Source: Escherichia coli (lineage in GTDB: Bacteria > Pseudomonadota > Gammaproteobacteria > Enterobacterales > Enterobacteriaceae). Taken from it: DNA of 64,000 bases. The translations under genes were made by a program, and so were the position numbers. Shown here piece after piece: positions 1-64,000 of this stretch (positions within the stretch are counted from its first letter, which is position 1; the number at the start of each line of letters is the position of its first letter). Location of the stretch: NCBI RefSeq assembly GCF_045037415.1, contig NZ_CP173438.1. The stretch is one strand, 5' to 3'. The notes under the pieces are model-generated. The model ran no database searches, was not told the DNA's origin, and saw nothing but the letters and a program-made list of their open reading frames with translations.

Positions 1-1069
1 CGCCCGCCTGCTGACAGACAACGCCAATCTCTTCCAGACCATCGACCAGATACTGCACCTGCGCGATACGATAAGCCAGCCAGTCCAGATTCATGCCGTC
101 ATACAGACCTACCGCCAGACGCTCCATAGCGCCGCCTTCCAGGCCGCCATATGTCGGGAAGCCTTCCTGCACCACGCAAAGGGTTCTGCATTCGGTATAC
201 ACATCAAAGAAGCTGTTGTCTTTCATGCACAGCAGGCCGCCCATCGGCACCATCGCATCTTTCTTGGCGGACATCGCCAGCATATCGGCATATTTGTAGG
301 TTTCGCGGGTGATCTGCTCGATGGTCCAGTCTTTGTATTCTGCTTCACGCTGCTTGATGAAATAGGCGTTTTCGGCAAAGCGTGCGGAGTCCATGACCAC
401 CGGAATATCGTATTTCTTCGCGATGCTGTACATCGCTTTTAAGTTTGCCAGTGAAACCGGCTGACCACCTGCGGAGTTACTGGTGATGGTTGCAACAATA
501 TACGGCACGTTATTCGGGCCAACTTCTTCAATACCGCGTTCTAATCCCTCAAGGTCAAAGTTGCCTTTAAAGTCGTAACGCACGCCAGTATCGAAGGCTT
601 CTTTGATATAGACGTTACGCACGGTACAGCCGTTAATCTGGCTATGGCCCTGCGTGGTATCAAAGAAATAGTTAGAGAACGCCACCATTTTGCTGCGATC
701 CAGGCCTTTTTCCTGCTCGCGTTTTTTAATCAGTACCGGAATATAGATTTGCTCTGCACCACGGCCCTGGTGAGTCGGAATAGTGTATTGATAACCAAAG
801 ATATTTTTCACTGACTCGGCTAACGCGTAGTAGCTGCGGCTGCCGCTGTAGGCTTCGTCGCCACGCATCATCGCGGCCTGCATACTCTGCGTCACCGCCC
901 CGGTGCCGCTGTCGGTCAGTAAATCGATAAACACATCTTCGCTATCCAGCAGGAACGGGTTCATACCGGATTTAATAATTGCCTCTTCACGATAAGCGCG
1001 AGTGGTACGTTTTACTGGCTCAATAACACGAATGCGGAACGGTTCAGGGAGATGTTTAAAGTTTTCCAT
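1..1069 (-). CDS. tnaA: tryptophanase, N-terminal part (3' end lies beyond window start)
   Basis: Reverse-strand translation from the ATG (complement of cat at 1067-1069) gives [17 protein letters not shown]..., recognised as TnaA; sits downstream of tnaC as in K-12. Confidence 0.93.
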
Positions 1070-1289
1070 TACATAATCCTTCATTTATTTTAATTACAGT
1101 GATCCCTGTGAATATTACATTTGCAATATCCATTAATTCGCCAGATATATATGCAAGCACCATCATTTACTAAAACAAGTAAATAAACGAGAGATGGCCT
1201 TTGTAAAAGGCAAAATTAAGATATAGCAAACTAATCGATCACATTGAATCTAATCGGTTTGGCTCTGGTGATGGCTACAGAAGGGCAAA

Positions 1290-1364
1290 TCAAGGGCGGT
1301 GATCGACAATCTTGTTGTCAATATTAAACCATTTTGAGGTCACACATATATGTAAGATATTCAT
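1290..1364 (-). CDS. tnaC: tna operon leader peptide (24 aa)
   Basis: 75-nt minus-strand ORF encoding MNILHICVTSKWFNIDNKIVDHRP, read directly from the sequence; located between the tna promoter and tnaA. Confidence 0.9.
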   Translation of the reverse strand: MNILHICVTSKWFNIDNKIVDHRP

Positions 1365-1439
1365 AATGCACTTATCCTCGAAAGACACGAGGCTACAGTA
1401 TAATACTCAAGAAATTTGTCTATTCTGAAATTGTTTAAA

Positions 1440-1455
1440 TGTGAATCGAATCACA
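1440..1455. promoter_or_regulatory. CRP-binding site of the tna promoter
   Basis: Palindrome TGTGA-ATCGAA-TCACA upstream of tnaC on the transcribed strand; the tna operon is catabolite-controlled. Confidence 0.6.
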
Positions 1456-1605
1456 ATCGTTCGGGACGCAATATTAAATATCTATTTTAAAGATTATAAA
1501 TTACGTAAGAATTTTAATGTTTAAAAAAGGGTTGAGGAATAACAGGAGTGCTAACAATGAAGCGAAGCCGCATCTGACAGTCAGAATGCGGCTTCGCAAG
1601 CGCGG

Positions 1606-2970
1606 TTACTTACCGATACAGAAGCTGGAGAAAATCCGCCCCAGTAGGTCGTCTGAAGTAAACTCCCCGGTGATCTCGCTTAAGTTCTGCTGCGCCAGGC
1701 GCAACTCTTCCGCCAGCAGTTCACCCGCCCAGGCACCTAACAGTTGCGCTTTACCTTGCTGCAAATGCTCTGCCGCCTGTTCCAGCGCCTGTAGGTGACG
1801 ACGACGCGCCAGGAAGCCGCCTTCCATATTAGTGTCAAAGCCCATGCTCTGTTTGAGATGGTTACGCAGCACATCCACGCCTTCGCCAGTCCGCGCCGAA
1901 AGACGAATTAACGCGTGACCGTTCACTTCGCTCATCCCCAACGTTTCGCCGGTGATATCGGCTTTATTGCGCACCACGGTGATCGGCAGTTTCGCTGGCA
2001 GACGGGCGATAAATTCCGGCCAGATCTCTGCCGGATCAACGGCGTCTGTCGTGGTGCCATCGACCATAAACAGCACGCGGTCTGCCTGTTCAATTTCCTG
2101 CCATGCGCGCTCGATACCAATACGTTCAACTTCGTCACTGGCTTCACGTAGCCCGGCGGTATCGATGATATGCAACGGCATTCCGTCAATGTGGATATGC
2201 TCACGCAGCACGTCACGCGTGGTTCCGGCGATATCGGTTACGATTGCTGCTTCACGGCCCGCCAGCGCGTTCAGCAGGCTCGATTTACCGGCGTTAGGAC
2301 GTCCGGCAATCACCACTTTCATCCCTTCGCGCAACAAACTACCCTGACGAGCTTCGGCGCGTACCGCGTCGAGATCGGCAATTACGTCATTGAGCTGGGC
2401 TTCAATTTTGCCGTCGGAGAGGAAATCGATCTCTTCATCCGGGAAATCAATTGCCGCTTCGACGTAAATGCGCAAGTGGGTGAGGGCTTCCACCAGATGG
2501 TTGACCCGTGCGGAGAACGCGCCTTGCAGCGAGTTTAGCGCCGAACGGGCCGCCTGTTCCGAGCTGGCGTCGATAAGATCCGCAATCGCCTCGGCCTGGG
2601 CTAAGTCGAGTTTATCGTTCAGAAATGCGCGTTCGGAAAACTCACCAGGGCGGGCAATCCGCAGGCCGGGAATGGTCAGAATGCGTTTTAACAGCAGGTC
2701 GAGGATCACCGGACCGCCATGACCTTGCAGTTCCAGCACATCTTCGCCGGTGAACGAGTTCGGGCCAGGGAACCATAGCGCAATCCCCTGATCGAGCACG
2801 CTGCCATCGGCGTCTTTAAACGGAAGATAATCGGCGTAGCGTGGCTTAGGCAGTTTACCCAGCACGGTTTCGGCAACTTCACGGGCTTTGAGGCCGGAGA
2901 TGCGCAGGATGCCAACGCCGCCACGTCCCGGAGGCGTGGCCTGGGCTACGATAGTGTCATTATCGCTCAT
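1606..2970 (-). CDS. mnmE: tRNA modification GTPase MnmE (TrmE)
   Basis: 454-aa ORF recognised as MnmE; conserved position beside yidC. Confidence 0.95.
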
Positions 2971-3075
2971 GATGTTCCTGTTGCTTTGTGTGGCGGATGT
3001 GTGGTGCTTATCCGCCCTACGAAAAGAAAAAAGGCGGTCAACTGACCGCCCTTATTTTAGCGAAAACTCACCGAA

Positions 3076-4722
3076 TCAGGATTTTTTCTTCTCGCGGCTA
3101 TGCAAGCCACGTTTTTCCAGACCACGGTAAATCAGCTGCTGCTGAATAATGGTTACCAGGTTGCTGACGATATAGTACAGCACCAGACCTGACGGGAACC
3201 ACAGGAAGAACACAGTGAAGATGACCGGCATAAAGGTCATGATCTTCTGCTGCATCGGGTCGGTCACAGTGGTCGGCGACATCTTCTGAATGAAGAACAT
3301 CGTTACGCCCATCAGGATCGGCAGGATGTAGTACGGGTCCTGTGCAGACAGGTCGTGGATCCACAGTGCAAACGGTGCCTGACGTAGTTCAACGGAACCC
3401 ATCAGCATGTAGTACAACGCCAGGAAGATTGGCATCTGGATCAGCAGCGGGAAGCAGCCGCCCAGCGGGTTAACCTTCTCAGCTTTGTACAGCGCCATCA
3501 TTTCCTGGCTTATGCGCTGTTTGTCATCGCCCAGACGCTCACGCATTGCCTGAATCTTCGGCTGCAGCATACGCATCTTCGCCATGGAGGTGTACTGCGC
3601 TTTGGTCAGCGGGTACATGATGCCACGAACGATAAAGGTGATGATGATAATGGAGAAGCCCCAGTTACCCACAAAGCTATGGATCCATTTCAGCAGTTTG
3701 AACAGTGGCTGAGAGATGAACCACAACCAACCGTAATCAACGGTCAGATCCAGGTGCGGAGCAACAGCTGCCATTTTGTCCTGAATTTCCGGGCCAACCC
3801 ACAGGGTGCTGTTCATCGCGCCAGTCTGACCAGGCTGAACCAGTACCGGCTGAGATTTATAGCCGATAGCGGCGATGCCGTTACCCAGATTAGCGGTGTA
3901 GAAGTTGTTGGTACCGTCGTTATGCGGGATCCACGCCGTCGCGAAATACTGTTGCAGCATTGCCACCCAACCACCTTTCGAAGAGATGTTCAGGTTTTCG
4001 TTATCGGCAATGGTATCGAATTTGTATTTCTCGTACTTCTCGTCAGGCGTGGAGTACGCCGCACCACGGAAGGTGTGCAGTGCGAAGTTGCTGCTTCCGG
4101 TATCGAGATGCGGTGGCAGAGTGATGGATTGCTTCAACTGACCAAAGGTGGAGATTTCCAGCGGTTTCTCGCCAGCGTTCTGCACGTTGTAGTTGACGTT
4201 GACAGCGTAATCACCACGTTTCAGGACAAACGTTTTGGTAAACGTGTTGCCTGCCGCGTCGGTATACGTCATCGGCACCTGCAGTTCGTTTTGACCTTCA
4301 GCCAGCACATAAGCGTCTTTTTCAACGTTATATAGCGGACGCGGGCCGTTAGCCGGGTTATCCGGGCCATCACGACCGGTCAGACCGCTCTGTGCCTGAT
4401 AAATAAACTGCGGTGAAGTTTCCAGCAGCTGGAACGGCTGGGTAGAGTTCAGCTCTTTCGGGTAAGCCGGCAGCAGGGCCTGCTCAACATCACCACCACG
4501 GGTGTTGATGGTCAGATCAAGCACGTCGGTCTTAACCGAGATCAGTTTCCCCTGGCCACTGGCCGGTACGCCCTGGTCGGCGGCGCTACCCGCTGCGGTG
4601 GTCGTTGTCTGCGTGGTCTGTTGGGCCTGAGGTTGCGGGTTTTTATCCTGCTCCCAGGCTTGCCAGATCATGAAAGACACGAACAGCAAAGCGATGACTA
4701 AAAGATTGCGTTGCGAATCCAT
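3076..4722 (-). CDS. yidC: membrane protein insertase YidC
   Basis: 548-aa ORF starting [23 protein letters not shown], recognised as YidC. Confidence 0.96.
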
Positions 4723-4724
4723 CG

Positions 4725-4982
4725 TTAGTGTTCTCTGGTATCAAATGGTCCGGGCGGGACGGGATCGTCACCACCAGGGTGTAAAGGGTGGCATTTTAAT
4801 ACGCGTTTCACCGTCAACCAACTGCCTTTTATCACTCCAAACCTGCGCAATGCCTCAATTCCGTAGCTTGAACAGGTTGGAGTGAAACGACAATGCGGCC
4901 CGAGTAGCGGACTAATCAGGCGTTGATAGACCCGAATGAGGGCTATCAGGACCCGCGAGCCAGGCGACAGTGGCGGCGCCAT
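4725..4982 (-). CDS. yidD: membrane protein insertion efficiency factor YidD
   Basis: 85-aa ORF immediately downstream of rnpA and upstream of yidC; conserved synteny. Confidence 0.88.
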
Positions 4983-5305
4983 AATTTTTCCAACGCTTCC
5001 GAGAGAGCACGGTTATCGAGGTCGGCAACCCCTTTTTTCGCCACCACCACGAAATCCATAGCCGGGAGTTCATGTTGGCGCAGACGGAAGCTTTCACGCG
5101 TCAGACGTTTAATCCGATTGCGTTCATGGGCGCGTCGAACGTTTTTCTTGGCGACTGTAAGACCGATACGGGGATGCCCCAGCGAATTCAGGCGGCCGAG
5201 AATAGTAATTTGCGGCGTGCCAGCCCGTTGTGGCTGCTGGAAGACGAATGTGAATTGACTGGGAGTTAACAAGCGTAACTCCCTGGGAAATGCGAGCTTA
5301 ACCAC
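4946..5305 (-). CDS. rnpA: RNase P protein component
   Basis: 119-aa basic ORF between rpmH and yidD; classical rpmH-rnpA-yidD-yidC arrangement. Confidence 0.9.
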
Positions 5306-5321
5306 TCAGGGGTTAGCTTTA

Positions 5322-5474
<153 letters not shown>

Positions 5475-5818
5475 CTAAACTTGAATAAATTCAATGGCTT
5501 TATTGGATATCCGCCGAAAAATGAAACGATGGACACCGAAGCCATGGGTGATTAAAGAGGCCGGATTGTAATAATTGTACACTCCGGAGTCAATTCTCTT
5601 TCCTTATTTACCGCGCTTTTCCGCACCTTTTCGCGGGGAAAACGTACGGCCTCACACCAGTGAAAACCAGCATGGCGCGCCGGGTGGAGGATTATACGGG
5701 CTGACGGGTAAAGCGCAAGGATCGTCCTGGATCTTTATTAGATCGATTAAGCCATTTTTTGTCTATGGTCATTAAATTTTCCAATATGCGGCGTAAATCG
5801 TGCCCGGCCTGCGGCAGG

Positions 5819-5945
5819 ATCGTTTACACTTAGCGAGTTCTGGATCATCCTGTGGATAAATCGGGAAAATCTGTGAGAAACAGAAGATCTCTTGCGCAGT
5901 TTAGGCTATGATCCGCGGTCCCGATCGTTTTGCAGGATCTTGATC
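5819..5945. promoter_or_regulatory. dnaA promoter region: GATC cluster and DnaA box
   Basis: At least seven GATC sites in about 130 bp, and TGTGGATAA (complement of the TTATCCACA DnaA box) at 5851-5859, between divergent rpmH and dnaA. Confidence 0.6.
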
Positions 5946-6068
5946 GGGCATATAACCGCAGACAGCGGTTCGTGCGTCACCCTCATGCAGGGTCTTTTCG
6001 ACGTACGTCAACAATCATGAATGTTTCAGCCTTAGTCATTATCGACTTTTGTTCGAGTGGAGTCCGCC

Positions 6069-7472
6069 GTGTCACTTTCGCTTTGGCAGCAGTGTCTTGC
6101 CCGATTGCAGGATGAGTTACCAGCCACAGAATTCAGTATGTGGATACGCCCATTGCAGGCGGAACTGAGCGATAACACGCTGGCCCTGTACGCGCCAAAC
6201 CGTTTTGTCCTCGATTGGGTACGGGACAAGTACCTTAATAATATCAATGGACTGCTAACCAGTTTCTGCGGAGCGGATGCCCCACAGCTGCGTTTTGAAG
6301 TCGGCACCAAACCGGTGACGCAAACGCCACAAGCGGCAGTGACGAGCAACGTCGCGGCCCCTGCACAGGTGGCGCAAACGCAGCCGCAACGTGCTGCGCC
6401 TTCTACGCGCTCGGGTTGGGATAACGTCCCGGCTCCGGCAGAACCGACCTATCGTTCTAACGTAAACGTCAAACACACGTTTGATAACTTCGTTGAAGGT
6501 AAATCTAACCAACTGGCGCGCGCGGCGGCTCGCCAGGTGGCAGATAACCCTGGCGGTGCTTATAACCCGTTGTTCCTTTATGGCGGCACGGGTTTGGGTA
6601 AAACTCACCTGCTGCATGCGGTGGGTAACGGCATTATGGCGCGCAAGCCGAATGCCAAAGTGGTTTATATGCACTCCGAGCGCTTTGTTCAGGACATGGT
6701 TAAAGCCCTGCAAAACAACGCGATCGAAGAGTTTAAACGCTACTACCGTTCCGTAGATGCACTGCTGATCGACGATATTCAGTTTTTTGCTAATAAAGAA
6801 CGATCTCAGGAAGAGTTTTTCCACACCTTCAACGCCCTGCTGGAAGGTAATCAACAGATCATTCTCACCTCCGATCGCTATCCGAAAGAGATCAACGGCG
6901 TTGAGGATCGTTTGAAATCCCGCTTCGGCTGGGGACTGACTGTGGCGATCGAACCGCCAGAGCTGGAAACCCGCGTGGCGATCCTGATGAAAAAGGCCGA
7001 CGAAAACGACATTCGTTTGCCGGGCGAAGTGGCGTTCTTTATCGCCAAGCGTCTACGATCTAACGTACGTGAGTTGGAAGGCGCGCTGAACCGCGTCATT
7101 GCCAACGCCAACTTTACCGGACGGGCGATCACCATCGACTTCGTGCGTGAGGCGCTGCGCGACTTGCTGGCATTGCAGGAAAAACTGGTCACCATCGACA
7201 ATATTCAGAAGACGGTGGCGGAGTACTACAAGATCAAAGTCGCGGATCTCCTTTCCAAGCGTCGATCCCGCTCGGTGGCCCGTCCGCGCCAGATGGCGAT
7301 GGCGCTGGCGAAAGAGCTGACTAACCACAGTCTGCCGGAGATTGGCGATGCCTTTGGTGGTCGTGACCACACGACGGTGCTTCATGCCTGCCGGAAGATC
7401 GAGCAGTTGCGTGAAGAGAGCCACGATATCAAAGAAGATTTTTCTAATTTAATCAGAACATTGTCATCGTAA
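6069..7472 (+). CDS. dnaA: chromosomal replication initiator DnaA
   Basis: ORF track protein recognised as DnaA; start set at GTG 6069 ([14 protein letters not shown]...) rather than the upstream track start. Confidence 0.97.
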
Positions 7473-7476
7473 ACCT

Positions 7477-8576
7477 ATGAAATTTACCGTAGAACGTGAG
7501 CATTTATTAAAACCGCTACAACAGGTGAGCGGTCCGTTAGGTGGTCGTCCTACGCTACCGATTCTCGGTAATCTGCTGTTACAGGTTGCTGACGGTACGT
7601 TGTCGCTGACCGGTACTGATCTCGAGATGGAAATGGTGGCACGCGTTGCGCTGGTTCAGCCGCACGAACCAGGGGCGACGACCGTTCCGGCGCGCAAATT
7701 CTTTGATATCTGCCGTGGTCTGCCTGAAGGCGCGGAAATTGCCGTGCAGCTGGAAGGTGAGCGGATGCTGGTGCGCTCCGGGCGTAGCCGTTTTTCGCTG
7801 TCTACCCTGCCAGCGGCAGATTTCCCGAACCTCGATGACTGGCAGAGCGAAGTCGAATTTACCCTGCCGCAGGCGACGATGAAGCGTCTGATTGAAGCGA
7901 CCCAGTTTTCTATGGCACATCAGGACGTTCGCTATTACTTAAACGGTATGCTGTTTGAAACCGAAGGTGAAGAACTGCGCACCGTGGCGACCGACGGCCA
8001 CCGTCTGGCAGTCTGTTCAATGCCAATTGGTCAATCTTTGCCAAGCCATTCGGTGATCGTGCCGCGTAAAGGCGTAATTGAACTGATGCGTATGCTCGAC
8101 GGCGGCGACAATCCGCTGCGCGTGCAGATTGGCAGCAACAACATTCGCGCCCACGTTGGCGACTTTATCTTCACCTCGAAACTGGTGGATGGTCGCTTCC
8201 CGGATTACCGTCGCGTTCTGCCGAAGAACCCGGACAAGCATCTGGAAGCTGGCTGTGATCTGCTCAAGCAGGCGTTTGCCCGTGCGGCAATTCTCTCTAA
8301 CGAGAAATTCCGCGGCGTGCGTCTGTATGTCAGCGAAAACCAGCTGAAAATCACCGCCAACAACCCAGAACAGGAAGAAGCGGAAGAGATCCTCGACGTT
8401 ACCTATAGCGGTGCGGAGATGGAAATCGGCTTCAACGTCAGCTATGTGCTGGATGTTCTGAACGCACTGAAATGCGAAAACGTCCGCATGATGCTGACCG
8501 ATTCGGTTTCCAGCGTGCAGATTGAAGATGCGGCCAGCCAGAGCGCGGCTTATGTTGTCATGCCAATGAGACTGTA

Positions 8577-8577
<1 letters not shown>
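7477..8577 (+). CDS. dnaN: DNA polymerase III beta sliding clamp
   Basis: 366-aa [24 protein letters not shown]...; dnaA-dnaN-recF-gyrB synteny. Confidence 0.97.
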
Positions 8578-12093
<3,516 letters not shown>

Positions 12094-12133
12094 TGGCTTT
12101 TTGTTGCTGATAAAATGACTTAGTCGTCAGTCC

Positions 12134-12159
12134 GGGCGGAGATCATCTCCGCCCTTTTT
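12134..12159 (+). terminator. Rho-independent terminator downstream of gyrB
   Basis: GC-rich hairpin GGGCGGAGAT-C-ATCTCCGCCC followed by a T run. Confidence 0.65.
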
Positions 12160-12236
12160 ATTCCTGCAATCCGCAATTATCATCCCGCAGATCTATACTT
12201 TTTGGGTCAACACGTAACGCTTTACAGGTGATTATC

Positions 12237-12635
12237 ATGGGGCTTTTTGATGAAGTTGTCGGTGCCTTTCTGAAAGGCGATGCGGGGAAATATCAGGCGA
12301 TTTTGAGCTGGGTTGAGGAGCAGGGCGGCATTCAGGTGCTGCTGGAAAAACTGCAAAGTGGCGGCTTAGGGGCCATTCTCTCAACCTGGCTGAGTAATCA
12401 ACAGAGCAATCAATCAGTTAGCGGCGAGCAAGTGGAATCGGCGCTCGGCACAAATGCGGTGTCCGATCTCGGGCAAAAACTTGGCGTGGATACCAGTACA
12501 GCTTCCAGTTTACTGGCAGAACAATTGCCGAAGATTATTGATGCACTCTCACCGCAAGGTGAAGTGTCACCACAAGCCAATAACGATCTGCTTTCCGCAG
12601 GTATGGAACTGCTGAAAGGGAAACTCTTCCGCTAA
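12237..12635 (+). CDS. yidB: conserved protein YidB (DUF937-like)
   Basis: ORF MGLFDEVVGAFLKGDAGKYQAILSWVEEQGG...; synteny after gyrB. Confidence 0.85.
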   Translation: MGLFDEVVGAFLKGDAGKYQAILSWVEEQGGIQVLLEKLQSGGLGAILSTWLSNQQSNQSVSGEQVESALGTNAVSDLGQKLGVDTSTASSLLAEQLPKIIDALSPQGEVSPQANNDLLSAGMELLKGKLFR

Positions 12636-12748
12636 GCAAATGGGGAGCACGCAATGCGCGTTGCATCCCCTTTTCCCTCGGGTGTTGTACTGATTTTTGA
12701 GCGGAATCGCGTTAGCATGGGTCAGGAACCAATCTACCTGGGGAACTC

Positions 12749-13561
12749 ATGGCTATCAAACTCATTGCTATCGATATGGATGGCACCCTTCTGCTGCCCG
12801 ATCACACCATTTCACCCGCCGTTAAAAATGCGATTGCCGCAGCTCGCGCCCGTGGCGTGAATGTCGTGCTAACGACGGGTCGCCCTTATGCAGGTGTTCA
12901 CAATTACCTGAAAGAGCTGCATATGGAACAGCCGGGCGACTACTGCATTACTTATAACGGCGCGCTGGTACAGAAGGCCGCTGATGGTAGCACCGTGGCG
13001 CAAACCGCTCTCAGCTATGACGACTACCGTTTCCTGGAAAAACTCTCTCGCGAAGTCGGTTCTCATTTCCACGCCCTGGACCGCACCACGCTGTACACCG
13101 CCAACCGAGATATCAGCTACTACACGGTGCATGAATCTTTCGTTGCCACCATTCCGCTGGTGTTCTGCGAAGCGGAGAAAATGGACCCCAATACCCAGTT
13201 CCTGAAAGTGATGATGATTGATGAACCCGCCATCCTCGACCAGGCCATTGCGCGTATTCCGCAGGAAGTGAAAGAAAAATACACCGTGCTGAAAAGTGCG
13301 CCGTACTTCCTCGAAATCCTCGATAAACGCGTTAACAAAGGTACGGGTGTGAAATCACTGGCCGACGTGTTAGGTATTAAACCGGAAGAAATCATGGCGA
13401 TTGGCGATCAGGAAAACGACATCGCAATGATTGAATATGCAGGCGTCGGTGTGGCGATGGATAACGCTATTCCTTCGGTGAAAGAAGTGGCGAACTTTGT
13501 CACCAAATCTAACCTTGAAGATGGCGTGGCATTTGCTATTGAGAAGTATGTGCTGAATTAA
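12749..13561 (+). CDS. yidA: HAD-family sugar phosphatase YidA
   Basis: 270-aa ORF with HAD motif IAIDMDGTLL near the N-terminus. Confidence 0.9.
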   Translation: MAIKLIAIDMDGTLLLPDHTISPAVKNAIAAARARGVNVVLTTGRPYAGVHNYLKELHMEQPGDYCITYNGALVQKAADGSTVAQTALSYDDYRFLEKLSREVGSHFHALDRTTLYTANRDISYYTVHESFVATIPLVFCEAEKMDPNTQFLKVMMIDEPAILDQAIARIPQEVKEKYTVLKSAPYFLEILDKRVNKGTGVKSLADVLGIKPEEIMAIGDQENDIAMIEYAGVGVAMDNAIPSVKEVANFVTKSNLEDGVAFAIEKYVLN

Positions 13562-13604
13562 TCAGTGAACGGGCAAACGGCATGAATGCGTTTGCCCGCA
13601 GCGA

Positions 13605-14261
13605 TTAACAATTTCTGGTCGTGCATAAAATCAGGAACTGGAGTGGTGACGTTACTATATCCAGCGTAAGAGTGACTGGCAGCAGCGCATTAACGAGGCC
13701 GCGCGGGACGCCATCTGTTGCTTTGTACTCATAAAATCCCACCGTAAAGGGTTGATGGAAAACCATCACGTTTGAGTAATCCGCTTTTTTATTTTTCTGG
13801 TGGATTGAGCCTTTCAAACCGTCCAGCATCCATGTACAACGCCGGGTATCACAAATAAAACCATATTGTGTTGCCAGTGCCTTATCTTCTTCGTTGTTCC
13901 AGTCGTAATAGAGCGTAATAGCACCAGAGAAATTCTTATTACTGCTGCTTAAAATAAATTTCGCGTTATCAGAAACGGTGATTCTTTCACCATGGATTGC
14001 CGGATCGTTCAGCATGTTAACCACCTCATCGCCGCCGGTGGTCAATAGATAGTCCAACGATTCACCAACAAAAACATAACCTTTCGTACCGTTACTGTCT
14101 TCAGCCAGCGATAAACCCTTAATCGTGTCTGACCGCCATTGCTCGGCATGTGGACGGCTTGCAGTATTGGAAACCAATCCCCAGGTGATACATCCGGTCA
14201 ACGCAAATGCCAAAGAACACAAACCGGCAGCCTTAAAAAATCCTTTAAAATTCAATTTCAT
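13605..14261 (-). CDS. yidX: putative lipoprotein YidX
   Basis: ORF with lipobox LTGC after a signal peptide; start trimmed to MKLNFKG. Confidence 0.8.
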
Positions 14262-14399
14262 GATTAATCCTTTAAACAAGAGTGCTAAGCCGTTGAAAGC
14301 ATACTCTTCTTTCCCTCCTGTTTAGCGCCTGATCTCCCTTTTCAGATTTTTGCCCGACGTAGAACATTTTCTTATGGATTGTTCTTTTTGTGATCTAAA

Positions 14400-14476
14400 T
14401 TGTAGTACAACAATATAAATTTGTACTACATTATGCGCACAGCAAACGCGAACGTCATCACGCTGGTACTACAAAA
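14400..14476. promoter_or_regulatory. dgo promoter/operator region with three GTACTACA-type repeats
   Basis: TTGTAGTACAA, TTGTACTACA and GGTACTACAAA upstream of dgoR; GntR-family operators are typically such palindromes. Confidence 0.5.
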
Positions 14477-14539
14477 TTGCCGCGTTATGCATCGATCGGG
14501 GTAAAGTAGAGAGGAACATACAGAGCACAAGGACTCTCC

Positions 14540-15229
14540 ATGACTCTCAATAAAACCGATCGCATCGTTATTACGCTGGGTAAACAGATCGTTCACGGCA
14601 AATACGTGCCAGGCTCGCCGCTTCCGGCTGAGGCAGAACTCTGTGAGGAGTTTGCAACCTCGCGCAACATCATCCGTGAGGTATTTCGTTCGCTGATGGC
14701 GAAGCGGCTGATTGAAATGAAACGTTATCGCGGGGCGTTTGTGGCTCCGCGTAACCAGTGGAATTACCTCGACACTGACGTACTGCAATGGGTGCTGGAA
14801 AACGACTATGACCCACGGCTTATCAGTGCAATGAGCGAAGTGCGAAACCTGGTAGAGCCGGCTATTGCCCGTTGGGCAGCAGAGCGCGCGACCTCCAGCG
14901 ATCTGGCGCAGATTGAATCGGCGCTGAACGAGATGATTGCTAACAATCAGGACCGCGAAGCGTTTAACGAAGCGGATATTCGCTACCACGAGGCGGTGCT
15001 GCAGTCGGTGCATAACCCGGTGTTACAACAACTGAGCATTGCGATCAGTTCGCTGCAGCGGGCGGTTTTTGAACGAACCTGGATGGGCGATGAGGCCAAC
15101 ATGCCGCAAACGCTCCAGGAACATAAGGCGCTGTTCGATGCGATAAGGCATCAGGACGGCGATGCGGCAGAGCAGGCGGCGCTTACCATGATCGCCAGCT
15201 CGACACGAAGGTTAAAGGAAATCACATGA
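14540..15229 (+). CDS. dgoR: GntR/FadR-family repressor of the D-galactonate operon
   Basis: 229-aa ORF MTLNKTDRIVITLGKQIVHGKYVPGSPLPAE... recognised as DgoR. Confidence 0.9.
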   Translation: MTLNKTDRIVITLGKQIVHGKYVPGSPLPAEAELCEEFATSRNIIREVFRSLMAKRLIEMKRYRGAFVAPRNQWNYLDTDVLQWVLENDYDPRLISAMSEVRNLVEPAIARWAAERATSSDLAQIESALNEMIANNQDREAFNEADIRYHEAVLQSVHNPVLQQLSIAISSLQRAVFERTWMGDEANMPQTLQEHKALFDAIRHQDGDAAEQAALTMIASSTRRLKEIT

Positions 15230-16104
15230 CAGCTCGCTACATCGCAATTGACTGGGGATCGACCAATCTGCGCGCCTGGCTTTATCAGGGCGACCACTGC
15301 CTGGACAGCAGGCAATCAGAAGCAGGCGTCACGCGCCTGAATGGAAAATCTCCGGCTGCGGTGTTAGCAGAAGTGACGACCGACTGGCGTGAAGAGAATA
15401 CGCCAGTGGTAATGGCAGGAATGGTCGGCAGCAATGTCGGCTGGAAAGTTGCGCCGTATTTATCCATTCCTGCCCGTTTTTCGTCTATTGGCGAACAATT
15501 AACGTCTGTTGGCGACAATATCTGGATTATTCCCGGATTATGCGTCTCTCATGACGATAACCACAATGTGATGCGTGGCGAAGAAACACAATTGATCGGC
15601 GCGCGCACTCTCGCTCCTTCCTCTCTTTATGTCATGCCCGGTACGCATTGCAAATGGGTGCAGGCCGATAGCCAGCAAATTAACGATTTTCGCACCGTGA
15701 TGACCGGTGAATTACATCATTTACTGTTAAATCACTCATTGATTGGCGCAGGTTTGCCGCCGCAGGAAAACGCTGTCGATGCTTTCGCGGCTGGTCTTGA
15801 GCGTGGCCTTAATGCGCCCGCCGTATTGCCACAGCTTTTTGAAGTTCGCGCCTCGCATGTGCTGGGAACACTTCCCCGCGAACAGGTCAGCGAATTTCTC
15901 TCTGGTTTGTTGATTGGCGCAGAGGTCGCCAGTATGCGCGACTATGTGGCCCATCAACAAGTCATCACCCTTGTCGCCGGAACATCGCTGACCGCGCGCT
16001 ACCAGCAAGCCTTTCAGGCGATGGGTTGTGACGTGACGGCGGTGGCGGGCGACACGGCATTTCAGGCTGGTATAAGGAACATCGCTCATGCAGTGGCAAA
16101 CTAA
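15226..16104 (+). CDS. dgoK: 2-dehydro-3-deoxygalactonokinase
   Basis: 292-aa ORF overlapping the dgoR stop (ATGA); dgo operon synteny. Confidence 0.9.
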   Translation: MTARYIAIDWGSTNLRAWLYQGDHCLDSRQSEAGVTRLNGKSPAAVLAEVTTDWREENTPVVMAGMVGSNVGWKVAPYLSIPARFSSIGEQLTSVGDNIWIIPGLCVSHDDNHNVMRGEETQLIGARTLAPSSLYVMPGTHCKWVQADSQQINDFRTVMTGELHHLLLNHSLIGAGLPPQENAVDAFAAGLERGLNAPAVLPQLFEVRASHVLGTLPREQVSEFLSGLLIGAEVASMRDYVAHQQVITLVAGTSLTARYQQAFQAMGCDVTAVAGDTAFQAGIRNIAHAVAN

Positions 16105-16705
16105 ACTCCCGCTGATCGCCATTTTGCGCGGCATTACGCCCGACGAGGCGCTGGCGCATGTTGGCGCGGTGATTGACGCCGGGTTCGACGCGGTTGAAAT
16201 CCCGCTGAATTCTCCACAATGGGAGCAGAGCATTCCCGCCATCGTTGATGCGTATGGCGACAAGGCGTTGATTGGCGCAGGTACGGTACTGAAACCTGAA
16301 CAGGTCGATGCGCTCGCCAGAATGGGCTGTCAGCTCATCGTTACGCCCAATATCCATAGTGAAGTGATCCGCCGTGCGGTGGGCTACGGCATGACCGTCT
16401 GCCCCGGCTGCGCGACGGCGACCGAAGCCTTTACCGCGCTCGACGCGGGTGCGCAGGCACTGAAAATATTTCCGTCATCGGCTTTTGGTCCGCAATACAT
16501 CAAAGCATTAAAAGCGGTATTACCACCGAACATCGCGGTCTTTGCCGTTGGCGGTGTGACGCCAGAAAACCTGGCGCAGTGGATAGATGCAGGCTGTGCC
16601 GGAGCGGGCTTAGGTAGCGATCTCTATCGCGCCGGGCAGTCCGTAGAACGGACTGCGCAGCAGGCAGCAGCATTTGTTAAGGCGTATCGAGAGGCAGTGC
16701 AATGA
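16088..16705 (+). CDS. dgoA: 2-dehydro-3-deoxy-6-phosphogalactonate aldolase
   Basis: 205-aa ORF in the dgo operon. Confidence 0.9.
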
Positions 16706-17850
16706 AAATCACCAAAATTACCACGTATCGTTTACCTCCCCGCTGGATGTTCCTGAAAATTGAAACCGATGAAGGCGTGGTCGGTTGGGGCGAGCCCGTG
16801 ATTGAAGGTCGCGCTCGCACGGTGGAAGCGGCAGTCCACGAGCTGAGTGACTATTTGATTGGTCAGGACCCGTCACGCATCAACGACTTATGGCAAGTGA
16901 TGTATCGCGCCGGATTTTATCGTGGCGGTCCGATTCTGATGAGTGCCATCGCCGGGATCGACCAGGCTTTATGGGATATCAAAGGCAAAGTGCTGAATGC
17001 GCCGGTCTGGCAACTGATGGGCGGCCTGGTTCGCGACAAAATTAAAGCCTACAGTTGGGTCGGCGGCGATCGTCCGGCGGATGTTATCGACGGCATTAAA
17101 ACGCTACGCGAAATCGGCTTCGATACCTTCAAACTGAACGGTTGTGAAGAACTGGGGCTAATTGATAACTCCCGCGCGGTAGATGCGGCAGTCAACACCG
17201 TGGCACAAATTCGTGAAGCTTTTGGCAATCAGATTGAGTTTGGTCTGGACTTCCATGGTCGCGTCAGCGCGCCGATGGCGAAAGTGCTGATTAAAGAGCT
17301 GGAACCGTATCGTCCGCTGTTTATTGAAGAGCCGGTGCTGGCGGAACAGGCCGAATACTACCCGAAACTGGCGGCACAAACGCATATTCCACTGGCGGCG
17401 GGTGAGCGCATGTTCTCACGCTTCGATTTTAAACGTGTGCTGGAGGCAGGCGGTATTTCGATTCTGCAACCGGATCTCTCCCACGCAGGCGGTATTACCG
17501 AATGCTACAAAATTGCCGGAATGGCAGAAGCCTATGACGTGACCCTTGCGCCGCACTGTCCGCTCGGACCGATTGCACTGGCGGCTTGCCTGCATATCGA
17601 CTTTGTTTCCTATAACGCCGTCCTTCAGGAACAAAGTATGGGCATTCATTACAACAAAGGCGCGGAGTTACTCGACTTTGTGAAAAACAAAGAGGACTTC
17701 AGCATGGTCGGCGGTTTCTTTAAACCATTAACGAAACCGGGCTTAGGCGTGGAAATCGACGAAGCTAAAGTTATTGAGTTCAGTAAAAATGCCCCGGACT
17801 GGCGTAATCCGCTCTGGCGTCATGAAGATAACAGCGTAGCAGAGTGGTAA
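16702..17850 (+). CDS. dgoD: D-galactonate dehydratase
   Basis: 382-aa enolase-superfamily [28 protein letters not shown]... Confidence 0.92.
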
Positions 17851-17969
17851 TTCCTGCCACGTAAGCCCCTCATCGGGCACTAAAACAGCAATACAAAAAT
17901 ATAACCCTCTGTAAATTACAGTGCATGGTGAGCGGCTTCGCTATGCCCAAAATCAGGAGAAAGCTCGCT

Positions 17970-19262
17970 ATGGATATTCCCGTTAATGCAGCAAAGCCGG
18001 GGCGTCGGCGTTATCTGACGCTGGTGATGATCTTTATTACGGTGGTCATTTGTTATGTTGACCGTGCTAACCTGGCCGTGGCTTCTGCCCATATTCAGGA
18101 AGAGTTTGGTATTACTAAAGCGCAAATGGGCTATGTATTTTCGGCCTTCGCCTGGCTTTATACGCTATGTCAGATCCCCGGCGGTTGGTTTTTAGATCGC
18201 GTAGGTTCACGCGTGACTTATTTTATTGCGATATTTGGCTGGTCAGTGGCGACGTTATTCCAGGGCTTTGCCACGGGCTTAATGTCATTAATTGGTCTGC
18301 GCGCGATAACCGGTATTTTCGAAGCGCCCGCGTTCCCGACCAATAACCGGATGGTAACCAGTTGGTTCCCGGAACATGAACGCGCTTCTGCCGTTGGTTT
18401 TTATACGTCTGGTCAGTTTGTCGGTCTGGCGTTTCTGACTCCGCTGCTGATCTGGATTCAGGAGATGTTGAGCTGGCACTGGGTGTTCATTGTCACCGGT
18501 GGTATCGGCATTATCTGGTCGCTGATTTGGTTTAAGGTTTATCAGCCGCCGCGTCTGACCAAAGGCATCAGCAAAGCTGAACTGGATTACATTCGTGATG
18601 GCGGCGGTCTGGTGGATGGCGATGCGCCGGTGAAAAAAGAGGCGCGTCAGCCGTTAACAGCCAAAGACTGGAAACTGGTGTTCCATCGTAAACTGATCGG
18701 TGTCTATCTTGGGCAATTTGCGGTGGCTTCTACACTGTGGTTTTTCTTAACCTGGTTCCCGAACTATTTAACCCAGGAAAAAGGAATCACGGCGCTGAAA
18801 GCAGGTTTTATGACCACGGTGCCATTCCTCGCGGCGTTTATTGGCGTCCTGCTCTCTGGCTGGGTCGCGGATCTGCTGGTACGTAAGGGCTTTTCACTGG
18901 GCTTTGCGCGTAAAACGCCGATTATCTGCGGCTTGCTGATCTCCACCTGCATTATGGGTGCGAACTACACCAACGATCCGATGATGATTATGTGCCTGAT
19001 GGCGCTGGCATTCTTCGGCAACGGTTTTGCTTCGATAACCTGGTCGCTGGTCTCTTCTCTGGCACCGATGCGCCTGATTGGTTTAACCGGCGGCGTGTTT
19101 AACTTTGCCGGTGGTCTGGGCGGCATCACCGTTCCGCTGGTGGTGGGGTACCTGGCGCAGGGTTACGGTTTCGCGCCTGCACTGGTTTATATCTCCGCCG
19201 TCGCGTTGATTGGCGCGCTCTCTTACATCCTGCTGGTGGGCGATGTGAAGCGCGTTGGATAA
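17970..19262 (+). CDS. dgoT: D-galactonate transporter (MFS)
   Basis: [25 protein letters not shown]... with AGGAGA RBS; track start trimmed to the ATG at 17970. Confidence 0.9.
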
Positions 19263-20323
19263 TCTTTCAACTGTGGAATATGTGCCACTCCACTGCGCAT
19301 AATCCACTTTCTTAAAGCCGGTGCGGTCAGGCATCGGCTTTTTACTATCTTGCCGAAGAGTTTTAAACGCAGTTTGCGAGTGGCGCGCCAGTAAGCGGTA
19401 TTGAGCTTCTCTGGCTGCTTCAGTAATACCGAACGCAGAATCTCTGCGCTATCCAGCGCATAGCTAATCCCCTCCAGCGAGCTGGCGCTGATAAATCCCG
19501 CCGCTTCGCCAATCAGAAAGGCGTTGTCCTTGCCGCAGACAAAATCCTGCCAGCGTGAGGGAAACAGCACCGTGCATTTTTCGCTTTTCACCGCCTTACC
19601 AAACTGGAACTGAAAGGCGCTCATTTTCTCTTTTAGCGTCGTGAAACGCGTCTGACCGTCTTTCATGGGATAGGCACCGCCAAAGATAAAATAACCGTCT
19701 TTGCTGATACTCCATGAGTAACAGTCAGTTATCGCATTATCAAAGATGCAGGAGTAGAACGGTACCGGATGTTTCTCTGCGAACCACTGCTGGATGGCGA
19801 CATATTTACGAATCTGATGATCCGGGTAGAGATGTCGCCGCACCATCGAGTTGGCACCATCGGCACCGACCAGATAGCGGGCGGTAATATGCTGCTCCCA
19901 GCCGTCTGCGCGAAAAATGACATGCCATTTATCATCCTCACGCCAGATTTTTCGACACAGGCTGTCGTGGTAAACCTCAACGCTGGCGGGGATCAGCGAT
20001 TTCATCCACAAGTCGAAAGCATGGCGATTAATATTGATATAGCTTCGCTGGTAGTTACGCGTGAGCGATGCGGCGACGTCGACGGTTTTGACGCTGAAAA
20101 TCTGCGGGTTGGCGATGACATCGACAGGAAGCGTCAGTCCATCGCGAATAAAAGATCGCTGCGCGTCCGGTGCCAGAAGACCGCCACAAGGTTTGCTGAA
20201 ACCTTCAGTACCACACTGGTGCTTTTTATCCAGCGCGATCACCTGCATTTTGCCTGCTAACTTTCGCGCCAACGCCGACCCTGCCGGGCCGAGGCCAATA
20301 ATCGCCACGTCGAAATGTTCCAT
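19223..20323 (-). CDS. cbrA: FAD-dependent oxidoreductase CbrA (YidS)
   Basis: [27 protein letters not shown]... with FAD-binding GxGxxG; 3' end overlaps dgoT convergently. Confidence 0.85.
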
Positions 20324-20423
20324 CTTTTCACTCACATTCATCACGATGGCAAAAGACTATTGTCTGAAAGTGAAGTCCTTGTGAAGTATGATGGCGGGAA
20401 CCGTTTTGTATCAGGACCGCGCC

Positions 20424-21638
20424 ATGAAACAGATAACCTTTGCTCCCCGTAATCACCTGCTCACCAATACCAATACCTGGACGCCCGACAGCCAGTGGCT
20501 GGTGTTTGACGTGCGGCCTTCTGGGGCGTCGTTTACCGGCGAGACCATTGAGCGTGTGAATATCCATACCGGCGAGGTCGAGGTTATCTATCGCGCGTCA
20601 CAGGGCGCATACGTCGGCGTGGTGACCGTTCATCCGAAGTCAGAGAAGTATGTCTTCATCCACGGCCCGGAAAATCCTGATGAAACATGGTATTACGACT
20701 TTCATCATCGGCGCGGAGTGATTGTTGAAAGCGGCAAGGTGAGCAATCTCGATGCAATGGATATTACCGCGCCATATACGCCAGGAGCGCTGCGCGGCGG
20801 CAGTCATGTACATGTCTTTAGCCCAAACGGTGAAAGGGTGAGCTTTACCTACAACGACCATGTAATGCATGAACTCGATCCGGCGCTGGATTTGCGAAAT
20901 GTCGGTGTTGCTGCACCGTTTGGCCCGGTCAACGTACAAAAGCAGCATCCGCGTGAATACAGCGGTAGCCACTGGTGCGTGCTGGTAAGTAAAACCACGC
21001 CCACGCCACAGCCTGGCAGTGATGAAATCAATCGTGCTTATGAAGAAGGATGGGTAGGAAATCACGCGCTGGCGTTTATTGGCGACACACTTTCGCCAAA
21101 GGGCGAGAAAGTGCCGGAGCTGTTTATTGTCGAGTTGCCGCAAGATGAAGCTGGCTGGAAAGTGGCAGGTGATGCGCCGTTAAGTGGAACGGAAACAACC
21201 CTGCCCGCGCCACCGCGTGGTGTCGTGCAGCGACGTTTAACCTTTACGCACCATCGGGCTTCTCCGGGATTAGTCAACGTCCCGCGCCACTGGGTGCGCT
21301 GTAATCCGCAGGGTACGCAAATCGCGTTTTTAATGCGTGATGATAACGGCATTGTGCAACTGTGGCTTATCTCGCCACAGGGCGGTGAACCACGCCAGTT
21401 AACCCATAATAAAACGGATATTCAGTCTGCATTTAACTGGCATCCATCAGGCGAATGGCTGGGATTTGTGCTGGATAATCGGATTGCTTGTGCCCATGCG
21501 CAAAGCGGCGAGGTTGAGTATTTAACCGAAAACCACGCCAATCCACCTTCTGCGGACGCCGTGGTTTTCTCGCCGGATGGTCAATGGTTGGCGTGGATGG
21601 AGGACGGTCAGTTGTGGATCACCGAAACTGACCGCTAG
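20424..21638 (+). CDS. yidR: conserved protein YidR
   Basis: ORF MKQITFAPRNHLLTNTNTWTPDSQWLVFDVRP...; synteny. Confidence 0.85.
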   Translation: MKQITFAPRNHLLTNTNTWTPDSQWLVFDVRPSGASFTGETIERVNIHTGEVEVIYRASQGAYVGVVTVHPKSEKYVFIHGPENPDETWYYDFHHRRGVIVESGKVSNLDAMDITAPYTPGALRGGSHVHVFSPNGERVSFTYNDHVMHELDPALDLRNVGVAAPFGPVNVQKQHPREYSGSHWCVLVSKTTPTPQPGSDEINRAYEEGWVGNHALAFIGDTLSPKGEKVPELFIVELPQDEAGWKVAGDAPLSGTETTLPAPPRGVVQRRLTFTHHRASPGLVNVPRHWVRCNPQGTQIAFLMRDDNGIVQLWLISPQGGEPRQLTHNKTDIQSAFNWHPSGEWLGFVLDNRIACAHAQSGEVEYLTENHANPPSADAVVFSPDGQWLAWMEDGQLWITETDR

Positions 21639-21641
21639 CTC

Positions 21642-21974
21642 TCAGTTTGCAGGCATTTTGGCGGGGGGAATGACGTTATTGGTTTCTTGCGCGTCGGCTT
21701 CGCTTTTTTCAACGCGCGAGCGCACTGAGCTGTCTTTGCGGAACACATCCCACGGTAGCAATATTGTGTCCAGTACTGCGGTAAATGGCATGTCGAGTAT
21801 CGCCAGCGATTTTGTGCCCCAGTTGGTTTCATCGTCGCCAATCATGGTTGCGCTGGCGCGGGTGCCAGGATACGTTCCTTCTTTCCCCCCGGTATGGGAC
21901 ATCACGCTGGAGCATCCTCCGAGTAATGTCATTCCGCTGCATATCATGAACGCTAACAACACATTTTTTATCAT
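21642..21974 (-). CDS. yidQ: putative outer-membrane lipoprotein YidQ
   Basis: ORF MIKNVLLAFMICSGMTLLGGCSS with lipobox; synteny beside ibpA. Confidence 0.8.
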   Translation of the reverse strand: MIKNVLLAFMICSGMTLLGGCSSVMSHTGGKEGTYPGTRASATMIGDDETNWGTKSLAILDMPFTAVLDTILLPWDVFRKDSSVRSRVEKSEADAQETNNVIPPAKMPAN

Positions 21975-22148
21975 AATAAATTCATCTGTTGATCGTGGGT
22001 GTTGGCCTGATGAGTTATAGCGATCCCTTGCTGAAAATAACATCATCATTACGTCGCACTGTGGCGGCTATCGCACTTTAACGTTTCGTGCTGCCCCCTC
22101 AGTCTATGCAATAGACCATAAACTGCAAAAAAAAGTCCGCTGATAAGG

Positions 22149-22178
22149 CTTGAAAAGTTCATTTCCAGACCCATTTTT
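22149..22178 (+). promoter_or_regulatory. sigma-32 heat-shock promoter of ibpA
   Basis: CTTGAAAA, 14-nt spacer, then CCCATTTTTA, matching the sigma-32 consensus (CTTGAAA / CCCCATnT). Confidence 0.6.
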
Positions 22179-22279
22179 ACATCGTAGCCGATGAGGACGC
22201 GCCTGATGGGTGTTCTGGCTACCTGACCTGTCCATTGTGGAAGGTCTTAGATTCTCGCTGATTTCAGGAGCTATTGATT

Positions 22280-22693
22280 ATGCGTAACTTTGATTTATCC
22301 CCGCTTTACCGTTCTGCTATTGGATTTGACCGTTTGTTTAACCACTTAGAAAACAACCAGAGCCAGAGTAATGGCGGCTACCCTCCGTATAACGTTGAAC
22401 TGGTAGACGAAAACCATTACCGCATTGCTATCGCTGTGGCTGGTTTTGCTGAGAGCGAACTGGAAATTACCGCCCAGGATAATCTGCTGGTGGTGAAAGG
22501 TGCTCACGCCGACGAACAAAAAGAGCGCACCTATCTGTACCAGGGCATCGCTGAACGCAACTTTGAACGTAAATTCCAGTTAGCTGAGAACATTCATGTT
22601 CGTGGTGCTAACCTGGTGAATGGTCTGCTGTATATCGATCTCGAACGCGTGATTCCGGAAGCGAAAAAACCGCGCCGTATCGAAATCAACTAA
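22280..22693 (+). CDS. ibpA: small heat shock protein IbpA
   Basis: [26 protein letters not shown]... recognised as IbpA. Confidence 0.95.
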
Positions 22694-22804
22694 TTCCCTA
22701 AGGCCGCCTGGCGCGGCCTGACATCTCCATGCTCGCCGTCAGGGAGCATATGCGAATCTTCGGATTTGCAGGTACTTACTCGCTTCTTAGAAGGAGAAAT
22801 GACT

Positions 22805-23233
22805 ATGCGTAACTTCGATTTATCCCCACTGATGCGTCAATGGATCGGTTTTGACAAACTGGCCAACGCACTGCAAAACGCCGGTGAAAGCCAGAGCTTC
22901 CCGCCGTACAACATTGAGAAAAGCGACGATAACCACTACCGCATTACCCTCGCGCTGGCAGGTTTTCGTCAGGAAGATTTAGAGATTCAACTGGAAGGTA
23001 CGCGCCTGAGCGTAAAAGGCACACCGGAGCAGCCAAAAGAAGAGAAAAAATGGCTGCATCAAGGGCTTATGAATCAGCCTTTTAGCCTGAGCTTTACGCT
23101 GGCTGAAAATATGGAAGTCTCTGGCGCAACCTTCGTAAACGGTTTACTGCATATTGATTTAATTCGTAATGAGCCTGAACCCATCGCAGCGCAGCGTATC
23201 GCTATCAGCGAACGTCCCGCGTTAAATAGCTAA
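22805..23233 (+). CDS. ibpB: small heat shock protein IbpB
   Basis: [27 protein letters not shown]... recognised as IbpB. Confidence 0.95.
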
Positions 23234-23249
23234 CTAGCTATTCTCTTTG

Positions 23250-23279
23250 CCCCGCCATTCTGGTGGGGCTTTTTTTTTG
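23250..23279 (+). terminator. Rho-independent terminator after ibpB
   Basis: Hairpin CCCCGCC-attc-tGGTGGGG followed by a run of nine T. Confidence 0.7.
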
Positions 23280-23430
23280 TCTTTTTTCTTCAACAATGCG
23301 TTAAATTTCGCCTGTTTAAGATATTTCGGCACGTTCTTTCCCGTGATAATGTGCGCTATAAGGCAAATCTGCTTCACCGATTCAGCCATAATCCGTAGCA
23401 ATTAAAATGTTATTTCAAGAGAAATGGACG

Positions 23431-25092
23431 ATGAGTGATATAGCATTAACGGTCAGTATTCTGGCTTTGGTGGCGGTCGTCGGGTTGTTTATCGGCAACG
23501 TCAAGTTTCGCGGTGTTGGATTGGGCATTGGCGGCGTGCTGTTCGGCGGGATCATCGTCGGCCATTTTGTTTCTCAGGCGGGGATGACATTAAGTAGCGA
23601 TATGCTGCATGTTATTCAGGAATTTGGCCTGATCCTGTTCGTTTATACCATCGGGATTCAGGTAGGGCCGGGCTTCTTTGCCTCATTGCGCGTCTCCGGA
23701 TTACGCCTCAACCTGTTTGCTGTTCTGATCGTCATCATCGGTGGTCTGGTTACCGCCATCCTGCATAAACTGTTTGATATTCCACTGCCGGTCGTGCTGG
23801 GGATTTTTTCCGGCGCGGTCACCAATACGCCAGCGCTGGGGGCAGGGCAGCAGATCTTGCGCGACCTGGGGACACCGATGGCGATGGTCGATCAAATGGG
23901 GATGAGCTATGCGATGGCGTATCCATTTGGGATTTGCGGCATTTTGTTCACTATGTGGATGCTGCGGGTTATTTTCCGCGTCAATGTTGAGACTGAGGCC
24001 CAGCAGCACGAGTCCACGCGAACCAACGGCGGTGCGCTAATCAGGACGATTAACATCCGAGTTGAGAATCCTAATTTGCATAATTTAGCCATTAAAGATG
24101 TGCCGATTCTCAATGGCGATAAAGTTATTTGCTCACGATTGAAACGAGAAGAAACCCTAAAAGTGCCTTCGCCAGAAACCGTTATTCAACTGGGCGATTT
24201 GCTGCATCTGGTGGGGCAGCCTGCGGATTTACATAATGCGCAACTGGTGATTGGTCAGGAGGTCGATACCTCGCTGTCTACGAAAGGCACTGATTTGCGC
24301 GTCGAGCGTGTGGTGGTCACCAATGAAAACGTGCTCGGTAAACGTATTCGCGACCTGCACTTTAAAGAACGCTATGACGTTGTTATCTCGCGCCTGAACC
24401 GTGCTGGTGTTGAATTAGTTGCAAGTAGCGATATCAGCCTGCAGTTCGGCGATATCCTCAACCTGGTGGGGCGTCCGTCCGCAATTGATGCCGTTGCCAA
24501 TGTGCTGGGGAATGCGCAGCAAAAACTGCAACAGGTTCAGATGCTGCCAGTGTTTATTGGTATCGGGCTTGGCGTATTGTTAGGTTCTATTCCCGTCTTT
24601 GTGCCGGGATTTCCGGCCGCGTTGAAACTGGGGCTGGCGGGCGGTCCGCTGATTATGGCGTTGATTCTCGGGCGTATCGGCAGTATCGGCAAGCTGTACT
24701 GGTTTATGCCGCCAAGCGCCAACCTCGCGCTGCGGGAGCTGGGGATCGTACTGTTCCTCTCGGTCGTTGGCCTGAAATCCGGCGGCGATTTTATCCATAC
24801 ACTGGTGGATGGCGAAGGGCTAAGCTGGATTGGTTATGGTGCCCTGATCACCGCCGTTCCGCTGATTACTGTTGGTATTCTGGCGCGGATGTTAGCCAAA
24901 ATGAATTACCTGACCATGTGCGGGATGCTGGCAGGTTCCATGACCGATCCTCCGGCGCTGGCGTTTGCTAATAATCTTCATCCAACCAGCGGTGCAGCGG
25001 CGCTCTCTTACGCCACTGTCTATCCGTTAGTGATGTTCCTGCGCATTATCACACCCCAATTACTGGCGGTGCTCTTCTGGAGTATCGGTTAA
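23431..25092 (+). CDS. yidE: putative transporter YidE
   Basis: [31 protein letters not shown]...; synteny. Confidence 0.9.
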
Positions 25093-25181
25093 CTCTTTTC
25101 CCGGTGGAGTCGCCGTAAATGGTACTCCGCCTGGTATTTCTGAACATCATCGAGTCATTTACACACTCGCCATTCTGGTTA

Positions 25182-26048
25182 TTACCTGTCCGTATTCTTC
25201 AGCACAGCTGACGGCGCATAACCAAATTTATGCTTAAAGGCTTTGCTGAAATGAAAGGAGTCGAAGAAGTTGAGCGTATCAGCGACTTCGCCAACCGAGT
25301 TCCCTTGTTGCTTTAATAGCGATAGCGCCAGATCCAGACGCGCATCGAGGTAATATTCTTTCGGCGTCTTGCCGGTATAGCGTAAAAACAGACGACGCAA
25401 CCAGGCCTCGCTACAGGGGATCGTGGCAGCCATATCAGCTACGCTCCAGCGTTGTTGTAGACTGGCATGTAAAGTGGCAATTAATTTTTCAATTTGCCGC
25501 CGTTGTGGATCTTTTTTACCGACTGCGTGCATAAGACAAATCCACTGATAAATAATTTTCGTCAGAAAAGCGACTGCCAGATTATTTTTTATTGCTTCTG
25601 GTGAAGTAATTAACTCAGCAACTTCGGTAAGTTCCTGATTATAAACTTCGCCATTATAAATAACGCTTTGCTGACCGACGGGAATATCCATCATACTGGT
25701 GGGGGTAAATTCCATCCAGTACTGTTCCCAGACCAAACCTTCACAGTGATAAGAGTGAATATCCATTGGCTTTAAAAATATAATACAGTTGCCATGCAGA
25801 GTTATTTGTTCGTCATTCTTTAAAAGAATTTTCCCACATCCTTGTACGGTATACACCGCAACCCATGAGTTGGCGATAAGCGGTTTCTTCTTGTCCCGCG
25901 GCCAGATCACCCGATAATGCTCGTCGGCGTAGGTATGCCAGAGCGATATCAGAGAAATTCCGCTGGAGATCACATTTTCGTTAATCAATAAGGGAATATT
26001 GTACGGAGTTTCGTTTTTTACATCCGAACTTTGCAATTTTCCATTCAT
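25182..26048 (-). CDS. yidL: AraC-family transcriptional regulator
   Basis: C-terminal AraC-type HTH region; start placed at the ATG (MNGKLQ) preceded by GGAGGG rather than the upstream GTG; gene name recalled from K-12 synteny. Confidence 0.75.
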   Translation of the reverse strand: MNGKLQSSDVKNETPYNIPLLINENVISSGISLISLWHTYADEHYRVIWPRDKKKPLIANSWVAVYTVQGCGKILLKNDEQITLHGNCIIFLKPMDIHSYHCEGLVWEQYWMEFTPTSMMDIPVGQQSVIYNGEVYNQELTEVAELITSPEAIKNNLAVAFLTKIIYQWICLMHAVGKKDPQRRQIEKLIATLHASLQQRWSVADMAATIPCSEAWLRRLFLRYTGKTPKEYYLDARLDLALSLLKQQGNSVGEVADTLNFFDSFHFSKAFKHKFGYAPSAVLKNTDR

Positions 26049-26214
26049 TTTAATATCCCTCCGGCGAATTATGCTCACAACCTGAACTTAACAGAAAACA
26101 ATCCGTTCAGGGATACGACGTTTGTATTTTAAGAATCTGACTGCCTGACCCGACGCATTTTACCTCTCCCTATATTCATGCGTCCGGGACATAAACATAA
26201 ATAAGGGCTATGAG

Positions 26215-36453: not shown

Positions 36454-37955
36454 TGAAGACGTTGTTCTCCCGTTTAATTACCGTTATTGCCTGCTTTTTT
36501 ATCTTCTCTGCCGCATGGTTTTGCCTGTGGAGTATCAGCCTGCACCTGGTTGAGCGCCCTGATATGGCGGTGCTGTTATTTCCGTTTGGCCTGCGGCTAG
36601 GGCTAATGCTGCAATGCCCGCGCGGATACTGGCCGGTGCTACTGGGTGCGGAGTGGCTGCTGATTTACTGGCTAATGCAGGCGGTCGGTTTAACCCATTT
36701 CTCCTTATTGATGATCGGTAGTTTACTGACGTTATTGCCCGTGGCGCTGATCTCGCGCTATCGCCATCAACGTGACTGGCGCACCTTGCTGTTACAGGGT
36801 GCGGCGTTAACGGCGGCAGCGTTGTTGCAGTCGTTGCCCTGGCTTTGGCACGGCAAAGAGTCGTGGAATGCGCTGCTGCTGACTTTAACTGGCGGCCTGA
36901 CGCTGGCCCCGATATGTCTGGTGTTCTGGCACTATCTCGCCAATAACACCTGGCTGCCGCTCGGCCCGTCACTGGTTTCTCAGCCAATCAACTGGCGCGG
37001 GCGACATCTGGTCTGGTACTTGCTGCTGTTTGTTATCAGTCTCTGGCTCCAGTTGGGATTGCCAGACGAACTGTCGCGCTTTACGCCATTCTGTCTGGCG
37101 CTGCCGATTATCGCGCTGGCCTGGCACTATGGTTGGCAAGGAGCGCTGATTGCGACATTGATGAACGCCATCGCGCTGATCGCCAGTCAAACCTGGCGCG
37201 ATCATCCGGTGGATTTATTGCTCTCGCTGCTGGTGCAAAGTCTGACAGGGTTGTTACTGGGCGCTGGCATCCAGCGGTTGCGTGAACTTAACCAGTCGCT
37301 GCAAAAGGAACTGGCGCGCAATCAGCATCTCGCTGAACGGTTGCTGGAAACCGAAGAGAGCGTGCGCCGCGATGTGGCGCGAGAGCTGCACGATGATATC
37401 GGTCAGACCATCACTGCTATTCGTACTCAGGCTGGCATTGTCCAGCGGCTCGCGGCGGATAACGCCAGCGTGAAACAGAGCGGGCAGCTCATCGAACAGT
37501 TGTCGTTGGGCGTTTACGACGCGGTGCGCCGCTTGTTAGGGCGGTTACGTCCGCGCCAGCTGGATGATCTCACCCTGGAGCAGGCCATCCGCTCACTGAT
37601 GCGGGAAATGGAGCTGGAAGGGCGCGGCATTGTCAGTCATCTCGAATGGCGAATCGATGAATCAGCGTTAAGCGAAAACCAGCGCGTGACGCTATTTCGC
37701 GTCTGCCAGGAAGGGTTGAACAACATTGTGAAACATGCCGATGCCAGCGCGGTCACGCTGCAAGGCTGGCAGCATGATGAGCGGTTAATGCTGGTGATTG
37801 AAGACGATGGCAGCGGTTTACCGCCAGATTCCGGGCAACACGGTTTTGGCCTTACCGGAATGCGCGAGCGCGTAACGGCGCTGGGTGGCACATTGACCAT
37901 CTCCTGCCTGCACGGCACGCGTGTCAGCGTTTCTCTACCTCAACGTTATGTCTAA
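36453..37955 (+). CDS. uhpB: sensor histidine kinase UhpB
   Basis: [21 protein letters not shown]...; start ATG overlaps the uhpA stop. Confidence 0.92.
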
Positions 37956-37964
37956 GGTTCGATG

Positions 37965-39284
37965 ATGTTGCCGTTTCTGAAAGCGCCTGCCGATGCGCCA
38001 TTAATGACTGATAAACATGAAATTGATGCCCGCTATCGCTACTGGCGTCGGCATATTCTGCTGACCATCTGGCTGGGTTACGCGCTGTTTTACTTCACGC
38101 GTAAAAGTTTTAACTCCGCCGTACCAGAAATCCTTGCTAACGGCGTGCTCAGCCGTAGCGATATTGGCCTGTTAGCGACCCTGTTTTACATTACCTACGG
38201 TGTGTCGAAGTTTGTCTCCGGCATTGTCAGCGATCGCTCAAATGCCCGTTATTTTATGGGGATAGGGCTTATTGCCACGGGCATTATCAACATTCTGTTT
38301 GGCTTCTCGACGTCGCTATGGGCGTTTGCCGTGCTCTGGGTGTTGAACGCCTTTTTCCAGGGCTGGGGTTCACCGGTGTGTGCGCGTCTGTTAACCGCCT
38401 GGTATTCTCGTACCGAGCGCGGCGGTTGGTGGGCATTATGGAACACGGCGCATAACGTCGGCGGCGCACTCATTCCCATTGTGATGGCAGCGAGCGCGCT
38501 GCATTACGGCTGGCGTGCCGGGATGATGATTGCGGGTTGTATGGCGATCGTCGTGGGGATTTTTCTCTGCTGGCGGCTGCGCGATCGCCCGCAGGCGTTA
38601 GGTTTACCGGCAGTTGGTGAATGGCGGCACGACGCACTGGAGATTGCTCAACAACAAGAAGGGGCAGGGCTGACGCGTAAAGAGATCCTCACCAAATATG
38701 TGTTGCTGAATCCGTATATCTGGCTGCTTTCGTTTTGCTATGTGCTGGTCTATGTGGTTCGGGCGGCGATCAACGACTGGGGCAATTTGTATATGTCCGA
38801 GACGCTGGGCGTCGATCTGGTCACGGCGAATACGGCAGTGACAATGTTTGAACTGGGCGGATTTATCGGTGCGCTGGTAGCGGGTTGGGGTTCGGACAAA
38901 CTGTTTAACGGCAACCGCGGGCCGATGAATTTGATTTTCGCCGCCGGAATTTTGCTTTCAGTCGGCTCGCTGTGGCTGATGCCATTTGCCAGCTACGTGA
39001 TGCAGGCAACCTGCTTCTTCACCATTGGTTTTTTTGTCTTTGGCCCGCAGATGTTAATCGGCATGGCGGCGGCAGAGTGTTCCCACAAAGAGGCGGCAGG
39101 GGCGGCGACGGGGTTTGTCGGCTTGTTTGCTTATCTTGGTGCGTCGCTTGCTGGTTGGCCGCTGGCGAAAGTACTCGATACCTGGCACTGGAGCGGATTT
39201 TTTGTGGTTATCGCCATCGCCGCCGGGATTTCCGCACTGCTGTTACTGCCCTTTTTGAACGCCCAGACACCGCGAGAAGCGTGA
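37965..39284 (+). CDS. uhpC: membrane sensor UhpC (MFS-like)
   Basis: ORF MLPFLKAPADAPLMTDKHEIDARYRYW... Confidence 0.92.
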   Translation: MLPFLKAPADAPLMTDKHEIDARYRYWRRHILLTIWLGYALFYFTRKSFNSAVPEILANGVLSRSDIGLLATLFYITYGVSKFVSGIVSDRSNARYFMGIGLIATGIINILFGFSTSLWAFAVLWVLNAFFQGWGSPVCARLLTAWYSRTERGGWWALWNTAHNVGGALIPIVMAASALHYGWRAGMMIAGCMAIVVGIFLCWRLRDRPQALGLPAVGEWRHDALEIAQQQEGAGLTRKEILTKYVLLNPYIWLLSFCYVLVYVVRAAINDWGNLYMSETLGVDLVTANTAVTMFELGGFIGALVAGWGSDKLFNGNRGPMNLIFAAGILLSVGSLWLMPFASYVMQATCFFTIGFFVFGPQMLIGMAAAECSHKEAAGAATGFVGLFAYLGASLAGWPLAKVLDTWHWSGFFVVIAIAAGISALLLLPFLNAQTPREA

Positions 39285-39421
39285 TGCATCTCACCTTTTC
39301 ACTTCATATCCGGCAAAACTAAGAAATTTTCCAGGTTTTGCCTGGACGCTATCTCAGGCCTGATTTGCTGCTGATTTTTACAATGCATGCCTCACGCAGG
39401 TATTCATTTCAGGAGTAACCC

Positions 39422-40813
39422 ATGCTGGCTTTCTTAAACCAGGTTCGCAAGCCGACCCTGGACCTTCCGCTCGAAGTGCGGCGCAAAATGTGGTTCAAAC
39501 CGTTCATGCAATCCTACCTGGTGGTCTTTATCGGCTACCTTACGATGTACCTGATTCGCAAGAACTTTAACATCGCGCAGAACGACATGATCTCGACCTA
39601 CGGGTTGAGCATGACGCAGCTGGGGATGATCGGCCTGGGCTTCTCCATCACTTATGGCGTGGGTAAAACGCTGGTTTCTTACTACGCCGACGGCAAAAAC
39701 ACCAAACAATTCCTGCCGTTCATGCTGATCCTGTCTGCCATTTGTATGCTGGGCTTCAGTGCCAGTATGGGCAGCGGCTCGGTTAGCCTGTTCCTGATGA
39801 TTGCCTTCTACGCCTTGAGCGGCTTTTTCCAGAGTACCGGCGGTTCATGCAGTTACTCCACCATCACCAAATGGACGCCGCGTCGTAAACGCGGGACATT
39901 CCTCGGTTTCTGGAACATTTCTCACAACCTTGGTGGTGCAGGCGCAGCAGGTGTGGCGCTGTTCGGCGCAAATTACCTGTTCGATGGTCATGTCATCGGC
40001 ATGTTTATTTTCCCGTCGATTATCGCGCTGATTGTTGGTTTTATCGGTCTGCGTTACGGCAGCGACTCCCCGGAATCTTATGGCCTCGGCAAAGCTGAAG
40101 AGCTGTTTGGCGAGGAGATCAGTGAAGAGGATAAAGAGACAGAATCTACCGATATGACCAAGTGGCAGATCTTTGTTGAGTATGTGCTGAAAAACAAAGT
40201 GATCTGGCTGCTGTGCTTCGCCAACATTTTCCTCTATGTGGTGCGTATTGGTATCGACCAGTGGTCAACTGTGTATGCGTTCCAGGAACTGAAACTCTCT
40301 AAAGCGGTGGCGATTCAGGGCTTTACGCTGTTTGAAGCTGGTGCGCTGGTCGGTACGCTGCTGTGGGGCTGGCTCTCTGACCTGGCGAACGGTCGCCGTG
40401 GCCTGGTGGCCTGTATCGCGCTGGCGCTGATTATCGCCACGCTCGGTGTGTATCAACACGCCAGCAACCAATATATCTACCTGGCTTCTCTCTTTGCGTT
40501 GGGTTTCCTGGTCTTTGGCCCGCAACTGTTGATTGGCGTGGCGGCTGTTGGCTTTGTACCTAAAAAAGCGATTGGCGCTGCCGATGGTATTAAAGGCACC
40601 TTCGCTTACCTGATTGGTGACAGCTTTGCCAAGTTAGGTCTGGGAATGATTGCCGATGGGACGCCGGTATTTGGCCTTACCGGCTGGGCAGGCACCTTCG
40701 CCGCGCTGGATATCGCCGCGATTGGTTGTATCTGCCTGATGGCGATAGTGGCGGTGATGGAAGAACGCAAAATCCGCCGCGAGAAAAAAATTCAGCAGTT
40801 GACAGTGGCATAA
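39422..40813 (+). CDS. uhpT: hexose-6-phosphate:phosphate antiporter UhpT
   Basis: 463-aa [36 protein letters not shown]... Confidence 0.95.
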
Positions 40814-40831
40814 ACGTAACTGGTGACTTTT

Positions 40832-40858
40832 GCCCGGCATGACGCCGGGCTTTTTTTT
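40832..40858. terminator. bidirectional Rho-independent terminator between uhpT and ade
   Basis: Hairpin GCCCGGC-atgac-GCCGGGC followed by eight T; lies between convergent genes. Confidence 0.75.
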
Positions 40859-40859
40859 A

Positions 40860-42626
40860 TTATTCCGTGACTTCCAGCGTAGTGAAGGCAAACTTCTCAC
40901 CATCAAACAGCCCCTGACTGGTTAGTTTCAGCGCGGGGATCACTGGCAGGGAAAGAAACGCCATCTGAATAAACGGCTCATCCGGTAACGGACCGCATTC
41001 ACGGGCGGCGGCTTTCAAGGCGTCAATTTGCTCCGCCAGTGACTGCGCCGTGTCGGTGCTCATTAGCCCGGCAATGGGCAACGGTAGATGACTTTGTACC
41101 TGGCCGTTACGGACCACGCACAGCCCGCCGCCATCCTGAATCACCTGATTGACCGCCAGCGCCATCTCTTCTGCGCTACGACCGATCACCACAATATTAT
41201 GGCTGTCATGGCTGACCGTCGCCGCCAGCGCACCTTCATTCAGGCCAAAGCCGCCGAGCAAACCACAGGCCGGAGCCAGTCGTTGTCCGTAACGCTCAAG
41301 AACGGCAATAAAGCACACATCATCGCGATCAAAACCGTTTTCGCTGTAGACGCTGGAGCGGGAGTGCGTGATCAGTTCGTTATGGATTACCTCAATAACG
41401 CGATAGCGTTTTCCGGGGGTAAATTGCAGGGCAAAGTCACTGGCGGAAACTGGCTGGCGATCAATGGTATTGCCATATGGCGGGGCGGATTGTGCCAGTC
41501 TCGCCGACTCTTCCGCCTGTAAGGTTTGTGCATCGATCGGCTCGCCTTTCACCAGTACCTGCTGCACCGTGACCTTACGCGCATCGCTCAACAGGACGAT
41601 ATCGGCCTGCTTGCCGGGTGCCAGTAAGCCGAGGTGATTCAGACCAAAATGGCGCGCCGTCGACCAGCTGGCTACGCGATATGCCACATGCAGCGGTACA
41701 TTGTGTTGTTCGATCAGGCGGCGAATTAAGGCATCGATGTGTCCTTCATGGGCGATCTCCCACGGGTTACGGTCATCGGTACAGAGCATGCATTGCGGGC
41801 TGTTAAATTCGTTGATCAACGGTGCCAGCGCGTTGAGATTGCGGGCTGCGGACCCTTCACGGATCATCAATGACATGCCGAGTTGCAATTTCCGGCGTCC
41901 TTCTTCCAACTGATAACTTTCGTGGCAGTTTTCAATACCCGCAGCAATATAGGCGTTAAGTTCTTTACCACCCAAACCCGGGCAGTGACCGTCCAGTGTC
42001 AGGTGGCGAAATGCGTCCAGTTTATCGAGCAGCGCATTCTGCCCGCTAATTACGCCAGGGTAGTCCATCATTTCTGCAAGGCCGGTAACCTGCGGATGGT
42101 CCCGCCAGGCGAGCATCTGTTCAAGGGTAAAACTGGCACCATTAACATCGCAGCCTTCCAGGGCGGGTACGCAAGAGCTGACCTGTAAGTACTGGTTTTG
42201 CCTTGCCTGTTCGGCACAGCGGGCAAACCAGGCGAATCCGGCTTCTCCCATCACGTTGACGATTTCATGAGGGTCGCAAATAACGGTCGTCAGGCCGCGC
42301 GGCAGGGTAGCAGTTTCAAAGGTGACCGGCGTCATCATGCTGGATTCAATATGCAGGTGAGCATCAATAAACCCTGGCACCGCCGTTGCGCCGCGGGCAT
42401 CAATCCGCTGCAAAGCCGGAGCATCAGCGTATTCTGCGCCAACACCGGCAATGTAACGTCCTTTAATCACAATTGGGCCGGAAATTTCTCCGCCATTGAT
42501 CAGGTCGAGAATAGAGACATTATCAATAATATAATCGGCAACAGCGTCTCCACGGGAAACGGCTAACAATTCCTGGTATTCAGCCCGGCTAATGTGATGA
42601 AATTTATGGTTAATAGAATTATTCAT
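40860..42626 (-). CDS. ade: adenine deaminase
   Basis: 588-aa amidohydrolase [39 protein letters not shown]... Confidence 0.9.
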
Positions 42627-42800
42627 ATTTTTCTCATTTTGATTTTATCAATTTGATTATTATTTATCATAAAGAAACGTCGCGAGATTATTAAAGAATA
42701 TCCATTAATGTGCAATTGAAATGTGATAATTATCACTGAACCGTTGTTGTCATTTGTTTTACAAAAGCAAGGGATTAAATCTCCTCCAATGGACAAAAAA

Positions 42801-44135
42801 ATGAATAATGACAATACCGATTACGTGAGTAATGAATCAGGGACGCTTTCGCGATTATTTAAACTACCTCAGCATGGGACCACCGTCCGCACAGAATTGA
42901 TTGCGGGGATGACCACTTTTTTAACCATGGTGTACATCGTTTTTGTGAACCCGCAAATCCTCGGCGCGGCACAAATGGACCCAAAAGTGGTGTTTGTTAC
43001 CACCTGTTTGATTGCCGGTATCGGCAGTATTGCGATGGGGGTATTTGCTAACTTACCCGTGGCACTGGCTCCGGCAATGGGCCTGAACGCCTTCTTTGCC
43101 TTCGTGGTCGTGGGGGCGATGGGTATCTCCTGGCAGACCGGGATGGGCGCGATATTCTGGGGCGCAGTTGGGCTATTTTTGCTCACGCTGTTTCGTATCC
43201 GGTACTGGATGATCTCCAACATTCCATTAAGTTTACGTATTGGTATCACCAGCGGAATCGGATTATTTATCGCCTTAATGGGATTAAAAAATACTGGCGT
43301 TATTGTCGCCAATAAAGACACCCTGGTGATGATTGGCGATTTAAGTTCTCACGGCGTGTTGTTAGGTATTTTAGGGTTTTTTATTATAACTGTGTTGTCA
43401 TCACGTCATTTTCATGCCGCGGTGCTTGTTTCTATTGTGGTGACGTCTTGCTGTGGATTATTTTTCGGTGATGTTCATTTTAGCGGTGTCTATTCCATTC
43501 CGCCTGATATTAGCGGCGTCATTGGTGAAGTGGATTTGAGCGGTGCGTTATCACTTGAACTCGCCGGTATCATTTTCTCCTTTATGCTGATCAACTTATT
43601 TGATTCATCAGGGACATTAATTGGTGTGACTGATAAAGCTGGCTTAATAGATAGTAACGGTAAATTCCCCAATATGAATAAGGCGCTGTATGTTGATAGC
43701 ATCAGTTCGGTGGCGGGTGCGTTTATCGGTACCTCGTCTGTTACCGCCTATATTGAAAGTACTTCAGGTGTGGCTGTCGGTGGTCGCACGGGGCTGACTG
43801 CGGTTGTTGTCGGCGTTATGTTTCTGCTGGTTATGTTCTTCTCACCGCTGGTGGCGATGGTTCCTCCTTACGCAACCGCCGGAGCGTTAATCTTTGTTGG
43901 CGTATTGATGACATCGAGCCTGGCACGCGTTAACTGGGATGATTTTACCGAATCGGTGCCTGCGTTTATTACCACGGTGATGATGCCCTTTACGTTCTCG
44001 ATCACCGAAGGGATTGCACTAGGCTTTATGTCGTACTGCATCATGAAAGTGTGCACCGGGCGCTGGCGCGATCTGAACCTGTGTGTGGTGGTGGTCGCAG
44101 CTCTGTTTGCACTGAAGATTATTCTGGTGGATTAG
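42801..44135 (+). CDS. adeQ: adenine permease (NCS2 family)
   Basis: ORF MNNDNTDYVSNESGTLSRLFKLPQHGTTVRTELIAG...; start trimmed to the ATG at 42801. Confidence 0.85.
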   Translation: MNNDNTDYVSNESGTLSRLFKLPQHGTTVRTELIAGMTTFLTMVYIVFVNPQILGAAQMDPKVVFVTTCLIAGIGSIAMGVFANLPVALAPAMGLNAFFAFVVVGAMGISWQTGMGAIFWGAVGLFLLTLFRIRYWMISNIPLSLRIGITSGIGLFIALMGLKNTGVIVANKDTLVMIGDLSSHGVLLGILGFFIITVLSSRHFHAAVLVSIVVTSCCGLFFGDVHFSGVYSIPPDISGVIGEVDLSGALSLELAGIIFSFMLINLFDSSGTLIGVTDKAGLIDSNGKFPNMNKALYVDSISSVAGAFIGTSSVTAYIESTSGVAVGGRTGLTAVVVGVMFLLVMFFSPLVAMVPPYATAGALIFVGVLMTSSLARVNWDDFTESVPAFITTVMMPFTFSITEGIALGFMSYCIMKVCTGRWRDLNLCVVVVAALFALKIILVD

Positions 44136-44187
44136 TAACTGGCGAGGGTTTCCAGATATCATGAGTTCTGATTACGCAGGAGAACTC

Positions 44188-44640
44188 ATGATCTGGATAA
44201 TGCTCGCCACGCTGGCGGTAGTGTTTGTGGTTGGTTTTCGGGTGCTGACATCCGGGGCCAGAAAAGCGATTCGCCGTCTCAGCGATCGGCTGAACATCGA
44301 TGTCGTACCCGTGGAGTCGATGGTCGATCAAATGGGAAAGTCAGCCGGTGACGAATTTTTACGTTATTTGCATCGCCCGGATGAGTCGCACCTGCAAAAC
44401 GCCGCGCAGGTGTTGCTCATCTGGCAAATTGTCATTGTCGATGGTAGCGAACAGAACCTGCTGCAATGGCATCGGATTTTACAAAAAGCCCGCCTTGCCG
44501 CGCCGATTACCGATGCTCAGGTCAGACTGGCGCTGGGTTTTCTGCGCGAAACCGAACCTGAAATGCAGGATATCAATGCTTTTCAGATGCGCTATAACGC
44601 GTTCTTTCAGCCTGCCGAGGGCGTTCACTGGCTGCATTAA
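44188..44640 (+). CDS. yicN: conserved protein YicN
   Basis: 150-aa ORF with N-terminal TM segment; synteny after adeQ. Confidence 0.8.
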   Translation: MIWIMLATLAVVFVVGFRVLTSGARKAIRRLSDRLNIDVVPVESMVDQMGKSAGDEFLRYLHRPDESHLQNAAQVLLIWQIVIVDGSEQNLLQWHRILQKARLAAPITDAQVRLALGFLRETEPEMQDINAFQMRYNAFFQPAEGVHWLH

Positions 44641-44649
44641 AACCGCTTC

Positions 44650-44715
44650 GTCTTATCAGCCTACAGACCGCGCCTGACCTGGTGGGTGGATAAGGCGTGT
44701 ACGTCGCATCCGGTA
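44650..44715. repeat. REP/BIME-like repetitive extragenic palindrome
   Basis: GGATAAGGCGTGTACGTCGCATCCGG resembles the REP consensus (GCCGGATGCGGCG...CCTTATCC); intergenic after yicN. Confidence 0.5.
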
Positions 44716-44755
44716 TCGGAATTGACAGTAGGTGAACGCATTATCTACGTTCTAT

Positions 44756-45079
44756 TTACAGCAGCACCTCCAGCCCGTGTTTTTGCACAATGCTGAGCAG
44801 TTTTAATGAAATGCCATTGGGGCGTTTAGCGCCACTTTCCCATTTTTGTACAGTTGAAACGCTGGTATTGAGATAGTGAGCGAAGACGGGCTGACTCACT
44901 TTTAATTTTTCCCGCAGTGCTTTTATCTCAACAGGTTGTAAGTCTTGCACGCTGGTCAGGCAGGCTTTGTCAAAAGTACGCATCGTTTCGGCAGAAATAG
45001 CATCGACTCTGGACAATCCAGCCGCTGCGCTGTGAATAGCTTCAAATGCAGGACTTTTAAATTTAGTTTTTGCAGTCAT
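44756..45079 (-). CDS. HTH (XRE-like) antitoxin, HigA-like
   Basis: 107-aa ORF with a C-terminal HTH-like region (...VSQPVFAHYLNTSVSTVQKWESGAKRP...); its start overlaps the upstream toxin ORF by 17 nt. Confidence 0.65.
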   Translation of the reverse strand: MTAKTKFKSPAFEAIHSAAAGLSRVDAISAETMRTFDKACLTSVQDLQPVEIKALREKLKVSQPVFAHYLNTSVSTVQKWESGAKRPNGISLKLLSIVQKHGLEVLL

Positions 45080-45422
45080 AGCAGATCTCTGTCAGTTCTT
45101 TAGTGTTAATCATTGCTGTCAGTTGGGCTTTCGTCAGGAAGGCATAATGCTTTGCAAGTTCACGAAACCCAGCCAGTTCCTGACTATTAATGTTCGACAT
45201 ATCCTGTTTTGCATATAAAAACGTGTAAAACCAATTGCTTCCCCCTTTCGCCAGAATAATTGCACGCTCACGATTTCGGTGAAGGCGCTTTTTAAAAACG
45301 CCACCACCAAGTACATCAGCTTTACCTTGTTCCGTTTCTAAAATGGCCCGGCACAACTCTTCATCTGTTATTGCATGAGACCTGGCTTCCCTTGCAAACC
45401 ATTTGGTTTTAAACACGCGCAT
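45063..45422 (-). CDS. RelE/ParE-superfamily (HigB-like) toxin
   Basis: 119-aa basic ORF directly upstream of and overlapping the HTH antitoxin; toxin-first order is typical of HigB-HigA modules. Confidence 0.6.
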   Translation of the reverse strand: MRVFKTKWFAREARSHAITDEELCRAILETEQGKADVLGGGVFKKRLHRNRERAIILAKGGSNWFYTFLYAKQDMSNINSQELAGFRELAKHYAFLTKAQLTAMINTKELTEICYDCKN

Positions 45423-45649
45423 ATCGTTGAGATCCTGTTATTAAAGTATATCACCAAGTGCAATACTTTATCCCTTATTCCCAACCTAATCGCGAAAATG
45501 CATATCACCTTGCCCTATGATTTTTATTTCTTCGAGCAGCCTCGAACTTTTCCCACAACACCGTAAAAGTTGCAAAAACGTTAAATACGTCACACATTTC
45601 AATGTTAAAGTGGTCGGCTTTCCCTCTGAAACATGCCACGGGTAACACC

Positions 45650-46840
45650 ATGAGTGAATTTATTGCTGAAAACCGCGGCGCGGATGCCATCACCCGACCG
45701 AACTGGTCAGCCGTTTTCTCGGTGGCATTTTGCGTTGCCTGTCTTATTATCGTTGAGTTTTTGCCCGTCAGTTTGTTGACGCCAATGGCCCAGGATTTAG
45801 GCATTTCGGAAGGGGTTGCCGGGCAATCGGTGACCGTAACCGCTTTTGTGGCGATGTTTGCCAGTTTGTTTATTACCCAGACCATTCAGGCCACTGACCG
45901 CCGCTACGTTGTCATTCTGTTCGCCGTTTTGCTGACGCTTTCCTGTTTGCTGGTTTCCTTTGCCAACTCATTCAGTCTGTTGTTAATCGGTCGCGCCTGT
46001 CTGGGGCTGGCGCTGGGCGGATTCTGGGCGATGTCGGCGTCGCTGACCATGCGTCTGGTACCGCCGCGTACGGTGCCGAAGGCGCTGTCGGTGATCTTCG
46101 GCGCGGTTTCTATTGCGCTGGTGATTGCCGCGCCGTTGGGCAGTTTTTTAGGCGAGCTTATCGGTTGGCGCAATGTCTTTAATGCGGCGGCGGTGATGGG
46201 CGTGCTGTGTATTTTCTGGATTATCAAATCACTGCCTTCGCTGCCAGGCGAACCTTCGCATCAGAAACAAAATACTTTCCGCTTATTACAACGTCCGGGA
46301 GTGATGGCCGGGATGATCGCCATCTTTATGTCCTTTGCCGGACAGTTTGCTTTTTTCACTTATATTCGCCCAGTGTATATGAATCTGGCGGGATTCGGTG
46401 TTGATGGCTTAACCCTGGTGCTGCTGAGTTTTGGTATCGCCAGCTTTGTCGGGACATCGCTTTCGTCGTTTATTCTCAAACGTTCGGTGAAACTGGCCTT
46501 AGCGGGCGCACCGTTTGTGCTCGCCCTGAGCGCGCTGGTACTGACGCTGTGGGGAAGCGATAAAATTGTTGCTACTGGTGTGGCGATTATCTGGGGGCTG
46601 ACCTTTGCTTTAATTCCCGTTGGCTGGTCAACGTGGATCACTCGCTCACTGGCCGATCAGGCAGAAAAAGCCGGATCTATTCAGGTGGCCGTTATTCAGC
46701 TTGCCAATACCTGCGGTGCGGCAATCGGCGGTTATGCGTTGGATAACATTGGTCTGACTTCGCCGCTGATGTTGTCCGGCACATTGATGTTGCTGACTGC
46801 ATTGTTGGTGACTGCAAAGGTGAAAATGAAGAAATCCTGA
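45650..46840 (+). CDS. nepI: purine ribonucleoside efflux pump NepI (MFS)
   Basis: [30 protein letters not shown]...; start trimmed to the ATG at 45650. Confidence 0.88.
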
Positions 46841-46880
46841 TATCAGGTAAAGAAGCGTTGGTCAGTGGTTGTTGCCGTTC

Positions 46881-47174
46881 TTACATATCCGGGCATTCTA
46901 CCTTACCCAACGCTTCCCAATAATTGCTCTGATTATTACGTTCCATCGCTACGATGGCTTCGCGTATGTGTTGTTTATTGCTTTCATCAGACAACATTAA
47001 CTTTTCCCACGCTTCATCTGATAACGATGCCTGCGGGGTACAAATTTTACGTAAATCTTGCAATACCGTGGTTTTCTCTTTTGCCGACTGTAGGGAACTG
47101 AATGGCGACTCGGCCTGAGAAATGGCTGGAAAAATCAGGAATATGGTAATCATGAGTAGCATCGTTGGCTTCAT
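46881..47174 (-). CDS. yicS: small secreted protein YicS
   Basis: ORF MKPTMLLMITIFLIFPAISQAESPFSS... with signal peptide. Confidence 0.8.
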   Translation of the reverse strand: MKPTMLLMITIFLIFPAISQAESPFSSLQSAKEKTTVLQDLRKICTPQASLSDEAWEKLMLSDESNKQHIREAIVAMERNNQSNYWEALGKVECPDM

Positions 47175-47395
47175 AGCGGCAACCTTCTGCAAATGTGCAT
47201 CGAATGAAGCATAAGTGTAGTTTGCTTTTGCCGCTCTCATCATGCTGTACGAAAGGTGTTTGCGTGGTCAGTAAGAAGTGCCAGACTTTATATTCCACTT
47301 TTATTCCTTTTTATTCTTATCGATAGCGTTTCGTTTTTTAAACTGCAGCGACCTTACCGCTATAGTCAGGTAATCATTAATAAAAGGATAAAAAA

Positions 47396-48214
47396 ATGAA
47401 ACTGACAACACATCATCTACGGGCGGGGGCCGCATTATTACTGGCAGGAGTTCTGCTGGCAGGTTGCGACCAGAGCAGTAGCGATGAAAAGCATATTAAA
47501 GTTGGCGTTATTAATGGCGCAGAACAAGATGTCGCGGAAGTCGCTAAAAAGGTAGCAAAAGAGAAATATGGCCTCGATGTTGAACTGGTAGGATTTAGCG
47601 GTTCGTTGCTACCGAACGATGCGACAAATCATGGCGAGCTTGATGCGAACGTCTTCCAGCATCGACCCTTTCTTGAACAAGATAATCAGGCGCATGGTTA
47701 TAAACTGGTAGCGGTGGGAAATACGTTTGTCTTCCCCATGGCGGGTTATTCCAAAAAAATCAAAACCGTGGCGCAAATAAAAGAAGGCGCGACAGTGGCG
47801 ATCCCCAACGACCCGACTAACCTTGGTCGTGCGCTTTTACTGCTGCAAAAAGAGAAGCTAATTACTCTGAAAGAGGGAAAAGGGTTATTACCTACCGCGT
47901 TGGATATAACCGATAATCCACGCCATTTGCAGATAATGGAGCTGGAAGGGGCACAGTTGCCACGTGTACTGGACGACCCGAAAGTGGATGTAGCGATTAT
48001 CAGCACCACTTACATCCAGCAAACAGGACTTTCTCCGGTTAACGACAGCGTATTTATTGAAGATAAAAATTCGCCGTATGTGAATATTCTGGTGGCACGG
48101 GAAGATAATAAGAATGCAGAAAACGTGAAGGAATTTCTGCAATCTTATCAATCACCCGAAGTCGCTAAAGCGGCAGAAACCATCTTTAACGGAGGCGCGG
48201 TGCCTGGCTGGTAA
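47396..48214 (+). CDS. nlpA: lipoprotein-28 (methionine-binding lipoprotein family)
   Basis: 272-aa ORF with lipobox LLAGC. Confidence 0.9.
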   Translation: MKLTTHHLRAGAALLLAGVLLAGCDQSSSDEKHIKVGVINGAEQDVAEVAKKVAKEKYGLDVELVGFSGSLLPNDATNHGELDANVFQHRPFLEQDNQAHGYKLVAVGNTFVFPMAGYSKKIKTVAQIKEGATVAIPNDPTNLGRALLLLQKEKLITLKEGKGLLPTALDITDNPRHLQIMELEGAQLPRVLDDPKVDVAIISTTYIQQTGLSPVNDSVFIEDKNSPYVNILVAREDNKNAENVKEFLQSYQSPEVAKAAETIFNGGAVPGW

Positions 48215-48217
48215 TTC

Positions 48218-49141
48218 TCACTCATGCCGCGCCGGACGATTTATTTTTCTGGCGCGGCGGCGGGAATCCATTGAAATCAAAATCACCGATGACAGAATCA
48301 GCAGCGTTCCCAGCCAGTCCGGCAATGTGAAGGTGATCCCCAGCAACAGCAAAGAGAGCAGTGCGCTACTTAATGGTTCTGCACAGCTTAAAATGCTGGC
48401 TTTTGGACCACCAATTAATTGTGCTCCTTTCAGGTACAGACTAAATGTCAGGGACGTACCAATGACCACCAAATAAAAAAACGCCAGAATCAAACTGCCG
48501 TTAACGACAAAGTTTGTCCCTTGTCTGGCATAAAAGGGCAGCAGGATCAGACCGCCAATGAGCATACTCCAGCCGACGACCGGTAACGTGCCATAGCGAG
48601 CAATCAGCGTTGAGGGATAGGTGGTATAGAATGCAGCAGCAAATGCCGAGGCAATGCCCCAGAATAACGCGGCAGGAGAGATCGATAATGACGTCGGATT
48701 ACCGTGTGTCACCAATAAAAAAGTCCCGATCAGCGATGTCAAAATAGCGCAAAAAACCAGGATGCCGGGGCGGGATTTACGCACCAGTGAGAACCAGGCG
48801 ACGATAATAGTCGGTGAGAGGAATTGCAGCACCGTTGCCGTGGCTGCGTTCGATTTTTCGATGGTTAGCAAAAAAGTGAGCTGTACGGTTAGCGCGCCAA
48901 CCACGGAAAAAATCAGTAGGCTAATGGCATCTTTGTGATTGTTAATAATAGAAAAGATTTTATCACCATGAACAAATGATAGCGTCAGCAGAATCAATCC
49001 GGCGAATATCAAACGCGTCATAGTCAAAAACTGCGACGACATCTGGCTTTGCTCCATGATGTATTGCGCGCAGACCCCTGAACTTCCCCACAACACGGCG
49101 GCAATCAGAACGTTCAGCATCCCCTTTCTGGTGGAACCCAT
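48218..49141 (-). CDS. yicL: EamA/DMT-family transporter YicL
   Basis: [30 protein letters not shown]...; start trimmed to the ATG at 49141. Confidence 0.85.
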
Positions 49142-49318
49142 TTTTCCCTCTGCATACTGTTTTGTCTTTTCATCAATATACGTTAAGGATACCACTACCG
49201 ATGACGGTGAGGGAGTAGAGTAATCAATCAGTTTTAGTGAATGGAGGAAATAATGACATATAACAATTATTCATATGGTGTTTAAAAAACCTCACTAAAA
49301 ACTCAATATGAAATTTAA

Positions 49319-49921
49319 TTATTTAATGTTCAATAACTCTATGGCTTTAGTATATTCATCAGGAATACCAATTATAAAACAAGGTGCGGTATCGGTAGGT
49401 AGATTTTCTTTGTTATCATCATCCAGAACAGAAATAGAAAACTGTCGTTCAGGTGTTGATGTTGTGGTTATTAAAATGGTTGGATTAGGAAGAGAAACAT
49501 ATGTTGTCTCATTTTTTAGTTTTATTCCTTTGATGTTTTCTTTGTTAATTTTATCAATCGTTTCAATAGAGAAAAAAGAATCATGCCCCATTCGCAGTTC
49601 AATTTTATTATCGTTTTCGAATAAATAAAGGGCATTATTGTTTTGAAACAGATTGAATATATTGTTAGCGCAAGTTTGAGTTGCTAGCCAGGATGCCGCT
49701 GGATGACTCAAATTAATATGTGTGCTAAAGACTTTGACGCGACTACTTCTGTTTTTCTCTTTACTTTCAATTAAATGCCTAGCGCTGTTGGCTGCTTTAC
49801 AAGTTCCATGCCCCACACGGCAAAAATAATCTCCTGAAAGGATACTTACAATCAGTATTACACCAATGACGACAGAAAAAATAGTTCCGATGAGTTTGAT
49901 GATGACAATCCTTGTGCAGTG
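49319..49921 (-). CDS. hypothetical AT-rich, Asn/Lys-rich protein with a possible N-terminal membrane anchor; start unclear (possible pseudogene)
   Basis: Track ORF starts at GTG 49816, but the frame stays open upstream through a hydrophobic segment IVIIKLIGTIFSVVIGVILIVSIL with no canonical start; an ATG at 49932-49934 is in another frame. Confidence 0.35.
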   Translation of the reverse strand, partial: HCTRIVIIKLIGTIFSVVIGVILIVSILSGDYFCRVGHGTCKAANSARHLIESKEKNRSSRVKVFSTHINLSHPAASWLATQTCANNIFNLFQNNNALYLFENDNKIELRMGHDSFFSIETIDKINKENIKGIKLKNETTYVSLPNPTILITTTSTPERQFSISVLDDDNKENLPTDTAPCFIIGIPDEYTKAIELLNIK

Positions 49922-50256
49922 TTATTTTCACCATGGATTATAATGTTATAGTGAAATTATTGCACCTGTAATTTTTCTTTGATTGTTTTAATCATCACAT
50001 TTACGCACTTCTTCATCTTTGTAGCAGGTAAAAGCCATATATGGATGGCTGGTGTCCGGTGCAGATAAAATGCAACTTATTCTTGATAGCTTGAAAAAAG
50101 AGAGGTTTTTTTGAGTGACGGTTGATGGTCGGTGGCAAGGAAGACGTTTTCGTACACTCGGCAAGAAAAATGAATCACTCTGTCATACTACCAGATACAT
50201 CAGCAGGGTCAGGTTGCTCAGAAATAAGCAGGATGGGGATCACTGAAGAGGCATTT

Positions 50257-50276
50257 TGGCGATCACAGGAGTCGAA
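50257..50276 (-). other. remnant of the selC tRNA 3' end (island attachment-site repeat)
   Basis: TGGCGATCACAGGAGTCGAA is the reverse complement of the selC 3' end TTCGACTCCTGTGATC[TTCC]GCCA with a 4-nt deletion; lies at the yicL-proximal edge of the island. Confidence 0.6.
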
Positions 50277-50411
50277 TATGAGTGTTAATGTTTTGATTTT
50301 AAATGATTAACCCGTGTTGGATAAATGAGTAACCCCCATAAGAACCCCCAAATGACTTTGCGTAAGGGAATGAGGCTAAAATACACAATCGAATCAATTA
50401 TTAGAGCTTTC

Positions 50412-51254
50412 TTATGAAGGTAACACTCCCGGATAGTGTTTCGCAATAATCTCATTCAGCCTGTCAACCAGTTCTGGTTTCCTGAACGTGATGTGTGCGG
50501 AGCCCTTCTTAAAGTATCTGATGCTGAACATCTCATCTTCGTAGTCCTCTTTACCTTGAACAGACTGGGTGTGGTCATCCAGATGAATGGTGATGTTTTC
50601 CCGGTTGTCGGGGATCGGTTTGCCGCTGAACAGGTGCAGCATTCTTTCCAGATCGGCAAGTCGATCGGCCTGTTGCCCGGTGATAAGATGAAACCCCCAT
50701 CTGTCCCACCTTACCAGGTTGTTGACGATAATTTTACTGCCAAACTTGCAGGGGCAATTGGTTTTGTAATTCCAGCTCAGTCCCCTGAAGACGTTGATCA
50801 CCCCCCGCTCAAACACTTCATCTTTGTTCTGGTGCAGTTGTTCAAATGTGCTCAGAATGTTCGCTTCACTGATTTCCGGAAAATTATCGTATTCCAGTGA
50901 TCGGTACCATGTATCACGGGCCTGTGCATCCATTAAGGAAAGCATCCCTGAACGTTGCATCAGGTCACGCCAGATTTCGCGGTCAAGATTCCGGGTAATG
51001 GCTTTCATTGCCGTTTCAGGTTTCTCCATGAGCCAGCATCCGCAGCGAAAATCCTGTTTCATGGCCCAGTCCGGGGCAGTTTTACCTCCGATGCTTTCCG
51101 TCAGCACCGAGATTTCAGCCAGTTGCCGGATAAGTGTGTCGATTTGCAGCAGTGTATTCTTTCGTACAGCCAGAATGTGGCAGATTGAGGTGGAACAGAT
51201 AACGTCCGTATGCCCGTTGACCACTTCCGGACGGGAGACTGTGATTTTAGACAT
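50412..51254 (-). CDS. DUF4942-family protein (terminal gene of CP4-like elements)
   Basis: 280-aa ORF; follows the CbtA/YeeW/DUF957 block as in CP4-type cryptic prophages (recalled). Confidence 0.65.
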   Translation of the reverse strand: MSKITVSRPEVVNGHTDVICSTSICHILAVRKNTLLQIDTLIRQLAEISVLTESIGGKTAPDWAMKQDFRCGCWLMEKPETAMKAITRNLDREIWRDLMQRSGMLSLMDAQARDTWYRSLEYDNFPEISEANILSTFEQLHQNKDEVFERGVINVFRGLSWNYKTNCPCKFGSKIIVNNLVRWDRWGFHLITGQQADRLADLERMLHLFSGKPIPDNRENITIHLDDHTQSVQGKEDYEDEMFSIRYFKKGSAHITFRKPELVDRLNEIIAKHYPGVLPS

Positions 51255-51350
51255 AATCGATATTCCTTTTTGCAGATAAATGAAAACGCCAGCCCTGTTC
51301 AGGCTGGTGTCAGTGGAATGAAGTCTGGTGAGTGAGATGATGAGTAAGAC

Positions 51351-51548
51351 TCACCGGTTCTGTTGCAGAAGCTGTAGTTGGCGCAGGGTACGGATATCTT
51401 CCCTGGCCTGTTCAATGCAGGGCAACAGTGCTGCTGAATCCGTTCTATCCTCATCGTTGTCGAAGATAATCCCGGATTCACAGTCGATATTGTCCTGCAG
51501 CCACGCAATCAGAATATCCAGCGCCGTTTCTGTCGTTAATGATTTCAT
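51351..51548 (-). CDS. DUF957-family small protein
   Basis: ORF MKSLTTETALDILIAWLQDNIDCESGIIFDNDEDRTD...; position in the CP4-like gene order. Confidence 0.55.
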   Translation of the reverse strand: MKSLTTETALDILIAWLQDNIDCESGIIFDNDEDRTDSAALLPCIEQAREDIRTLRQLQLLQQNR

Positions 51549-51565
51549 GTTGTGAATTTCCCTGA

Positions 51566-52054
51566 TTACCAGTCGAAAGTGGGCAGACCCGGCAGACATT
51601 CAGCGCAGGCATCCAGATGAATGAGACTGACGCCATAACGGCGAATGAGCGTGACGATCAGACGACGAAACGTTTTTGACAGGCCCAGGCGTTTAAGTCG
51701 CAGAACCGGGTACGACCACGCATCGGTACGTAACAGATATCCGCTACCGGTAAAATGAATCCATTCTGATTCGCCGAAGTCATTCGTCTGATGTGACAGC
51801 GAGTACAGCCAGGCGTTGTCCTTTGCCGTGATATGCGCGGTACTGCAGCGTATGCCGGTAAGGGCCGCAGATGGTGGCGTGCGCTCTGCTGATGTCCGGT
51901 CAGATTCATCAACAACACGAAGGGAGTAACCGTTATCGCAGACCACGTTAATCAGTTCAGCGAGAGTAACACCATCGACGTCAACGACAATGCGCCCCAT
52001 GTTCAGTGCCTGCACGTTAATGCTGTCGGCTTCCAGCGTCAGGGCCAGTTTCAT
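51566..52054 (-). CDS. YeeW-like protein (DUF5983)
   Basis: 162-aa ORF immediately downstream of and overlapping the CbtA-like toxin. Confidence 0.6.
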   Translation of the reverse strand: MKLALTLEADSINVQALNMGRIVVDVDGVTLAELINVVCDNGYSLRVVDESDRTSAERTPPSAALTGIRCSTAHITAKDNAWLYSLSHQTNDFGESEWIHFTGSGYLLRTDAWSYPVLRLKRLGLSKTFRRLIVTLIRRYGVSLIHLDACAECLPGLPTFDW

Positions 52055-52428
52055 TGTTTCGCCCCCGGATGTTTACCCAGGGTAATGTTATTTACCGTTC
52101 TGTAATTGTCGCGGGCCATCAGGCCGGTTGCCCGGCGGGCCCGGAGGATATCAATACTGTTTATTAACTGAGAACGGGTACAGGCGCTGAATCCCGGCTG
52201 GTCGGTACGTACCAGTGCGTATTTTTCAACGAGAAAGTTCACCGCATCGCACAGTGAAATGCCTGCCTCAATATGCTGCTCAATCACACGTTCATCAGCG
52301 AACGGTGTGTCATTCAGTGTGAGGCCGTAATGCTGGTCCAACAGTCGGGTGAGCAGTGTCTGCCAGATGGTGACGGGAGACGGGCAGCGCGATGCCTCCC
52401 GTACGTGTGTGTCAGGTAATGTTTTCAT
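52051..52428 (-). CDS. CbtA/YeeV-family toxin (type IV TA, cytoskeleton-targeting)
   Basis: ORF MKTLPDTHVREASRCPSPVTIWQTLLTRLLDQHYGLTLNDTPFADERVIEQHIEAGISLCDAV... recognised as the YeeV/YkfI/YpjF family. Confidence 0.8.
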   Translation of the reverse strand: MKTLPDTHVREASRCPSPVTIWQTLLTRLLDQHYGLTLNDTPFADERVIEQHIEAGISLCDAVNFLVEKYALVRTDQPGFSACTRSQLINSIDILRARRATGLMARDNYRTVNNITLGKHPGAKQ

Positions 52429-52474
52429 CTTAAGTTCTCTGTAACTGGTAGTGCTAAAGGTGAGATATTCGGGG

Positions 52475-52849
52475 TTATGAGGTGGTTGCGGGTGCCAGTG
52501 TCGGATAAACAGCCATATAAACGTAACCACAGCTGCCGAGGGTGTCGGCTTCGCAGGTCAGCCCTCTGGCATACAGCGTGACGGTATGCTGATGGCGGGG
52601 ATTCAGTTCACCGCTGGTGAGCATGAGTTCCAGTTGTTTCATCAGCAGCGGAAAGGCCTGGTCCAGATGATACGCATCCGCGTCGCTAAACTGCCCCCTG
52701 ATACCGGCGCGGTCGGCAAGGTAATGCAACTGATTGCCCTCCTGCACCAGACGTGCCCCGAAACAGGGCGTCACGGTGCAGGGGAGCCCCCACCAGGGGC
52801 GGTCGTTGTTGTTGTCGGGATGCGTTGTCCCGGGGTGTGTGTCTGACAC
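52475..52849 (-). CDS. CbeA/YeeU-family antitoxin
   Basis: ORF MSDTHPGTTHPDNNNDRPWWGLPCTVTPCFGARLVQEGNQLHYLADRAGIRG... recognised as the YeeU/YafW/YfjZ family; directly upstream of the toxin. Confidence 0.8.
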   Translation of the reverse strand: MSDTHPGTTHPDNNNDRPWWGLPCTVTPCFGARLVQEGNQLHYLADRAGIRGQFSDADAYHLDQAFPLLMKQLELMLTSGELNPRHQHTVTLYARGLTCEADTLGSCGYVYMAVYPTLAPATTS

Positions 52850-52928
52850 GATAAAATCCTCACAGAAAATCGGTTAAGAATGCTCCGATGGTGGCGATAA
52901 TTCGGCTCATCAGAATGCCCTTTCTGAT

Positions 52929-53150
52929 TCAGTTCAGGGTAACGCTCATCAGACGGACATACGGACCAAAACTGTCCTTACGGCGTTCAGCAAACACGGC
53001 CAGCACACCGGGAATATCCTGCACTTCACGGCCGGTATACGTATCCGTGCTACCGTGCCAGCGGTATTTACCGGTACAGAACGGAAAAAGACGGGATGCA
53101 GGATGCTGTTGGTGAATACGCATGGCTTCACCACGGGTGATGATTTTCAT
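52929..53150 (-). CDS. DUF987-family protein (YeeT-like)
   Basis: 73-aa ORF MKIITRGEAMRIHQQHPASRLFPFCTGKYRWHG... Confidence 0.7.
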   Translation of the reverse strand: MKIITRGEAMRIHQQHPASRLFPFCTGKYRWHGSTDTYTGREVQDIPGVLAVFAERRKDSFGPYVRLMSVTLN

Positions 53151-53212
53151 AATGGGATACCTCTGAAGACAGAAGATAAAAGTGAAAACAGGTGTGATGT
53201 GGTTGTGACGGG

Positions 53213-53689
53213 TTAAAGCAGACCGTGTTCGGCAAAGGAGAATACCTGGTTGCCACCGACTATCAGATGGTCCGGCACCCGGATATCCACCAGGGCCAGC
53301 GCCTGTACCAGACGTTCAGTGATAAGCCGGTCTGCCTTACTGGGGGTGACTTCACCGGACGGGTGATTGTGCGCCAGCACCACGGCAGCGGCATTGTGGT
53401 ACAGGGCACGTTTAATCACCTCCCGGGGATGGACTTCTGTGCGGTTGATGGTGCCTGTGAAGAGGGTTTCACCCGCAATCAGCTGATTCTGGTTGTTCAG
53501 ATACAGCACCCGGAACTCTTCCCGCTCCAGTCCTGCCATGTTCAGAATCAGCCATTCCCGTGCCGCATGCGTGGAGGTGAAGGCCACACCGGGTTCATGA
53601 AGATGGCGGTCCAGGGTTTTCAGGGCCCGCAGAATGAGACTGCGCTCTCTGGTTGTCATCTCTCCGGGCAGAAAGGAAAGTTGTTGCAT
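53213..53689 (-). CDS. RadC-like JAB-domain protein (YeeS/YkfG/YfjY family)
   Basis: JAMM-like motif HNHPSG; ORF MQQLSFLPGEM... Confidence 0.8.
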   Translation of the reverse strand: MQQLSFLPGEMTTRERSLILRALKTLDRHLHEPGVAFTSTHAAREWLILNMAGLEREEFRVLYLNNQNQLIAGETLFTGTINRTEVHPREVIKRALYHNAAAVVLAHNHPSGEVTPSKADRLITERLVQALALVDIRVPDHLIVGGNQVFSFAEHGLL

Positions 53690-53703
53690 TGTGCTTCTCC
53701 GGC

Positions 53704-54183
53704 TCAGTCGATGATGCGCATAATGGCGCTGCATTCAGGATGCTGCAGGGCGTAATCCCGCAGCCGGTAATAATGGACCGTCATGGCATAACACTCCGTA
53801 CGACAGGCATGATGGCTGTACGTCATCAGACAGGCGGCAATACCGGCGGCTTCCGGGCTCATTTCAGCGCGGTTACCGTTCATGGCATTGAACAGTACCC
53901 ATGTTTCGTCATCATCGTCATCCGGTTCGGGTGCCATAAATGCCCCGCCGTTGTTCAGGGTATACAGATTCCAGATACCACCGCAGTAGTCTTCACACAG
54001 ACGGTCCATCCAGCCGAAGACACGGGGCTCCAGGGTCACCCACTGTGGAATGAGGCCAAAATGCTGCGGCCAAAAGCTGATGCGCTGTTCATCAGGGACG
54101 AGGCTGGCAACCAACTGAGGCGGATTATTCTCTGGTGTTGTAGCTGAATAAATTGTGGGGGTATTCTGAGAAACGCTTTTCAT
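53704..54183 (-). CDS. antirestriction protein (YfjX/YafX-like)
   Basis: 159-aa acidic ORF with a DDDDDE stretch; position between the DUF932 and RadC-like genes. Confidence 0.65.
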   Translation of the reverse strand: MKSVSQNTPTIYSATTPENNPPQLVASLVPDEQRISFWPQHFGLIPQWVTLEPRVFGWMDRLCEDYCGGIWNLYTLNNGGAFMAPEPDDDDDETWVLFNAMNGNRAEMSPEAAGIAACLMTYSHHACRTECYAMTVHYYRLRDYALQHPECSAIMRIID

Positions 54184-54264
54184 GAGATAACTCCTTAAAT
54201 AACAAATAAAAGTGTGTTTTTCAGGAACGAAAGCTGAATGATTCCCTCACTCAGGGAAACGGCA

Positions 54265-55083
54265 TCAGCGCAGGCTCTCCAGCATCGTTTCTGCCATCAC
54301 CCACAATGCGCGGTTGAGTTTAATATCGGTGTCGATGCTGTGAATGGCCCGGGTATGGATACGTTTTCCTTTTGCACTGCGACCGGAAATCCCGCCTTTC
54401 AGCATATTCTCCTGGATGGTCTGATATGCGCTCCACAGGTCCTTACCGTAATCCTCCCGGCGTCGCGGCGTCAGAATGTCGGCGGTGGTGACGGGCTGAT
54501 GTTCGTCACCATAACGGTAAGTCAGTGCCGCCTGTGCCAGCGCCTGGCGTGCCGGTGGCGGCAGGACCAGCGACTGCATGGCATCACGCTTCTCCTCTAT
54601 CCGGTCAAACACGCCCACCACTTCGTAAGCCCCTTCAATGACTCTGTCCACCACATTTCCCCGGTGCGGAACACGCACTTCCCCCAGAGACTGGCCACAG
54701 ACGCACCCGTTCTGGCAGACGAACCTGAAGTAACCCGGCAGCATCTGATAGCTGGAGGTACCGTCATGAGAGTTGAGCAGAATAATTTCAGGGACATGTT
54801 CTCCGTTTATCTCTCCGGCCCGCCGCAGACGCAGCATGTGTTTGGTGTATTCCCGGCGGCTCTGGTCGCGCACACGGGGCTGGCAGGCGAAGAACGGCTG
54901 AAAGCCTTCCCGCTGCAGATTTTCCAGGACGGTAATGGTGGGAATGTACGCATACCGTTCACTGCGGGAGGTGTGCCGGTCTTCTCCAAAAATACTCGGG
55001 ACGTGGTACATCAGTTCTTCGCGTGTCAGTGGGCGCTCCCGACGGATCTGATTTACATGACCAAAACGACTGGCTAATTGCAT
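54265..55083 (-). CDS. DUF932-family protein (YfjQ/YafZ-like)
   Basis: 272-aa ORF; family assignment from recalled similarity and CP4-like gene order. Confidence 0.6.
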   Translation of the reverse strand: MQLASRFGHVNQIRRERPLTREELMYHVPSIFGEDRHTSRSERYAYIPTITVLENLQREGFQPFFACQPRVRDQSRREYTKHMLRLRRAGEINGEHVPEIILLNSHDGTSSYQMLPGYFRFVCQNGCVCGQSLGEVRVPHRGNVVDRVIEGAYEVVGVFDRIEEKRDAMQSLVLPPPARQALAQAALTYRYGDEHQPVTTADILTPRRREDYGKDLWSAYQTIQENMLKGGISGRSAKGKRIHTRAIHSIDTDIKLNRALWVMAETMLESLR

Positions 55084-55172
55084 ACTTTGCTCCTTATGAA
55101 TGAATTAGCGGTATAAACGAAAAAGCCGCGTCTCCCGGAGAAGACGCGGCCTGATGGATGAAATGAAGACGT

Positions 55173-55406
55173 TTATTGCCTGAGAATTCCCTCACTGGCG
55201 AGATACGAATTTAGCTGTTTTCCGGCATCAGGTTCAAAATTCCAGCACCGCCAGCGTAGCTGCCCTTCGGCATTGCGGATAACCAGCCGGAAATGCGTTC
55301 CCTGGTCATCTTCAATAAGCACATTGCGGTAAGCTGTTGTGACGGCAACCGCCTGTTCGCGTGAGAAAGGGCCTTCGGGCAATAAAACAGGGTGGCAGTC
55401 CGACAT
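55173..55406 (-). CDS. DUF905-family small protein (YkfF-like)
   Basis: 77-aa [56 protein letters not shown]... Confidence 0.55.
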
Positions 55407-55411
55407 ACCGA

Positions 55412-56089
55412 CTATTTTCCGATAAATTCAACGCTGGCGCCGGTGGCATTACCGTCAGCACCAACCGTGACGGTCACTTTGTCGTACGCACGGTCTTCAG
55501 GATTGAATACTTCAAACTCAACCTTATTGCCTTTTACTTCGTAAGAGCCAAAATCAGCGGTTTCTGTTGTTTCCTCGTCATATTCCCGGGCGTATGCCTG
55601 CCGGGCAGCCTGCAGGACGGAATCTTTATTAATAGTGGTCGTCTGTTTCGGGGAAAAACCGGCAAGTGATGTGACAAATTTCGGACAGACCTTCAGCATA
55701 TCACCGCGGGTGAATTCCATTCGTACACCAAATGCCTGTAAAACGGACACATCACGCTCTGCTATGGAGTGAACGGCTTTTTTGACCATTTCCGGCGCCT
55801 GTCCGATTTCCACCTCAACAGCCCTGAATCCCGTCTGCTGATTACACATTTGTGATGTGGGGATCAGGTTACCGTTAATACTGATACGGCTGCCCAGGAG
55901 CGTCTGTACACCATTCGGGCATCCCTGCATCAGGCCAGTAATACCAATCGTGCCATTTTTCAGCATTACCAGCGCCTGACCATCTTCCGTCATGGTCTGA
56001 CACCAGCCGTTTTTGACAGCCCAGTTGCCGGCGGAGGCGGAGAATGATGCCACAGTGAACAGCAGGGGAAAAAGAGCTCTGGTATTCAT
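55412..56089 (-). CDS. predicted secreted protein with signal peptide
   Basis: ORF starting [20 protein letters not shown] (signal-peptide-like), then a Cys-containing mature domain; start trimmed from the track. Confidence 0.5.
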
Positions 56090-56236
56090 GACTGACCTCT
56101 GAAATGAACGTACGGTGTTATTGATAATGATGGAAGGTATGCAGTGACTGTTCAGGGAATGACGTAGCCGTATATTTAGTTTTCTGTTCAACATATTGTC
56201 TCCATACCTGTCGGGACGGCTTTGGCAGGCCGGCGA

Positions 56237-56917
56237 TCACAGGTTAAAGGTGTTGATAAGTTTATGGATGAAAGAGAAATGTGGCAGGGCGGAGATAAAA
56301 CGCTCTTCAGCGACCAGACTGTGGATGTGGCCTCTCCGTTCAAACCGTTCTGATGTCAGGCTGACTGATTTGATATCTGCCAGAGGAAAGACCTGCAGTT
56401 TTCCCTTCTGTAACGCGATCAGATACCAGCTACCGCTGTAATAAATGAGCCGGCAGGGCTCCAGTGACGGATACCATCGCTCAGTCATCAGAGAGATGTG
56501 GATACACTGTCTTATTGCCAGGATGAGTTGCGAGAAACACTCGGGGAACGTTGCAGTGATATCCGGCGCCGGTAGCCAGATAAGGCAGGGAGAGGGCTCC
56601 TGGTTGTCGGTAAGACAGGTTATCAGTCGTCCGTTCCGGAGCGGAAGTATCCGTGCGATCCCGGTATTCTGTATAAAAGAAAGCATTTCAGGGATCGCAC
56701 CTGGGCTGCTCTGTCGTCTGAGACTGTACCGGCCATTTCTGTACTCTAAGTCCAGGTGAACCAGACGCTGATGAAAATCGCGCTGTAAGGTACGTTCTGT
56801 AACACCAAATTCATCTGACAGTGTTTTTAGTGACAGAGATTCTCCGGCCATCAGTCGGCTGATAATGAGTGATAAGCGAACCGCCAGGCGATCATGCCGG
56901 GAACGATTATCAGACAT
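56237..56917 (-). CDS. HTH plus WYL-domain transcriptional regulator (YfjR-like)
   Basis: N-terminal HTH-like region (LSLKTLSDEFGVTERTLQRD) and a C-terminal region resembling WYL-domain regulators. Confidence 0.6.
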   Translation of the reverse strand: MSDNRSRHDRLAVRLSLIISRLMAGESLSLKTLSDEFGVTERTLQRDFHQRLVHLDLEYRNGRYSLRRQSSPGAIPEMLSFIQNTGIARILPLRNGRLITCLTDNQEPSPCLIWLPAPDITATFPECFSQLILAIRQCIHISLMTERWYPSLEPCRLIYYSGSWYLIALQKGKLQVFPLADIKSVSLTSERFERRGHIHSLVAEERFISALPHFSFIHKLINTFNL

Positions 56918-57119
56918 AGATGTGCACTCCGTAAGAAAACATCTTTTATTTCATGATGTTATTATGCATCATGATGTTGAAAGGATGTGTCGCATCCGAA
57001 TAATCAGAAATAAAATGCAGCAGAAAAAATATTCCTTTAATTATCTGATTTTTAAGCAGGGTTTCATAAAAAGAAGAATGCTTGTTAATCCAGCGACACA
57101 TCCTGTCGGCGTGAGTGTG

Positions 57120-58004
57120 TCAGAACAGACGATCCCACAGTGTGACCAGCAAGTGGATAATGCGGTCCCGGGCCTTACGCAGAAGCTGTAACATCCAGGC
57201 CGGAAAGCTGAATTGGGCAACGGCAGCGTCAAAGCTTTTCCCGATGGCGTCACCAAAAGTTTGTTGTGCGTGTTTCCGGGCCTGTTCAGAGCGGTTTTCC
57301 CCCCGGATATGTGAATAAACTGCGCTGGTTGCCTGTGGTGGCAGTGCGTGGATCATCAGCGACACCAGTGCCGGAAGATTCCAGCCGACAGGTGCGGCAA
57401 CGGAGAGTACCGGAAATGATGAAGGGAACAGGGTTGCCACCCGGGCTGTTACTGTTGCCAGTGAGAGTTCCTGCTGACGGGACGGGCATTTTTCTGTGTC
57501 GTTCCATTCTTCAGCAGGAAACACGCGATCGGCATGGCTGAGAACAAACAGAAAACGCGAGGGATCTGCACCTTCATTCAGTAAAAACTGATGCATGGCA
57601 ATATCGGCAGCATACGCACGTTCATCAGCCCGCAGGATCCAGATAATCAGATCCAGTTCCGGCAGTAACTGACGATAAAGCTCCCGGTATTCCTGATCAT
57701 GCTGCGGTGTCTCACCAATGCCGGGCATATCGACCAGCGTCATTCTGCGTTCACCGAGCTGCAGGGTAAGACGATGAGCCTGGCGGGTGCAGCCGTTCAG
57801 GGGATGCGTGGCGCAGATACGGGACTGAAAAATGGCATTACACAGACTGCTTTTGCCGGTGCCGGATTTACCCATAATGCCAATTACGGGCTCGTAATGA
57901 ATAACACCGTGGAGATGTTCAAGGATTTTCTGGCGAATTTCTTCAGGAAGAAACGTCAGATATGATTTTACTTGTGCAGAGAGGGAAGAATGGCTGAATG
58001 ACAT
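57120..58004 (-). CDS. GTPase of the YfjP/YeeP/YkfA family
   Basis: P-loop GIMGKSGTGKSS and DxxG (DMPG) motifs; first gene of the minus-strand CP4-like block. Confidence 0.8.
   Translation of the reverse strand: MSFSHSSLSAQVKSYLTFLPEEIRQKILEHLHGVIHYEPVIGIMGKSGTGKSSLCNAIFQSRICATHPLNGCTRQAHRLTLQLGERRMTLVDMPGIGETPQHDQEYRELYRQLLPELDLIIWILRADERAYAADIAMHQFLLNEGADPSRFLFVLSHADRVFPAEEWNDTEKCPSRQQELSLATVTARVATLFPSSFPVLSVAAPVGWNLPALVSLMIHALPPQATSAVYSHIRGENRSEQARKHAQQTFGDAIGKSFDAAVAQFSFPAWMLQLLRKARDRIIHLLVTLWDRLF

Positions 58005-64000: not shown

Follow-up and report, generated by a model that had tools for sequence, protein, structure and literature searches.

A GATC-rich dnaA promoter region in a common clinical Escherichia coli lineage matches its K-12 counterpart and carries a strain-variable tenth GATC

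Introduction

Why would some 130 bp in front of a gene hold seven or more copies of the same four bases? In the 64,000-nucleotide stretch of Escherichia coli DNA analysed here (the window), a cluster of GATC sites accompanied by a consensus DnaA box lies upstream of dnaA, and a sequence-only reading had taken it for the autoregulated, SeqA-sequestered dnaA promoter. Is this the control region already known from K-12, and does what was learned there hold for the strain at hand?

The K-12 dnaA region is described as containing '9 GATC sites within 225 bp', including sites in the -10 and -35 hexamers of p2, where methylation leads to two-fold p2 activity; p2 has about three times the strength of p1, and CCGCGG is found just upstream of its +1 (PMC5835720). 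A consensus DnaA box between the promoters is essential for autoregulation and weaker sites need DnaA-ATP (PMC5835720), with DnaA binding and repression reported at both promoters (PMC5835720, PMC8203912) and AGATCT named as a DnaA-ATP box (PMC8203912). SeqA-dependent sequestration lasts about one fifth of a doubling time after replication (PMC5835720), and prolonged SeqA-dependent hemimethylation was reported by Campbell & Kleckner (1990) and Lu et al. (1994), both cited in PMC5835720 and PMC13337833; the mechanism of autoregulation and sequestration is also described in PMC13337833 and PMC5145175.

Results

The cluster lies in the 606-bp spacer between the divergent genes rpmH and dnaA (Table 1). 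In the list of open reading frames rnpA, yidD and yidC precede rpmH, dnaN and recF come after dnaA, and the gene order around the spacer agrees with the annotation of MG1655. Of 5426 complete E. coli genomes, 5424 contain the spacer, with an identity of 95-100%; the median genome has one copy per chromosome, and there are at most two matched places. Against MG1655 the alignment runs ungapped from end to end with 600 of 613 positions identical (98%), leaving 13 substitutions, three of which (5807-5810) lie on the upstream side of the putative p1 -10; K-12 coordinates are obtained as 3889798 minus the window position. The stretch 5848-5985 is 100% identical, and everything from box 1 through +65 of p2 is unchanged. 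Over its first 24 kb, in turn, the window shows 100% identity with many clinical isolates, strains 81009 and AR_0055 among them, so that it belongs to a common clinical lineage of E. coli rather than to K-12.

We are therefore almost certain that this is the already known E. coli dnaA regulatory region, with tandem promoters p1 and p2 directed rightwards into dnaA, and we found no sequence evidence that contradicts the identification. The comparison with K-12 dnaAp1/p2 that the earlier reading had pointed to thus comes out in its favour, in the 600 identical positions as in the fully identical core, and its proposal of an autoregulated, SeqA-sequestered promoter is further supported by the gene context and by the presence of all nine K-12 GATCs and the DnaA box. 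Because 5848-5985 is identical, results obtained in K-12 on dnaAp1/p2, autorepression, Dam methylation and SeqA sequestration should carry over, and protein binding, methylation kinetics and promoter activity would be expected here, by orthology, to be those seen in K-12 experiments. The reading also valued the locus as an anchor, and rightly so: dnaA is on the plus strand and oriC lies beyond the left end of the window.

Table 1. Coordinates of features in and around the rpmH-dnaA spacer (window positions; a dot marks features given no strand).
Feature	Position	Strand	Basis or remark
rpmH (ribosomal protein L34), divergent neighbour bounding the spacer	5322-5462	-	ORF list and K-12 annotation mapped by alignment
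rpmH promoter-like site TTGACT-17-TACAAT	5565-5593	-	consensus scan, 10/12 matches
small ORF ysdD (26 aa, b4757), overlaps upstream GATC triplet	5692-5772	-	K-12 annotation mapped
upstream GATC triplet 5720, 5730, 5741	5720-5744	.	member of the classical 9-site cluster, outside the interval first noted
GATC immediately upstream of inferred p1 -10	5818-5821	.	kept in 41% of species
inferred dnaAp1 -10 TACACT	5825-5830	+	conserved GTTTACACTTA block
tenth GATC, strain-variable, 4 bp upstream of box 1	5843-5846	.	K-12 alignment, allele counts
DnaA box 1, perfect consensus TTATCCACA	5851-5859	-	only perfect copy in 64 kb
conserved CTGTGAGAAA block	5871-5880	-	CTGTG 93-100% conserved
AGATCT, ATP-DnaA 6-mer, includes p2 -35 GATC (5886)	5885-5890	.	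sequence and PMC8203912
dnaAp2 -10 TATGAT, with GATC at 5910	5907-5912	+	PMC5835720; 98-100% conserved
CCGCGG 'Travers box', directly after p2 -10	5913-5918	+	PMC5835720; 98-100% conserved
three p2-leader GATCs 5923, 5936, 5942, the sites altered in m3SeqA	5923-5945	.	bioRxiv 10.1101/2023.03.30.533363
dnaA CDS, GTG start at 6069, 467 aa	6069-7472	+	sequence, ORF list, K-12 annotation
second GATC cluster, inside dnaA, 14 sites	6722-7267	.	GATC listing

How large is the cluster, and could it be an accident? GATC sites near dnaA start at 5720, 5730, 5741, 5818, 5843, 5886, 5910, 5923, 5936 and 5942, which comprise the nine of K-12 and a tenth. Taken whole, the cluster packs 10 GATCs into 226 bp (5720-5945), a density some 12-14 times the average of the window, and it ranks first for GATC density in the 64 kb at both the 128-bp and the 226-bp scale. 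Seven or more sites in about 130 bp had been claimed at the outset, and seven are indeed counted in 5818-5945 (128 bp). The interval given for them captured the cluster, but its start at 5819 cuts the first GATC by one base, a trivial shift that leaves six complete sites in 5819-5945; likewise the seven sites stand, but three upstream GATCs of the same cluster had been omitted, and K-12 lacks the one at 5843.

A chance or compositional effect without function would be in keeping with the window at large, where GATC is not over-represented (245 sites, 3.83 per kb, versus 245.8 in dinucleotide shuffles), but the same figure means that the excess at the dnaA promoter is local. In 128 bp seven sites are observed where about 0.49 are expected; a Poisson model gives at least seven a probability of 9e-7 at any one position, or about 4e-4 when corrected for all positions, and when the 245 sites were placed at random only 0.3% of placements yielded any 128-bp stretch with at least seven. 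Counting all 10 GATCs over 226 bp lowers the probability to about 8e-6 after correction. Nor does the spacer have an unusual composition, at 47.5% GC. This statistical excess is a direct result of the sequence analysis, as is the identity to K-12.

The sites are spaced 10, 11, 77, 25, 43, 24, 13, 13 and 6 bp apart across the cluster, in keeping with a SeqA-sequestered locus, where at least two close GATCs lie within about three helical turns (PMC5145175). [quoted passage not shown]

Conservation across Enterobacterales speaks further to the chance explanation. A degenerate pattern for the DnaA N-terminus, applied to species-representative genomes, retrieved 120 Enterobacterales loci; since the pattern was set inside the coding region, the promoter itself does not bias the sample. 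TGTGGATAA is perfect upstream of dnaA in 111 of these 120 loci, and served to anchor a MAFFT alignment of 100 Enterobacterales species, in which the flanks of box 1, the anchor itself, are about 95-100% conserved. Directly observed in this alignment, the GATCs of the p2 -35 (5886) and -10 (5910) are each kept in 97% of the 100 species, those of the upstream triplet in 58% (5720), 90% (5730) and 85% (5741), and the others in 63% (5936), 54% (5923), 41% (5818), 15% (5843) and 12% (5942), against a median retention of 15% for other 4-mers of the region. The triplet is thus better conserved than most of the GATCs in the interval first noted. Among 89 species with sufficient flank, the equivalent 233 bp hold a median of 8 GATCs where about one is expected, an 8.4-fold excess, and the 60 columns that vary among 15 Escherichia haplotypes all lie outside the nine shared GATCs. 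With the excess recurring in so many species and single sites kept in up to 97% of them, a cluster arisen by chance and without function is vanishingly unlikely; the pattern indicates that the GATC cluster is under long-term constraint, in line with its accepted function.

The upstream triplet calls for an explanation of its own, because it overlaps an annotated small reading frame. Its three sites are 10 and 11 bp apart, about one helical turn, and lie about 100 bp from p1. Sitting within ysdD and closer to the rpmH promoter side of the spacer, they might be conserved for YsdD coding or for rpmH regulation, outside the dnaA sequestration cluster. The reading frame itself fares poorly: an ORF at this place is intact in 15 of 100 Enterobacterales species, one E. 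coli carries an internal stop, and 60 of the 85 species with no intact ysdD keep at least three GATCs there (46 have three, 13 four and one five). We accordingly rejected coding for YsdD as the reason why the triplet is kept. The three sites are moreover included among the classical nine GATCs of the dnaA promoter (PMC5835720), and we consider the explanation by ysdD or rpmH very unlikely as a whole, though the triplet may have some part in rpmH control. The comparison across species indicates that what is conserved at 5720-5744 is a DNA element and not the ysdD reading frame. The YsdD protein encoded in the window differs from that of K-12 at two residues (N6K, H23R), and conserved residues of the peptide may merely mirror the conserved DNA; a full-text literature search for ysdD returned unrelated papers only.

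Where, then, do the promoters lie? A sigma-70 consensus scan of 5300-6200 picked up a single site, on the rpmH side, and detected neither p1 nor p2. We did not accept this miss as evidence against them, because both are known to be weak consensus matches, and their positions accordingly rest on literature and conservation. To place the dnaAp1 -10 we took p1 to lie about 80 bp upstream of p2, as in K-12; transcription from p1 would then start at about 5837, and p2 transcription probably starts at about 5919-5921. The arrangement of GATCs at p2 is the one in the literature, with sites in the -35 (5886) and the -10 (5910) followed by 5923, 5936 and 5942 downstream: a single-cell study counts five p2 GATCs, two in the hexamers and three downstream of the start, and its m3SeqA mutant, in which the three downstream sites are mutated, shifts the cell-cycle phase of p2 activity (bioRxiv 10.1101/2023.03.30.533363). 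On the other side of the spacer, the strong sigma-70-like site on the minus strand at 5565-5593 is presumably an rpmH promoter, pointing toward rpmH.

Within the p2 leader, an inverted repeat, CCCGATCG ... TGATCGGG at 5920-5948, is made of two of the leader GATCs and would give an 8-bp hairpin at the extreme 5' end of the p2 transcript. The p2 5'UTR folds no better than shuffled sequences (z = -1.0), with no sign of an RNA element, and an Rfam scan of 5200-6300 returned nothing but a meaningless viral match (E = 0.83).

The consensus DnaA box that had been noted next to the GATCs is present: the minus strand reads TTATCCACA at a place between the putative start of p1 and the p2 -35 (5884-5889). 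As a lone 9-mer it is not significant, the relaxed pattern TTATNCACA having two matches in the window where 2.3 are expected, and it takes its meaning from position and conservation. The sole other match to TTATNCACA in the window is TTATTCACA at 57310-57318 on the minus strand. A relaxed scan yielded, besides box 1, only TGATCCAGA (5839-5847) and TTATCGACT (6039-6047) within two mismatches. The K-12 dnaA promoter reportedly has a weaker DnaA box 2, as well as boxes a, b and c, by the account of Speck et al. in 1999, and the conserved CTGTGAGAAA block is a candidate for such a box 2 here.

One may ask whether the GATCs are kept for SeqA at all, or mainly as parts of the promoters and of DnaA-ATP sites, in p2 strength and in AGATCT, with sequestration secondary. 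The two best-conserved sites are precisely those of the p2 -35, which lies in AGATCT, and of the -10 (97% each); methylation doubles p2 activity (PMC5835720), and initiation synchrony stays intact after promoter GATCs are removed (PMC5145175). Yet AGATCT is the context of one of the ten sites, on which ground we rejected the notion that AGATCT boxes for DnaA-ATP account for the GATCs as a by-product, and eight of the ten lie outside the p2 hexamers. The triplet, about 100 bp away from p1, is 58-90% conserved with helical-turn spacing, and the m3SeqA mutant changes the cell-cycle phase of p2 activity.

A further point against the promoter-element account comes from within dnaA, where an excess of GATC cannot be promoter-related. 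The dnaA coding sequence holds 15 sites (10.7 per kb), compared with 3.6 per kb in dnaN and 4.7 per kb in recF, and 14 of them form the second cluster. Synonymous-codon shuffles of 6722-7267, which preserve the protein and its codon usage, gave 6.1 +/- 1.8 GATCs with a maximum of 12 in 5000, so that the excess running into the coding sequence is more than the protein requires; SeqA binding within the dnaA gene has been mentioned (bioRxiv 10.1101/2023.03.30.533363). Weighing both sides, we judge it quite unlikely that the GATCs serve mainly as promoter and DnaA-ATP elements, and retain the reading of a SeqA-sequestered, autoregulated promoter.

The tenth GATC is what sets the window apart from K-12 most visibly. 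It arises from three adjacent substitutions, TCA at 5845-5847 where K-12 has AAG (GGATCATCC in the window, GGAAAGTCC in K-12), which complete a GATC at 5843 and also bring the 9-mer on the minus strand at 5839-5847, TGATCCAGA, to two mismatches from the DnaA box, versus three in K-12. Counted from the putative p1 start, the variant would lie at about +6 to +10. Run over complete E. coli genomes, a 61-base probe gave exact matches to the window allele in 1455 and to that of K-12 in 3401. Some 555-560 others, the bulk of what is left, are K-12-like with one further change, and possible intermediates or other types number at most 17 among about 5,400 genomes. The TCA allele is thus present in about 27% of complete E. 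coli genomes. Its carriers include O157:H7, with an otherwise K-12-like spacer, the lineage of the window, an APEC O2:K1:H4 strain and, on another background, APEC37. TCA is found on at least four flanking haplotypes and AAG on mixed backgrounds too, which indicates that recombination has shuffled the site.

Beyond E. coli, AAG is found in E. albertii and a divergent Escherichia (L115), and Salmonella arizonae has GGGAAGTCC, the K-12 state. An identical CTGGATCATCCTGTGGATAA is present in Citrobacter werkmanii, C. youngae and two further Citrobacter species (L063, L072), and in Enterobacter cloacae a GATC is found in the register of 5843. A GATC lies within about 15 bp of box 1 in 74 of 111 species, and the other 37 have none, as in K-12. 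An upstream position prevails in the Enterobacteriaceae genera sampled; Yersinia, Serratia, Erwinia, Pantoea, Pectobacterium and relatives have the site 4 bp downstream of box 1 instead (TGTGGATAAAAAGGATC; among others L010, L014, L021 and L030-L034). The alternation of upstream and downstream sites looks like positional turnover of a flanking Dam site.

Where the TCA allele came from admits several accounts: it may stem from a multi-nucleotide mutation, from import from another genus or from an old polymorphism. Its pattern across species could reflect selection for competition between SeqA and DnaA at box 1; the neighbours of 5843 are 25 and 43 bp away, and by the in-vitro rule neither distance is clearly favourable to SeqA pairing. 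The proposition that this natural variation in the dnaA control region is functional is speculative, and we hold it to be unlikely on the present evidence. In the literature available for searching, no paper connected the dnaA promoter with strain variation, and the AAG/TCA polymorphism is perhaps undescribed.

Discussion

The answer to the opening question is largely a familiar one. Reading the K-12 model onto this locus, DnaA would occupy the box at 5851-5859 between p1 and p2, and DnaA-ATP would spread from there to weaker neighbouring sites, including the AGATCT at 5885-5890, so that both promoters would be repressed, which is autoregulation. The ten GATCs would be Dam sites that become hemimethylated on passage of the fork, about one minute after initiation; SeqA, bound to close hemimethylated GATCs, would then exclude Dam and silence the promoters for about a fifth of a generation. 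As a result, no new initiator would be made right after initiation, and full methylation of the p2 -35 and -10 GATCs would in turn lift p2 activity about two-fold.

How much the cluster matters to the cell is less straightforward. Initiation synchrony survives the removal of several promoter GATCs (Wilkinson et al. 2006, cited in PMC5145175), and in a 2025 dam-deletion study dnaA mRNA was nearly unchanged (log2FC -0.10) and promoter occupancy unchanged. We take both as caveats on the importance of the cluster. The conservation of the sites nevertheless argues against neutrality, despite the reported removal of sites with no loss of synchrony.

What, then, does the locus teach? The biology is of textbook level, and the finding is valuable mainly as an anchor for E. 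coli identity and orientation, which had been recognised correctly from the bare sequence. Of all this, only the common three-base allele is mildly new; its state is shared with Citrobacter and Enterobacter and absent from K-12. K-12 is in this respect not fully representative: an additional Dam site next to box 1 is found in about a quarter of sequenced E. coli and in many related genera. If TCA were a functional variant after all, K-12, the basis of all experiments, would be without a site that many relatives carry, and TCA strains might silence dnaA for a different time or repress p1 to a different degree. The triplet, in turn, is among the best-conserved parts of the cluster, whatever ORF has been annotated over it. 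The site missing from K-12, the conserved triplet and the intragenic excess could each guide the design of promoter mutants in work on dnaA sequestration.

Among known systems, K-12 dnaAp1/p2 (Hansen et al. 1982; Campbell & Kleckner 1990; Speck et al. 1999; reviewed in PMC5835720) is the ortholog, 98% identical over 613 bp, with nine GATCs, box 1, AGATCT, the p2 -10 and CCGCGG at equal positions; it differs by the 13 substitutions, notably the change from AAG to TCA that brings the tenth GATC and a closer box-like 9-mer. The dnaA promoters of Citrobacter and Enterobacter share the GATC 4 bp upstream of box 1, although these are other genera in which the remaining spacer has diverged. The mioC promoter, next to oriC, is similar in that one consensus and several weaker DnaA boxes repress it when DnaA-ATP is high, but it is not sequestered (PMC5835720), whereas the dnaA promoter has both repression and sequestration. 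Finally, oriC likewise interleaves dense Dam sites, at about ten times random density, with DnaA boxes and is held hemimethylated by SeqA (PMC5835720, PMC13337833). By contrast, oriC serves as an origin, has a DNA-unwinding element and lies off the window, and the dnaA element is a promoter outside oriC; oriC is also sequestered for longer, about one third of a doubling time versus about one fifth for dnaA (PMC5835720).

Follow-up and report, generated by a model that had tools for sequence, protein, structure and literature searches.

How many operators does DgoR, the autoregulated repressor of the D-galactonate operon dgoRKADT, use at its own promoter, and what would an additional one contribute? 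Among the sugar-acid regulators of the GntR/FadR family none has been studied as well as DgoR, which makes its promoter a reference system, and the model published for Escherichia coli K-12 names two operators, not three. The window analysed here, a stretch of 64,000 nucleotides of E. coli DNA, contains three 11-bp palindromes of the TTGTA-N-TACAA type within the 278-bp intergenic region between yidX and dgoR. We consider, with a probability of about 0.85, that these repeats, designated S1, S2 and S3, form the operator array of this GntR/FadR-type repressor. In itself the finding adds nothing new, two sites being proven and all three having been predicted years ago. If functional, a conserved and never perfect S3 located beside the basal promoter, and ignored by the two-operator model, could explain the resting levels of repressor and transporter.

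The 301 bp around the repeats match E. coli chromosomes, with matches in 5424 of 5426 complete genomes and several strains 100% identical. One of the identical strains, 4/1-1, displays the gene order dnaN-recF-gyrB-yidB-yidA, followed by the 657-nt yidX on the opposite strand and by dgoR-dgoK-dgoA-dgoD-dgoT. In the window, the yidX start codon is found at 14261 on the minus strand and the intergenic region extends from 14262 to 14539. The product of the downstream gene carries GntR and FCD domains (Pfam) and aligns over all 229 residues with PDB 7C7E, the entry for E. coli DgoR (E=4e-149; Lin et al. 2020). This gene, which also heads dgoRKADT, is dgoR.

The preliminary description of this DNA had reported a triple repeat at 14400-14476 upstream of dgoR, and all three motifs are present at these positions (Table 1). 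A repeat finder independently recovered the same arrangement, with GTACTACA occurring twice, 43 bp apart, and the S2 and S3 cores matching S1 exactly when it is reverse-complemented. The motifs had been labeled half-palindromic; this term has to be abandoned, as each of them is a complete 11-bp inverted repeat in which TTGTA and TACAA flank a single base, and hence a complete binding site for a single dimer of the repressor. The central base on the + strand is G in S1 and C in both S2 and S3, and the distances to the dgoR ATG are 140, 119 and 76 bp, respectively.

Table 1. Regulatory features of the yidX-dgoR intergenic region and the downstream gene, in window coordinates
Feature	Position	Strand	Basis
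Class II CRP site; left half TGTGA 14389-14393	14386-14407	+	Belliveau 2018; 22-bp extent deduced here
S1, DgoR operator IR1, TTGTAGTACAA	14400-14410	unstranded	0 mismatches to TTGTA-N-TACAA; published IR1; PWM 23.3 bits
S2, DgoR operator IR2, TTGTACTACAT	14421-14431	unstranded	1 mismatch, last base; published IR2; PWM 18.6 bits
-10 element TACATT of the CRP-dependent, galactonate-inducible promoter, inside S2	14427-14432	+	Belliveau 2018; sequence confirmed
S3, predicted third, weaker DgoR operator, TGGTACTACAA	14464-14474	unstranded	1 mismatch, position 2; Suvorova 2015 supplement; PWM 6.6 bits
Downstream basal RNAP site 'P2'	14470-14510	+	Belliveau 2018; putative hexamers deduced here: candidate -35 TTGCCG 14477-14482, TAAAGT 14502-14507
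Conserved box GGTAAAGTAG, contains TAAAGT	14500-14509	+	near-invariant in 79 aligned Enterobacterales sequences
dgoR, GntR/FadR-family repressor gene, first in dgoRKADT	14540-15229	+	ORF; annotation of identical strain; Pfam; PDB

Such a cluster is hardly compatible with coincidence. Allowing at most one mismatch, TTGTANTACAA has five matches in the 64 kb against 1.54 expected, and three of the five lie inside 75 bp. Three matches within 80 bp were encountered in none of 300 first-order Markov simulations of 64 kb each, and a Poisson model predicts 2.7e-6 such triplets per window. The two remaining matches, at 3407 and 42754, are single, fall inside long ORFs and are probably due to chance. 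The former, ATGTAGTACAA at 3407-3417, resides inside a 548-aa ORF (3076-4722, minus strand) and reaches 13.4 bits with a position weight matrix (PWM) derived from the orthologues of S1 and S2, a score higher than that of S3. From 14262 to 19300, no further DgoR-like site with at most one mismatch was detected outside the promoter cluster; with up to two mismatches, the sole extra match outside the cluster is situated at 18107, inside dgoT.

It could be argued that the repeats are a chance cluster or an RNA structure in the dgoR leader rather than protein sites. Being reverse complements, S1 on the one hand and S2 and S3 on the other could in principle pair. We regard this explanation as extremely improbable. 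Judging from its -10 element TACATT at 14427-14432, the inducible promoter would start transcription near 14439, which leaves S1 and S2 upstream of the start and thus outside the transcript. Shuffled versions of the leader (14439-14545) fold just as well as the leader itself (z = -0.30), which has no Rfam match at E<=1 and shows no compensatory changes that would support a hairpin at S3. The chance expectation of about 3e-6 per window and the published binding of DgoR at S1 and S2 also argue against it.

This binding was established on the K-12 promoter. A 2025 report gives the sequence of IR1 as CTAAATTGTAGTACAACAATAT; this inverted repeat is perfect, its close neighbour IR2 has one mismatch, and the dgo promoter is overlapped by both (NAR 2025, PMC11705089). 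The published 22-mer is identical to window positions 14395-14416; therefore, S1 corresponds to IR1 and S2 to IR2. According to the K-12 Sort-Seq study, a repressor footprint extends from -140 to -110 relative to the dgoR ATG and is lost upon deletion of dgoR or in the presence of D-galactonate, and DgoR was enriched by DNA-affinity chromatography and mass spectrometry on a probe covering -145 to -110 (Belliveau et al. 2018, PMC6003448). Transposed to the window, the footprint spans 14400-14430 and covers S1 and S2. Binding of DgoR to both sites is also supported by EMSA. The suggestion that the motifs are plausible DgoR operators is thus borne out for S1 and S2, which are the proven operators IR1 and IR2, and S3 was predicted in 2015 and is conserved. 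A 55-nt probe carrying both inverted repeats is bound by DgoR with a KD of ~0.5 uM and released by 1.6 mM D-galactonate; the protein behaves as a dimer in size exclusion. Singh et al. 2019 is reportedly the primary paper on the K-12 dgoRKADT promoter and its operators IR1 and IR2. Three DgoR sites, TTGTAGTACAA, TTGTACTACAT and TGGTACTACAA, were tabulated for E. coli b4479 (Suvorova et al. 2015 supplement, PMC4494728). The triple motif is therefore already known: all three sites were predicted in 2015 and two of them have experimental support.

Belliveau 2018 (PMC6003448) places a class II CRP site with a TGTGA logo at -160 to -140 from the ATG, a non-optimal wild-type -10 element, TACATT, between -120 and -100, and a separate RNAP site, visible in glucose, at -70 to -30; this downstream site is described there as active in glucose with DgoR present. 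In our analysis, the right half of the CRP site is poor and overlaps S1 and the -35 region. The candidate TTGCCG/TAAAGT pair of the downstream site has an atypical 19-bp spacer, and S3 ends 2 bp before this candidate -35. The GGTAAAGTAG box, inside the reported -70 to -30 RNAP site and exactly 36 bp after the first base of S3 in 75/78 species, shows stronger conservation than is usual for a -10 region.

A consensus promoter scan recovered neither published promoter on the + strand and nothing at P2. Its sole match is a sigma-70-like sequence on the minus strand, ATGACG-17-CATAAT (9/12, 14430-14458), facing yidX. The candidate -10 of this match abuts and overlaps the right edge of S2, and K-12 has TGTAAT at this place. 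If this candidate promoter is real, DgoR might act on yidX too. The spacer between S1 and S2 contains TATAAA (TATAAG in K-12) at 14414-14419 and is poorly conserved outside Escherichia. In a dgoR deletion strain, three overlapping RNAP sites were observed, only one of which has a clear TATAAT-like logo (Belliveau 2018, PMC6003448); the element at 14414-14419 is probably the -10-like sequence behind this logo. Another feature of the CRP half-site is a GATC sequence at 14392-14395 (TGTGATC), 5 bp left of S1, whose A (14393) occupies position -147 relative to the dgoR ATG. In Salmonella dgoR, a hemimethylated GATC in the putative CRP site bears the same number, -147, and has been linked to Dam-dependent ON/OFF heterogeneity (PMC7708049).

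The part of the mechanism that involves S1 and S2 has been shown in K-12, where the operator sequences are those of the window. In the absence of D-galactonate, both S1 (IR1) and S2 (IR2) are covered by DgoR dimers. Because S1 overlaps the right half of the CRP site and the -35 region while S2 contains the -10 element, RNA polymerase and CRP are both excluded from the inducible promoter. D-galactonate frees DgoR, and CRP-cAMP then activates this promoter. S3 would be a third and intentionally weak operator, located at about +26 to +36 from the inducible start and, if TAAAGT is the -10 element of the basal promoter, at about -50 to -40 (centre ~-45) of the latter. It would be filled only at a higher DgoR level, or with help from DgoR at S1 and S2. 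A dimer on this site would get in the way of RNA polymerase at the basal promoter and could also obstruct read-through transcription from upstream; by damping both, a filled S3 would fix the amounts of DgoR and of the transporter at rest.

To place these elements in an evolutionary perspective, dgoR loci were collected from Enterobacterales with one genome per species, and the 78 species with enough upstream DNA were analysed; as the species are related, the counts given below overstate the number of independent events. The spacings, measured from start to start, were as follows: 11 bp from TGTGA to S1 in 71 of the 78 species, 21 bp from S1 to S2 in all 78, 43 bp from S2 to S3 in 69 species (42 bp in six and 44 bp in three, hence 43±1 in 78/78) and 36 bp from S3 to the GGTAAAGT box in 75. 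The distance between this box and the ATG is 34-42 bp in 76/78 species, with a mode of 40 bp (41/78). The stretch bounded by the CRP site and the GGTAAAGT box behaves as one rigid 130-bp module. In an alignment of 79 sequences, S1, S2 and S3 form near-invariant islands, and the spacers at 14411-14420 and 14433-14458 are almost unconserved.

The three sites differ in quality. S1 is perfect in 72 of the 78 species and S2 carries exactly one mismatch in 71. S3 is perfect in none: it has one mismatch in 66 species and two or more in the other 12. The mismatch affects position 2 (TGG or TAG) in Escherichia, Salmonella, Klebsiella and Citrobacter, and position 8 (TGCAA or TTCAA) in Enterobacter, Buttiauxella, Cedecea and others. 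Because a single mismatch is maintained in this manner, the comparison suggests that the low affinity of S3 may be tuned, feedback occurring only at higher DgoR.

Is S3 then bound by DgoR? By sequence alone it is a weak site, ranking seventh of 64,000 positions with 6.6 bits, below the isolated intragenic match at 3407 (13.4 bits), and its case as a putative operator rests on positional conservation. The G at its position 2 stays within the FadR-subfamily TKGT consensus; in most genera, the mismatch removes the core AC of one half-site. We searched for published DgoR binding on S3 and found none; Singh et al. 2019 may already have tested this site. A third site is also listed for E. fergusonii, Shigella, Salmonella, Klebsiella, Enterobacter, Cronobacter and Serratia (Suvorova 2015, PMC4494728). 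An alternative, to which we grant a modest chance, is that only S1 and S2 are operators and that S3, not bound by DgoR in vivo, is conserved for another reason related to the basal promoter; its A-rich right half, ACAAAA, could be a proximal UP-element-like sequence (~-46 to -38), or S3 as a whole could be bound by another factor. The two-inverted-repeat model of the experimental groups persists in 2025, S3 being absent from the accessible portions of their reports (including PMC11705089). Sort-Seq over the intergenic region, in the available part of the publication (PMC6003448), mentions a repressor signature at -140 to -110 only and none at -76 to -66, and Reg-Seq, noting that the promoter had been examined earlier at base-pair resolution, reported no further sites. 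The low PWM score of S3 points in the same direction, as does its spacing, which has a single value relative to the GGTAAAGT box in 75/78 species as against 69/78 for S2, as if S3 were part of the basal-promoter module. Yet the conserved positions of S3 follow both DgoR half-sites, T.GTA and T.CAA, and an A-tract does not explain the left half. The variable positions shift from genus to genus, whereas a single mismatch is kept in 66/78 species, and the same motif type was predicted as a DgoR site across genera (PMC4494728).

A second CRP left half-site that could pair with the conserved TCAC located just before S3 was also sought; GCAAA, the sequence at that place, is unsuitable and the pairing was rejected.

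We return to S3 as an operator, a prediction to which we give slightly better than even odds. For the complete proposal, in which S3 would be a functional, deliberately sub-optimal third DgoR operator that sets resting DgoR and DgoT, its feedback on the basal promoter and read-through varying with the DgoR concentration, we estimate an even chance. An improved version of S3 would be TTGTACTACAA.

S3 might also serve the inducible promoter instead of the basal one, as an auxiliary operator that cooperates with DgoR-bound S1 and S2, by DNA looping or by a protein bridge, and tightens repression. The geometry speaks in favour: the centre-to-centre distances of 21, 43 and 64 bp, or about two, four and six helical turns, place S1, S2 and S3 on the same side of the helix, and the S2-S3 distance is kept within ±1 bp in 78/78 species over an otherwise unconserved 32-bp spacer. 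Precedents exist in AraR of the GntR family, which binds adjacent sites cooperatively, and in the tetrameric Atu1419 of the GntR superfamily. We nevertheless attribute only a small chance to this arrangement. DgoR was reported as a dimer by size exclusion, a loop of 43-64 bp would be very short, and the 55-nt probe with IR1 and IR2 binds DgoR without S3. Moreover, the whole 130-bp block from TGTGA to the GGTAAAGT box has few indels and, for this reason, the 43-bp spacing alone is no proof of helical phasing between S2 and S3.

The preferred reading, an array of three DgoR operators, can be compared with known systems. The operators of the FadR subfamily (FadR, PdhR, LldR, GlcC, ExuR) consist of TKGT and ACMA boxes with 3 nt between GT and AC (PMC4494728). 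S1-S3 fit this TKGT-N3-ACMA pattern; as in these systems, each palindrome would be bound by one dimer and repression would work via promoter occlusion. The DgoR array is unlike other operators of the subfamily in its sequence, TTGTA-N-TACAA, and in the distribution of three sites over two promoters. In combining strong sites on the promoter with a conserved weaker one some tens of bp off, on the same face of the helix, it is reminiscent of LacI O1/O2/O3 and of the adjacent AraR sites; the likeness is an analogy only, tetramerisation or looping by DgoR being hypothetical. A close precedent is the S1 File of Suvorova, Korostelev and Gelfand 2015 (PLoS One), with the same three E. coli 11-mers and the three-site arrangement in seven relatives. 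That file tabulates predictions and does not analyse spacings, whereas the 21 / 43±1 / 36 bp architecture and a never-perfect S3 were measured here in 78 species.

With respect to the K-12 dgoRKADT promoter (Singh 2019; Belliveau 2018; Arya et al. 2021; PMC11705089), the window presents the same locus and gene order. No base differs in the cores of S1, S2 and S3, in the CRP half-site or in the -10 element TACATT; K-12 experiments therefore carry over to the strain of the window. Over 201 bp of intergenic DNA (14340-14540), the window carries a minority allele, with at least 99% identity in 553 records and 90-95% identity in 3959, the latter including K-12 and BL21. K-12 itself is 93.5% identical, with 13 differences in the 201 bp, none of which affects S1, S2, S3, TGTGA or the GGTAAAGTAG box. 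Substitutions in the intergenic region are clustered at 14350-14377 and 14433-14441 and leave the recognised regulatory elements untouched.

Adaptive mutations repeatedly hit the dgo operon during colonisation of the mouse gut by E. coli; the gut-evolution papers describe dgoR coding or knock-out mutations only, and none in the operators. About 400 of the 5426 complete E. coli genomes are devoid of the entire dgoRKADT: the match to the window ends at ~14392-14403 and yidX abuts cbrA. The missing stretch extends from ~14391, inside the TGTGA of the CRP half-site, to ~19150, about 110 bp before the dgoT stop, with the junction ...TTTTTTGTG|GACTAATATC... Because this junction is identical in two strains, one from cattle (5.45 Mb) and one from a human (4.64 Mb), the observation suggests a single ancestral deletion in which all three operators were lost.

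What the first reader, a model, noticed from the sequence alone, without database searches (positions are those of the whole stretch)
25093..25181. yidE and yidL are directly convergent; yidP-glvCBG appears absent
From my recollection of K-12 gene order, yidP and the glvCBG operon lie between yidE and yidL. Here only about 90 bp containing a hairpin (GGAGT...ACTCC) separates them, suggesting a roughly 4 kb presence/absence polymorphism.
Basis: inference. Interest (0 to 1): 0.3.

Follow-up and report, generated by a model that had tools for sequence, protein, structure and literature searches.

The report
Old deletion of yidP-glv sugar operon
In this E. coli (ST131-type) sequence, the regulator yidP and the alpha-glucoside uptake and hydrolysis genes (glv) that K-12 and most E. 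coli carry between yidE and yidL have been deleted, leaving an 89-bp decayed stub of yidP; this is an ordinary, common gene-content difference.

Summary
The observation and the interpretation both hold. yidE (+, stop at 25090-25092) and yidL (-, stop at 25182-25184) converge across 89 bp (25093-25181). K-12 MG1655 has yidP, glvC, glvB and the glvG pseudogene between them.

The window lacks 3,368 bp relative to K-12. It lacks 3,876 bp relative to E. coli strains with an intact locus (yidP, a 538-aa alpha-glucoside PTS IIBC protein, and a 440-aa 6-phospho-alpha-glucosidase).

This is a deletion, not an insertion in K-12:
- YidL has lost its last 10 residues.
- The order yidE-yidP-glvBC-glvA-yidL-yidK is found in many other Enterobacteriaceae genera.

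The same junction is in 1,136 of 5,426 complete E. coli genomes. The lineages I recognise among them are all B2. The same junction and relic also occur in E. whittamii and two other divergent Escherichia genomes, so the allele is old.

The hairpin (25100-25134) already exists inside intact yidP and is the best-kept part of the relic. It may be a 3' stem-loop for yidE, but no canonical terminator is present.

This is ordinary, and already visible in public annotation. Interest is low.

The parts
23431..25092 (+). yidE, a putative AspT/YidE/YbjL-family transporter; left flank of the deletion
   Evidence: NCBIfam PRK03818 equivalog, 988 bits. RefSeq annotation of an identical genome. Collinear with K-12 yidE.
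25089..25183 (-). Decayed relic of the 3' end of yidP (about the last 33 codons of the GntR/UTRA regulator). It carries a 10-bp internal deletion between 25136 and 25137, which shifts the frame.
   Evidence: In blastn against K-12, the first ~45 bp after the yidE stop are ~96% identical. A 10-bp gap follows, then ~46 bp at ~70% identity. Minus-strand translations read [14 protein letters not shown] and NDSMMFRNT, against K-12 YidP ...NYSVMFRNASEYQVEYHLRRLHPEKS*. The Pfam UTRA domain of K-12 YidP reaches residue 224, so the distal relic lies within a native domain.
25100..25134 (+). Stem-loop CC-GGTGGAGT-GCC/loop/GGT-ACTCCGCC-GG, 8 nt after the yidE stop. It is inherited from the yidP 3' end and may be a 3' stem-loop or weak terminator for yidE.
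   Evidence: dG -19.7 kcal/mol, z = -4.15. The same hairpin lies inside intact yidP in K-12, E. albertii, Citrobacter, Klebsiella, Enterobacter and others. 73% of cells pair, against 25-44% when partners are slid. One pair covaries: CG 13, UG 10, UA 8, GC 6. The consensus scan finds no terminator because the loop and U-tract criteria are not met.
25183..25187 (.). Deletion junction. It joins yidP codon ~205 to yidL 27-33 nt before its original stop.
   Evidence: The blastn alignments to K-12 and to the intact allele L003 end at 25182 and restart at 25188. The identical junction is in E. whittamii, Escherichia sp. E1V33 and 'E. coli' E69.
25182..26048 (-). yidL, an AraC-family regulator; right flank. 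Its C-terminal tail is shortened: ...KNTDR* instead of ...KNTDQHPTDASPHN*.
   Evidence: Translations. The Pfam HTH_18/HTH_AraC and AraC_binding matches are unchanged between the 288-aa and 297-aa forms. RefSeq annotation.
26215..27930 (+). yidK, a solute:sodium symporter, divergent from yidL; context only
   Evidence: NCBIfam PRK10484 equivalog, 855.6 bits. Annotation.

Best explanation
The 89-bp spacer is the scar of an old deletion of about 3.9 kb. The deletion removed most of yidP (a GntR/UTRA regulator), the alpha-glucoside PTS IIBC gene (glvBC, the homologue of K. pneumoniae aglA), the 6-phospho-alpha-glucosidase gene (glvA, the homologue of aglB), and the last ~10 codons of yidL.

What was left is the last ~100 bp of yidP, now decayed and frameshifted, fused to a truncated yidL end that found a new stop codon after one codon.

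The ancestral order in Enterobacteriaceae was ibpAB-yidE-yidP-glvBC-glvA-yidL-yidK. The deletion arose once in Escherichia. It is now carried by about one fifth of complete E. coli genomes (apparently phylogroup B2, including ST131) and by several divergent Escherichia lineages.

The consequences are inferred. These strains lack this PTS route for alpha-glucosides such as isomaltose and sucrose isomers. yidE and yidL transcripts now converge on a spacer whose only structured element is the stem-loop that used to lie inside the yidP coding end. That stem-loop probably serves as a 3' end or weak terminator for yidE, which would explain why it is the best-preserved part of the relic.

The molecular mechanism of the deletion is not recoverable. 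There is no mobile element and no detectable microhomology, so illegitimate recombination is assumed.
For: - **K-12 gene order and the missing segment:**
- **Intact allele in E. coli strain 113:** it has yidP, a 538-aa IIBC protein (TIGR02005 alpha-glucoside-specific, 959 bits) and a 440-aa family-4 glycosidase annotated as 6-phospho-alpha-glucosidase. Both ends overlap yidE and yidL by 4 bp. The window lacks L003 2689-6564, which is 3,876 bp.
- **The relic is homologous to yidP at DNA and peptide level:**. The distal part falls within the UTRA domain.
- **Synteny elsewhere:** yidE-yidP-glvBC-glvA-yidL-yidK is found in Citrobacter braakii, Klebsiella oxytoca, Kluyvera, Pseudocitrobacter, Dryocola and others. 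Protein identities track those of YidE.
- **Base composition:** the missing segment is 52.0% GC, like yidE (52.8%) and yidK (53.0%). It has no mobility genes.
- **The junction is shared:** the same junction, the same 10-bp gap and the same diverged distal relic are in E. whittamii, Escherichia sp. E1V33 and 'E. coli' E69. Their flanks differ from the window by 6-12%.
- **Frequency:** 1,136 of 5,426 genomes carry the junction. Carriers include ST131, clone D i2 and O2:K1:H7 APEC strains, which are B2 by established knowledge.
- **Hairpin conservation and one covarying pair:**
- **Substrates:** those of the K. pneumoniae AglA/AglB homologues, and the cryptic state of the K-12 copies, are taken from PMC5309279.
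Against: - **Allele history is not simple.** The distal relic is ~30% diverged from every intact yidP, yet E. albertii and non-B2 E. coli keep an intact, Escherichia-like copy (K-12 against E. albertii yidP is 90% identical). One loss on a clean tree does not fit. Either a long-lived polymorphism or transfer of the allele by homologous recombination is needed, and I could not tell which.
- **The B2 assignment was not formally tested.** It rests on recognisable strain names and on the 21% frequency.
- **The terminator role is weak.** The consensus scan finds no terminator, the U-tract is poor (UGGUAUUUCUG), and the covariation is confounded by yidP coding constraints.
- **No breakpoint microhomology.** The longest word shared at the two breakpoints is 5 nt, which equals the null mode.
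Confidence: 0.9

Rival explanations
1. The short form is ancestral. On this reading yidP-glvCBG is a horizontally acquired cassette inserted between yidE and yidL in the K-12 lineage.
For: Direct yidE-yidL adjacency also occurs in several other genera and species: Citrobacter youngae, C. werkmanii, C. sedlakii, Salmonella arizonae, Trabulsiella and Pluralibacter. The deletion-type allele is shared by several Escherichia lineages.
Against: - The window's spacer contains recognisable yidP coding sequence, including part of the UTRA domain.
- The cassette sits at the same site in many genera, with divergence that parallels yidE.
- GC content is normal and there are no mobility genes.
- The other genera with direct adjacency have unrelated spacers (REP-like or other hairpins) and different junctions. 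These look like independent losses.
Confidence: 0.04
2. B2 E. coli did not inherit the deletion vertically. It acquired the deletion allele from a cryptic Escherichia clade, or donated it to one, by homologous recombination across the flanks. This is a sub-hypothesis about history, not about what the feature is.
For: - The junction and relic are identical across lineages whose flanks are 6-12% diverged.
- The distal 47 nt of the relic are 47/47 identical between the window and E. whittamii.
- At yidE nucleotides 401-800, the window is closer to E. whittamii (6.0%) and E69 (7.0%) than to K-12 (12.2%). This is a mosaic patch that signals past exchange nearby.
Against: - Right next to the junction the window's flanks are E. 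coli-like. yidL is 97.7% identical to K-12 against 92-94% to the cryptic clades, and the yidE 3' half is 96% against 88-91%.
- Mismatches to E. whittamii resume within a few bases on both sides of the 56-nt identical run.
- Against E69, the distal relic has 8 differences in ~25 nt.
Confidence: 0.35
3. The spacer is kept because it encodes a functional non-coding element beyond the hairpin, such as an sRNA or a regulatory site for yidL or yidE.
For: There are no differences between the window and E. whittamii over 25130-25185, although third-codon positions in the flanking genes differ by 17-26%.
Against: - The same stretch has 8 differences in E69.
- Some 50-nt bins in the coding flanks also show 0-1 differences.
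- There is no Rfam family in the spacer at gathering threshold.
- There is no promoter-like or terminator-like site in the spacer.
- Folding of the whole spacer is unremarkable, with z = -1.7 and -0.9 on the two strands.
Confidence: 0.07

Closest known systems
E. coli K-12 yidP-glvCBG locus (cryptic glv operon, b3681-b3684)
   Same: It occupies the same chromosomal site, between the same yidE and yidL genes. The window's spacer is homologous to the last ~100 bp of K-12 yidP.
   Different: K-12 keeps the block, but degraded: glvA has a 508-bp internal deletion (the glvG pseudogene) and the IIBC gene is split into glvC and glvB. The window has lost 3,368 bp of it, along with the yidL tail.
Intact yidP-glvBC-glvA locus of other E. 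coli (e.g. strain 113, NZ_CP028680.1), homologous to Klebsiella pneumoniae aglA/aglB (alpha-glucoside PTS plus phospho-alpha-glucosidase)
   Same: This is the pre-deletion state of the site. The regulator is convergent with yidE by a 4-bp overlap, and the glycosidase is convergent with yidL by a 4-bp overlap. The hairpin sits inside the yidP end.
   Different: All three genes are absent from the window. Function in E. coli was not tested here. The substrate range is taken from work on the K. pneumoniae genes as summarised in PMC5309279.
Independent yidE-yidL adjacencies in other Enterobacteriaceae (Citrobacter youngae, C. werkmanii, C. sedlakii, Salmonella enterica subsp. arizonae, Trabulsiella, Pluralibacter)
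   Same: The outcome is the same: yidP-glv is missing and yidE is convergent with yidL across a short spacer.
   Different: The junctions and spacers differ (25-60 bp, REP-like or other GC-rich hairpins) and there is no recognisable yidP relic. These are separate events, or much older ones.

Membership tests
Deletion-type presence/absence polymorphism (gene loss with relic) | Both flanks are orthologous to, and collinear with, genomes that carry the segment | tested here: met
   blastn against K-12 and L003 gives 95-97% identity on both sides, in the same order and orientation.
Deletion-type presence/absence polymorphism (gene loss with relic) | A remnant of a deleted gene lies at the junction | tested here: met
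   About 95 bp are homologous to the yidP 3' end at DNA and peptide level, with a frameshifting 10-bp gap. The yidL tail is truncated.
Deletion-type presence/absence polymorphism (gene loss with relic) | Outgroups carry the segment at the same site, so presence is ancestral | tested here: met
   E. albertii has yidP next to yidE. Citrobacter braakii, Klebsiella oxytoca, Kluyvera, Pseudocitrobacter, Dryocola and others have the full yidE-yidP-glvBC-glvA-yidL-yidK order.
Deletion-type presence/absence polymorphism (gene loss with relic) | Both states segregate within the species | tested here: met
   1,136 genomes have the junction and 4,269 have the block, out of 5,426 complete E. coli genomes.
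Horizontally acquired genomic island (for the K-12 block) | Atypical base composition, mobility genes, or flanking direct repeats or a tRNA | tested here: not met
   GC is 52.0%, against 52.8-53.0% in yidE and yidK. Only a regulator, a PTS gene and a glycosidase are annotated. The longest word shared at the breakpoints is 5 nt, which equals the null mode.
Intrinsic (Rho-independent) terminator | A GC-rich stem, a short loop (3-8 nt), and a run of U immediately 3' of the stem | tested here: not met
   The stem is present (dG -19.7). The consensus scan reports 0 terminator-like sites in 24800-26400. The tail is UGGUAUUUCUG.
Conserved RNA stem-loop (structure under selection) | Pairing is maintained across divergent sequences with compensatory changes | tested here: inconclusive
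   73% of cells pair, against 25-44% in the slid controls. Only 2 of 13 pairs show double changes. One pair has four pair types. The region is also yidP coding sequence, which confounds the test.
REP/BIME or other dispersed intergenic repeat | Multiple copies in the genome | tested here: not met
   The 301-nt junction query gives at most 2 places per genome, and where there are two they are the two sides of the yidP-glv block. The distal relic occurs once in the 64-kb window, even allowing 3 mismatches. There is no Rfam hit in the spacer.

The most novel reading that the evidence does not exclude
The deletion allele may be an ancient, trans-species presence/absence polymorphism in Escherichia. 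On this reading it is older than the split of E. coli from the cryptic clades, and it is kept alongside the intact alpha-glucoside PTS locus either by selection on niche (B2 and the cryptic clades against the other phylogroups) or by repeated recombination. The relic's stem-loop would be retained because it has always been the 3' end signal of yidE, embedded in the coding end of the convergent yidP gene.
Probability: 0.3. Interest if true: 0.3.

Novelty: already known. Interest (0 to 1): 0.12.

Why it matters
It matters little beyond bookkeeping. It documents one of the many gene-content differences between B2/ST131-type E. coli and K-12, namely loss of a putative alpha-glucoside (isomaltose and sucrose-isomer type) PTS pathway. 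That pathway is already cryptic in K-12.

Three points are useful for annotation:
- The yidE-yidL spacer should be read as a yidP pseudogene fragment.
- B2 YidL has a shortened tail.
- K-12 is not the intact reference for this locus.

Two further points are modest curiosities for population genetics and for transcript 3'-end biology. One is the sharing of the identical scar with E. whittamii and other divergent Escherichia. The other is the hairpin embedded in the convergent gene's coding end.

Tried and rejected
1. **Insertion in K-12 rather than deletion here.** Rejected on the relic, the synteny in other genera and the normal GC content.
2. **Microhomology or repeats at the breakpoints of a present-day intact allele.** The longest shared word is 5 nt, the null mode, so the mechanism stays unresolved.
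3. **Canonical terminator or promoter in the spacer.** None found.
4. **Known RNA family in the spacer.** Rfam at gathering threshold finds only AsdA and ROSE_2, both elsewhere in the window.
5. **Selective constraint on the distal relic.** It is 47/47 identical to E. whittamii but has 8 differences in E69, so the evidence is not consistent.
6. **A donor yidP closer to the relic than E. coli's own.** No locus other than the deletion carriers scores above ~23/47.
7. **Literature.** Two full-text searches found no paper describing this polymorphism. They found only the statement that the K-12 agl/glv homologues are cryptic or truncated.

Full report
**What is at the coordinates**

The window reads as E. 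coli. A 4-kb stretch around the finding is 100% identical to many ST131-type chromosomes.

The ORF at 23407-25092 (+) is yidE: it matches the NCBIfam equivalog PRK03818 at 988 bits. RefSeq places the start at 23431. The ORF at 25182-26078 (-) is an AraC-family regulator that RefSeq annotates as yidL. The start equivalent to K-12's is 26048.

The two stop codons face each other across 25093-25181, which is 89 bp. GGAGT (25106-25110) and ACTCC (25124-25128) are the core of a longer stem-loop at 25100-25134. Its dG is -19.7 kcal/mol, with z = -4.15 against shuffles of a 46-nt stretch chosen around the hairpin.

MG1655 has, between yidE and yidL, the genes yidP (GntR/UTRA regulator), glvC, glvB and the glvG pseudogene.

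blastn aligns window 20000-25182 to one side of that locus and window 25188-29421 to the other. 3,368 bp of K-12 have no counterpart in the window. The recalled gene order and the inferred polymorphism are therefore correct.

**K-12 is not the intact state**

A search with the K-12 block shows at least three alleles in E. coli. Many strains carry 508 bp more than K-12.

In strain 113 (L003) the locus contains:
- yidP;
- a single 538-aa IIBC gene (TIGR02005, alpha-glucoside-specific PTS IIBC, 959 bits);
- a 440-aa family-4 glycosidase annotated as 6-phospho-alpha-glucosidase.

yidP overlaps the yidE stop by 4 bp, and the glycosidase overlaps the yidL stop by 4 bp.

Relative to this intact allele, the window lacks L003 2689-6564, which is 3,876 bp. 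K-12 has its own lesions: an internal 508-bp deletion in glvA and a split IIBC gene. This fits the published view that the K-12 homologues of K. pneumoniae aglA/aglB are cryptic or truncated (PMC5309279).

**Deletion, not insertion**

Four lines of evidence agree.

- **The spacer is a piece of yidP.** The first ~45 bp after the yidE stop are ~96% identical to the K-12 yidP 3' end. A 10-bp gap follows (between 25136 and 25137), then ~46 bp at ~70% identity. On the minus strand the spacer translates as [14 protein letters not shown] and, in another frame, NDSMMFRNT. K-12 YidP ends ...NYSVMFRNASEYQVEYHLRRLHPEKS*. The Pfam UTRA domain of YidP reaches residue 224, so the distal part of the relic lies within a native protein domain. 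It is not intergenic DNA that yidP happened to read into.
- **yidL lost its own end.** Intact and K-12 YidL end ...KNTDQHPTDASPHN*, whereas the window's ends ...KNTDR*. The HTH and ligand-binding domain matches are unchanged.
- **The full gene order is widespread.** A scan of one genome per species with YidE and tblastn of the loci find ibpAB-yidE-yidP-glvBC-glvA-yidL-yidK in Citrobacter braakii, Klebsiella oxytoca, Kluyvera, Pseudocitrobacter, Dryocola and others. Protein identities parallel those of YidE. E. albertii has yidP next to yidE.
- **The segment does not look foreign.** It is 52.0% GC, like its neighbours, and contains no mobility genes.

**Frequency and age**

The 301-nt junction is covered at 80% or more in 1,136 of 5,426 complete E. 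coli genomes, nearly all at 99% identity or higher. 4,269 genomes carry the block.

The carriers I can recognise are ST131, clone D i2 and O2:K1:H7 APEC, all B2 by established knowledge. Recognisable non-carriers are K-12, O157:H7 and O111:H11. The B2 association is an inference and was not formally tested.

The same junction, the same 10-bp gap and the same diverged distal relic occur in three other genomes: E. whittamii (L005), Escherichia sp. E1V33 (L006) and a genome labelled E. coli E69 (L008). Their flanking genes differ from the window by 6-12%. The deletion therefore happened once and is old.

Its history is not a clean single loss:
- Right next to the junction, the window's flanks are E. 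coli-like. yidL is 97.7% identical to K-12 but 92-94% to the cryptic clades.
- Within yidE, nucleotides 401-800 of the CDS (about window 23831-24230) are 12.2% diverged from K-12, but only 6-7% from E. whittamii and E69. The region is mosaic.
- Non-B2 E. coli keep an Escherichia-like intact yidP, 90% identical to that of E. albertii.

The pattern needs either a long-lived polymorphism or movement of the allele by homologous recombination. I could not decide between them.

Other genera with direct yidE-yidL adjacency have different junctions and unrelated spacers, and look like independent losses. These include three Citrobacter species, Salmonella arizonae, Trabulsiella and Pluralibacter.

**The hairpin**

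The hairpin was not created by the deletion. It lies inside the coding end of intact yidP in Escherichia and in most other genera where yidP abuts yidE.

In a 50-sequence alignment, 73% of cells pair, against 25-44% when the partners are slid. One pair shows four pair types: CG 13, UG 10, UA 8 and GC 6.

In genera where a separate GC-rich terminator sits between yidE and yidP (Cedecea, Dryocola, Buttiauxella), YidP is shorter and the left arm of the hairpin is absent.

This suggests, but does not prove, that the stem-loop serves the yidE 3' end. That would explain why it is the best-preserved part of the relic. Against this reading:
- the consensus scan finds no terminator;
- the U-tract is poor;
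- coding constraints in yidP confound the covariation.

The window has two lineage-specific changes in the hairpin region, at 25102 and 25129. Both are absent from another deletion carrier, FY10, and both slightly weaken the stem.

**Checked and not supported**

- No Rfam family lies in the spacer.
- There is no consistent constraint on the distal relic. It is identical to E. whittamii over 56 nt but has 8 differences in ~25 nt against E69, and some coding bins are equally invariant.
- The spacer is not a dispersed repeat.
- No breakpoint microhomology is detectable in a present-day intact allele. The deletion mechanism remains assumed (illegitimate recombination).
- Two literature searches found no paper on this polymorphism.

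**Verdict**

The finding is real and correctly interpreted. It is an ordinary gene-loss polymorphism, already visible in public annotation of more than a thousand genomes.

Three things are new here: the direction of the change (a deletion, with a yidP relic and a truncated yidL), the intact reference state, and the observation that the same scar is shared across Escherichia lineages. Interest is low.

Noticed in passing
window 27927-29421 (indel near 28259): yidJ (sulfatase-like) carries a +1 frameshift relative to K-12: an extra C, GGCACC against GGCAC. The gene is split into ORFs of 120 aa and 466 aa. RefSeq annotates two fragments in an identical genome.
   Followed up: partly
window 29422-29469: yidI is absent. 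K-12 has 592 bp here (yidI plus flanks) between yidJ and yidH. The window has 48 bp containing a hairpin, CTGTTCCT...AGGAACAG. This is a second indel, 4 kb from the first.
   Followed up: partly
window about 23831-24230 (yidE CDS nt 401-800): This is a mosaic patch. The window is 12.2% diverged from K-12 here, against ~4% in the rest of yidE. It is only 6-7% from E. whittamii and E69, which suggests past inter-lineage recombination inside yidE.
   Followed up: partly
L001 (K-12) 6174-8604 against L003 3597-6535: K-12's own glv locus is degraded relative to other E. coli. glvA has a 508-bp internal deletion (the glvG pseudogene) and the IIBC gene is split into glvC and glvB. Another allele (strain KV7, L004) has a frameshifted yidP and an internal stop in yidK.
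   Followed up: partly
window 23000-27000 equivalents in NZ_CP157672.1, NZ_CP159750.1 and NZ_CP184102.1: Some ST131 genomes have an IS1 inserted in this stretch. In two of them yidL is annotated as two fragments. The window has no such insertion.
   Followed up: no
L012, L015, L016, L020, L022, L037, L057 (downstream of yidE): Other genera and species also have yidE directly convergent with yidL, but with different short spacers (REP-like or GC-rich hairpins) and no yidP relic. The locus appears to have been lost repeatedly.
   Followed up: partly
L077 and L081 (Superficieibacter), L030: Superficieibacter has two tandem copies of yidP-glvBC-glvA downstream of yidE, with the second yidP 56% identical. 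One Citrobacter-labelled genome has a second yidP paralogue.
   Followed up: no
window 22214-22286 and 6579-6659: There is a ROSE_2 RNA thermometer upstream of ibpA (96.6 bits) and the AsdA antisense RNA of dnaA (99.7 bits). Both are expected features of this chromosomal region.
   Followed up: no

Follow-up and report, generated by a model that had tools for sequence, protein, structure and literature searches.

A probable type II toxin–antitoxin operon of the HigBA2 class in the gap between nepI and yicN of Escherichia coli

Organization of the locus

The window analyzed in this work is a 64,000-nucleotide stretch of Escherichia coli DNA (contig NZ_CP173438.1, assembly GCF_045037415.1). Between yicN, which ends at 44640, and nepI, which starts near 45650, the ORF listing of the window contains two ORFs on the minus strand, with the toxin gene upstream of the antitoxin gene and a 17-nt overlap between them. 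The features of the locus are as follows.

45063 to 45422, minus strand: toxin gene, 119 aa from an ATG start, HigB-2 / Pfam PF06296 'RelE' family
44756 to 45079, minus strand: antitoxin gene, 107 aa from an ATG start, HigA-2 / YiaG-like
45063 to 45079, minus strand: 17-nt stretch in which the toxin 3' end and the antitoxin 5' end overlap
44659 to 44715, no strand assigned: REP-type palindromic element downstream of the antitoxin gene and of yicN, placed by alignment with K-12
44716 to 45555, no strand assigned: segment missing from K-12-type genomes, which have about 43 nt instead, a 19-nt relic of the toxin gene among them, placed by alignment with K-12

The coordinates agree with a preliminary description of this DNA, which had reported two overlapping minus-strand ORFs of 119 and 107 aa in toxin-first order with a 17-nt overlap, located between yicN and nepI next to a REP element. 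The RefSeq annotation (PGAP) starts the toxin at a GTG at 45416–45414, giving a protein of 117 aa. We fetched 91 related loci and counted 86 of them, the other five including the E. coli reference loci. An antitoxin homolog lies downstream of the toxin homolog in all 86, and 62 have the same −17 overlap, which is likely the site of translational coupling (45063–45079). The REP-type element is also present in K-12, which lacks the toxin–antitoxin (TA) pair, and forms the left edge of the indel; an Rfam match to naRNA4/REP-type elements at 44684–44749 was weak, with 27 bits and under the gathering score.

Family, fold and active site of the toxin

A profile search assigned the toxin to PF06296 with an E-value of 2.3e-41 and 141 bits, residues 1–113 aligning to positions 1–120 of the 120-position model. 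The same family was found in 120 of 120 close homologs of the toxin and in VcHigB2, the toxin of the Vibrio cholerae HigB-2/HigA-2 system (PDB 5JA8, 5JA9, 5JAA, 8A0X). The protein is basic, with a pI of 9.37, and together with the full-length profile match this bears out its earlier portrayal as a basic, RelE/ParE-like protein of 119 aa. Within Escherichia, dN/dS is 0.11–0.27 for the toxin and 0.07–0.20 for the antitoxin, indicating purifying selection on both genes. Given this selection and the full-length PF06296 match, the two ORFs are not a chance pair. NCBIfam held no family for the toxin, and its only match in PHROGs was to an unnamed family. No known anti-phage defense system was recognized, as PADLOC returned no family for the toxin and only generic HTH matches for the antitoxin (RmrA, HTH_VI; E-value 5.6e-6 or weaker).

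The AF2 model of the toxin (pLDDT 88.8, pTM 0.83) was compared with the PDB using Foldseek. Ranks 1–11 were all occupied by VcHigB2 with a probability of 1.0 and TM scores of 0.44–0.63 (0.53–0.63 for ten of them), and other RelE, HigB and YoeB toxins scored below VcHigB2. PDB sequence searches with the toxin, and with a profile of 42 sequences, found no HigB2 match, and hhalign gave the toxin–HigB2 match a probability of only 25%, so that the link to HigB2 rests on Pfam, fold and motif. For the motif, two independent alignments (hhalign and MAFFT --add) placed K44, R46, R53, Y70 and K72 of the toxin on K49, R51, R64, Y82 and K84 of VcHigB2, all five being identical. These positions are kept in 39–41 of 42 family members, except that position 70 is Y or F, and every position conserved at 90% or more in the family is kept in the E. 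coli toxin. The roles of the active-site residues in HigB2-type toxins are taken from previous work (PMC5416850, PMC10098735). VcHigB2 cleaves mRNA in a ribosome-dependent manner and arrests growth, and mutation of R51, R64, Y82 or K84 lowers its activity by orders of magnitude (PMC5416850). Because the K44/R46/R53/Y70/K72 site is conserved, the most likely action of the 119-aa RelE-fold toxin is to cleave mRNA under translation after entering the ribosomal A site.

We also considered whether a toxin with this fold might inhibit growth without cleaving mRNA, through another target, as SehA does on RNase III. Salmonella SehA, which is HigB-like and was predicted to be an RNase, proved not to be one (PMC12817084). 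The toxins of the present clade are extended at the C-terminus by a helix and a strand (residues ~98–115) absent from VcHigB2, and critical residues of SehA too lie in an extra C-terminal helix. In addition, the β2–β3 loop, which is important to the activity of HigB2, is six residues shorter here (PMC5416850). However, SehA is a member of another protein family, and its Y53, R54, K56, D61 and H88 cannot be mapped onto this toxin or its Salmonella ortholog. The canonical active site is missing in SehA but complete in this toxin, which has all five HigB2 residues, and the closer homolog ToxP of Coxiella burnetii inhibits cell-free translation (PMC10098735). A target other than mRNA is therefore highly improbable. 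SehAB was likewise rejected as an ortholog of the pair, a relationship that would have suggested inhibition of RNase III, because the critical residues of SehA (STM14_4845; Y53, D61, H88, Y91, K93, T95, Y97 and Y98 were compared) do not map, position 53 for example being R, and because sehB, whose published deletion covers nt 155–429, is larger than the antitoxin gene.

Architecture of the antitoxin

The antitoxin has an HTH_3 domain at residues 52–96, in its C-terminal half, and its best PDB sequence match is VcHigA2 (5jaa; E-value 8.7e-10; residues 46–102). The C-terminal XRE-type HTH, noted earlier in the 107-aa ORF, is thus homologous to that of HigA2 as judged by sequence. The PDB sequence search detected no similarity between the N-terminus of the antitoxin and that of VcHigA2. 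A motif in this N-terminal region, KSxAFEAIHSAAxGL, is nearly invariant across the antitoxin family and also occurs in AntitoxP, the partner of ToxP. When the toxin and the antitoxin were modeled by AF2 as a linker-fused protein, the antitoxin helices 10–24 and 30–40 had pLDDT values above 90, which express confidence in the helices only and describe no interface. These helices agree with those modeled for the relE-yiaG modules of PF_RelE, where PF06296 toxins, with examples from E. coli, lie upstream of YiaG-like HTH antitoxins and where two N-terminal antitoxin helices contact the C-terminal helices of the toxin in the model of Gerdes 2025 (PMC11980606). That work stresses extended disordered N-termini of the toxins, whereas the E. 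coli toxin has none.

An MqsRA assignment was examined and discarded. The antitoxin matched TIGR03830 only with its HTH half (profile positions 47–119), scoring 41 bits where the cut-off is 61.8, the PF15731 match covers only model positions 53–123, and the 107 aa contain no CxxC motifs, which mark the N-terminal zinc-binding domain of the MqsRA antitoxin.

Promoter and candidate operator

The region upstream of the toxin gene contains three elements that might control its expression.

45442 to 45470, minus strand: candidate operator, an imperfect palindrome, TAAAGTATTGCAC-ttg-GTGATATACTTTA, 20–48 nt upstream of the toxin ATG
45445 to 45453, minus strand: candidate extended −10, TGaTATACT, inside the right operator arm, read by eye
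45433 to 45436, minus strand: Shine–Dalgarno-like AGGA, located 10 nt upstream of the toxin ATG

ACAGGAT is conserved across the enterobacterial loci compared, and TGnTATA(C/G)T is kept in the upstream regions of Salmonella, Citrobacter, Klebsiella and Coxiella. No −35 could be recognized for the candidate promoter. A strict consensus scan of 44600–45700 found neither a promoter nor a terminator, and the extended −10 is therefore proposed from inspection by eye and from the comparison of loci.

Of the 86 loci, 63 have the palindrome TA[G/T]CAC-N3-GTG[C/A]TA in front of the toxin gene, 60 of these at −40 to −48, and it was found nowhere else in 885 kb of loci with both strands counted. The family consensus is TAGCAC-N3-GTGCTA, compared to which the E. 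coli operator is degenerate, reading TTGCAC and GTGATA in its two half-sites. The operator bound by VcHigA2 is one inverted repeat that extends across the −10 (PMC11006873), and the palindrome overlapping the promoter would, in silico, fit autoregulation. The family-wide TAGCAC-N3-GTGCTA provides a ready handle on the regulation of the pair.

Distribution and history of the pair

Of 5426 complete E. coli genomes, 1716 carry the pair in their RefSeq annotation; each has one chromosomal copy, which lies at this site. The pair is therefore no novelty and is to be seen as a routine annotated member of a characterized TA family. The comparison of the yicN–nepI interval across E. coli genomes that had been suggested with the preliminary description revealed the K-12-type junction in 3668 genomes next to the 1716 with the TA allele. 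The same description suggested that K-12 has no TA pair at this position, which is correct, as MG1655 has only a 210-nt spacer with no such genes.

The pair had also been described as inserted, which implies a recent mobile insertion by horizontal transfer with K-12 representing the ancestral empty site. The polymorphism of the E. coli locus would fit this history, and so would the copies with 92–97% identity in Erwinia, Pectobacterium, Edwardsiella and Pluralibacter, which belong to different families and have unrelated contexts, the homologs on 182 plasmid records, and the absence of the species representatives of E. albertii, E. fergusonii and E. marmotae among the matches. The site itself, however, points to the opposite direction of change. 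The pair lies between nepI and yicN homologs, identically oriented and again with the −17 overlap, in Citrobacter koseri, C. amalonaticus and Klebsiella pneumoniae, and likewise in K. oxytoca, K. michiganensis, K. grimontii and K. indica. The nepI-TA-yicN order also occurs in two further Escherichia lineages, and nepI-TA in Salmonella. Synonymous sites are saturated between Escherichia and the other syntenic genera, as expected of long residence but not of recent spread, and the E. coli copies diverge by 0–2.6%, similar to the flanking core genes. The K-12 spacer retains a 19-nt relic corresponding to 45320–45338, that is, toxin codons 29–34, with two synonymous differences. The relic consists of the Escherichia-specific codons ETEQGK, and its alignment score was matched by only one of 500 shuffles. 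Flanking the pair, we found no integrase, transposase, direct repeats, target duplication or other mobile-element signature.

The shared synteny, the K-12 relic and the lack of a mobile signature indicate that the K-12 state is a deletion, and the term inserted does not hold; a recent insertion is quite unlikely. The pair is an old resident of the nepI–yicN gap in Enterobacteriaceae that about a third of E. coli genomes retain; the other two thirds, which are K-12-like, lost it through an ancient deletion.

Integrity of the retained copies

The E. coli genomes that retain the pair include O157:H7, and the strain of the window appears to be ST131-like, judging from strain names. In at least 467 TA-positive O157-type genomes, the ancestral ATG of the toxin has changed to ATA, and translation of the toxin in these genomes may be weak or start from the GTG. 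In the listed TA-positive genomes, the full-length copies are annotated as intact apart from one in a poor assembly. That copy, from HS-02, is 78.9% identical and 'frameshifted', and it was considered as an intermediate of decay; we discarded it because it differs by runs of T, C and G, as is typical of a poor assembly.

The ATA allele raises the question of whether the pair is decaying or domesticated in E. coli, with an attenuated toxin and an antitoxin whose main role is local transcriptional control, for instance of nepI. The degenerate half-sites of the Escherichia operator would agree with such a state. Moreover, the antitoxin is consistently more similar to its homologs in other enterobacterial genera than the toxin is (78–85% versus 65–72% identity), Mixta, Lonsdalea and Winslowiella have toxin pseudogenes beside intact antitoxins, a solitary relative, YiaG, remains in K-12 (a weak NCBIfam match; PMC11980606), and a divergent region of 227 nt is common to the TA promoter and nepI in every syntenic genus. 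Set against these observations are the low dN/dS of the toxin within Escherichia, the intactness of all its family-conserved and catalytic residues, and the full-length copies in the TA-positive genomes. A search for an operator-like palindrome closer to nepI found none. On balance, we regard decay or domestication as unlikely.

Relation to characterized systems

The characterized locus relBE3ST of Salmonella Typhimurium (STM3777-STM3778, SL3743-SL3744) is the positional ortholog of the pair. Located next to nepI, it covers 667 bp, and its proteins of 119 and 107 aa are encoded with a 17-nt overlap; the toxin and the antitoxin are 69% and 79% identical to those of E. coli, respectively. The published cloning primers of relBE3ST match the Salmonella locus that we compared. 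The two loci differ on the yicN side, which is replaced by a PTS/aldolase/kinase cluster in Salmonella, and the name 'relBE' obscures the toxin-first order and the membership in PF06296. The RelE3ST toxin inhibits growth, and RelB3ST co-expressed with it did not neutralize it (PMC4366850).

ToxP/AntitoxP (CBUA0028/CBUA0027) of the C. burnetii plasmid QpH1 belongs to the same family and has the same two-gene architecture. Along its entire length, C-terminal extension included, ToxP is 32% identical to the toxin, and AntitoxP is 55% identical to the antitoxin over residues 5–106. A similar palindrome, TCAC-N3-GTGA, is located between the −35 and the TATAGT −10. Experiments on this system have shown toxicity and rescue, inhibition of translation, and binding to the toxin and to the promoter (PMC10098735). 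In contrast to the E. coli pair, ToxP/AntitoxP is plasmid-borne and serves plasmid maintenance, and ToxP has a longer lysine/glycine-rich β2–β3 loop that is missing from the E. coli toxin.

The V. cholerae HigB-2/HigA-2 system, the best structural match, is a toxin-first PF06296 system whose toxin has the same five active-site residues. In VcHigA2, an N-terminal neutralizing region precedes the XRE HTH, which is C-terminal as in the E. coli antitoxin (PMC5416850), and one inverted-repeat operator lies across the −10 (PMC11006873). Nevertheless, VcHigB2 is only ~20–24% identical to the E. coli toxin, which has the shorter β2–β3 loop and ~20 extra C-terminal residues forming the helix and strand described above. 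The V. cholerae operator, TGTACGC-N5-GCGTACA, and the base-contacting residues of VcHigA2 are unlike those of the E. coli pair, and the system is located in the superintegron.

The earlier assignment of the pair as HigB/HigA-like holds for a toxin-first type II system whose toxin is of the RelE/ParE superfamily and whose antitoxin has an XRE HTH, but not for the HigB/HigA family of Rts1. HigB-HigA of Rts1 and E. coli K-12 (PF05015 / PF09907) shares the toxin-first order and the RelE-superfamily fold, whereas its Pfam family, antitoxin architecture and mode of neutralization are different (PMC5416850). The Pfam search of the toxin gave only PF06296, with no match to PF05015 or PF09907, and E. 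coli HigB (5ifg) is a weak structural match to the toxin model, with a TM score of about 0.31–0.37. The description of the locus should accordingly be corrected to HigBA2/PF06296 rather than classic HigBA, to the same system as Salmonella relBE3ST, and to a loss in K-12 rather than a gain elsewhere.

Proposed mechanism and implications

The literature that we searched contained no experiment on the E. coli pair. Direct support comes from the anatomy and synteny of the locus, from family, fold and conserved residues, from the conserved operator, and from purifying selection; the locus is very probably a chromosomal type II TA operon of the HigBA2 class that has long resided in the nepI–yicN gap and works as follows. 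A single promoter, with the extended −10 inside the palindromic operator, would drive both genes, and the antitoxin would be translated from the start located 17 nt inside the toxin gene. The conserved N-terminal helices of the antitoxin would bind and neutralize the putative mRNA-cleaving toxin, and its C-terminal XRE HTH would dimerize and repress the operon at the palindrome. Upon loss or proteolysis of the antitoxin, free toxin would be expected to arrest translation. The RNase activity, the neutralization and the repression are our inferences.

The product of nepI is a purine ribonucleoside efflux pump. Because RelB3ST failed to neutralize its toxin in trans and the divergent region is shared with nepI, we retained two readings in which the pair is not a plain, self-contained TA system, although we consider them very unlikely: neutralization may need coupling in cis or a third factor, or the antitoxin may also tune nepI. 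If the antitoxin tunes nepI, a translation-arresting toxin would be linked to purine nucleoside export. If either reading is true, loss of the pair in phylogroup A/B1-like strains and its retention in ExPEC/EHEC-type strains might affect phenotype, for example persistence. For the self-contained TA operon that we favor, work on persistence and TA systems in ExPEC, EHEC and ST131 has one more intact TA locus to take into account, which is missing from the K-12 model.

The PF06296 HigB-2/HigA-2 class has been given several names, and relE-yiaG, ToxP/AntitoxP and relBE3ST are all in use for it.

Organization and family of the gene pair

The gap between yicN and nepI contains two overlapping genes that make up a real and intact HigBA2-class (PF06296) type II toxin-antitoxin operon.

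45063..45422, minus strand: toxin ORF, 119 aa, ATG start
44756..45079, minus strand: antitoxin ORF, 107 aa, ATG start
45063-45079, minus strand: toxin/antitoxin overlap, 17 nt, toxin first
~44659-44715: REP-type element adjoining the pair, also in K-12

The factual statements of the preliminary description are all correct, as shown by the ORF list, which returned the two minus-strand frames in toxin-first order with their overlap, by the basic character of the toxin (pI 9.37), by the XRE-type HTH toward the C-terminus of the antitoxin (Pfam HTH_3 at residues 52-96), and by the mapped position of the pair beside the REP element, between the end of yicN (44640) and the start of nepI (near 45650). 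The pair is also absent from K-12, where the MG1655 interval is a 210-nt spacer only. The HigB/HigA-like label holds for the kind of system and calls for refinement in the family: the toxin aligns with Pfam PF06296 ("RelE", the HigB-2 family) over its entire length (E 2.3e-41, 141 bits) and belongs with HigBA2 instead of the classic HigBA of Rts1. At yicN (44161-44640), the longest ORF is 159 aa, compared with 150 aa from MIWIML in RefSeq, and the gene boundaries of the preliminary description are unaffected.

Structural comparison with HigB-2 and HigA-2

Vibrio cholerae HigB-2 (VcHigB2; sequence checked against PDB 5JA9) also belongs to PF06296, but its match is weak (E 3e-8), and searching PDB sequences with the toxin alone or with a 42-member profile gave no matches. 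An AlphaFold2 model of the toxin built from the 42-member alignment was confident (pLDDT 88.8). A Foldseek search of the PDB with this model gave VcHigB2 for each of the top 11 hits, with a probability of 1.0 and TM scores of 0.44-0.63 (0.53-0.63 for ten of them), followed by other RelE, HigB, YoeB and ParE toxins at lower scores. In both hhalign and MAFFT alignments, K44, R46, R53, Y70 and K72 of the toxin correspond to the identical residues K49, R51, R64, Y82 and K84 of VcHigB2, where substitution of R51, R64, Y82 or K84 reduces activity by orders of magnitude (PMC5416850). All family-conserved residues are present in the E. coli toxin, which differs from VcHigB2 in a β2-β3 loop shorter by six residues and in about 20 additional C-terminal residues that form a helix and a strand.

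The solved structure closest to the antitoxin is V. cholerae HigA-2 (VcHigA2), matching over the HTH domain (residues 46-102, E 8.7e-10); the MqsA, NadS, YiaG and DicA models align with the HTH part only, at scores under the cut-offs. The N-terminal motif KSxAFEAIHSAAxGL is near-invariant across the family. In a linker-fused toxin-antitoxin model, built from a paired alignment of 34 pairs, antitoxin helices 10-24 and 30-40 have pLDDT >90. The antitoxin N-terminus would bind the toxin. A 2025 survey of relE-yiaG modules (PF06296 toxins with YiaG-like HTH antitoxins, E. coli examples included) modeled two N-terminal antitoxin helices on the C-terminal helices of the toxin (PMC11980606).

Characterized relatives

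The pair is already annotated, has characterized homologues, and its ortholog in Salmonella has been named. The ortholog in Salmonella enterica is relBE3ST (STM3777/STM3778, SL3743/SL3744; PMC4366850 and supplement), since the published relE3ST cloning primers match the nepI-side locus and its published span equals that of the E. coli pair (667 bp). Like the E. coli pair, relBE3ST encodes 119 and 107 aa with a 17-nt overlap and adjoins nepI; identity is 69% for the toxin and 79% for the antitoxin. Its toxin inhibits growth and its antitoxin did not neutralize it (PMC4366850). Salmonella SehAB, whose toxin inhibits RNase III, was ruled out as the ortholog, as residues and sizes do not map. ToxP/AntitoxP of the Coxiella burnetii QpH1 plasmid aligns over its full length (32% toxin and 55% antitoxin identity) and shares the N-terminal antitoxin motif; experiments on it have demonstrated toxicity, rescue, translation inhibition, and binding of the antitoxin to both toxin and promoter (PMC10098735). 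The E. coli operon is almost certainly functional, and it may be linked to nepI, which is divergently oriented.

Control region

45442-45470: candidate operator palindrome upstream of the toxin, TAAAGTATTGCAC-ttg-GTGATATACTTTA

The right arm of the palindrome includes an extended -10, TGaTATACT, and AGGA lies 10 nt ahead of the toxin ATG. A strict promoter scan returned no promoter, so TGaTATACT marks a putative one. Another 80 loci from species-representative genomes were added to the earlier ones, giving 86 with a toxin homologue. TA[G/T]CAC-N3-GTG[C/A]TA precedes the toxin in 63 of these, at -40 to -48 in 60 of the 63, across Gamma-, Beta- and Alphaproteobacteria, and has no further occurrence in 885 kb (both strands). 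Escherichia copies are slightly degenerate (left T(T/C)GCAC, right GTGATA). VcHigA2 binds one inverted repeat extending over the -10 (PMC11006873), the sequence of which is unlike the E. coli palindrome. A single extra copy of the right half-site, GGTGATATGCATT (minus strand, 45497-45509), is found 54 nt upstream of the palindrome on the nepI side.

Distribution and gene state in E. coli

The full segment is present in 1716 of 5426 complete E. coli genomes, O157:H7 included, always as one chromosomal copy, at 97.4-100% identity and labeled in RefSeq as a RelE/ParE-family toxin and an HTH protein; the K-12-type junction, which lacks the segment, is common to 3668 genomes. Strains SK1144 and MNCRE44 are identical to the window, and public contigs encoding exactly these proteins number at least 1000. 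Comparisons within Escherichia gave dN/dS values of 0.11-0.27 (toxin) and 0.07-0.20 (antitoxin).

In at least 467 O157-type genomes (those with the exact O157 60-mer), the ancestral toxin ATG has become ATA (45420-45422, equivalent to 3201-3203 of the O157:H7 EC4115 locus, L004). RefSeq therefore starts the toxin at a GTG two codons downstream, even where the ATG is kept, as in the window strain; other genera start at ATG (MR[VI]FKT). In EC4115, the neighboring adenine permease gene adeQ (L004 583-1916) is a frameshifted pseudogene according to RefSeq. The region in strain HS-02 (L003, NZ_CP172818.1, 2950-3760) is 78.9% identical and annotated as frameshifted; the mismatches consist of extended T, C and G runs and suggest a local assembly or base-calling error over real divergence.

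Ancestral residence and loss in K-12

The preliminary description took the pair to be inserted. This polarity is wrong because the difference is a loss in K-12. The order nepI-toxin-antitoxin-yicN recurs in Citrobacter koseri and C. amalonaticus, in Klebsiella pneumoniae, K. oxytoca, K. michiganensis, K. grimontii and K. indica, and in two other Escherichia lineages, with nepI next to the pair in Salmonella, and synonymous sites among these syntenic genera are saturated. Within the K-12 spacer (L002 3075-3117), 19 nt match 45320-45338 at 17 of 19 positions, a score equaled by only 1 of 500 shuffles. They correspond to toxin codons 29-34 (ETEQGK, Escherichia-specific), and both differences are synonymous third-position changes; this relic is the trace of an old deletion, in two parts, that removed the operon. 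Neither mobility genes nor target duplications were found at the site. Together, synteny, saturation, the relic and the lack of mobility features lead to the conclusion that the pair is ancestral at the yicN-nepI site and was deleted in K-12-like strains.

Away from this site the family is mobile, with homologues on 182 plasmids. One subclade has probably spread horizontally in recent times, since its toxin and antitoxin copies are 92-97% identical between enterobacterial families and sit in unrelated contexts; they are those of Erwinia psidii (L015), Edwardsiella ictaluri (L018), Pectobacterium zantedeschiae (L026) and Pluralibacter gergoviae (L064), whereas identity among the syntenic copies of Escherichia, Salmonella, Citrobacter and Klebsiella is 64-78%. 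Toxin-antitoxin systems usually decay by losing the toxin before the antitoxin, which may be how solitary regulators like YiaG arise. In Mixta theicola (L028), Lonsdalea quercina (L044) and Winslowiella iniecta (L065), the toxin is cut to 44, 63 and 80 aa beside an intact 107-aa antitoxin. Two ~1-kb contigs (L013, L052) of the actinobacterial MAG Collinsella sp. Map_57_008 carry enterobacterial copies, one being 96% identical to E. coli with a yicN fragment, and are almost certainly contaminating Enterobacteriaceae sequence. Erwinia mallotivora has two copies of the module (L031, L041) about 13 kb apart on one contig, NZ_JFHN01000045.1.

What the first reader, a model, noticed from the sequence alone, without database searches (positions are those of the whole stretch)
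49142..50256. AT-rich junction between yicL and the island with a disrupted membrane-anchored ORF
Where setC would be expected there is low-GC DNA. Its minus-strand ORF (Asn/Lys-rich, 165 aa from GTG 49816) has an in-frame upstream hydrophobic anchor without a canonical start codon, while an ATG at 49932-49934 lies in another frame. That points to a frameshifted pseudogene, possibly a relic of an older insertion.
Basis: seen in the sequence. Interest (0 to 1): 0.4.

Follow-up and report, generated by a model that had tools for sequence, protein, structure and literature searches.

The report
Intact membrane-anchored gene, non-canonical start codon
The apparently broken gene next to yicL is most likely an intact, conserved gene for a small membrane-anchored protein that starts at a rare ATC codon, so gene callers cut off its anchor and it only looks like a pseudogene.

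Summary
Window 49142-50256 has 35% GC against 50% for the whole window. It holds a minus-strand ORF whose in-frame upstream hydrophobic segment has no ATG, GTG or TTG before it, and there is an out-of-frame ATG at 49934-49932.

The frameshifted-pseudogene reading is not supported. Orthologues at 71% identity (Escherichia whittamii-like contig) and 59% identity (Klebsiella-like contig) have the same layout. All three run 198 collinear codons with no indel. dN/dS is 0.10-0.25 overall and 0.27-0.30 across the hydrophobic helix. The GTG that PGAP calls as the start is GTA or CCG in these relatives, and the out-of-frame ATG is absent from them.

All three share AAGGAT, a 7-nt spacer, then ATC or ATT followed by AAA. 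Distant homologues (about 21-25% identity) have GTG or ATG at exactly that codon. No complete E. coli genome (0 of 1104 records) carries the single-base deletion that would fuse the frames. The 40-nt initiation region is identical in 1096 of 1104 records.

Best reading: a 193-194-aa protein (49900 or 49903 down to 49319, minus strand) that starts at AUC and has an N-terminal membrane anchor. Four cysteines are invariant across the family, which suggests a periplasmic beta-rich domain. Function is unknown. There is no experimental evidence for the start codon.

The parts
48218..49141 (-). yicL (EamA-family transporter). It is the downstream, same-strand neighbour of the ORF.
   Evidence: PGAP annotation in identical genomes and the K-12 comparison. 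The ORF listing extends it to a GTG at 49195, but the annotated start is the ATG at 49141.
49142..49318 (-). Spacer between the ORF and yicL. Only its last 25-28 nt next to yicL are shared with K-12. An 11-nt indel separates the two E. coli alleles here.
   Evidence: Alignments. No terminator-like site was found. The spacer is shared with the E. whittamii-like locus L003.
49319..49900 (-). Proposed full coding sequence, 193 aa plus stop, starting at ATC 49900-49898. If the adjacent ATC at 49903-49901 is the start instead, the protein is 194 aa.
   Evidence: 198 collinear codons with no indel, under purifying selection in three lineages. ATC 49900 is the codon that aligns with the GTG or ATG start of distant homologues.
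49319..49816 (-). ORF as called by the ORF listing and PGAP (165 aa from GTG 49816). This is probably an N-terminally truncated call.
   Evidence: The GTG is GTA in L003 and CCG in L005.
49832..49894 (-). N-terminal hydrophobic helix (LIGTIFSVVIGVILIVSILSG), acting as a membrane anchor or export signal.
   Evidence: Kyte-Doolittle peak of 2.89. AlphaFold2 models a helix at residues 2-22. dN/dS is 0.27-0.30 at dS 1.0-1.3. A helix is present in all family members, including those at 21-25% identity.
49876..49881 (-). T6 homopolymer (A6 on the + strand) inside the helix codons. Losing one T would fuse the out-of-frame ATG ORF to the main frame.
   Evidence: Sequence. The fused forms appear only in a few assemblies outside the complete-genome set (P0010, P0014, P0025). 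The T5 form is found in 0 of 1104 complete-genome records.
49898..49903 (-). Two consecutive ATC codons, the candidate non-canonical initiation codons.
   Evidence: These are ATC ATT in L003 and ATT ATT in L005. They align with AGC GTG in Entomohabitans and ATG ATG in L008 and L018. The surrounding 40 nt are identical in 1096 of 1104 E. coli records.
49909..49913 (-). Shine-Dalgarno-like AAGGA, 5 nt upstream of the first ATC and 8 nt upstream of the second.
   Evidence: AAGGAT is conserved in E. coli, L003, L005 and Entomohabitans at the same distance from the start column. The region shows no stable RNA structure (z = +0.4).
49922..49924 (-). In-frame TAA stop that closes the main frame six codons upstream of the first ATC.
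49932..49934 (-). It opens a 45-aa ORF spanning 49797-49934.
   Evidence: It is not conserved in L003 or L005.
49937..49965 (-). Possible promoter: TATAAT at 49942-49937, a 17-nt spacer, and the weak -35-like GTGCAA at 49965-49960. A transcript from it would start at about the out-of-frame ATG or just after it.
   Evidence: Read by eye from the sequence. TATTAT in L003 and TGgTAATAT in L005 lie at similar distances. The consensus scan did not list this site, so it is an inference.
49935..50275 (-). Upstream non-coding DNA that travels with the ORF.
   Evidence: 97-100% identical in the CFT073 allele and in L007, an E. coli contig with different island cargo. The small ORFs here are broken by indels in CFT073. 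No Rfam match is credible: the only one is a eukaryotic snoRNA family at 49290-49364, E = 0.32.
50412..51254 (-). DUF4942 gene, the first gene of the CP4-type island (CbtA/YeeU and others) beyond the AT-rich module.
   Evidence: PGAP annotation of identical genomes.

Best explanation
The AT-rich DNA between yicL and the island carries an intact, horizontally acquired orphan gene, not a frameshifted relic.

Proposed mechanism (inferred): translation starts at a non-canonical AUC codon. The best candidate is 49900-49898, and the adjacent AUC at 49903-49901 is the alternative. A conserved AAGGA Shine-Dalgarno sequence lies 8 or 5 nt upstream, in an unstructured leader.

Proposed product (inferred): a protein of 193-194 aa beginning Met-Lys (or Met-Ile-Lys). 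About 21 hydrophobic residues follow and act as a signal anchor or an uncleaved export signal. The beta-rich C-terminal domain would lie in the periplasm, held by two disulfide bonds formed from the four cysteines that are invariant across the family. A near-cognate start codon should keep synthesis low, at about 1-2% of AUG in reporter assays, and should make it sensitive to IF3 proofreading.

Gene callers require ATG, GTG or TTG. They therefore fall back on the next in-frame GTG (49816) and annotate a 165-aa protein without its anchor.

Shown by the data: conservation of the frame and of the helix, absence of a canonical start, and alignment of ATC/ATT with canonical starts in relatives.

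Inferred only: actual initiation at AUC, topology, disulfides and the expression level. The biochemical function is unknown. My guess is a periplasmic binding or inhibitor/immunity-type protein, held with low confidence.
For: 1. No ATG, GTG or TTG lies in frame between the TAA at 49924 and the GTG at 49816.
2. Orthologues at 71% identity (L003, Escherichia whittamii-like) and 59% identity (L005, Klebsiella-like) keep the hydrophobic segment in frame. Their substitutions preserve hydrophobicity.
3. The three genes are collinear over 198 codons with no indel. dN/dS is 0.10-0.25 overall and 0.27-0.30 for helix codons 5-28, at dS 1.0-1.3.
4. GTG 49816 is GTA in L003 and CCG in L005, and L003 has no other canonical start nearby.
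5. The initiation regions align without gaps: AAGGAT, 7 nt, then ATC (E. coli), ATT (L003), ATT (L005), GTG (Entomohabitans teleogrylli) or ATG (L008, L018), followed by AAA or AAG.
6. Distant homologues (21-25% identity) share the architecture M-K, helix, C-x6-C, C, C. Four cysteines are invariant across the family.
7. The 40-nt initiation region is identical in 1096 of 1104 E. coli records. The 90-nt 5' region is identical in 1080 of 1104 and is identical between the two 97% alleles.
8. The leader has no significant RNA structure.
9. AUC supports initiation with Met at about 1-2% of AUG in E. coli. AUU is the natural start of infC and pcnB (bioRxiv 10.1101/063800, read).
Against: - There is no experimental evidence of any kind: no N-terminal peptide, ribosome profiling or transcription start mapping.
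- Only three independent sequences carry the ATC/ATT state. L004 is identical to L003 and L006 to L005, and the whole family is tiny.
- No confirmed natural AUC start is known in E. coli.
- The two adjacent ATY codons cannot be told apart.
- Within E. coli, dN/dS is 0.39 on only 12 substitutions, which is uninformative.
- The region after the helix is rich in Lys and Arg, so the positive-inside rule does not clearly predict an N-in/C-out topology.
- One low-coverage E. coli metagenome contig (L007) has AGG changed to ATG four codons upstream of the proposed start. A canonical start can therefore arise there.
Confidence: 0.66

Rival explanations
1. Frameshifted pseudogene. The protein originally started at the ATG at 49934, and a 1-nt insertion, for example in the T6 tract at 49881-49876, separated the start from the anchor and the body.
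For: The ATG at 49934 opens a 45-aa ORF that overlaps the helix codons in another frame. Deleting one T from the T6 tract would fuse the frames. Such fused proteins exist in a few assemblies outside the complete-genome set (P0010, P0014, P0025).
Against: The ATG is absent from L003 and L005. The residues upstream of the T6 tract (IIKLIGTI) are conserved in the main frame, not in the ATG frame. 0 of 1104 complete-genome records carry the T5 form. The fused variants also carry a second shift at another T6 tract, which is typical of homopolymer sequencing errors. There is no indel in 198 codons across three lineages, and dN/dS is 0.1-0.25.
Confidence: 0.04
2. The annotated version is correct. Translation starts at GTG 49816 and gives a soluble 165-aa cytoplasmic protein, and the upstream hydrophobic frame is untranslated leader.
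For: GTG is a canonical start, and PGAP calls it consistently. The protein cluster has 1799 members of 165 aa.
Against: The GTG is not conserved: it is GTA in L003 and CCG in L005. I see no Shine-Dalgarno-like sequence in front of it (UAUUUUUGCCGUGUG). The helix codons show coding-type purifying selection. Distant homologues with canonical starts include the helix. The two cysteines flanking the GTG (C-x6-C) are invariant, and the first lies upstream of the GTG.
Confidence: 0.07
3. Start-codon loss. The gene lost its ATG or GTG in the common ancestor of the Escherichia and Klebsiella copies and is now silent or decaying, and what is seen is residual conservation.
For: Relatives at 21-25% identity have canonical starts at this position. 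The gene is AT-rich island DNA of the type that H-NS often silences (general knowledge). The family is rare.
Against: After the ATY state arose, the lineages diverged to dS between 0.7 and saturation. They still show dN/dS 0.10-0.25, with no stop and no indel in 198 codons. The Shine-Dalgarno sequence and both ATY codons are retained in all three. The gene is called intact in essentially all of the roughly 1100 E. coli carriers.
Confidence: 0.1
4. Translation of the anchor begins by another unusual route. Candidates are the ATT at 49909-49907, the in-frame CTG inside the helix, or re-initiation after the short upstream frames.
For: Other near-cognate codons exist in the frame. Upstream stops at 49930 and 49924 lie close to the proposed start.
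Against: The ATT at 49909 overlaps the Shine-Dalgarno sequence, so its spacing is zero. The CTG is not conserved (GTC GTA in L003). The upstream frames differ completely among the three lineages. Only the ATY-AAA position aligns with the canonical starts of relatives.
Confidence: 0.1

Closest known systems
E. coli infC and pcnB, the genes with a natural AUU initiation codon
   Same: A near-cognate AUH start codon follows a Shine-Dalgarno sequence, and the unusual codon is conserved among orthologues (here ATC, ATT and ATT in three lineages). By analogy, low and IF3-sensitive initiation is expected (for the literature).
   Different: In E. coli the codon here is AUC, for which no confirmed natural case was reported. 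The gene is an accessory island gene for a membrane-anchored protein, not a translation or RNA-metabolism factor. There is no evidence of autoregulation, and nothing has been tested experimentally.
RefSeq hypothetical proteins WP_000509815 / WP_000509808 (165 aa), the current annotation of this locus
   Same: Same gene and same reading frame. The C-terminal 165 residues are identical.
   Different: The annotation starts at GTG 49816 and lacks the 28-29 N-terminal residues. These include the conserved helix and the first invariant cysteine.
Hypothetical protein of Entomohabitans teleogrylli (P0029, 199 aa) and metagenomic P0028 / P0032 (205 aa)
   Same: Same family by profile search (E = 1e-11). 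Same architecture of M-K, helix, C-x6-C, C, C, and the same AAGGAT-type ribosome-binding site in Entomohabitans.
   Different: Only 21-25% identical to the E. coli protein. These have canonical GTG or ATG starts. The Entomohabitans copy lies between housekeeping-type genes, not at an island edge.
Small periplasmic or lipoprotein beta-barrels of lipocalin type (PliC/MliC lysozyme inhibitors, Tp0751, bacterial lipocalins)
   Same: These are the best structural neighbours of the AlphaFold2 models: antiparallel beta domains of 70-100 aligned residues, and many hits are lipoproteins or periplasmic proteins.
setC, the K-12 occupant of the position upstream of yicL
   Same: Same chromosomal position and same orientation relative to yicL.
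   Different: Unrelated sequence. Homology with K-12 ends about 25-28 nt upstream of the yicL ATG. setC encodes a multi-pass transporter of 394 aa.

Membership tests
Frameshifted pseudogene | An intact relative exists in which the upstream ATG frame and the body are one ORF | tested here: not met
   No such form among the divergent homologues. The T5 fusion variant is found in 0 of 1104 complete E. coli records.
Frameshifted pseudogene | Relaxed constraint: dN/dS near 1, with indels and stops accumulating | tested here: not met
   dN/dS is 0.10-0.25. There are 198 collinear codons with no indel or stop in three lineages.
Genes with a non-canonical (AUU/AUC) initiation codon, infC/pcnB type | Conserved coding sequence extends upstream of every canonical in-frame start | tested here: met
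   The helix codons are under purifying selection. There is no ATG, GTG or TTG between TAA 49924 and GTG 49816. The same holds in L005.
Genes with a non-canonical (AUU/AUC) initiation codon, infC/pcnB type | Shine-Dalgarno sequence at a functional distance from the near-cognate codon | tested here: met
   AAGGA lies 5 and 8 nt upstream of the two ATC codons and is conserved in four lineages.
Genes with a non-canonical (AUU/AUC) initiation codon, infC/pcnB type | The unusual codon is conserved among orthologues and aligns with canonical starts in more distant relatives | tested here: met
   ATC, ATT and ATT align with GTG and ATG in the same column. This rests on only three independent ATY sequences.
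Genes with a non-canonical (AUU/AUC) initiation codon, infC/pcnB type | Direct demonstration of initiation at that codon (N-terminal sequence, toeprint, start-site ribosome profiling) | not testable with these tools
   No such data could be reached. No paper mentions the protein accessions.
Genes with a non-canonical (AUU/AUC) initiation codon, infC/pcnB type | IF3-dependent discrimination or regulation | not testable with these tools
   This needs reporter assays in infC mutants.
Signal-anchored or exported periplasmic protein | N-terminal hydrophobic helix preceded by a short positively charged stretch | tested here: met
   Kyte-Doolittle peak of 2.89. AlphaFold2 helix at residues 2-22. M-K or M-K-K N-termini across the family.
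Signal-anchored or exported periplasmic protein | Conserved cysteine pairs consistent with disulfide bonds in the exported domain | tested here: met
   Four cysteines are invariant in all five or six aligned family members. That they form disulfides is an inference.
Signal-anchored or exported periplasmic protein | Signal-peptidase I or II cleavage site, or demonstrated topology | tested here: inconclusive
   No lipobox: the Cys lies 4 residues after LSG. L-S-G|D is a permissible but weak signal-peptidase I site, and the hydrophobic region is long (about 21 residues). Many Lys and Arg follow the helix.
PliC/MliC-type lysozyme inhibitors and lipocalin-like barrels | Significant structural match to the eight-stranded barrel | tested here: inconclusive
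PliC/MliC-type lysozyme inhibitors and lipocalin-like barrels | Sequence membership (Pfam or NCBIfam model, PDB sequence match) | tested here: not met
   No hit at E = 0.001 or better in Pfam, NCBIfam or PDB sequences.
Known anti-phage defence or phage protein families | Match to a PADLOC or PHROG profile | tested here: not met
   PADLOC gives 0 families. The best PHROG hit has E = 0.035 and covers the helix only. There is no tblastn hit in phage genomes or in IMG/VR.

The most novel reading that the evidence does not exclude
The AUC/AUU start is a selected regulatory device, not merely a tolerated defect. It would keep a membrane-anchored periplasmic protein at very low basal level and tie its synthesis to conditions in which IF3 proofreading is relaxed. 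It has been conserved from Escherichia to Klebsiella. If so, this would be the first natural AUC-initiated gene in E. coli. It would also show that start-codon rules in annotation pipelines systematically truncate such genes in more than 1000 RefSeq genomes, including CFT073 and Nissle 1917.
Probability: 0.2. Interest if true: 0.65.

Novelty: new member of a known kind. Interest (0 to 1): 0.45.

Why it matters
[quoted passage not shown] A third case using AUC, conserved across genera, would be a useful natural test for near-cognate initiation and IF3 discrimination. About 20% of complete E. coli genomes carry it, including model uropathogenic and probiotic strains.

The practical consequence is an annotation error. 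The RefSeq protein lacks its membrane anchor and its first invariant cysteine, so localisation and function predictions for it are wrong. The locus can also be misread as a pseudogene.

The finding corrects the picture of the selC/yicL junction as well. The AT-rich module is a stable, conserved neighbour of yicL that is independent of the island cargo. It is not debris.

Tried and rejected
- **Family and structure searches.** Pfam, NCBIfam, PHROGs, PADLOC and PDB sequence searches gave no significant hit. Rfam over 48000-52000 gave only a spurious eukaryotic snoRNA match at E = 0.32.
- **Searches for more relatives.**
  - Two scans of genome contigs (peptide patterns, then a degenerate DNA pattern for KNETxYVSLPNP) found nothing.
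  - The metagenome scan returned only E. coli-type alleles.
  - Viral contigs gave nothing, and phage genomes gave nothing.
  - The plasmid collection gave one hit, which is in fact an E. coli chromosome.
  - The ATY clade therefore could not be enlarged beyond three independent sequences.
- **Fold searches.** Three searches on two AlphaFold2 models gave only weak matches of generic beta-barrel or lipoprotein type. No functional assignment was made.
- **Phase variation at the T6 tract.** Rejected: 0 of 1104 records carry T5, and 1080 of 1104 are identical over the 90-nt 5' region.
- **Programmed frameshifting from the ATG at 49934.** Rejected, because the ATG and its frame are not conserved.
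- **The long N-terminal extension called in L003 (GTG, 30 codons further upstream).** Rejected as a family feature, because E. coli and L005 have stops there.
- **Regulatory RNA structure around the start.** None: z-scores run from -0.4 to +0.7.
- **Repeats in the region.** Only short chance matches.
- **Literature.** No paper mentions the protein accessions or this ORF.
Full report
**1. What is in the sequence**

The window is E. coli chromosome of the type found in CFT073, Nissle 1917 and ATCC 25922. nlpA lies at 47396-48214 (+) and yicL at 48218-49141 (-). A low-GC stretch follows, and then a CP4-type island that begins with a DUF4942 gene at 50412-51254 (-).

The flagged interval 49142-50256 has 35.2% GC against 50.4% for the window, falling to 28% locally. 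Its only sizeable ORF runs on the minus strand from GTG 49816 to TAA 49319 (165 aa). PGAP annotates exactly this ORF as a hypothetical protein.

Reading further upstream in the same frame gives TAA(49924) HCTRIVIIKLIGTIFSVVIGVILIVSILSGDYFCR before the GTG. None of these 35 codons is ATG, GTG or TTG. The Kyte-Doolittle 19-residue mean reaches 2.89. The ATG at 49934-49932 is in a different frame.

In K-12 the gene upstream of yicL is setC. Homology between K-12 and the window ends about 25-28 nt upstream of the yicL start.

**2. Distribution in E. coli**

The 1.1-kb segment is present in 1103 of 5426 complete E. coli genomes, and in every record whose surroundings I inspected it lies next to yicL. 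It comes in two alleles that are about 97% identical.

The two alleles differ by 12 substitutions in the coding part and by an 11-nt indel downstream. They are identical from the proposed promoter through the helix.

An E. coli metagenome contig with different island cargo still carries the same module from about 50275 to yicL. The module is therefore a stable neighbour of yicL and not part of the variable cargo.

**3. Homologues decide between a pseudogene and an intact gene**

The family is very small. Two divergent orthologues were recovered with their DNA.

- L003 is 71% identical. It lies next to a yicL homologue and a FliB gene whose cluster is named Escherichia whittamii or Escherichia sp..
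- L005 is 59% identical. It lies next to an integrase whose cluster is named Klebsiella.

Both keep the hydrophobic segment in frame with the body. The sequences are TRIVIIKLIGTIITLLLSIVVISNLISGDYFCRVGHGTC in L003 and RRICIIKLIGFLFSFVLVMILISNIISGNVVCSPGNGTC in L005.

From the AGG codon to the stop, the three genes are 198 codons long with no indel. Pairwise dS is 0.7 (E. coli/L003), 1.5 (E. coli/L005) and saturated (L003/L005). dN/dS is 0.10-0.25 overall and 0.27-0.30 for helix codons 5-28. This is the signature of a translated, constrained sequence and not of a decaying one.

The PGAP start GTG 49816 is GTA in L003 and CCG in L005. The out-of-frame ATG at 49934 has no counterpart in either. 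L005, like E. coli, has an in-frame stop shortly upstream of the helix and no canonical start before the helix. Its only in-frame ATG lies inside the helix, and that is where the gene caller started P0017.

The opposite holds.

**4.

Deleting one T from the T6 tract at 49881-49876 would fuse the ATG frame to the body. A few proteins in the large collection are of this kind (P0010, P0014, P0025). They carry a second shift at another T6 tract, as expected of homopolymer sequencing errors.

Among complete genomes the T5 form occurs in 0 of 1104 records. The 90-nt 5' region is identical in 1080 of 1104 records. There is no sign of phase variation or of an intact ancestor with the ATG frame.

**5. 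Where translation most likely starts**

The initiation regions of all family members align without gaps.

| Source | Ribosome-binding site and spacer | Start column | Next codon |
|---|---|---|---|
| E. coli | cacAAGGATtgtcatc | ATC | AAA |
| L003 | cacAAGGATcgtcatc | ATT | AAA |
| L005 | cagAAGGATttgcatt | ATT | AAA |
| Entomohabitans teleogrylli (P0029) | aaaAAGGATtttaagc | GTG | AAA |
| L008 / L018 (P0028 / P0032) | aaaATGGACtttaatg | ATG | AAG |

The distant homologues (21-25% identity; profile E = 1e-11) begin M-K and are followed at once by the helix. The codon that is a canonical start in them is ATC (49900-49898) in E. coli and ATT in the two orthologues. The codon before it is also ATY in all three (49903-49901 in E. 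coli) and is ATG in L008.

AAGGA (49913-49909) lies 8 and 5 nt upstream of these two codons. The leader has no significant secondary structure (z = +0.4). The 40 nt that span the Shine-Dalgarno sequence and both ATC codons are identical in 1096 of 1104 E. coli records.

By eye, a TATAAT at 49942-49937 with a weak -35 (GTGCAA at 49965-49960) has counterparts in L003 (TATTAT) and L005 (TGgTAATAT) at similar distances. A transcript from it would start at about the out-of-frame ATG or just after it. The consensus scan did not report this promoter, so it remains an inference.

The literature read here states that only infC and pcnB, both AUU, are confirmed non-canonical starts in E. coli. It also reports that AUC, AUU, AUA and CUG initiate at about 1-2% of AUG, with Met at the N-terminus (bioRxiv 10.1101/063800).

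The most economical reading is a gene of 193 aa (194 if the first ATC is used), initiated at AUC. Gene callers truncate it because they accept only ATG, GTG and TTG.

**6. What the protein looks like**

AlphaFold2 with the shallow family alignment gives models of moderate confidence: pLDDT 67 for the full length and 70 for the soluble part, with pTM 0.62-0.68. The full-length model has an N-terminal helix (residues 2-22) and a second helix, followed by a domain of about eight beta strands.

Four cysteines are invariant in all members, including the distant ones. They form a C-x6-C pair just after the helix plus two single cysteines. I read this as two disulfides in an exported domain, which is an inference.

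There is no lipobox, and the cleavage site is ambiguous.

The function therefore remains unknown. A periplasmic binding or inhibitor-type role is a low-confidence guess from the shape and location alone.

**7. Comparison with known things and novelty**

The mechanism resembles infC and pcnB in using a near-cognate AUH start behind a Shine-Dalgarno sequence that is conserved among orthologues. The membership features I could test are met:

- coding constraint upstream of any canonical start;
- Shine-Dalgarno spacing;
- conservation of the unusual codon, and its alignment with canonical starts in relatives.

The defining experimental features (a mapped N-terminus and IF3 dependence) cannot be tested here.

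The locus fails both testable features of a frameshift pseudogene. It is not a member of any named protein family. I rate it as a new member of a known kind, namely genes with non-canonical starts, attached to an uncharacterised orphan protein family.

**8. Caveats**

- Only three independent sequences show the ATY state.
- Attempts to find more failed.
- No expression data were available.
- The choice between the two ATC codons is open.
- One low-coverage contig shows AGG changed to ATG four codons upstream of the proposed start, together with other changes. This could be real variation or error.

A silent gene with a lost start cannot be fully excluded, but it fits the substitution pattern poorly.

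**Verdict**

The best explanation is an intact, mis-annotated gene with a conserved AUC/AUU start (confidence about 0.66). Interest is moderate.

Noticed in passing
L007:4990-5040 (E. coli metagenome contig, coverage about 4.6): This E. coli allele has AGG changed to ATG at the codon overlapping the Shine-Dalgarno sequence (AAGGA becomes AATGA). That creates a canonical ATG four codons upstream of the proposed ATC start. It also has K-to-I and T-to-S changes and an internal in-frame deletion (P0002). It could be a real allele that repaired the start, or low-coverage error.
   Followed up: partly
window 49142-49170 and L017 (K-12) 4720-4748: Homology between K-12 and this strain ends only about 25-28 nt upstream of the yicL ATG. 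The yicL promoter region therefore differs between setC-type and AT-rich-module-type strains. The E. whittamii-like contig L003 shares the AT-rich-type junction.
   Followed up: partly
window 50322-50352: The G-run motif TTTGGGGGTTCTTATGGGGGTTACTCATTTA (minus strand) is unique in the window. It lies just below the DUF4942 gene, at about the point where similarity begins to an E. coli contig with different island cargo (L007). It is possibly an island boundary or recombination point.
   Followed up: partly
L003:1640-1700: About 300 nt upstream of the orthologue in the E. whittamii-like contig there is a short remnant that translates like the DUF4942 protein (GIINVFKGLSWDYKTNNPC). A CP4-type island therefore seems to have been present there and largely deleted, while the AT-rich gene was kept.
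   Followed up: no
L005:1041-1934 and 3547-4641: In the Klebsiella-like contig the orthologue is not next to yicL. It sits between an integrase-domain gene (Phage_int_SAM_2/Integrase_1) and two unknown genes, one with a weak HTH_3 hit. This suggests the gene moves on an integrative element.
   Followed up: no
window 49142-50256; hit H1 (NZ_CP124332.1): In strain AVS0753 the match to this region is split into two pieces by an IS1A insertion.
   Followed up: no
proteins P0007, P0008, P0011, P0010, P0014, P0021, P0025: The large protein collection holds several chimeric versions of this protein. In them the out-of-frame ATG ORF is joined to the body at different points, mostly at T-runs. They come mainly from Logan assemblies and look like homopolymer or assembly errors. 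None of the complete genomes has the T5 form.
   Followed up: partly
window 49988-50164 (minus strand): A 58-aa ORF lies in the upstream non-coding DNA. Two 1-nt indels in the CFT073 allele put it out of frame, so it is unlikely to be coding.
   Followed up: partly
window 48218-49195: the ORF listing extends yicL to a GTG at 49195 (325 aa). The annotated and K-12-conserved start is the ATG at 49141 (307 aa).
   Followed up: yes
L007:1281-3406: The alternative island cargo in this E. coli contig includes a 465-aa AAA_15/AAA_21/SMC_N ATPase followed by a 243-aa protein with no domain, next to CbtA/CbeA. It is possibly a two-gene defence system. It is unrelated to the finding.
   Followed up: no

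Follow-up and report, generated by a model that had tools for sequence, protein, structure and literature searches.

When PAI I of strain 536 was first described, 16-nt direct repeats were reportedly recognised at selC, the gene for tRNA-Sec. This island, PAI I536 of UPEC 536, is the best-studied of the selC islands and excises in a manner that depends on its own integrase (PMC7545054). An integrase, together with repeats identical to those of UPEC PAI-1, is likewise possessed by the tia island of ETEC H10407 (ROD-20), which lies at selC and measures ~46 kb (PMC7545054). The repeats that flank genomic islands typically span 16-130 bp (PMC7545054). At selC, the island GIselC17584/1 of STEC 17584/1 ends in a 24-bp direct repeat of the selC 3' end (PMC6174562), and the tRNA-Sec island of strain 28Eco12 has a 39-bp direct repeat (PMC6963479).

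Here we describe the corresponding locus in a 64-kb stretch of Escherichia coli DNA (hereafter, the window), in which a preliminary description had read the 20-mer at positions 50257-50276 as the reverse complement of the last 24 nt of tRNA-Sec minus four bases. This reading was confirmed by comparison with the 95-nt selC gene, which is the same in K-12 MG1655 and in strain IPCEC48 (both genes were read), and the selC sequence on which that description relied proved correct against both. Read directly from the window, the 20-mer is TGGCGATCACAGGAGTCGAA, and the end of selC, as written on the same strand from the K-12 and IPCEC48 genes, is TGGCGGAAGATCACAGGAGTCGAACC. An exact selC 16-mer (GATCACAGGAGTCGAA) occupies 50261-50276 and, after a 4-nt gap relative to selC, TGGC follows at 50257-50260; the four bases lost from the gap are GGAA on the window strand and TTCC in the tRNA sense. 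Placed on the selC fold, the 16-mer (TTCGACTCCTGTGATC in the tRNA sense) begins at the first base of the T-loop and comprises the T-loop (TTCGACT), the 3' strand of the T-stem (CCTGT) and the start of the acceptor 3' strand (GATC), and the missing TTCC would complete the 8-bp acceptor stem. ARAGORN reports no tRNA gene anywhere in the window, and the scar is therefore a fragment, not a gene: a functional tRNA-Sec has a full cloverleaf and an 8-bp acceptor stem, and the window contains the last 24 nt minus 4 only.

We consider it very probable that this 20-mer is the far-end attachment-site scar, an attR-type direct repeat, of a genomic-island locus at selC. The far-end copy of the 16-nt direct repeat (50261-50276, minus strand) is an exact match that is also found at the far end of PAI I536 and inside the intact selC of IPCEC48, where the second copy lies at 21951-21966 of extract L002. 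Abutting it, with TTCC gone, is the GCCA tail of the old selC 3' end, consisting of the discriminator base and CCA (50257-50260, minus strand), and direct reading of 536, SK1144 and XDL reveals the same gap in each. The match to selC is longer than first described and continues for a further 10 nt into what was the downstream flank of the old tRNA gene (50247-50256, minus strand; AAATGCCTCT in the tRNA sense), since blastn and direct reading show these bases to be identical to those directly after selC in K-12. When the scar is aligned with the K-12 selC end and its flank, 30 of 34 positions match.

The shortness of the match is the one point that speaks for a chance resemblance, or for an unrelated tRNA-like fragment. 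The preliminary description had judged a 16-nt match plus GCCA unlikely to arise by chance, and the numbers bear this out: by our own arithmetic an exact 16-mer is expected ~3e-5 times on both strands of 64 kb, and shuffled versions of the window yield a mean of 0.04 matches at <=2 mismatches, against a single occurrence of the 16-mer in the real window even when <=2 mismatches are allowed. Coincidence would also leave unexplained the extension of the match into the native selC flank, the position of the scar at the island edge in comparative alignments, and the partner site with its integrase at the opposite end of the island. These results refute a chance origin, to which we give a vanishingly small probability.

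The edge of the island was placed by comparison with SK1144, an ST131-type strain. To the left of the scar, SK1144 and the window are identical over 2857 of 2857 nt; to the right, the two sequences part at the 19th base of the 20-mer. Because the identity stops there, the boundary between the chromosome and the variable island falls inside the 20-mer, which gives an exact position to what had been described as the yicL-proximal edge of a CP4-like block. Between the repeats, the contents of SK1144, 536 and XDL differ from those here, and K-12 has none of this DNA.

On the chromosomal side, the first conserved gene outside the island locus is yicL (48218-49141, minus strand), assigned by K-12 homology and annotation. 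When the junction is aligned with the yicL-setC-selC region of K-12, as the preliminary description had proposed, the homology that extends from nlpA and yicL breaks at window position 49170, 29 nt upstream of the yicL start, and returns for the 30-nt scar only. In place of K-12 yicT-setC, and outside the repeat, the window has a 1076-bp segment without a K-12 counterpart (49171-50246, ~36% G+C), within which lies a 165-aa ORF (RefSeq WP_000509815.1; 49319-49816, minus strand) that has no NCBIfam match. SK1144 has this segment unaltered, and the 536 version is 94% identical; in 536 and among ST131-type strains it occurs irrespective of island content. A tblastn search found setC neither in the window nor anywhere in the nlpA-to-dut stretch of IPCEC48, and in XDL the same island end lies beside an intact setC. 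Since the replacing segment lies outside the repeat and XDL keeps its setC, the loss of setC was a separate event, not due to insertion of the island. That setC is missing from its expected place, as first described, is nevertheless correct.

Two further features were observed elsewhere in the window. The interval between yicN and nepI, only ~210 bp long in K-12, here holds an insertion at 44756-45422 (minus strand) that encodes a RelE/ParE-type toxin of 119 aa and an HTH antitoxin of 107 aa. In addition, a low-G+C patch (39-43%) at 34519-35379, between ilvN and uhpA, carries a DUF6708 pseudogene with an internal stop and may be another small foreign insertion.

The window itself contains neither selC nor an integrase, and near-identical complete genomes were used as a stand-in for the sequence past its end. 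Several complete E. coli genomes match positions 47500-53500 at 100%. IPCEC48 (NZ_AP026794.1) differs from the window by 2 substitutions and one 1-nt indel across the 36.5 kb from 27500 to 64000 (99.992% identity); an apparent divergence near 62.08 kb in an ungapped comparison was dismissed as an artefact of that single indel. Strain 219 is 100.0% identical to the window over 56000-64000. Gene annotation is that of RefSeq for IPCEC48, transferred by coordinates (window position equals position in extract L001 plus 27499).

The preliminary description had expected an intact selC and an integrase beyond the window end, and extension past 64 kb in these genomes located both. IPCEC48 has an intact 95-nt tRNA-Sec gene on the minus strand (record positions 89943-90037), in the same orientation as the scar, with its 3' end ~30.9 kb past the end of the window. 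The island ends in a gene for a P4-type tyrosine recombinase of 396 aa (88454-89644), 299 bp from tRNA-Sec, and in strain 219 the same integrase protein adjoins tRNA-Sec, with tia nearby. In IPCEC48 a distance of 44,655 bp separates the two 16-mers, which bracket the tia-bearing island. The integrase is full length and possesses the Arm-DNA-bind_3, Phage_int_M and Phage_integrase domains; its match to the NCBIfam model PRK09692 falls under the curated cut-off. The island also encodes a 77-aa member of the AlpA family of CP4-57, which has a weak excisionase match too. Judged by these sequences, the recombination module of the island looks complete.

Next to the scar lies the island-side arm of the attachment site (50277-50411), which is near-identical in 536 and XDL; the SK1144 arm is homologous to it but has diverged. 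The arm in the window contains two ACCCCC(A) motifs, starting at 50332 and 50344 and thus 12 bp apart. The selC-side arm of IPCEC48 has a similar tandem pair (L002 21813 and 21825), such that both arms carry ACCCCC(A/T) at a 12-bp spacing, and these pairs are candidate arm-type binding sites for the arm-binding domain of the integrase.

Inward of this arm, the CP4-like terminal block (50412-58004, minus strand; IPCEC48 RefSeq annotation) contains genes for DUF4942, DUF957 and DUF5983 proteins, the CbtA toxin and YeeU antitoxin, a DUF987 protein, a JAB/RadC-like protein, an antirestriction protein, DUF932 and DUF905 proteins, a hypothetical protein, an HTH regulator and a YeeP-like GTPase. The same block terminates PAI I536 and the XDL island. 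From there to the end of the window (58005-64000), comparison with IPCEC48 and 219 identifies a hypothetical gene, an AT-rich gap, an inovirus Gp2-like gene, a restriction endonuclease gene, and IS fragments with an EAST1 ORF. The annotated cargo between the repeats of IPCEC48 comprises the CP4-like block, the restriction endonuclease, the IS fragments with the EAST1 ORF, an H-NS-like gene, a type I restriction-modification system, rhuM, tia and a phosphoethanolamine transferase gene, with tia lying outside the window, in the IPCEC48 part of the island. In base composition, the CP4-like block (45-55% G+C) is near the backbone; only the segment outside the repeat, at 36%, and patches of 33-41% between 58 and 61 kb deviate.

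Several features of this cargo were noted in passing. The most AT-rich part of the island, at 58000-61000 (33-41% G+C), has a strong positive GC skew of ~0.2, and some 1.5 kb of DNA between the hypothetical gene and the inovirus Gp2-like gene (roughly 59320-60818) is without an annotated gene. The EAST1-type ORF is full length at 38 aa (MPSTQYIRRPTSSYASCIWCATVCASCHGRTTKPSLAT; 62907-63023, plus strand) and lies out of frame within a transposase fragment; at this position RefSeq has only a 21-codon EAST1-family CDS. Between the type I restriction-modification module and tia, an integrase fragment sits beside an IS1 copy (IPCEC48 L002 15785-15967), which suggests that the island was built from at least two integrase-bearing modules. 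A search of the whole island with the selC 3' 26-mer, allowing <=6 edits, found no att copies besides those at the two ends, and tandem accretion is therefore not delimitable by att copies.

In the process that best accounts for this arrangement, an island with a P4-type tyrosine integrase and its own selC 3' end would have recombined with selC. Strand exchange in the T-loop is usual for integrases of this type, and here too the crossover most likely took place in the T-loop. The copy brought by the island would have rebuilt the tRNA gene at the near end, beside the integrase, and the original selC 3' end, together with its downstream flank, would have been displaced to the far end. There the displaced end would later have lost TTCC, so that no more than 16 nt still match selC without interruption.

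The consequences for excision can be modelled. Integrase-mediated recombination between the 16-nt repeats, probably aided by the AlpA-type protein, would release the island as a circle, and we infer that the island here is still able to excise in this way. The gap would, however, be left in the chromosome: under a T-loop crossover the product would be a selC without TTCC, reading ...TTCGACTCCTGTGATCGCCA, in which half of the acceptor 3' strand is gone. In the simulated product the acceptor stem falls from 8 bp to 4+2 pairs, with the GCCA tail paired, and the fold energy is -39.8 kcal/mol as compared with -46.9 kcal/mol for selC. A TTCC-less selC would, on these folds, probably be non-functional. 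ARAGORN still calls the simulated product a 92-nt tRNA-SeC, and we have consequently dropped gene-finder output as evidence that the tRNA is destroyed.

The spread of the scar was determined in a collection of 5426 complete E. coli genomes, using 72 nt of flank plus scar as the query. Flank and gapped scar were found in 1103 genomes, about a fifth of the collection, nearly all at >=99% identity and every one of them (1103 of 1103) with the gap; carriers include ATCC 25922, LF82 and isolates of ST131 and ST1193. Of these, 791 have the flank and selC no more than ~1.4 kb apart, the arrangement of the rhuM islet type, and the remaining carriers must hold larger islands, like the island here. Because the 1103 genomes share the scar but differ in island content, the scar is an old feature of this chromosomal lineage and has been retained while the contents were exchanged. 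It thus marks the edge of the locus, and not necessarily the event that delivered the present cargo. The reading of this locus as an integration at selC is supported, each of its testable predictions having held, with two amendments: setC was lost in an event of its own, and the scar predates the cargo it now borders.

The gapped scar is not confined to one chromosomal context. In about two dozen genomes, including XDL, HS4 and SMS-3-5, it is found with the end of the CP4-like block on a K-12-like flank comprising a rhuM fragment, setC and yicL. We observed this form in XDL at extract L008 20001-20084, and likewise in ~23 other genomes; the bases after GCCA differ slightly between the two flank contexts (ATTTGCCTCTTCAT versus AAATGCCTCTTCAG). 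As a separate observation, K-12 DNA just downstream of selC (L003 6399-6454, overlapping the pseudogene yicT) has a weak match to the rhuM gene of the island (80% over 56 nt), and RefSeq labels the equivalent stretch in 702/18 and XDL as partial rhuM. In K-12 itself, selC therefore appears to be accompanied by a decayed rhuM islet.

Because the gapped scar occurs on two flanks, a minor alternative has to be weighed, in which the gapped end may travel with the island. The attP of the island would then bring an imperfect selC 3' end (without TTCC, rather than the full TTCCGCCA) together with ~15 nt of mimic flank, the crossover would fall downstream of the tRNA gene, and the scar would move with the CP4-like block. 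Consistent with this, the B2-type flank and the K-12-like flank (with its rhuM fragment and setC) share the gapped scar followed by GCCAAwwTGCCTCTTCA, a near-identical arm and the CP4-like block. A shared ancestral scar followed by replacement of the flank would explain both contexts equally well, though, and SK1144 has the same scar beside a different, diverged island arm. Furthermore, the repeat begins at the first base of the T-loop, as fits the usual T-loop crossover, and the sequence immediately after selC at the near end differs from one island type to another (ACTAACCTCTCC in 536 versus ATTAACATCTTC in IPCEC48), as expected if the island supplies the near side. On this balance we consider an island-borne gapped end improbable, and we favour the displaced chromosomal copy of the selC 3' end as the source of the scar.

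A further question is whether the displaced copy still takes part in recombination. Two synthetic queries were used to look for the outcome of excision at the flank seen here: a presumptive empty site, in which the flank is joined to intact selC, was found as one piece in none of the 5426 complete genomes, and neither was an excised junction, in which the flank is fused to a selC without TTCC. With no flank-selC junction, intact or truncated, in 5426 genomes, excision at this B2-type flank is undocumented in the collection.

The one natural product of this kind was found at the sister junction. In strain 702/18 the only annotated tRNA-Sec is a 91-nt gene without TTCC (NZ_CP074701.1 3119895-3119985; L007 6014-6104), and no other genome of the 5426 has such a TTCC-less selC. 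In 702/18 the flank belongs to the K-12-like type (rhuM fragment, setC and yicL). For 6033 nt, ending with the final base of the 16-mer, 702/18 and XDL are collinear and 99.967% identical; past that base 702/18 runs into the selC body and XDL into the island. On these alignments, 702/18 looks like a case of precise repeat-to-repeat island loss in which the gap was passed to selC, matching the prediction of the excision model.

These data bear on the possibility that the scar is a true but ancient remnant that no longer recombines, the gap and mosaic turnover having uncoupled it from the present integrase and left the island fixed. The finding that 0 of 5426 genomes have this flank fused to selC is in line with such a fixed state, as is the retention of something between scar and selC in 1103 of 1103 carriers, 791 of which have just the 1.2-kb rhuM islet and no integrase. 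The scar is constant, moreover, among 536, IPCEC48 and SK1144, whose attL-side sequences vary, and the borders between modules have no internal att copy, even though the integrase fragment by IS1 suggests accretion. Set against this are the full-length integrase with all of its domains, the presence of an AlpA-type gene, the precise repeat-to-repeat loss in 702/18 at a junction with the same gap, and PAI I536, which has the same 16-nt repeat and gap and a 94% identical integrase and reportedly excises in an integrase-dependent manner (PMC7545054). We therefore regard a dead scar as possible but rather unlikely, and a repeat that can still serve in excision as the better reading.

If the repeat can indeed recombine, the gap would have a predictable cost. 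Since the far repeat lacks TTCC in all 1103 genomes and on the second flank, any repeat-to-repeat excision would hand the gap to the only selC of the cell and so cripple the acceptor stem. Precise loss of such islands should thus cost the cell its tRNA-Sec, an outcome that 702/18, the one natural complete genome with a TTCC-less selC, appears to exemplify. It is conceivable that the conserved gap goes beyond neutral decay and acts as a built-in penalty on island loss and so helps to keep selC islands in place, in which case loss of the island would cost selenoproteins and, hence, formate dehydrogenases. That a conserved 4-nt gap makes island loss cost tRNA-Sec is the only reading here that is even mildly new, and we assign a low probability to the gap having a selected function of this kind.

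Set beside the other described selC loci, the junction is a close match to one and a partial match to several. The SK1144 rhuM islet shares the scar, the gap and 2857 nt of flank, its repeat being CGACTCCTGTGATC[TTCC]GCCAAAATGCCTCT, but only 1.2 kb separates the scar from selC, with one rhuM gene and no integrase, and its arm is homologous yet diverged. The repeats of GIselC17584/1 and 28Eco12 are ungapped, at 24 and 39 bp, whereas the far copy here has 16 uninterrupted nt and lacks TTCC. The 28Eco12 repeat, TTCGACTCCTGTGATCTTCCGCCAATTAACATCTTCTGA, is the near-end sequence of IPCEC48. Because the far repeat is 16 nt long while the near end matches a repeat that is 39 bp elsewhere, the scar and the integrase-proximal module may have separate origins. 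The tia island of H10407 resembles this one in its published description, by its selC site, by tia and by its size (~46 kb as compared with 44.7 kb), and it is characterised by leoA as well; the annotation of the IPCEC48 island has no gene of the leoA type, and as leoA is not seen, we did not adopt an identity with the H10407 island on the strength of this description.

The closest relative is PAI I536, whose coordinates in UPEC 536 were taken from a review (PMC7545054). Its far end, ...CTCATA-TTCGACTCCTGTGATC-GCCAAAATGCCTCTTCAGTGATCCCC..., agrees with the window at every base, with the identical 16-mer, the identical loss of TTCC and an identical chromosomal flank over the 50 nt shown. The terminal gene order is also the same, running through YeeU, CbtA, DUF5983, DUF957 and DUF4942 to the scar, the hypothetical gene, yicL and nlpA, and the PAI I536 junction region is 94.3% identical to window positions 48000-52436. 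The comparison with known selC islands that the preliminary description had called for thus matches the junction to the PAI I536 far end, with selC-adjacent integrases that are 94% identical between 536 and IPCEC48. The two islands differ in cargo: PAI I536 is 77 kb long and encodes alpha-haemolysin and F17-like and CS12-like pili (PMC7545054), and the island here is 44.7 kb long and carries tia, a phosphoethanolamine transferase gene, a type I restriction-modification system and EAST1. Being the same 16-base repeat as that of PAI I536, the scar is ordinary rather than new. Its value lies in placing, to the base, one border of a virulence-associated island of 44.7 kb (tia, EAST1, toxin-antitoxin, restriction-modification) and in tying that border to the best-studied selC island, which aids annotation and island typing and brings no new biology. 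By its sequence, the feature is one already known, the far-end repeat of selC islands of the PAI I536 type.

Follow-up and report, generated by a model that had tools for sequence, protein, structure and literature searches.

DriD of Caulobacter crescentus, a homodimeric activator with a winged helix-turn-helix (wHTH), a WYL and a WCX domain which is gated by single-stranded DNA (ssDNA), binds ATACGAC(N7)GTCGTAT, and its crystallised site contains GACAGTTACTGTC; the guanines are read by Arg37 and Arg41 of the recognition helix, mutation of a guanine lowers binding several-hundred-fold, and the loop arginines Arg204 and Arg207 of the WYL domain contact the ssDNA (PMC10853764). DriD promoters have no -35 element, and the spacing between the DriD site and the -10 is constant (PMC13004042). 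The didA promoter oligonucleotide reads ...CTGTC, then 12 nt, then CAATCT, again with no -35, and in the 'optimised -35' variant of didA the sequence TTGACA stands 17 nt before the CAATCT hexamer (PMC13004042). The promoter motif of mycobacterial PafBC, tGTCgg(N10)tA(N3)T, amounts to TGTC-N12-TAnnnT without a -35, whose place is taken by PafBC itself, a mode referred to as 'sigma adaptation' (PMC8635444), and the loop arginines of the WYL domain are essential in PafBC (PMC6789036). On the other hand, repression is the mode described for CapW and BrxR, the WYL regulators associated with mobile elements and defence; the preferred site of CapW contains TATAAT and no GAC-N7-GTC, and WYL regulators are often found adjoining defence systems (PMC11662680).

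In Escherichia coli K-12, the cryptic element CP4-57 encodes YfjR (b2634), one of the E. coli transcription factors without known function. Mutants in yfjR show a biofilm phenotype, and the gene was described as having 'no evident promoter' despite strong expression (PMC9308461). Genomic SELEX returned the yfjR operon as the only target of YfjR (PMC8249747), and ChIP-exo in unstressed cells found no YfjR binding (PMC8464067).

We analysed a relative of YfjR, with its surroundings, in a 64-kb stretch of E. coli DNA (64,000 nucleotides, referred to here as the window). The coordinates of the gene, of its domains and of the neighbouring features are given in Table 1.

Table 1. Features of the regulator locus in the window, ordered by position
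Feature	Position	Strand	Basis or remark
Intrinsic-terminator-like hairpin	55123..55152	-	13-bp stem, 8 G-C pairs, T-run
DUF905 gene, last before the terminator-like hairpin	55173..55406	-	PF06006, E 1e-31
Secreted protein, family without assignment	55412..56089	-	RefSeq WP_001097301.1; signal-peptide-like N-terminus in translation
YfjR-family wHTH-WYL regulator CDS	56237..56917	-	ATG start, 226 aa, stop codon included
C-terminal helical tail, residues 196-225, conserved ALPHF	56243..56332	-	AlphaFold2 helices
WYL domain, residues 125-191, with W164-Y165-L166	56345..56545	-	one helix and five strands, Sm-like barrel
Winged HTH, residues 1-66	56720..56917	-	HTH_11, PADLOC WYL model, AlphaFold2 secondary structure, invariant columns
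Shine-Dalgarno GGAG	56927..56930	-	9 nt before the regulator ATG, read from sequence
-10-like hexamer CATAAT	56961..56966	-	12 nt downstream of the proximal box; by pattern only
Predicted proximal operator box GACACATCCTTTC	56979..56991	-	right half-site TTTC, not TGTC
Predicted distal operator box, perfect GACA-N5-TGTC, GACACATCCTGTC on +	57095..57107	.	
YfjP-like GTPase, upstream neighbour	57120..58004	-	MMR_HSR1, E 4.9e-15

The regulator gene is real and already catalogued, and it is an ordinary member of the uncharacterised YfjR family. Its ORF is intact and has the length typical of the family, and for E. coli O25b:H4 RefSeq lists the identical CDS as a 'helix-turn-helix transcriptional regulator' (WP_001282919.1). 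Genomes of ST131-type E. coli encode the protein with 100% identity and name it an HTH or WYL regulator in their annotation, a plasmid copy carries the annotation 'WYL domain-containing protein', and the identical-protein cluster has 2890 members. The surrounding 4.5-kb region is 100% identical to that of many human E. coli isolates, O25b:H4 among them, and matches to it, whole or in parts, were found in 4317 of 5426 complete E. coli genomes. No NCBIfam model matched the regulator. It shows 43% identity to K-12 YfjR over the full length of 226 residues (E 2e-53), and a family alignment of 41 sequences, the members of which are 38–89% identical to the query, has 35 invariant columns.

Pfam, PADLOC, the family profile, AlphaFold2 and Foldseek agree that the gene encodes an HTH-WYL protein, as the initial annotation had proposed, and the WYL fold, whose absence from profile searches and structure prediction was to have spoken against that proposal, is present. 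Pfam PF13280 (WYL) matched residues 152–185 with 23.7 bits (cut-off 21.8), and PADLOC WYL models matched with E-values of 2.6e-18 and 3.9e-6, positions 1–79 of the PADLOC WYL model aligning with the N-terminal HTH region; HTH_11 matched residues 14–48 with 23.1 bits, slightly below its cut-off of 25. In the AlphaFold2 model, with a mean pLDDT of 75, residues 1–66 form three helices and a two-strand wing, residues 67–124 a poorly defined helical linker, and the WYL barrel (residues 125–191) reaches a pLDDT of 85–91. The recognition helix comprises residues 41–51, in which R42, T43 and R46 are invariant in the 41 sequences, as is the W164, Y165, L166 triplet. Searches of PDB sequences with the single sequence, either the full protein or its first 69 residues, returned nothing meaningful, so the family profile was needed at this step; the 41-sequence profile matched PafBC (6sj9) with an E-value of 2.8e-8, the sole match below E 1e-3, and the alignment covers the W-Y-L strand and the R-V-F-x-L loop that follows it. 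The 27 best Foldseek matches in the PDB were all WYL regulators (CapW, DriD, BrxR and PafBC), with CapW 7tb5 being the best (E 2.5e-7) and BrxR 7qfz ranking high, and the alignments to CapW, BrxR and DriD were full-length. In the regulator, a winged HTH at the N-terminus is thus joined by a helical linker to the WYL sensor domain, after which the protein closes with a short helical tail. We also considered the DeoR family, to which YfjR is assigned in some tables of E. coli transcription factors, and rejected it: HTH_DeoR reached 15.2 bits against a cut-off of 21, the Pfam search of the regulator gave no match to the C-terminal sugar-phosphate sensor domain of DeoR, and the C-terminal half is the WYL domain.

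The C-terminus of the regulator departs from that of its canonical relatives. WCX (PF25583) gave no match in the regulator at E≤0.1, and the 35 residues beyond the WYL domain, modelled by AlphaFold2 as helices only, occupy the place at which canonical relatives have their WCX domain. Searching 1.84 billion representatives with the family profile, we obtained a tight group of proteins of about 230 aa, while the next relatives, of about 290–300 aa, align over HTH to WYL and then extend further. When longer relatives (about 290–330 aa) were tested for PF25583, five of six scored above the cut-off and the sixth slightly below it. Because these longer nearest relatives carry WCX beyond HTH-WYL, the YfjR family is a WCX-less offshoot.

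Differences are also seen within the WYL domain. In the regulator, Q175 and P178 stand opposite the two arginines of the R-V-F-R-L loop of PafB, columns at which arginine is found in 15/41 and 4/41 family members, respectively; Y165 and F177 are kept, and K173 is the sole basic residue nearby. Residue 155, a tyrosine in 38 of the 41 members, is a cysteine in the regulator. A close relative likewise has cysteine at this position, as does K-12 YfjR, where the change is independent. [quoted passage not shown]

In each of eight diverged loci, the region upstream of the regulator gene holds two copies of a palindrome-like 13-mer, GACA-N5-TGTC. Enlarging the locus set by 30 loci from IMG/VR gave 32 distinct upstream regions. 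The proximal box was identified in 31 of these 32, as GACAYAnCCTGTC or, for the K-12 subgroup, as TCCATACCCTGTC, and a spacer of exactly 12 nt separates it from a hexamer of the form TAnnnT or CATAAT. This count is to be read with the fact that the loci share ancestry and served both to derive the consensus and the position weight matrix (PWM) and for the later counting. Box and hexamer lie 71–96 nt before the start codon across loci, and the distal box, usually perfect, is present in nearly all of 31 loci at 108–121 bp from the proximal one (mode 111). In the window, the distal box starts 12 nt after the stop codon of the GTPase and 116 bp upstream of the proximal box, and transcription is predicted to start near 56954.

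In 18 non-redundant loci, the information content per position reached 1.30 bits for the box and 1.10 bits for the hexamer, as compared with 0.36–0.41 in the flanks, and pairwise identity was 0.76 versus 0.38. Among shuffled sequences, 0.6% contained the complete arrangement of a box, 12 nt and a hexamer. Testing spacers within 8–16 nt, we found 31 loci at 12 nt and 0–1 at any other length, and the sequence of the spacer varies while its length stays at 12 nt. Each locus has the strict composite pattern a single time, and in every case directly upstream of the regulator gene. Perfect GACA-N5-TGTC occurs three times in the 64 kb, against 0.92 expected. In a scan of the window with a PWM built from 21 sites, the two boxes of the window included, the distal box came first (20.0 bits) and the proximal box second (16.3 bits), with the next-best matches lying inside cadC or unrelated genes.

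No -35-like hexamer accompanies the -10-like one: the best TTGACA match at a spacing of 16–18 nt has 2/6 positions, and these lie inside the box. The right half of the proximal box in the window, TTTC, has lost the guanine on which, in DriD sites, specificity depends.

Other candidates in the upstream region were tried and set aside. The local repeats around the -10 (TCATGATGTT, present twice, and the palindrome CATCATGATG) are common only to close relatives, being partly present in locus L009, and were dropped as an operator because the box is conserved in all subfamilies and the repeats are not. A scan for the sigma-70 consensus over 55000–58400 found 4 sites where 3.9 are expected; the one at 57067–57040, between the two boxes, is not conserved and was given no weight. 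The distal box was examined as a second or divergent promoter and rejected, as a -10-like hexamer at 12 nt from it is absent in either orientation in the window, and only loci L006 and L025 have a TATAA nearby.

The hairpin downstream of the DUF905 gene is probably the end of the regulator's operon. In the same scan, no terminator-like site was found between the regulator and the next gene (56090–56236), and this next gene, encoding the secreted protein, is probably the first target in the operon. The protein has a Sec-type signal peptide, its RefSeq start corresponds to window position 56089, and it matched nothing in Pfam, NCBIfam, PADLOC or PHROG. A weak hairpin of 5 pairs was also recorded by the terminator scan inside the regulator CDS (56447–56461).

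Judging from the sequence and its conservation, it is quite likely that the regulator binds these boxes and controls its own operon. The most likely mechanism, to which we give a probability of roughly 0.55, is a ligand-gated auto-activation of the three-gene operon. A dimer of the regulator would bind the boxes, with R42 and R46 reading the G of each GAC/GTC half-site, as do Arg37/Arg41 in DriD and R46/R50 in PafB. At the proximal box, it would substitute for the missing -35 contact and recruit sigma-70 RNA polymerase, thereby activating its own gene together with the secreted-protein and DUF905 genes, up to the terminator-like hairpin. A ligand on the WYL domain would gate DNA binding, and single-stranded nucleic acid would be the default guess by analogy with the described activators, although ssDNA as the actual signal is doubtful. 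Gating is the weakest step of the proposal because WCX and the two loop arginines of PafBC and DriD are missing; in DriD and CapW, WCX contributes to dimerisation and forms part of the ssDNA pocket, so that its absence counts against activation of this kind. The negative ChIP-exo result with K-12 YfjR is what would be expected of a ligand-gated binder, PafBC without ssDNA being likewise unbound; alternatively, it could be that K-12 YfjR simply does not bind DNA. As the proximal half-site is TTTC and residue 155 has changed from tyrosine to cysteine, the activity of this ST131-type allele may be attenuated.

As to the direction of control, the balance tips slightly towards activation, and the opposite reading, namely an autorepressor of the CapW/BrxR type whose dimer occupies the boxes in unstressed cells and occludes the promoter, perhaps by looping, until a WYL ligand releases it, is rather unlikely. 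It would agree with the structural ranking, CapW being the best Foldseek match with BrxR high, and with the mode described for both proteins (PMC11662680). The proximal box covers the would-be -35 position, which is also a classical place for a repressor site, and a pair of operators separated by about 110 bp is reminiscent of looping repressors; these two points count against an activator. However, there is no -35-like hexamer for such a dimer to occlude, and a fixed box-to-hexamer distance with a variable spacer sequence is the constraint expected of an activator that contacts RNA polymerase. This distance equals the geometry of DriD and PafBC, and the CapW site, with its TATAAT, is of a different form. 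Looping between the boxes was itself rejected, since the distances of 108–121 bp are not multiples of the helical turn, which leaves the boxes out of helical phase, and the boxes do not keep one relative orientation across loci.

Much less probable than repression is that the gene is an inert, decaying remnant of a cryptic element, whose protein has neither DNA binding nor sensing. Such a remnant could account for the lack of ChIP-exo peaks with K-12 YfjR, for the Y155C change, the missing loop arginines and the degenerate proximal half-site of this allele, and it would suit the decayed state of the island. Nevertheless, the ORF is intact at family length, the recognition-helix arginines and the WYL triplet are among the 35 invariant columns, the operator and its spacing are conserved across genera, and the identical protein has been kept in a cluster of 2890 sequences.

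The regulator lies between the GTPase and the secreted protein, a placement that the initial annotation had right, and all genes of the region are on the minus strand in the order GTPase, regulator, secreted protein, DUF905, DUF932, antirestriction, RadC/JAB, DUF987, CbeA, CbtA, DUF5983, DUF957 and DUF4942. The order from the GTPase and the regulator to CbtA recurs in Klebsiella, Serratia, Pectobacterium and other Enterobacterales, with homologues that are 39–68% identical. The GTPase is conserved upstream of the regulator in loci L003–L016, with DUF932 between the two in L013 and in K-12. The slot behind the regulator varies between loci: YfjT-like, DUF4234 or unassigned secreted proteins occupy it, and one locus of K. 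pneumoniae has an Ag43/AIDA-type autotransporter there. A plasmid search gave 59 matches, and the single plasmid copy examined, from Klebsiella, carries the same island; a prophage origin was rejected, with no homologues in 50,697 phage genomes against the 59 plasmid matches. Given the conserved order across genera and on the Klebsiella plasmid, the regulator belongs to the backbone of the CP4-57-like integrative islands found in Enterobacterales. The island around it is decayed in the RefSeq annotation, with an integrase fragment, IS elements and pseudogenes. Variable genes are present nearby at 58189–59319, as well as an annotated restriction endonuclease at about 5 kb from the regulator, and the GTPase showed only weak LeoBC/LeoA similarity in PADLOC.

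The initial annotation had tied the regulator to the cargo of the island, to a defence module and to the gene at 58189, which it took for an orphan, and none of these ties was supported. As a backbone gene, the regulator keeps its place in the islands of Enterobacterales; PADLOC detected no defence system among the eight neighbouring proteins; the only strong matches to the predicted operator in the 64 kb are the two boxes upstream of the regulator; and the product of the 58189 gene aligns end to end with those of genes at the same position elsewhere (19–21% identity, E 8e-6 to 2e-4), so it is not an orphan. That the main targets of the regulator are genes for cargo or defence (the 58189 gene, for example, or the restriction endonuclease) rather than its own operon is therefore the least probable of the readings considered, as it draws on the frequent position of WYL regulators beside defence systems (PMC11662680) and on the variable genes and endonuclease nearby, whereas no box-like site was found by the PWM scan in the 58005–58188 promoter region or elsewhere in the island, PADLOC was negative, the boxes accompany the regulator in islands whose flanking genes are quite different, and genomic SELEX gave the own operon of K-12 YfjR as its single target.

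In itself, the gene is a correctly recognised and already annotated backbone regulator and no marker of unusual cargo, and real interest attaches only to the conserved promoter architecture, which resembles that of DriD and PafBC. With a predicted operator, a predicted promoter layout and activation as the predicted direction of control, a regulator of unknown function becomes a directly testable case. If confirmed, the promoter mechanism of DriD and PafBC would extend to the mobile islands of enterobacteria, and a WYL regulator would be able to work without a WCX domain. Tentatively, with rather less than even confidence, we suggest that the YfjR family as a whole represents WCX-less WYL activators of Enterobacterales, which would work like DriD and PafBC when the WYL domain is loaded, with a signal that is possibly ssDNA from damage or from transfer of the island, and with the variable slot for secreted or surface proteins as the output. 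This reading would, if true, explain the biofilm phenotype of yfjR mutants, the slot of some islands holding Ag43-like adhesins.

Among the known systems, K-12 YfjR has the same architecture of wHTH, WYL and short tail and resides in the same type of island, with the co-oriented GTPase YfjP, the DUF932 protein YfjQ, secreted proteins or lipoproteins downstream and, further on, antirestriction, RadC and CbeA/CbtA-type genes as in the window. Its promoter likewise has two boxes and the 12-nt spacing, with the hexamer TAAAGT in place of CATAAT. The two loci differ in that yfjR follows DUF932 whereas the regulator follows the GTPase, and in that the boxes point in the same direction in K-12 and are inverted relative to each other in the window; with 43% identity only, the regulator belongs to a distinct paralogous lineage.

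CapW and BrxR, the repressors of CBASS and BREX defence operons, share with the regulator the arrangement of HTH, linker and WYL domain and the location on mobile or accessory DNA, and the full wHTH-WYL-WCX architecture of these proteins is found in the nearest longer relatives of the family (about 290–300 aa). They differ in having WCX, the regulator being without it and without an adjoining defence system, and the CapW site differs from the box of the regulator in its form and in its position relative to the -10. PafBC shows the same layout of TGTC-N12-TAnnnT without a -35 as the promoter of the regulator. However, it combines two HTH-WYL-WCX modules, as a heterodimer or a fusion, and recognises one non-palindromic half-site, whereas the regulator is a single small protein with a palindrome-like box. 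In addition, the loop arginines of PafBC are not conserved in the family of the regulator, and WCX is absent.

DriD differs in its sequence (about 13–17% identity), in its WCX domain, in Arg204 and Arg207, its ssDNA contacts, which have no conserved counterpart in the regulator (Q175 and P178), and in controlling a chromosomal DNA-damage regulon, the predicted target of the regulator being an island operon. On the other hand, its operator has the core GAC-N7-GTC as here, its box ends 12 nt before a -10 without a -35, and it has a site in its own promoter, like the predicted boxes of the regulator. R37 and R41 of DriD and the invariant R42 and R46 of the regulator are both four residues apart in the recognition helix, a correspondence that rests on the common R-T-x-x-R pattern and not on a residue-by-residue alignment. 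The layout of the family thus matches DriD and PafBC, two WYL activators of solved structure, both in the half-site geometry (GAC-N7-GTC) and in the spacing to the -10.

The gene divergent from the YfjP-like GTPase, which the initial annotation had described as an orphan, has a low G+C content (33–37%) and showed no match to any family. It can no longer be regarded as an orphan, since islands of E. coli, Klebsiella and Serratia carry genes of 410–460 aa in the equivalent place, divergently oriented upstream of the GTPase, and it aligned with these over its full length at 19–21% identity (E 8e-6 to 2e-4). Common to the gene and these counterparts are two motifs, C..NC...C..HY at the N-terminus and LYNSFF at the C-terminus.

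Features of the window and of the comparison loci (L-numbers; L001 is the E. coli O25b:H4 RefSeq record)
Feature	Position	Strand	Sequence or comparison	Basis
Gene formerly called orphan	58189-59319	+	same-position genes	end-to-end alignment
Inverted repeat at GTPase start codon (58004)	57994-58061	-		repeat scan and RNA folding
10-mer repeat pair flanking the -10-like hexamer	56951-56978		AACATCATGA (TCATGATGTT on +)	repeat scan
Restriction endonuclease and EAST1 heat-stable enterotoxin genes	~61877-63400 (L001 26878-28363)			RefSeq annotation
Slot behind the regulator	L013:6755-9907; L014:2677-5832		window 55412-56089	comparison between loci

At the GTPase gene (57120-58004, minus strand), the start-codon region pairs with sequence upstream of it through an inverted repeat of 16 nt (88% complementary), whose predicted RNA fold had a free energy of -26.2 kcal/mol (z -3.4), with none of 200 shuffled sequences being equally stable; the repeat might control translation of the GTPase. 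By PADLOC, the protein was weakly similar to the dynamin-like LeoBC (E 3.2e-8) and LeoA (E 1e-3). In L009, a dynamin-like protein of 568 aa is also encoded a few kb away.

Upstream of the regulator, one copy of the 10-mer lies on each side of the -10-like hexamer, and the same stretch holds the palindrome CATCATGATG. The hexamer of L009 is likewise flanked by a similar ACCTCAT pair, which was absent from the upstream regions compared of more distant loci. These repeats could serve as a site for a second factor. The composite of operator box, 12 nt and hexamer was missing at only one of the 32 distinct loci, upstream of 3001 in L022 (IMG/VR 2724679355_000005); a rearrangement of this locus, or a different true start for the regulator homologue, may account for its absence. 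Ranking third among the matches to the operator PWM, GACATATCCTGTT (16.2 bits, 45196-45208, plus strand) is within cadC, near the integrase-fragment end of the island, and is probably due to chance. Just beyond the YagK/YfjJ (Gp2-like) gene lie the annotated restriction endonuclease gene and the EAST1 gene embedded in transposase fragments.

Residue 155 of the regulator (56453-56455), in the P-Y-R-L strand, is Cys, as in K-12 YfjR (L002:16704-17405) and one close relative, at a position where Tyr is near-invariant (38 of the 41 aligned members). With just 43% identity between the regulator and K-12 YfjR, the substitution seems to have had two separate origins in E. coli.

Directly 3′ of the regulator, the content of the slot differs between islands: a secreted protein of unknown family in the window, an Ag43/AIDA-type autotransporter of 1050 aa in a K. 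pneumoniae island, and YfjT-like or DUF4234 proteins in others. This variable content may be tied to the reported biofilm phenotype of yfjR mutants.
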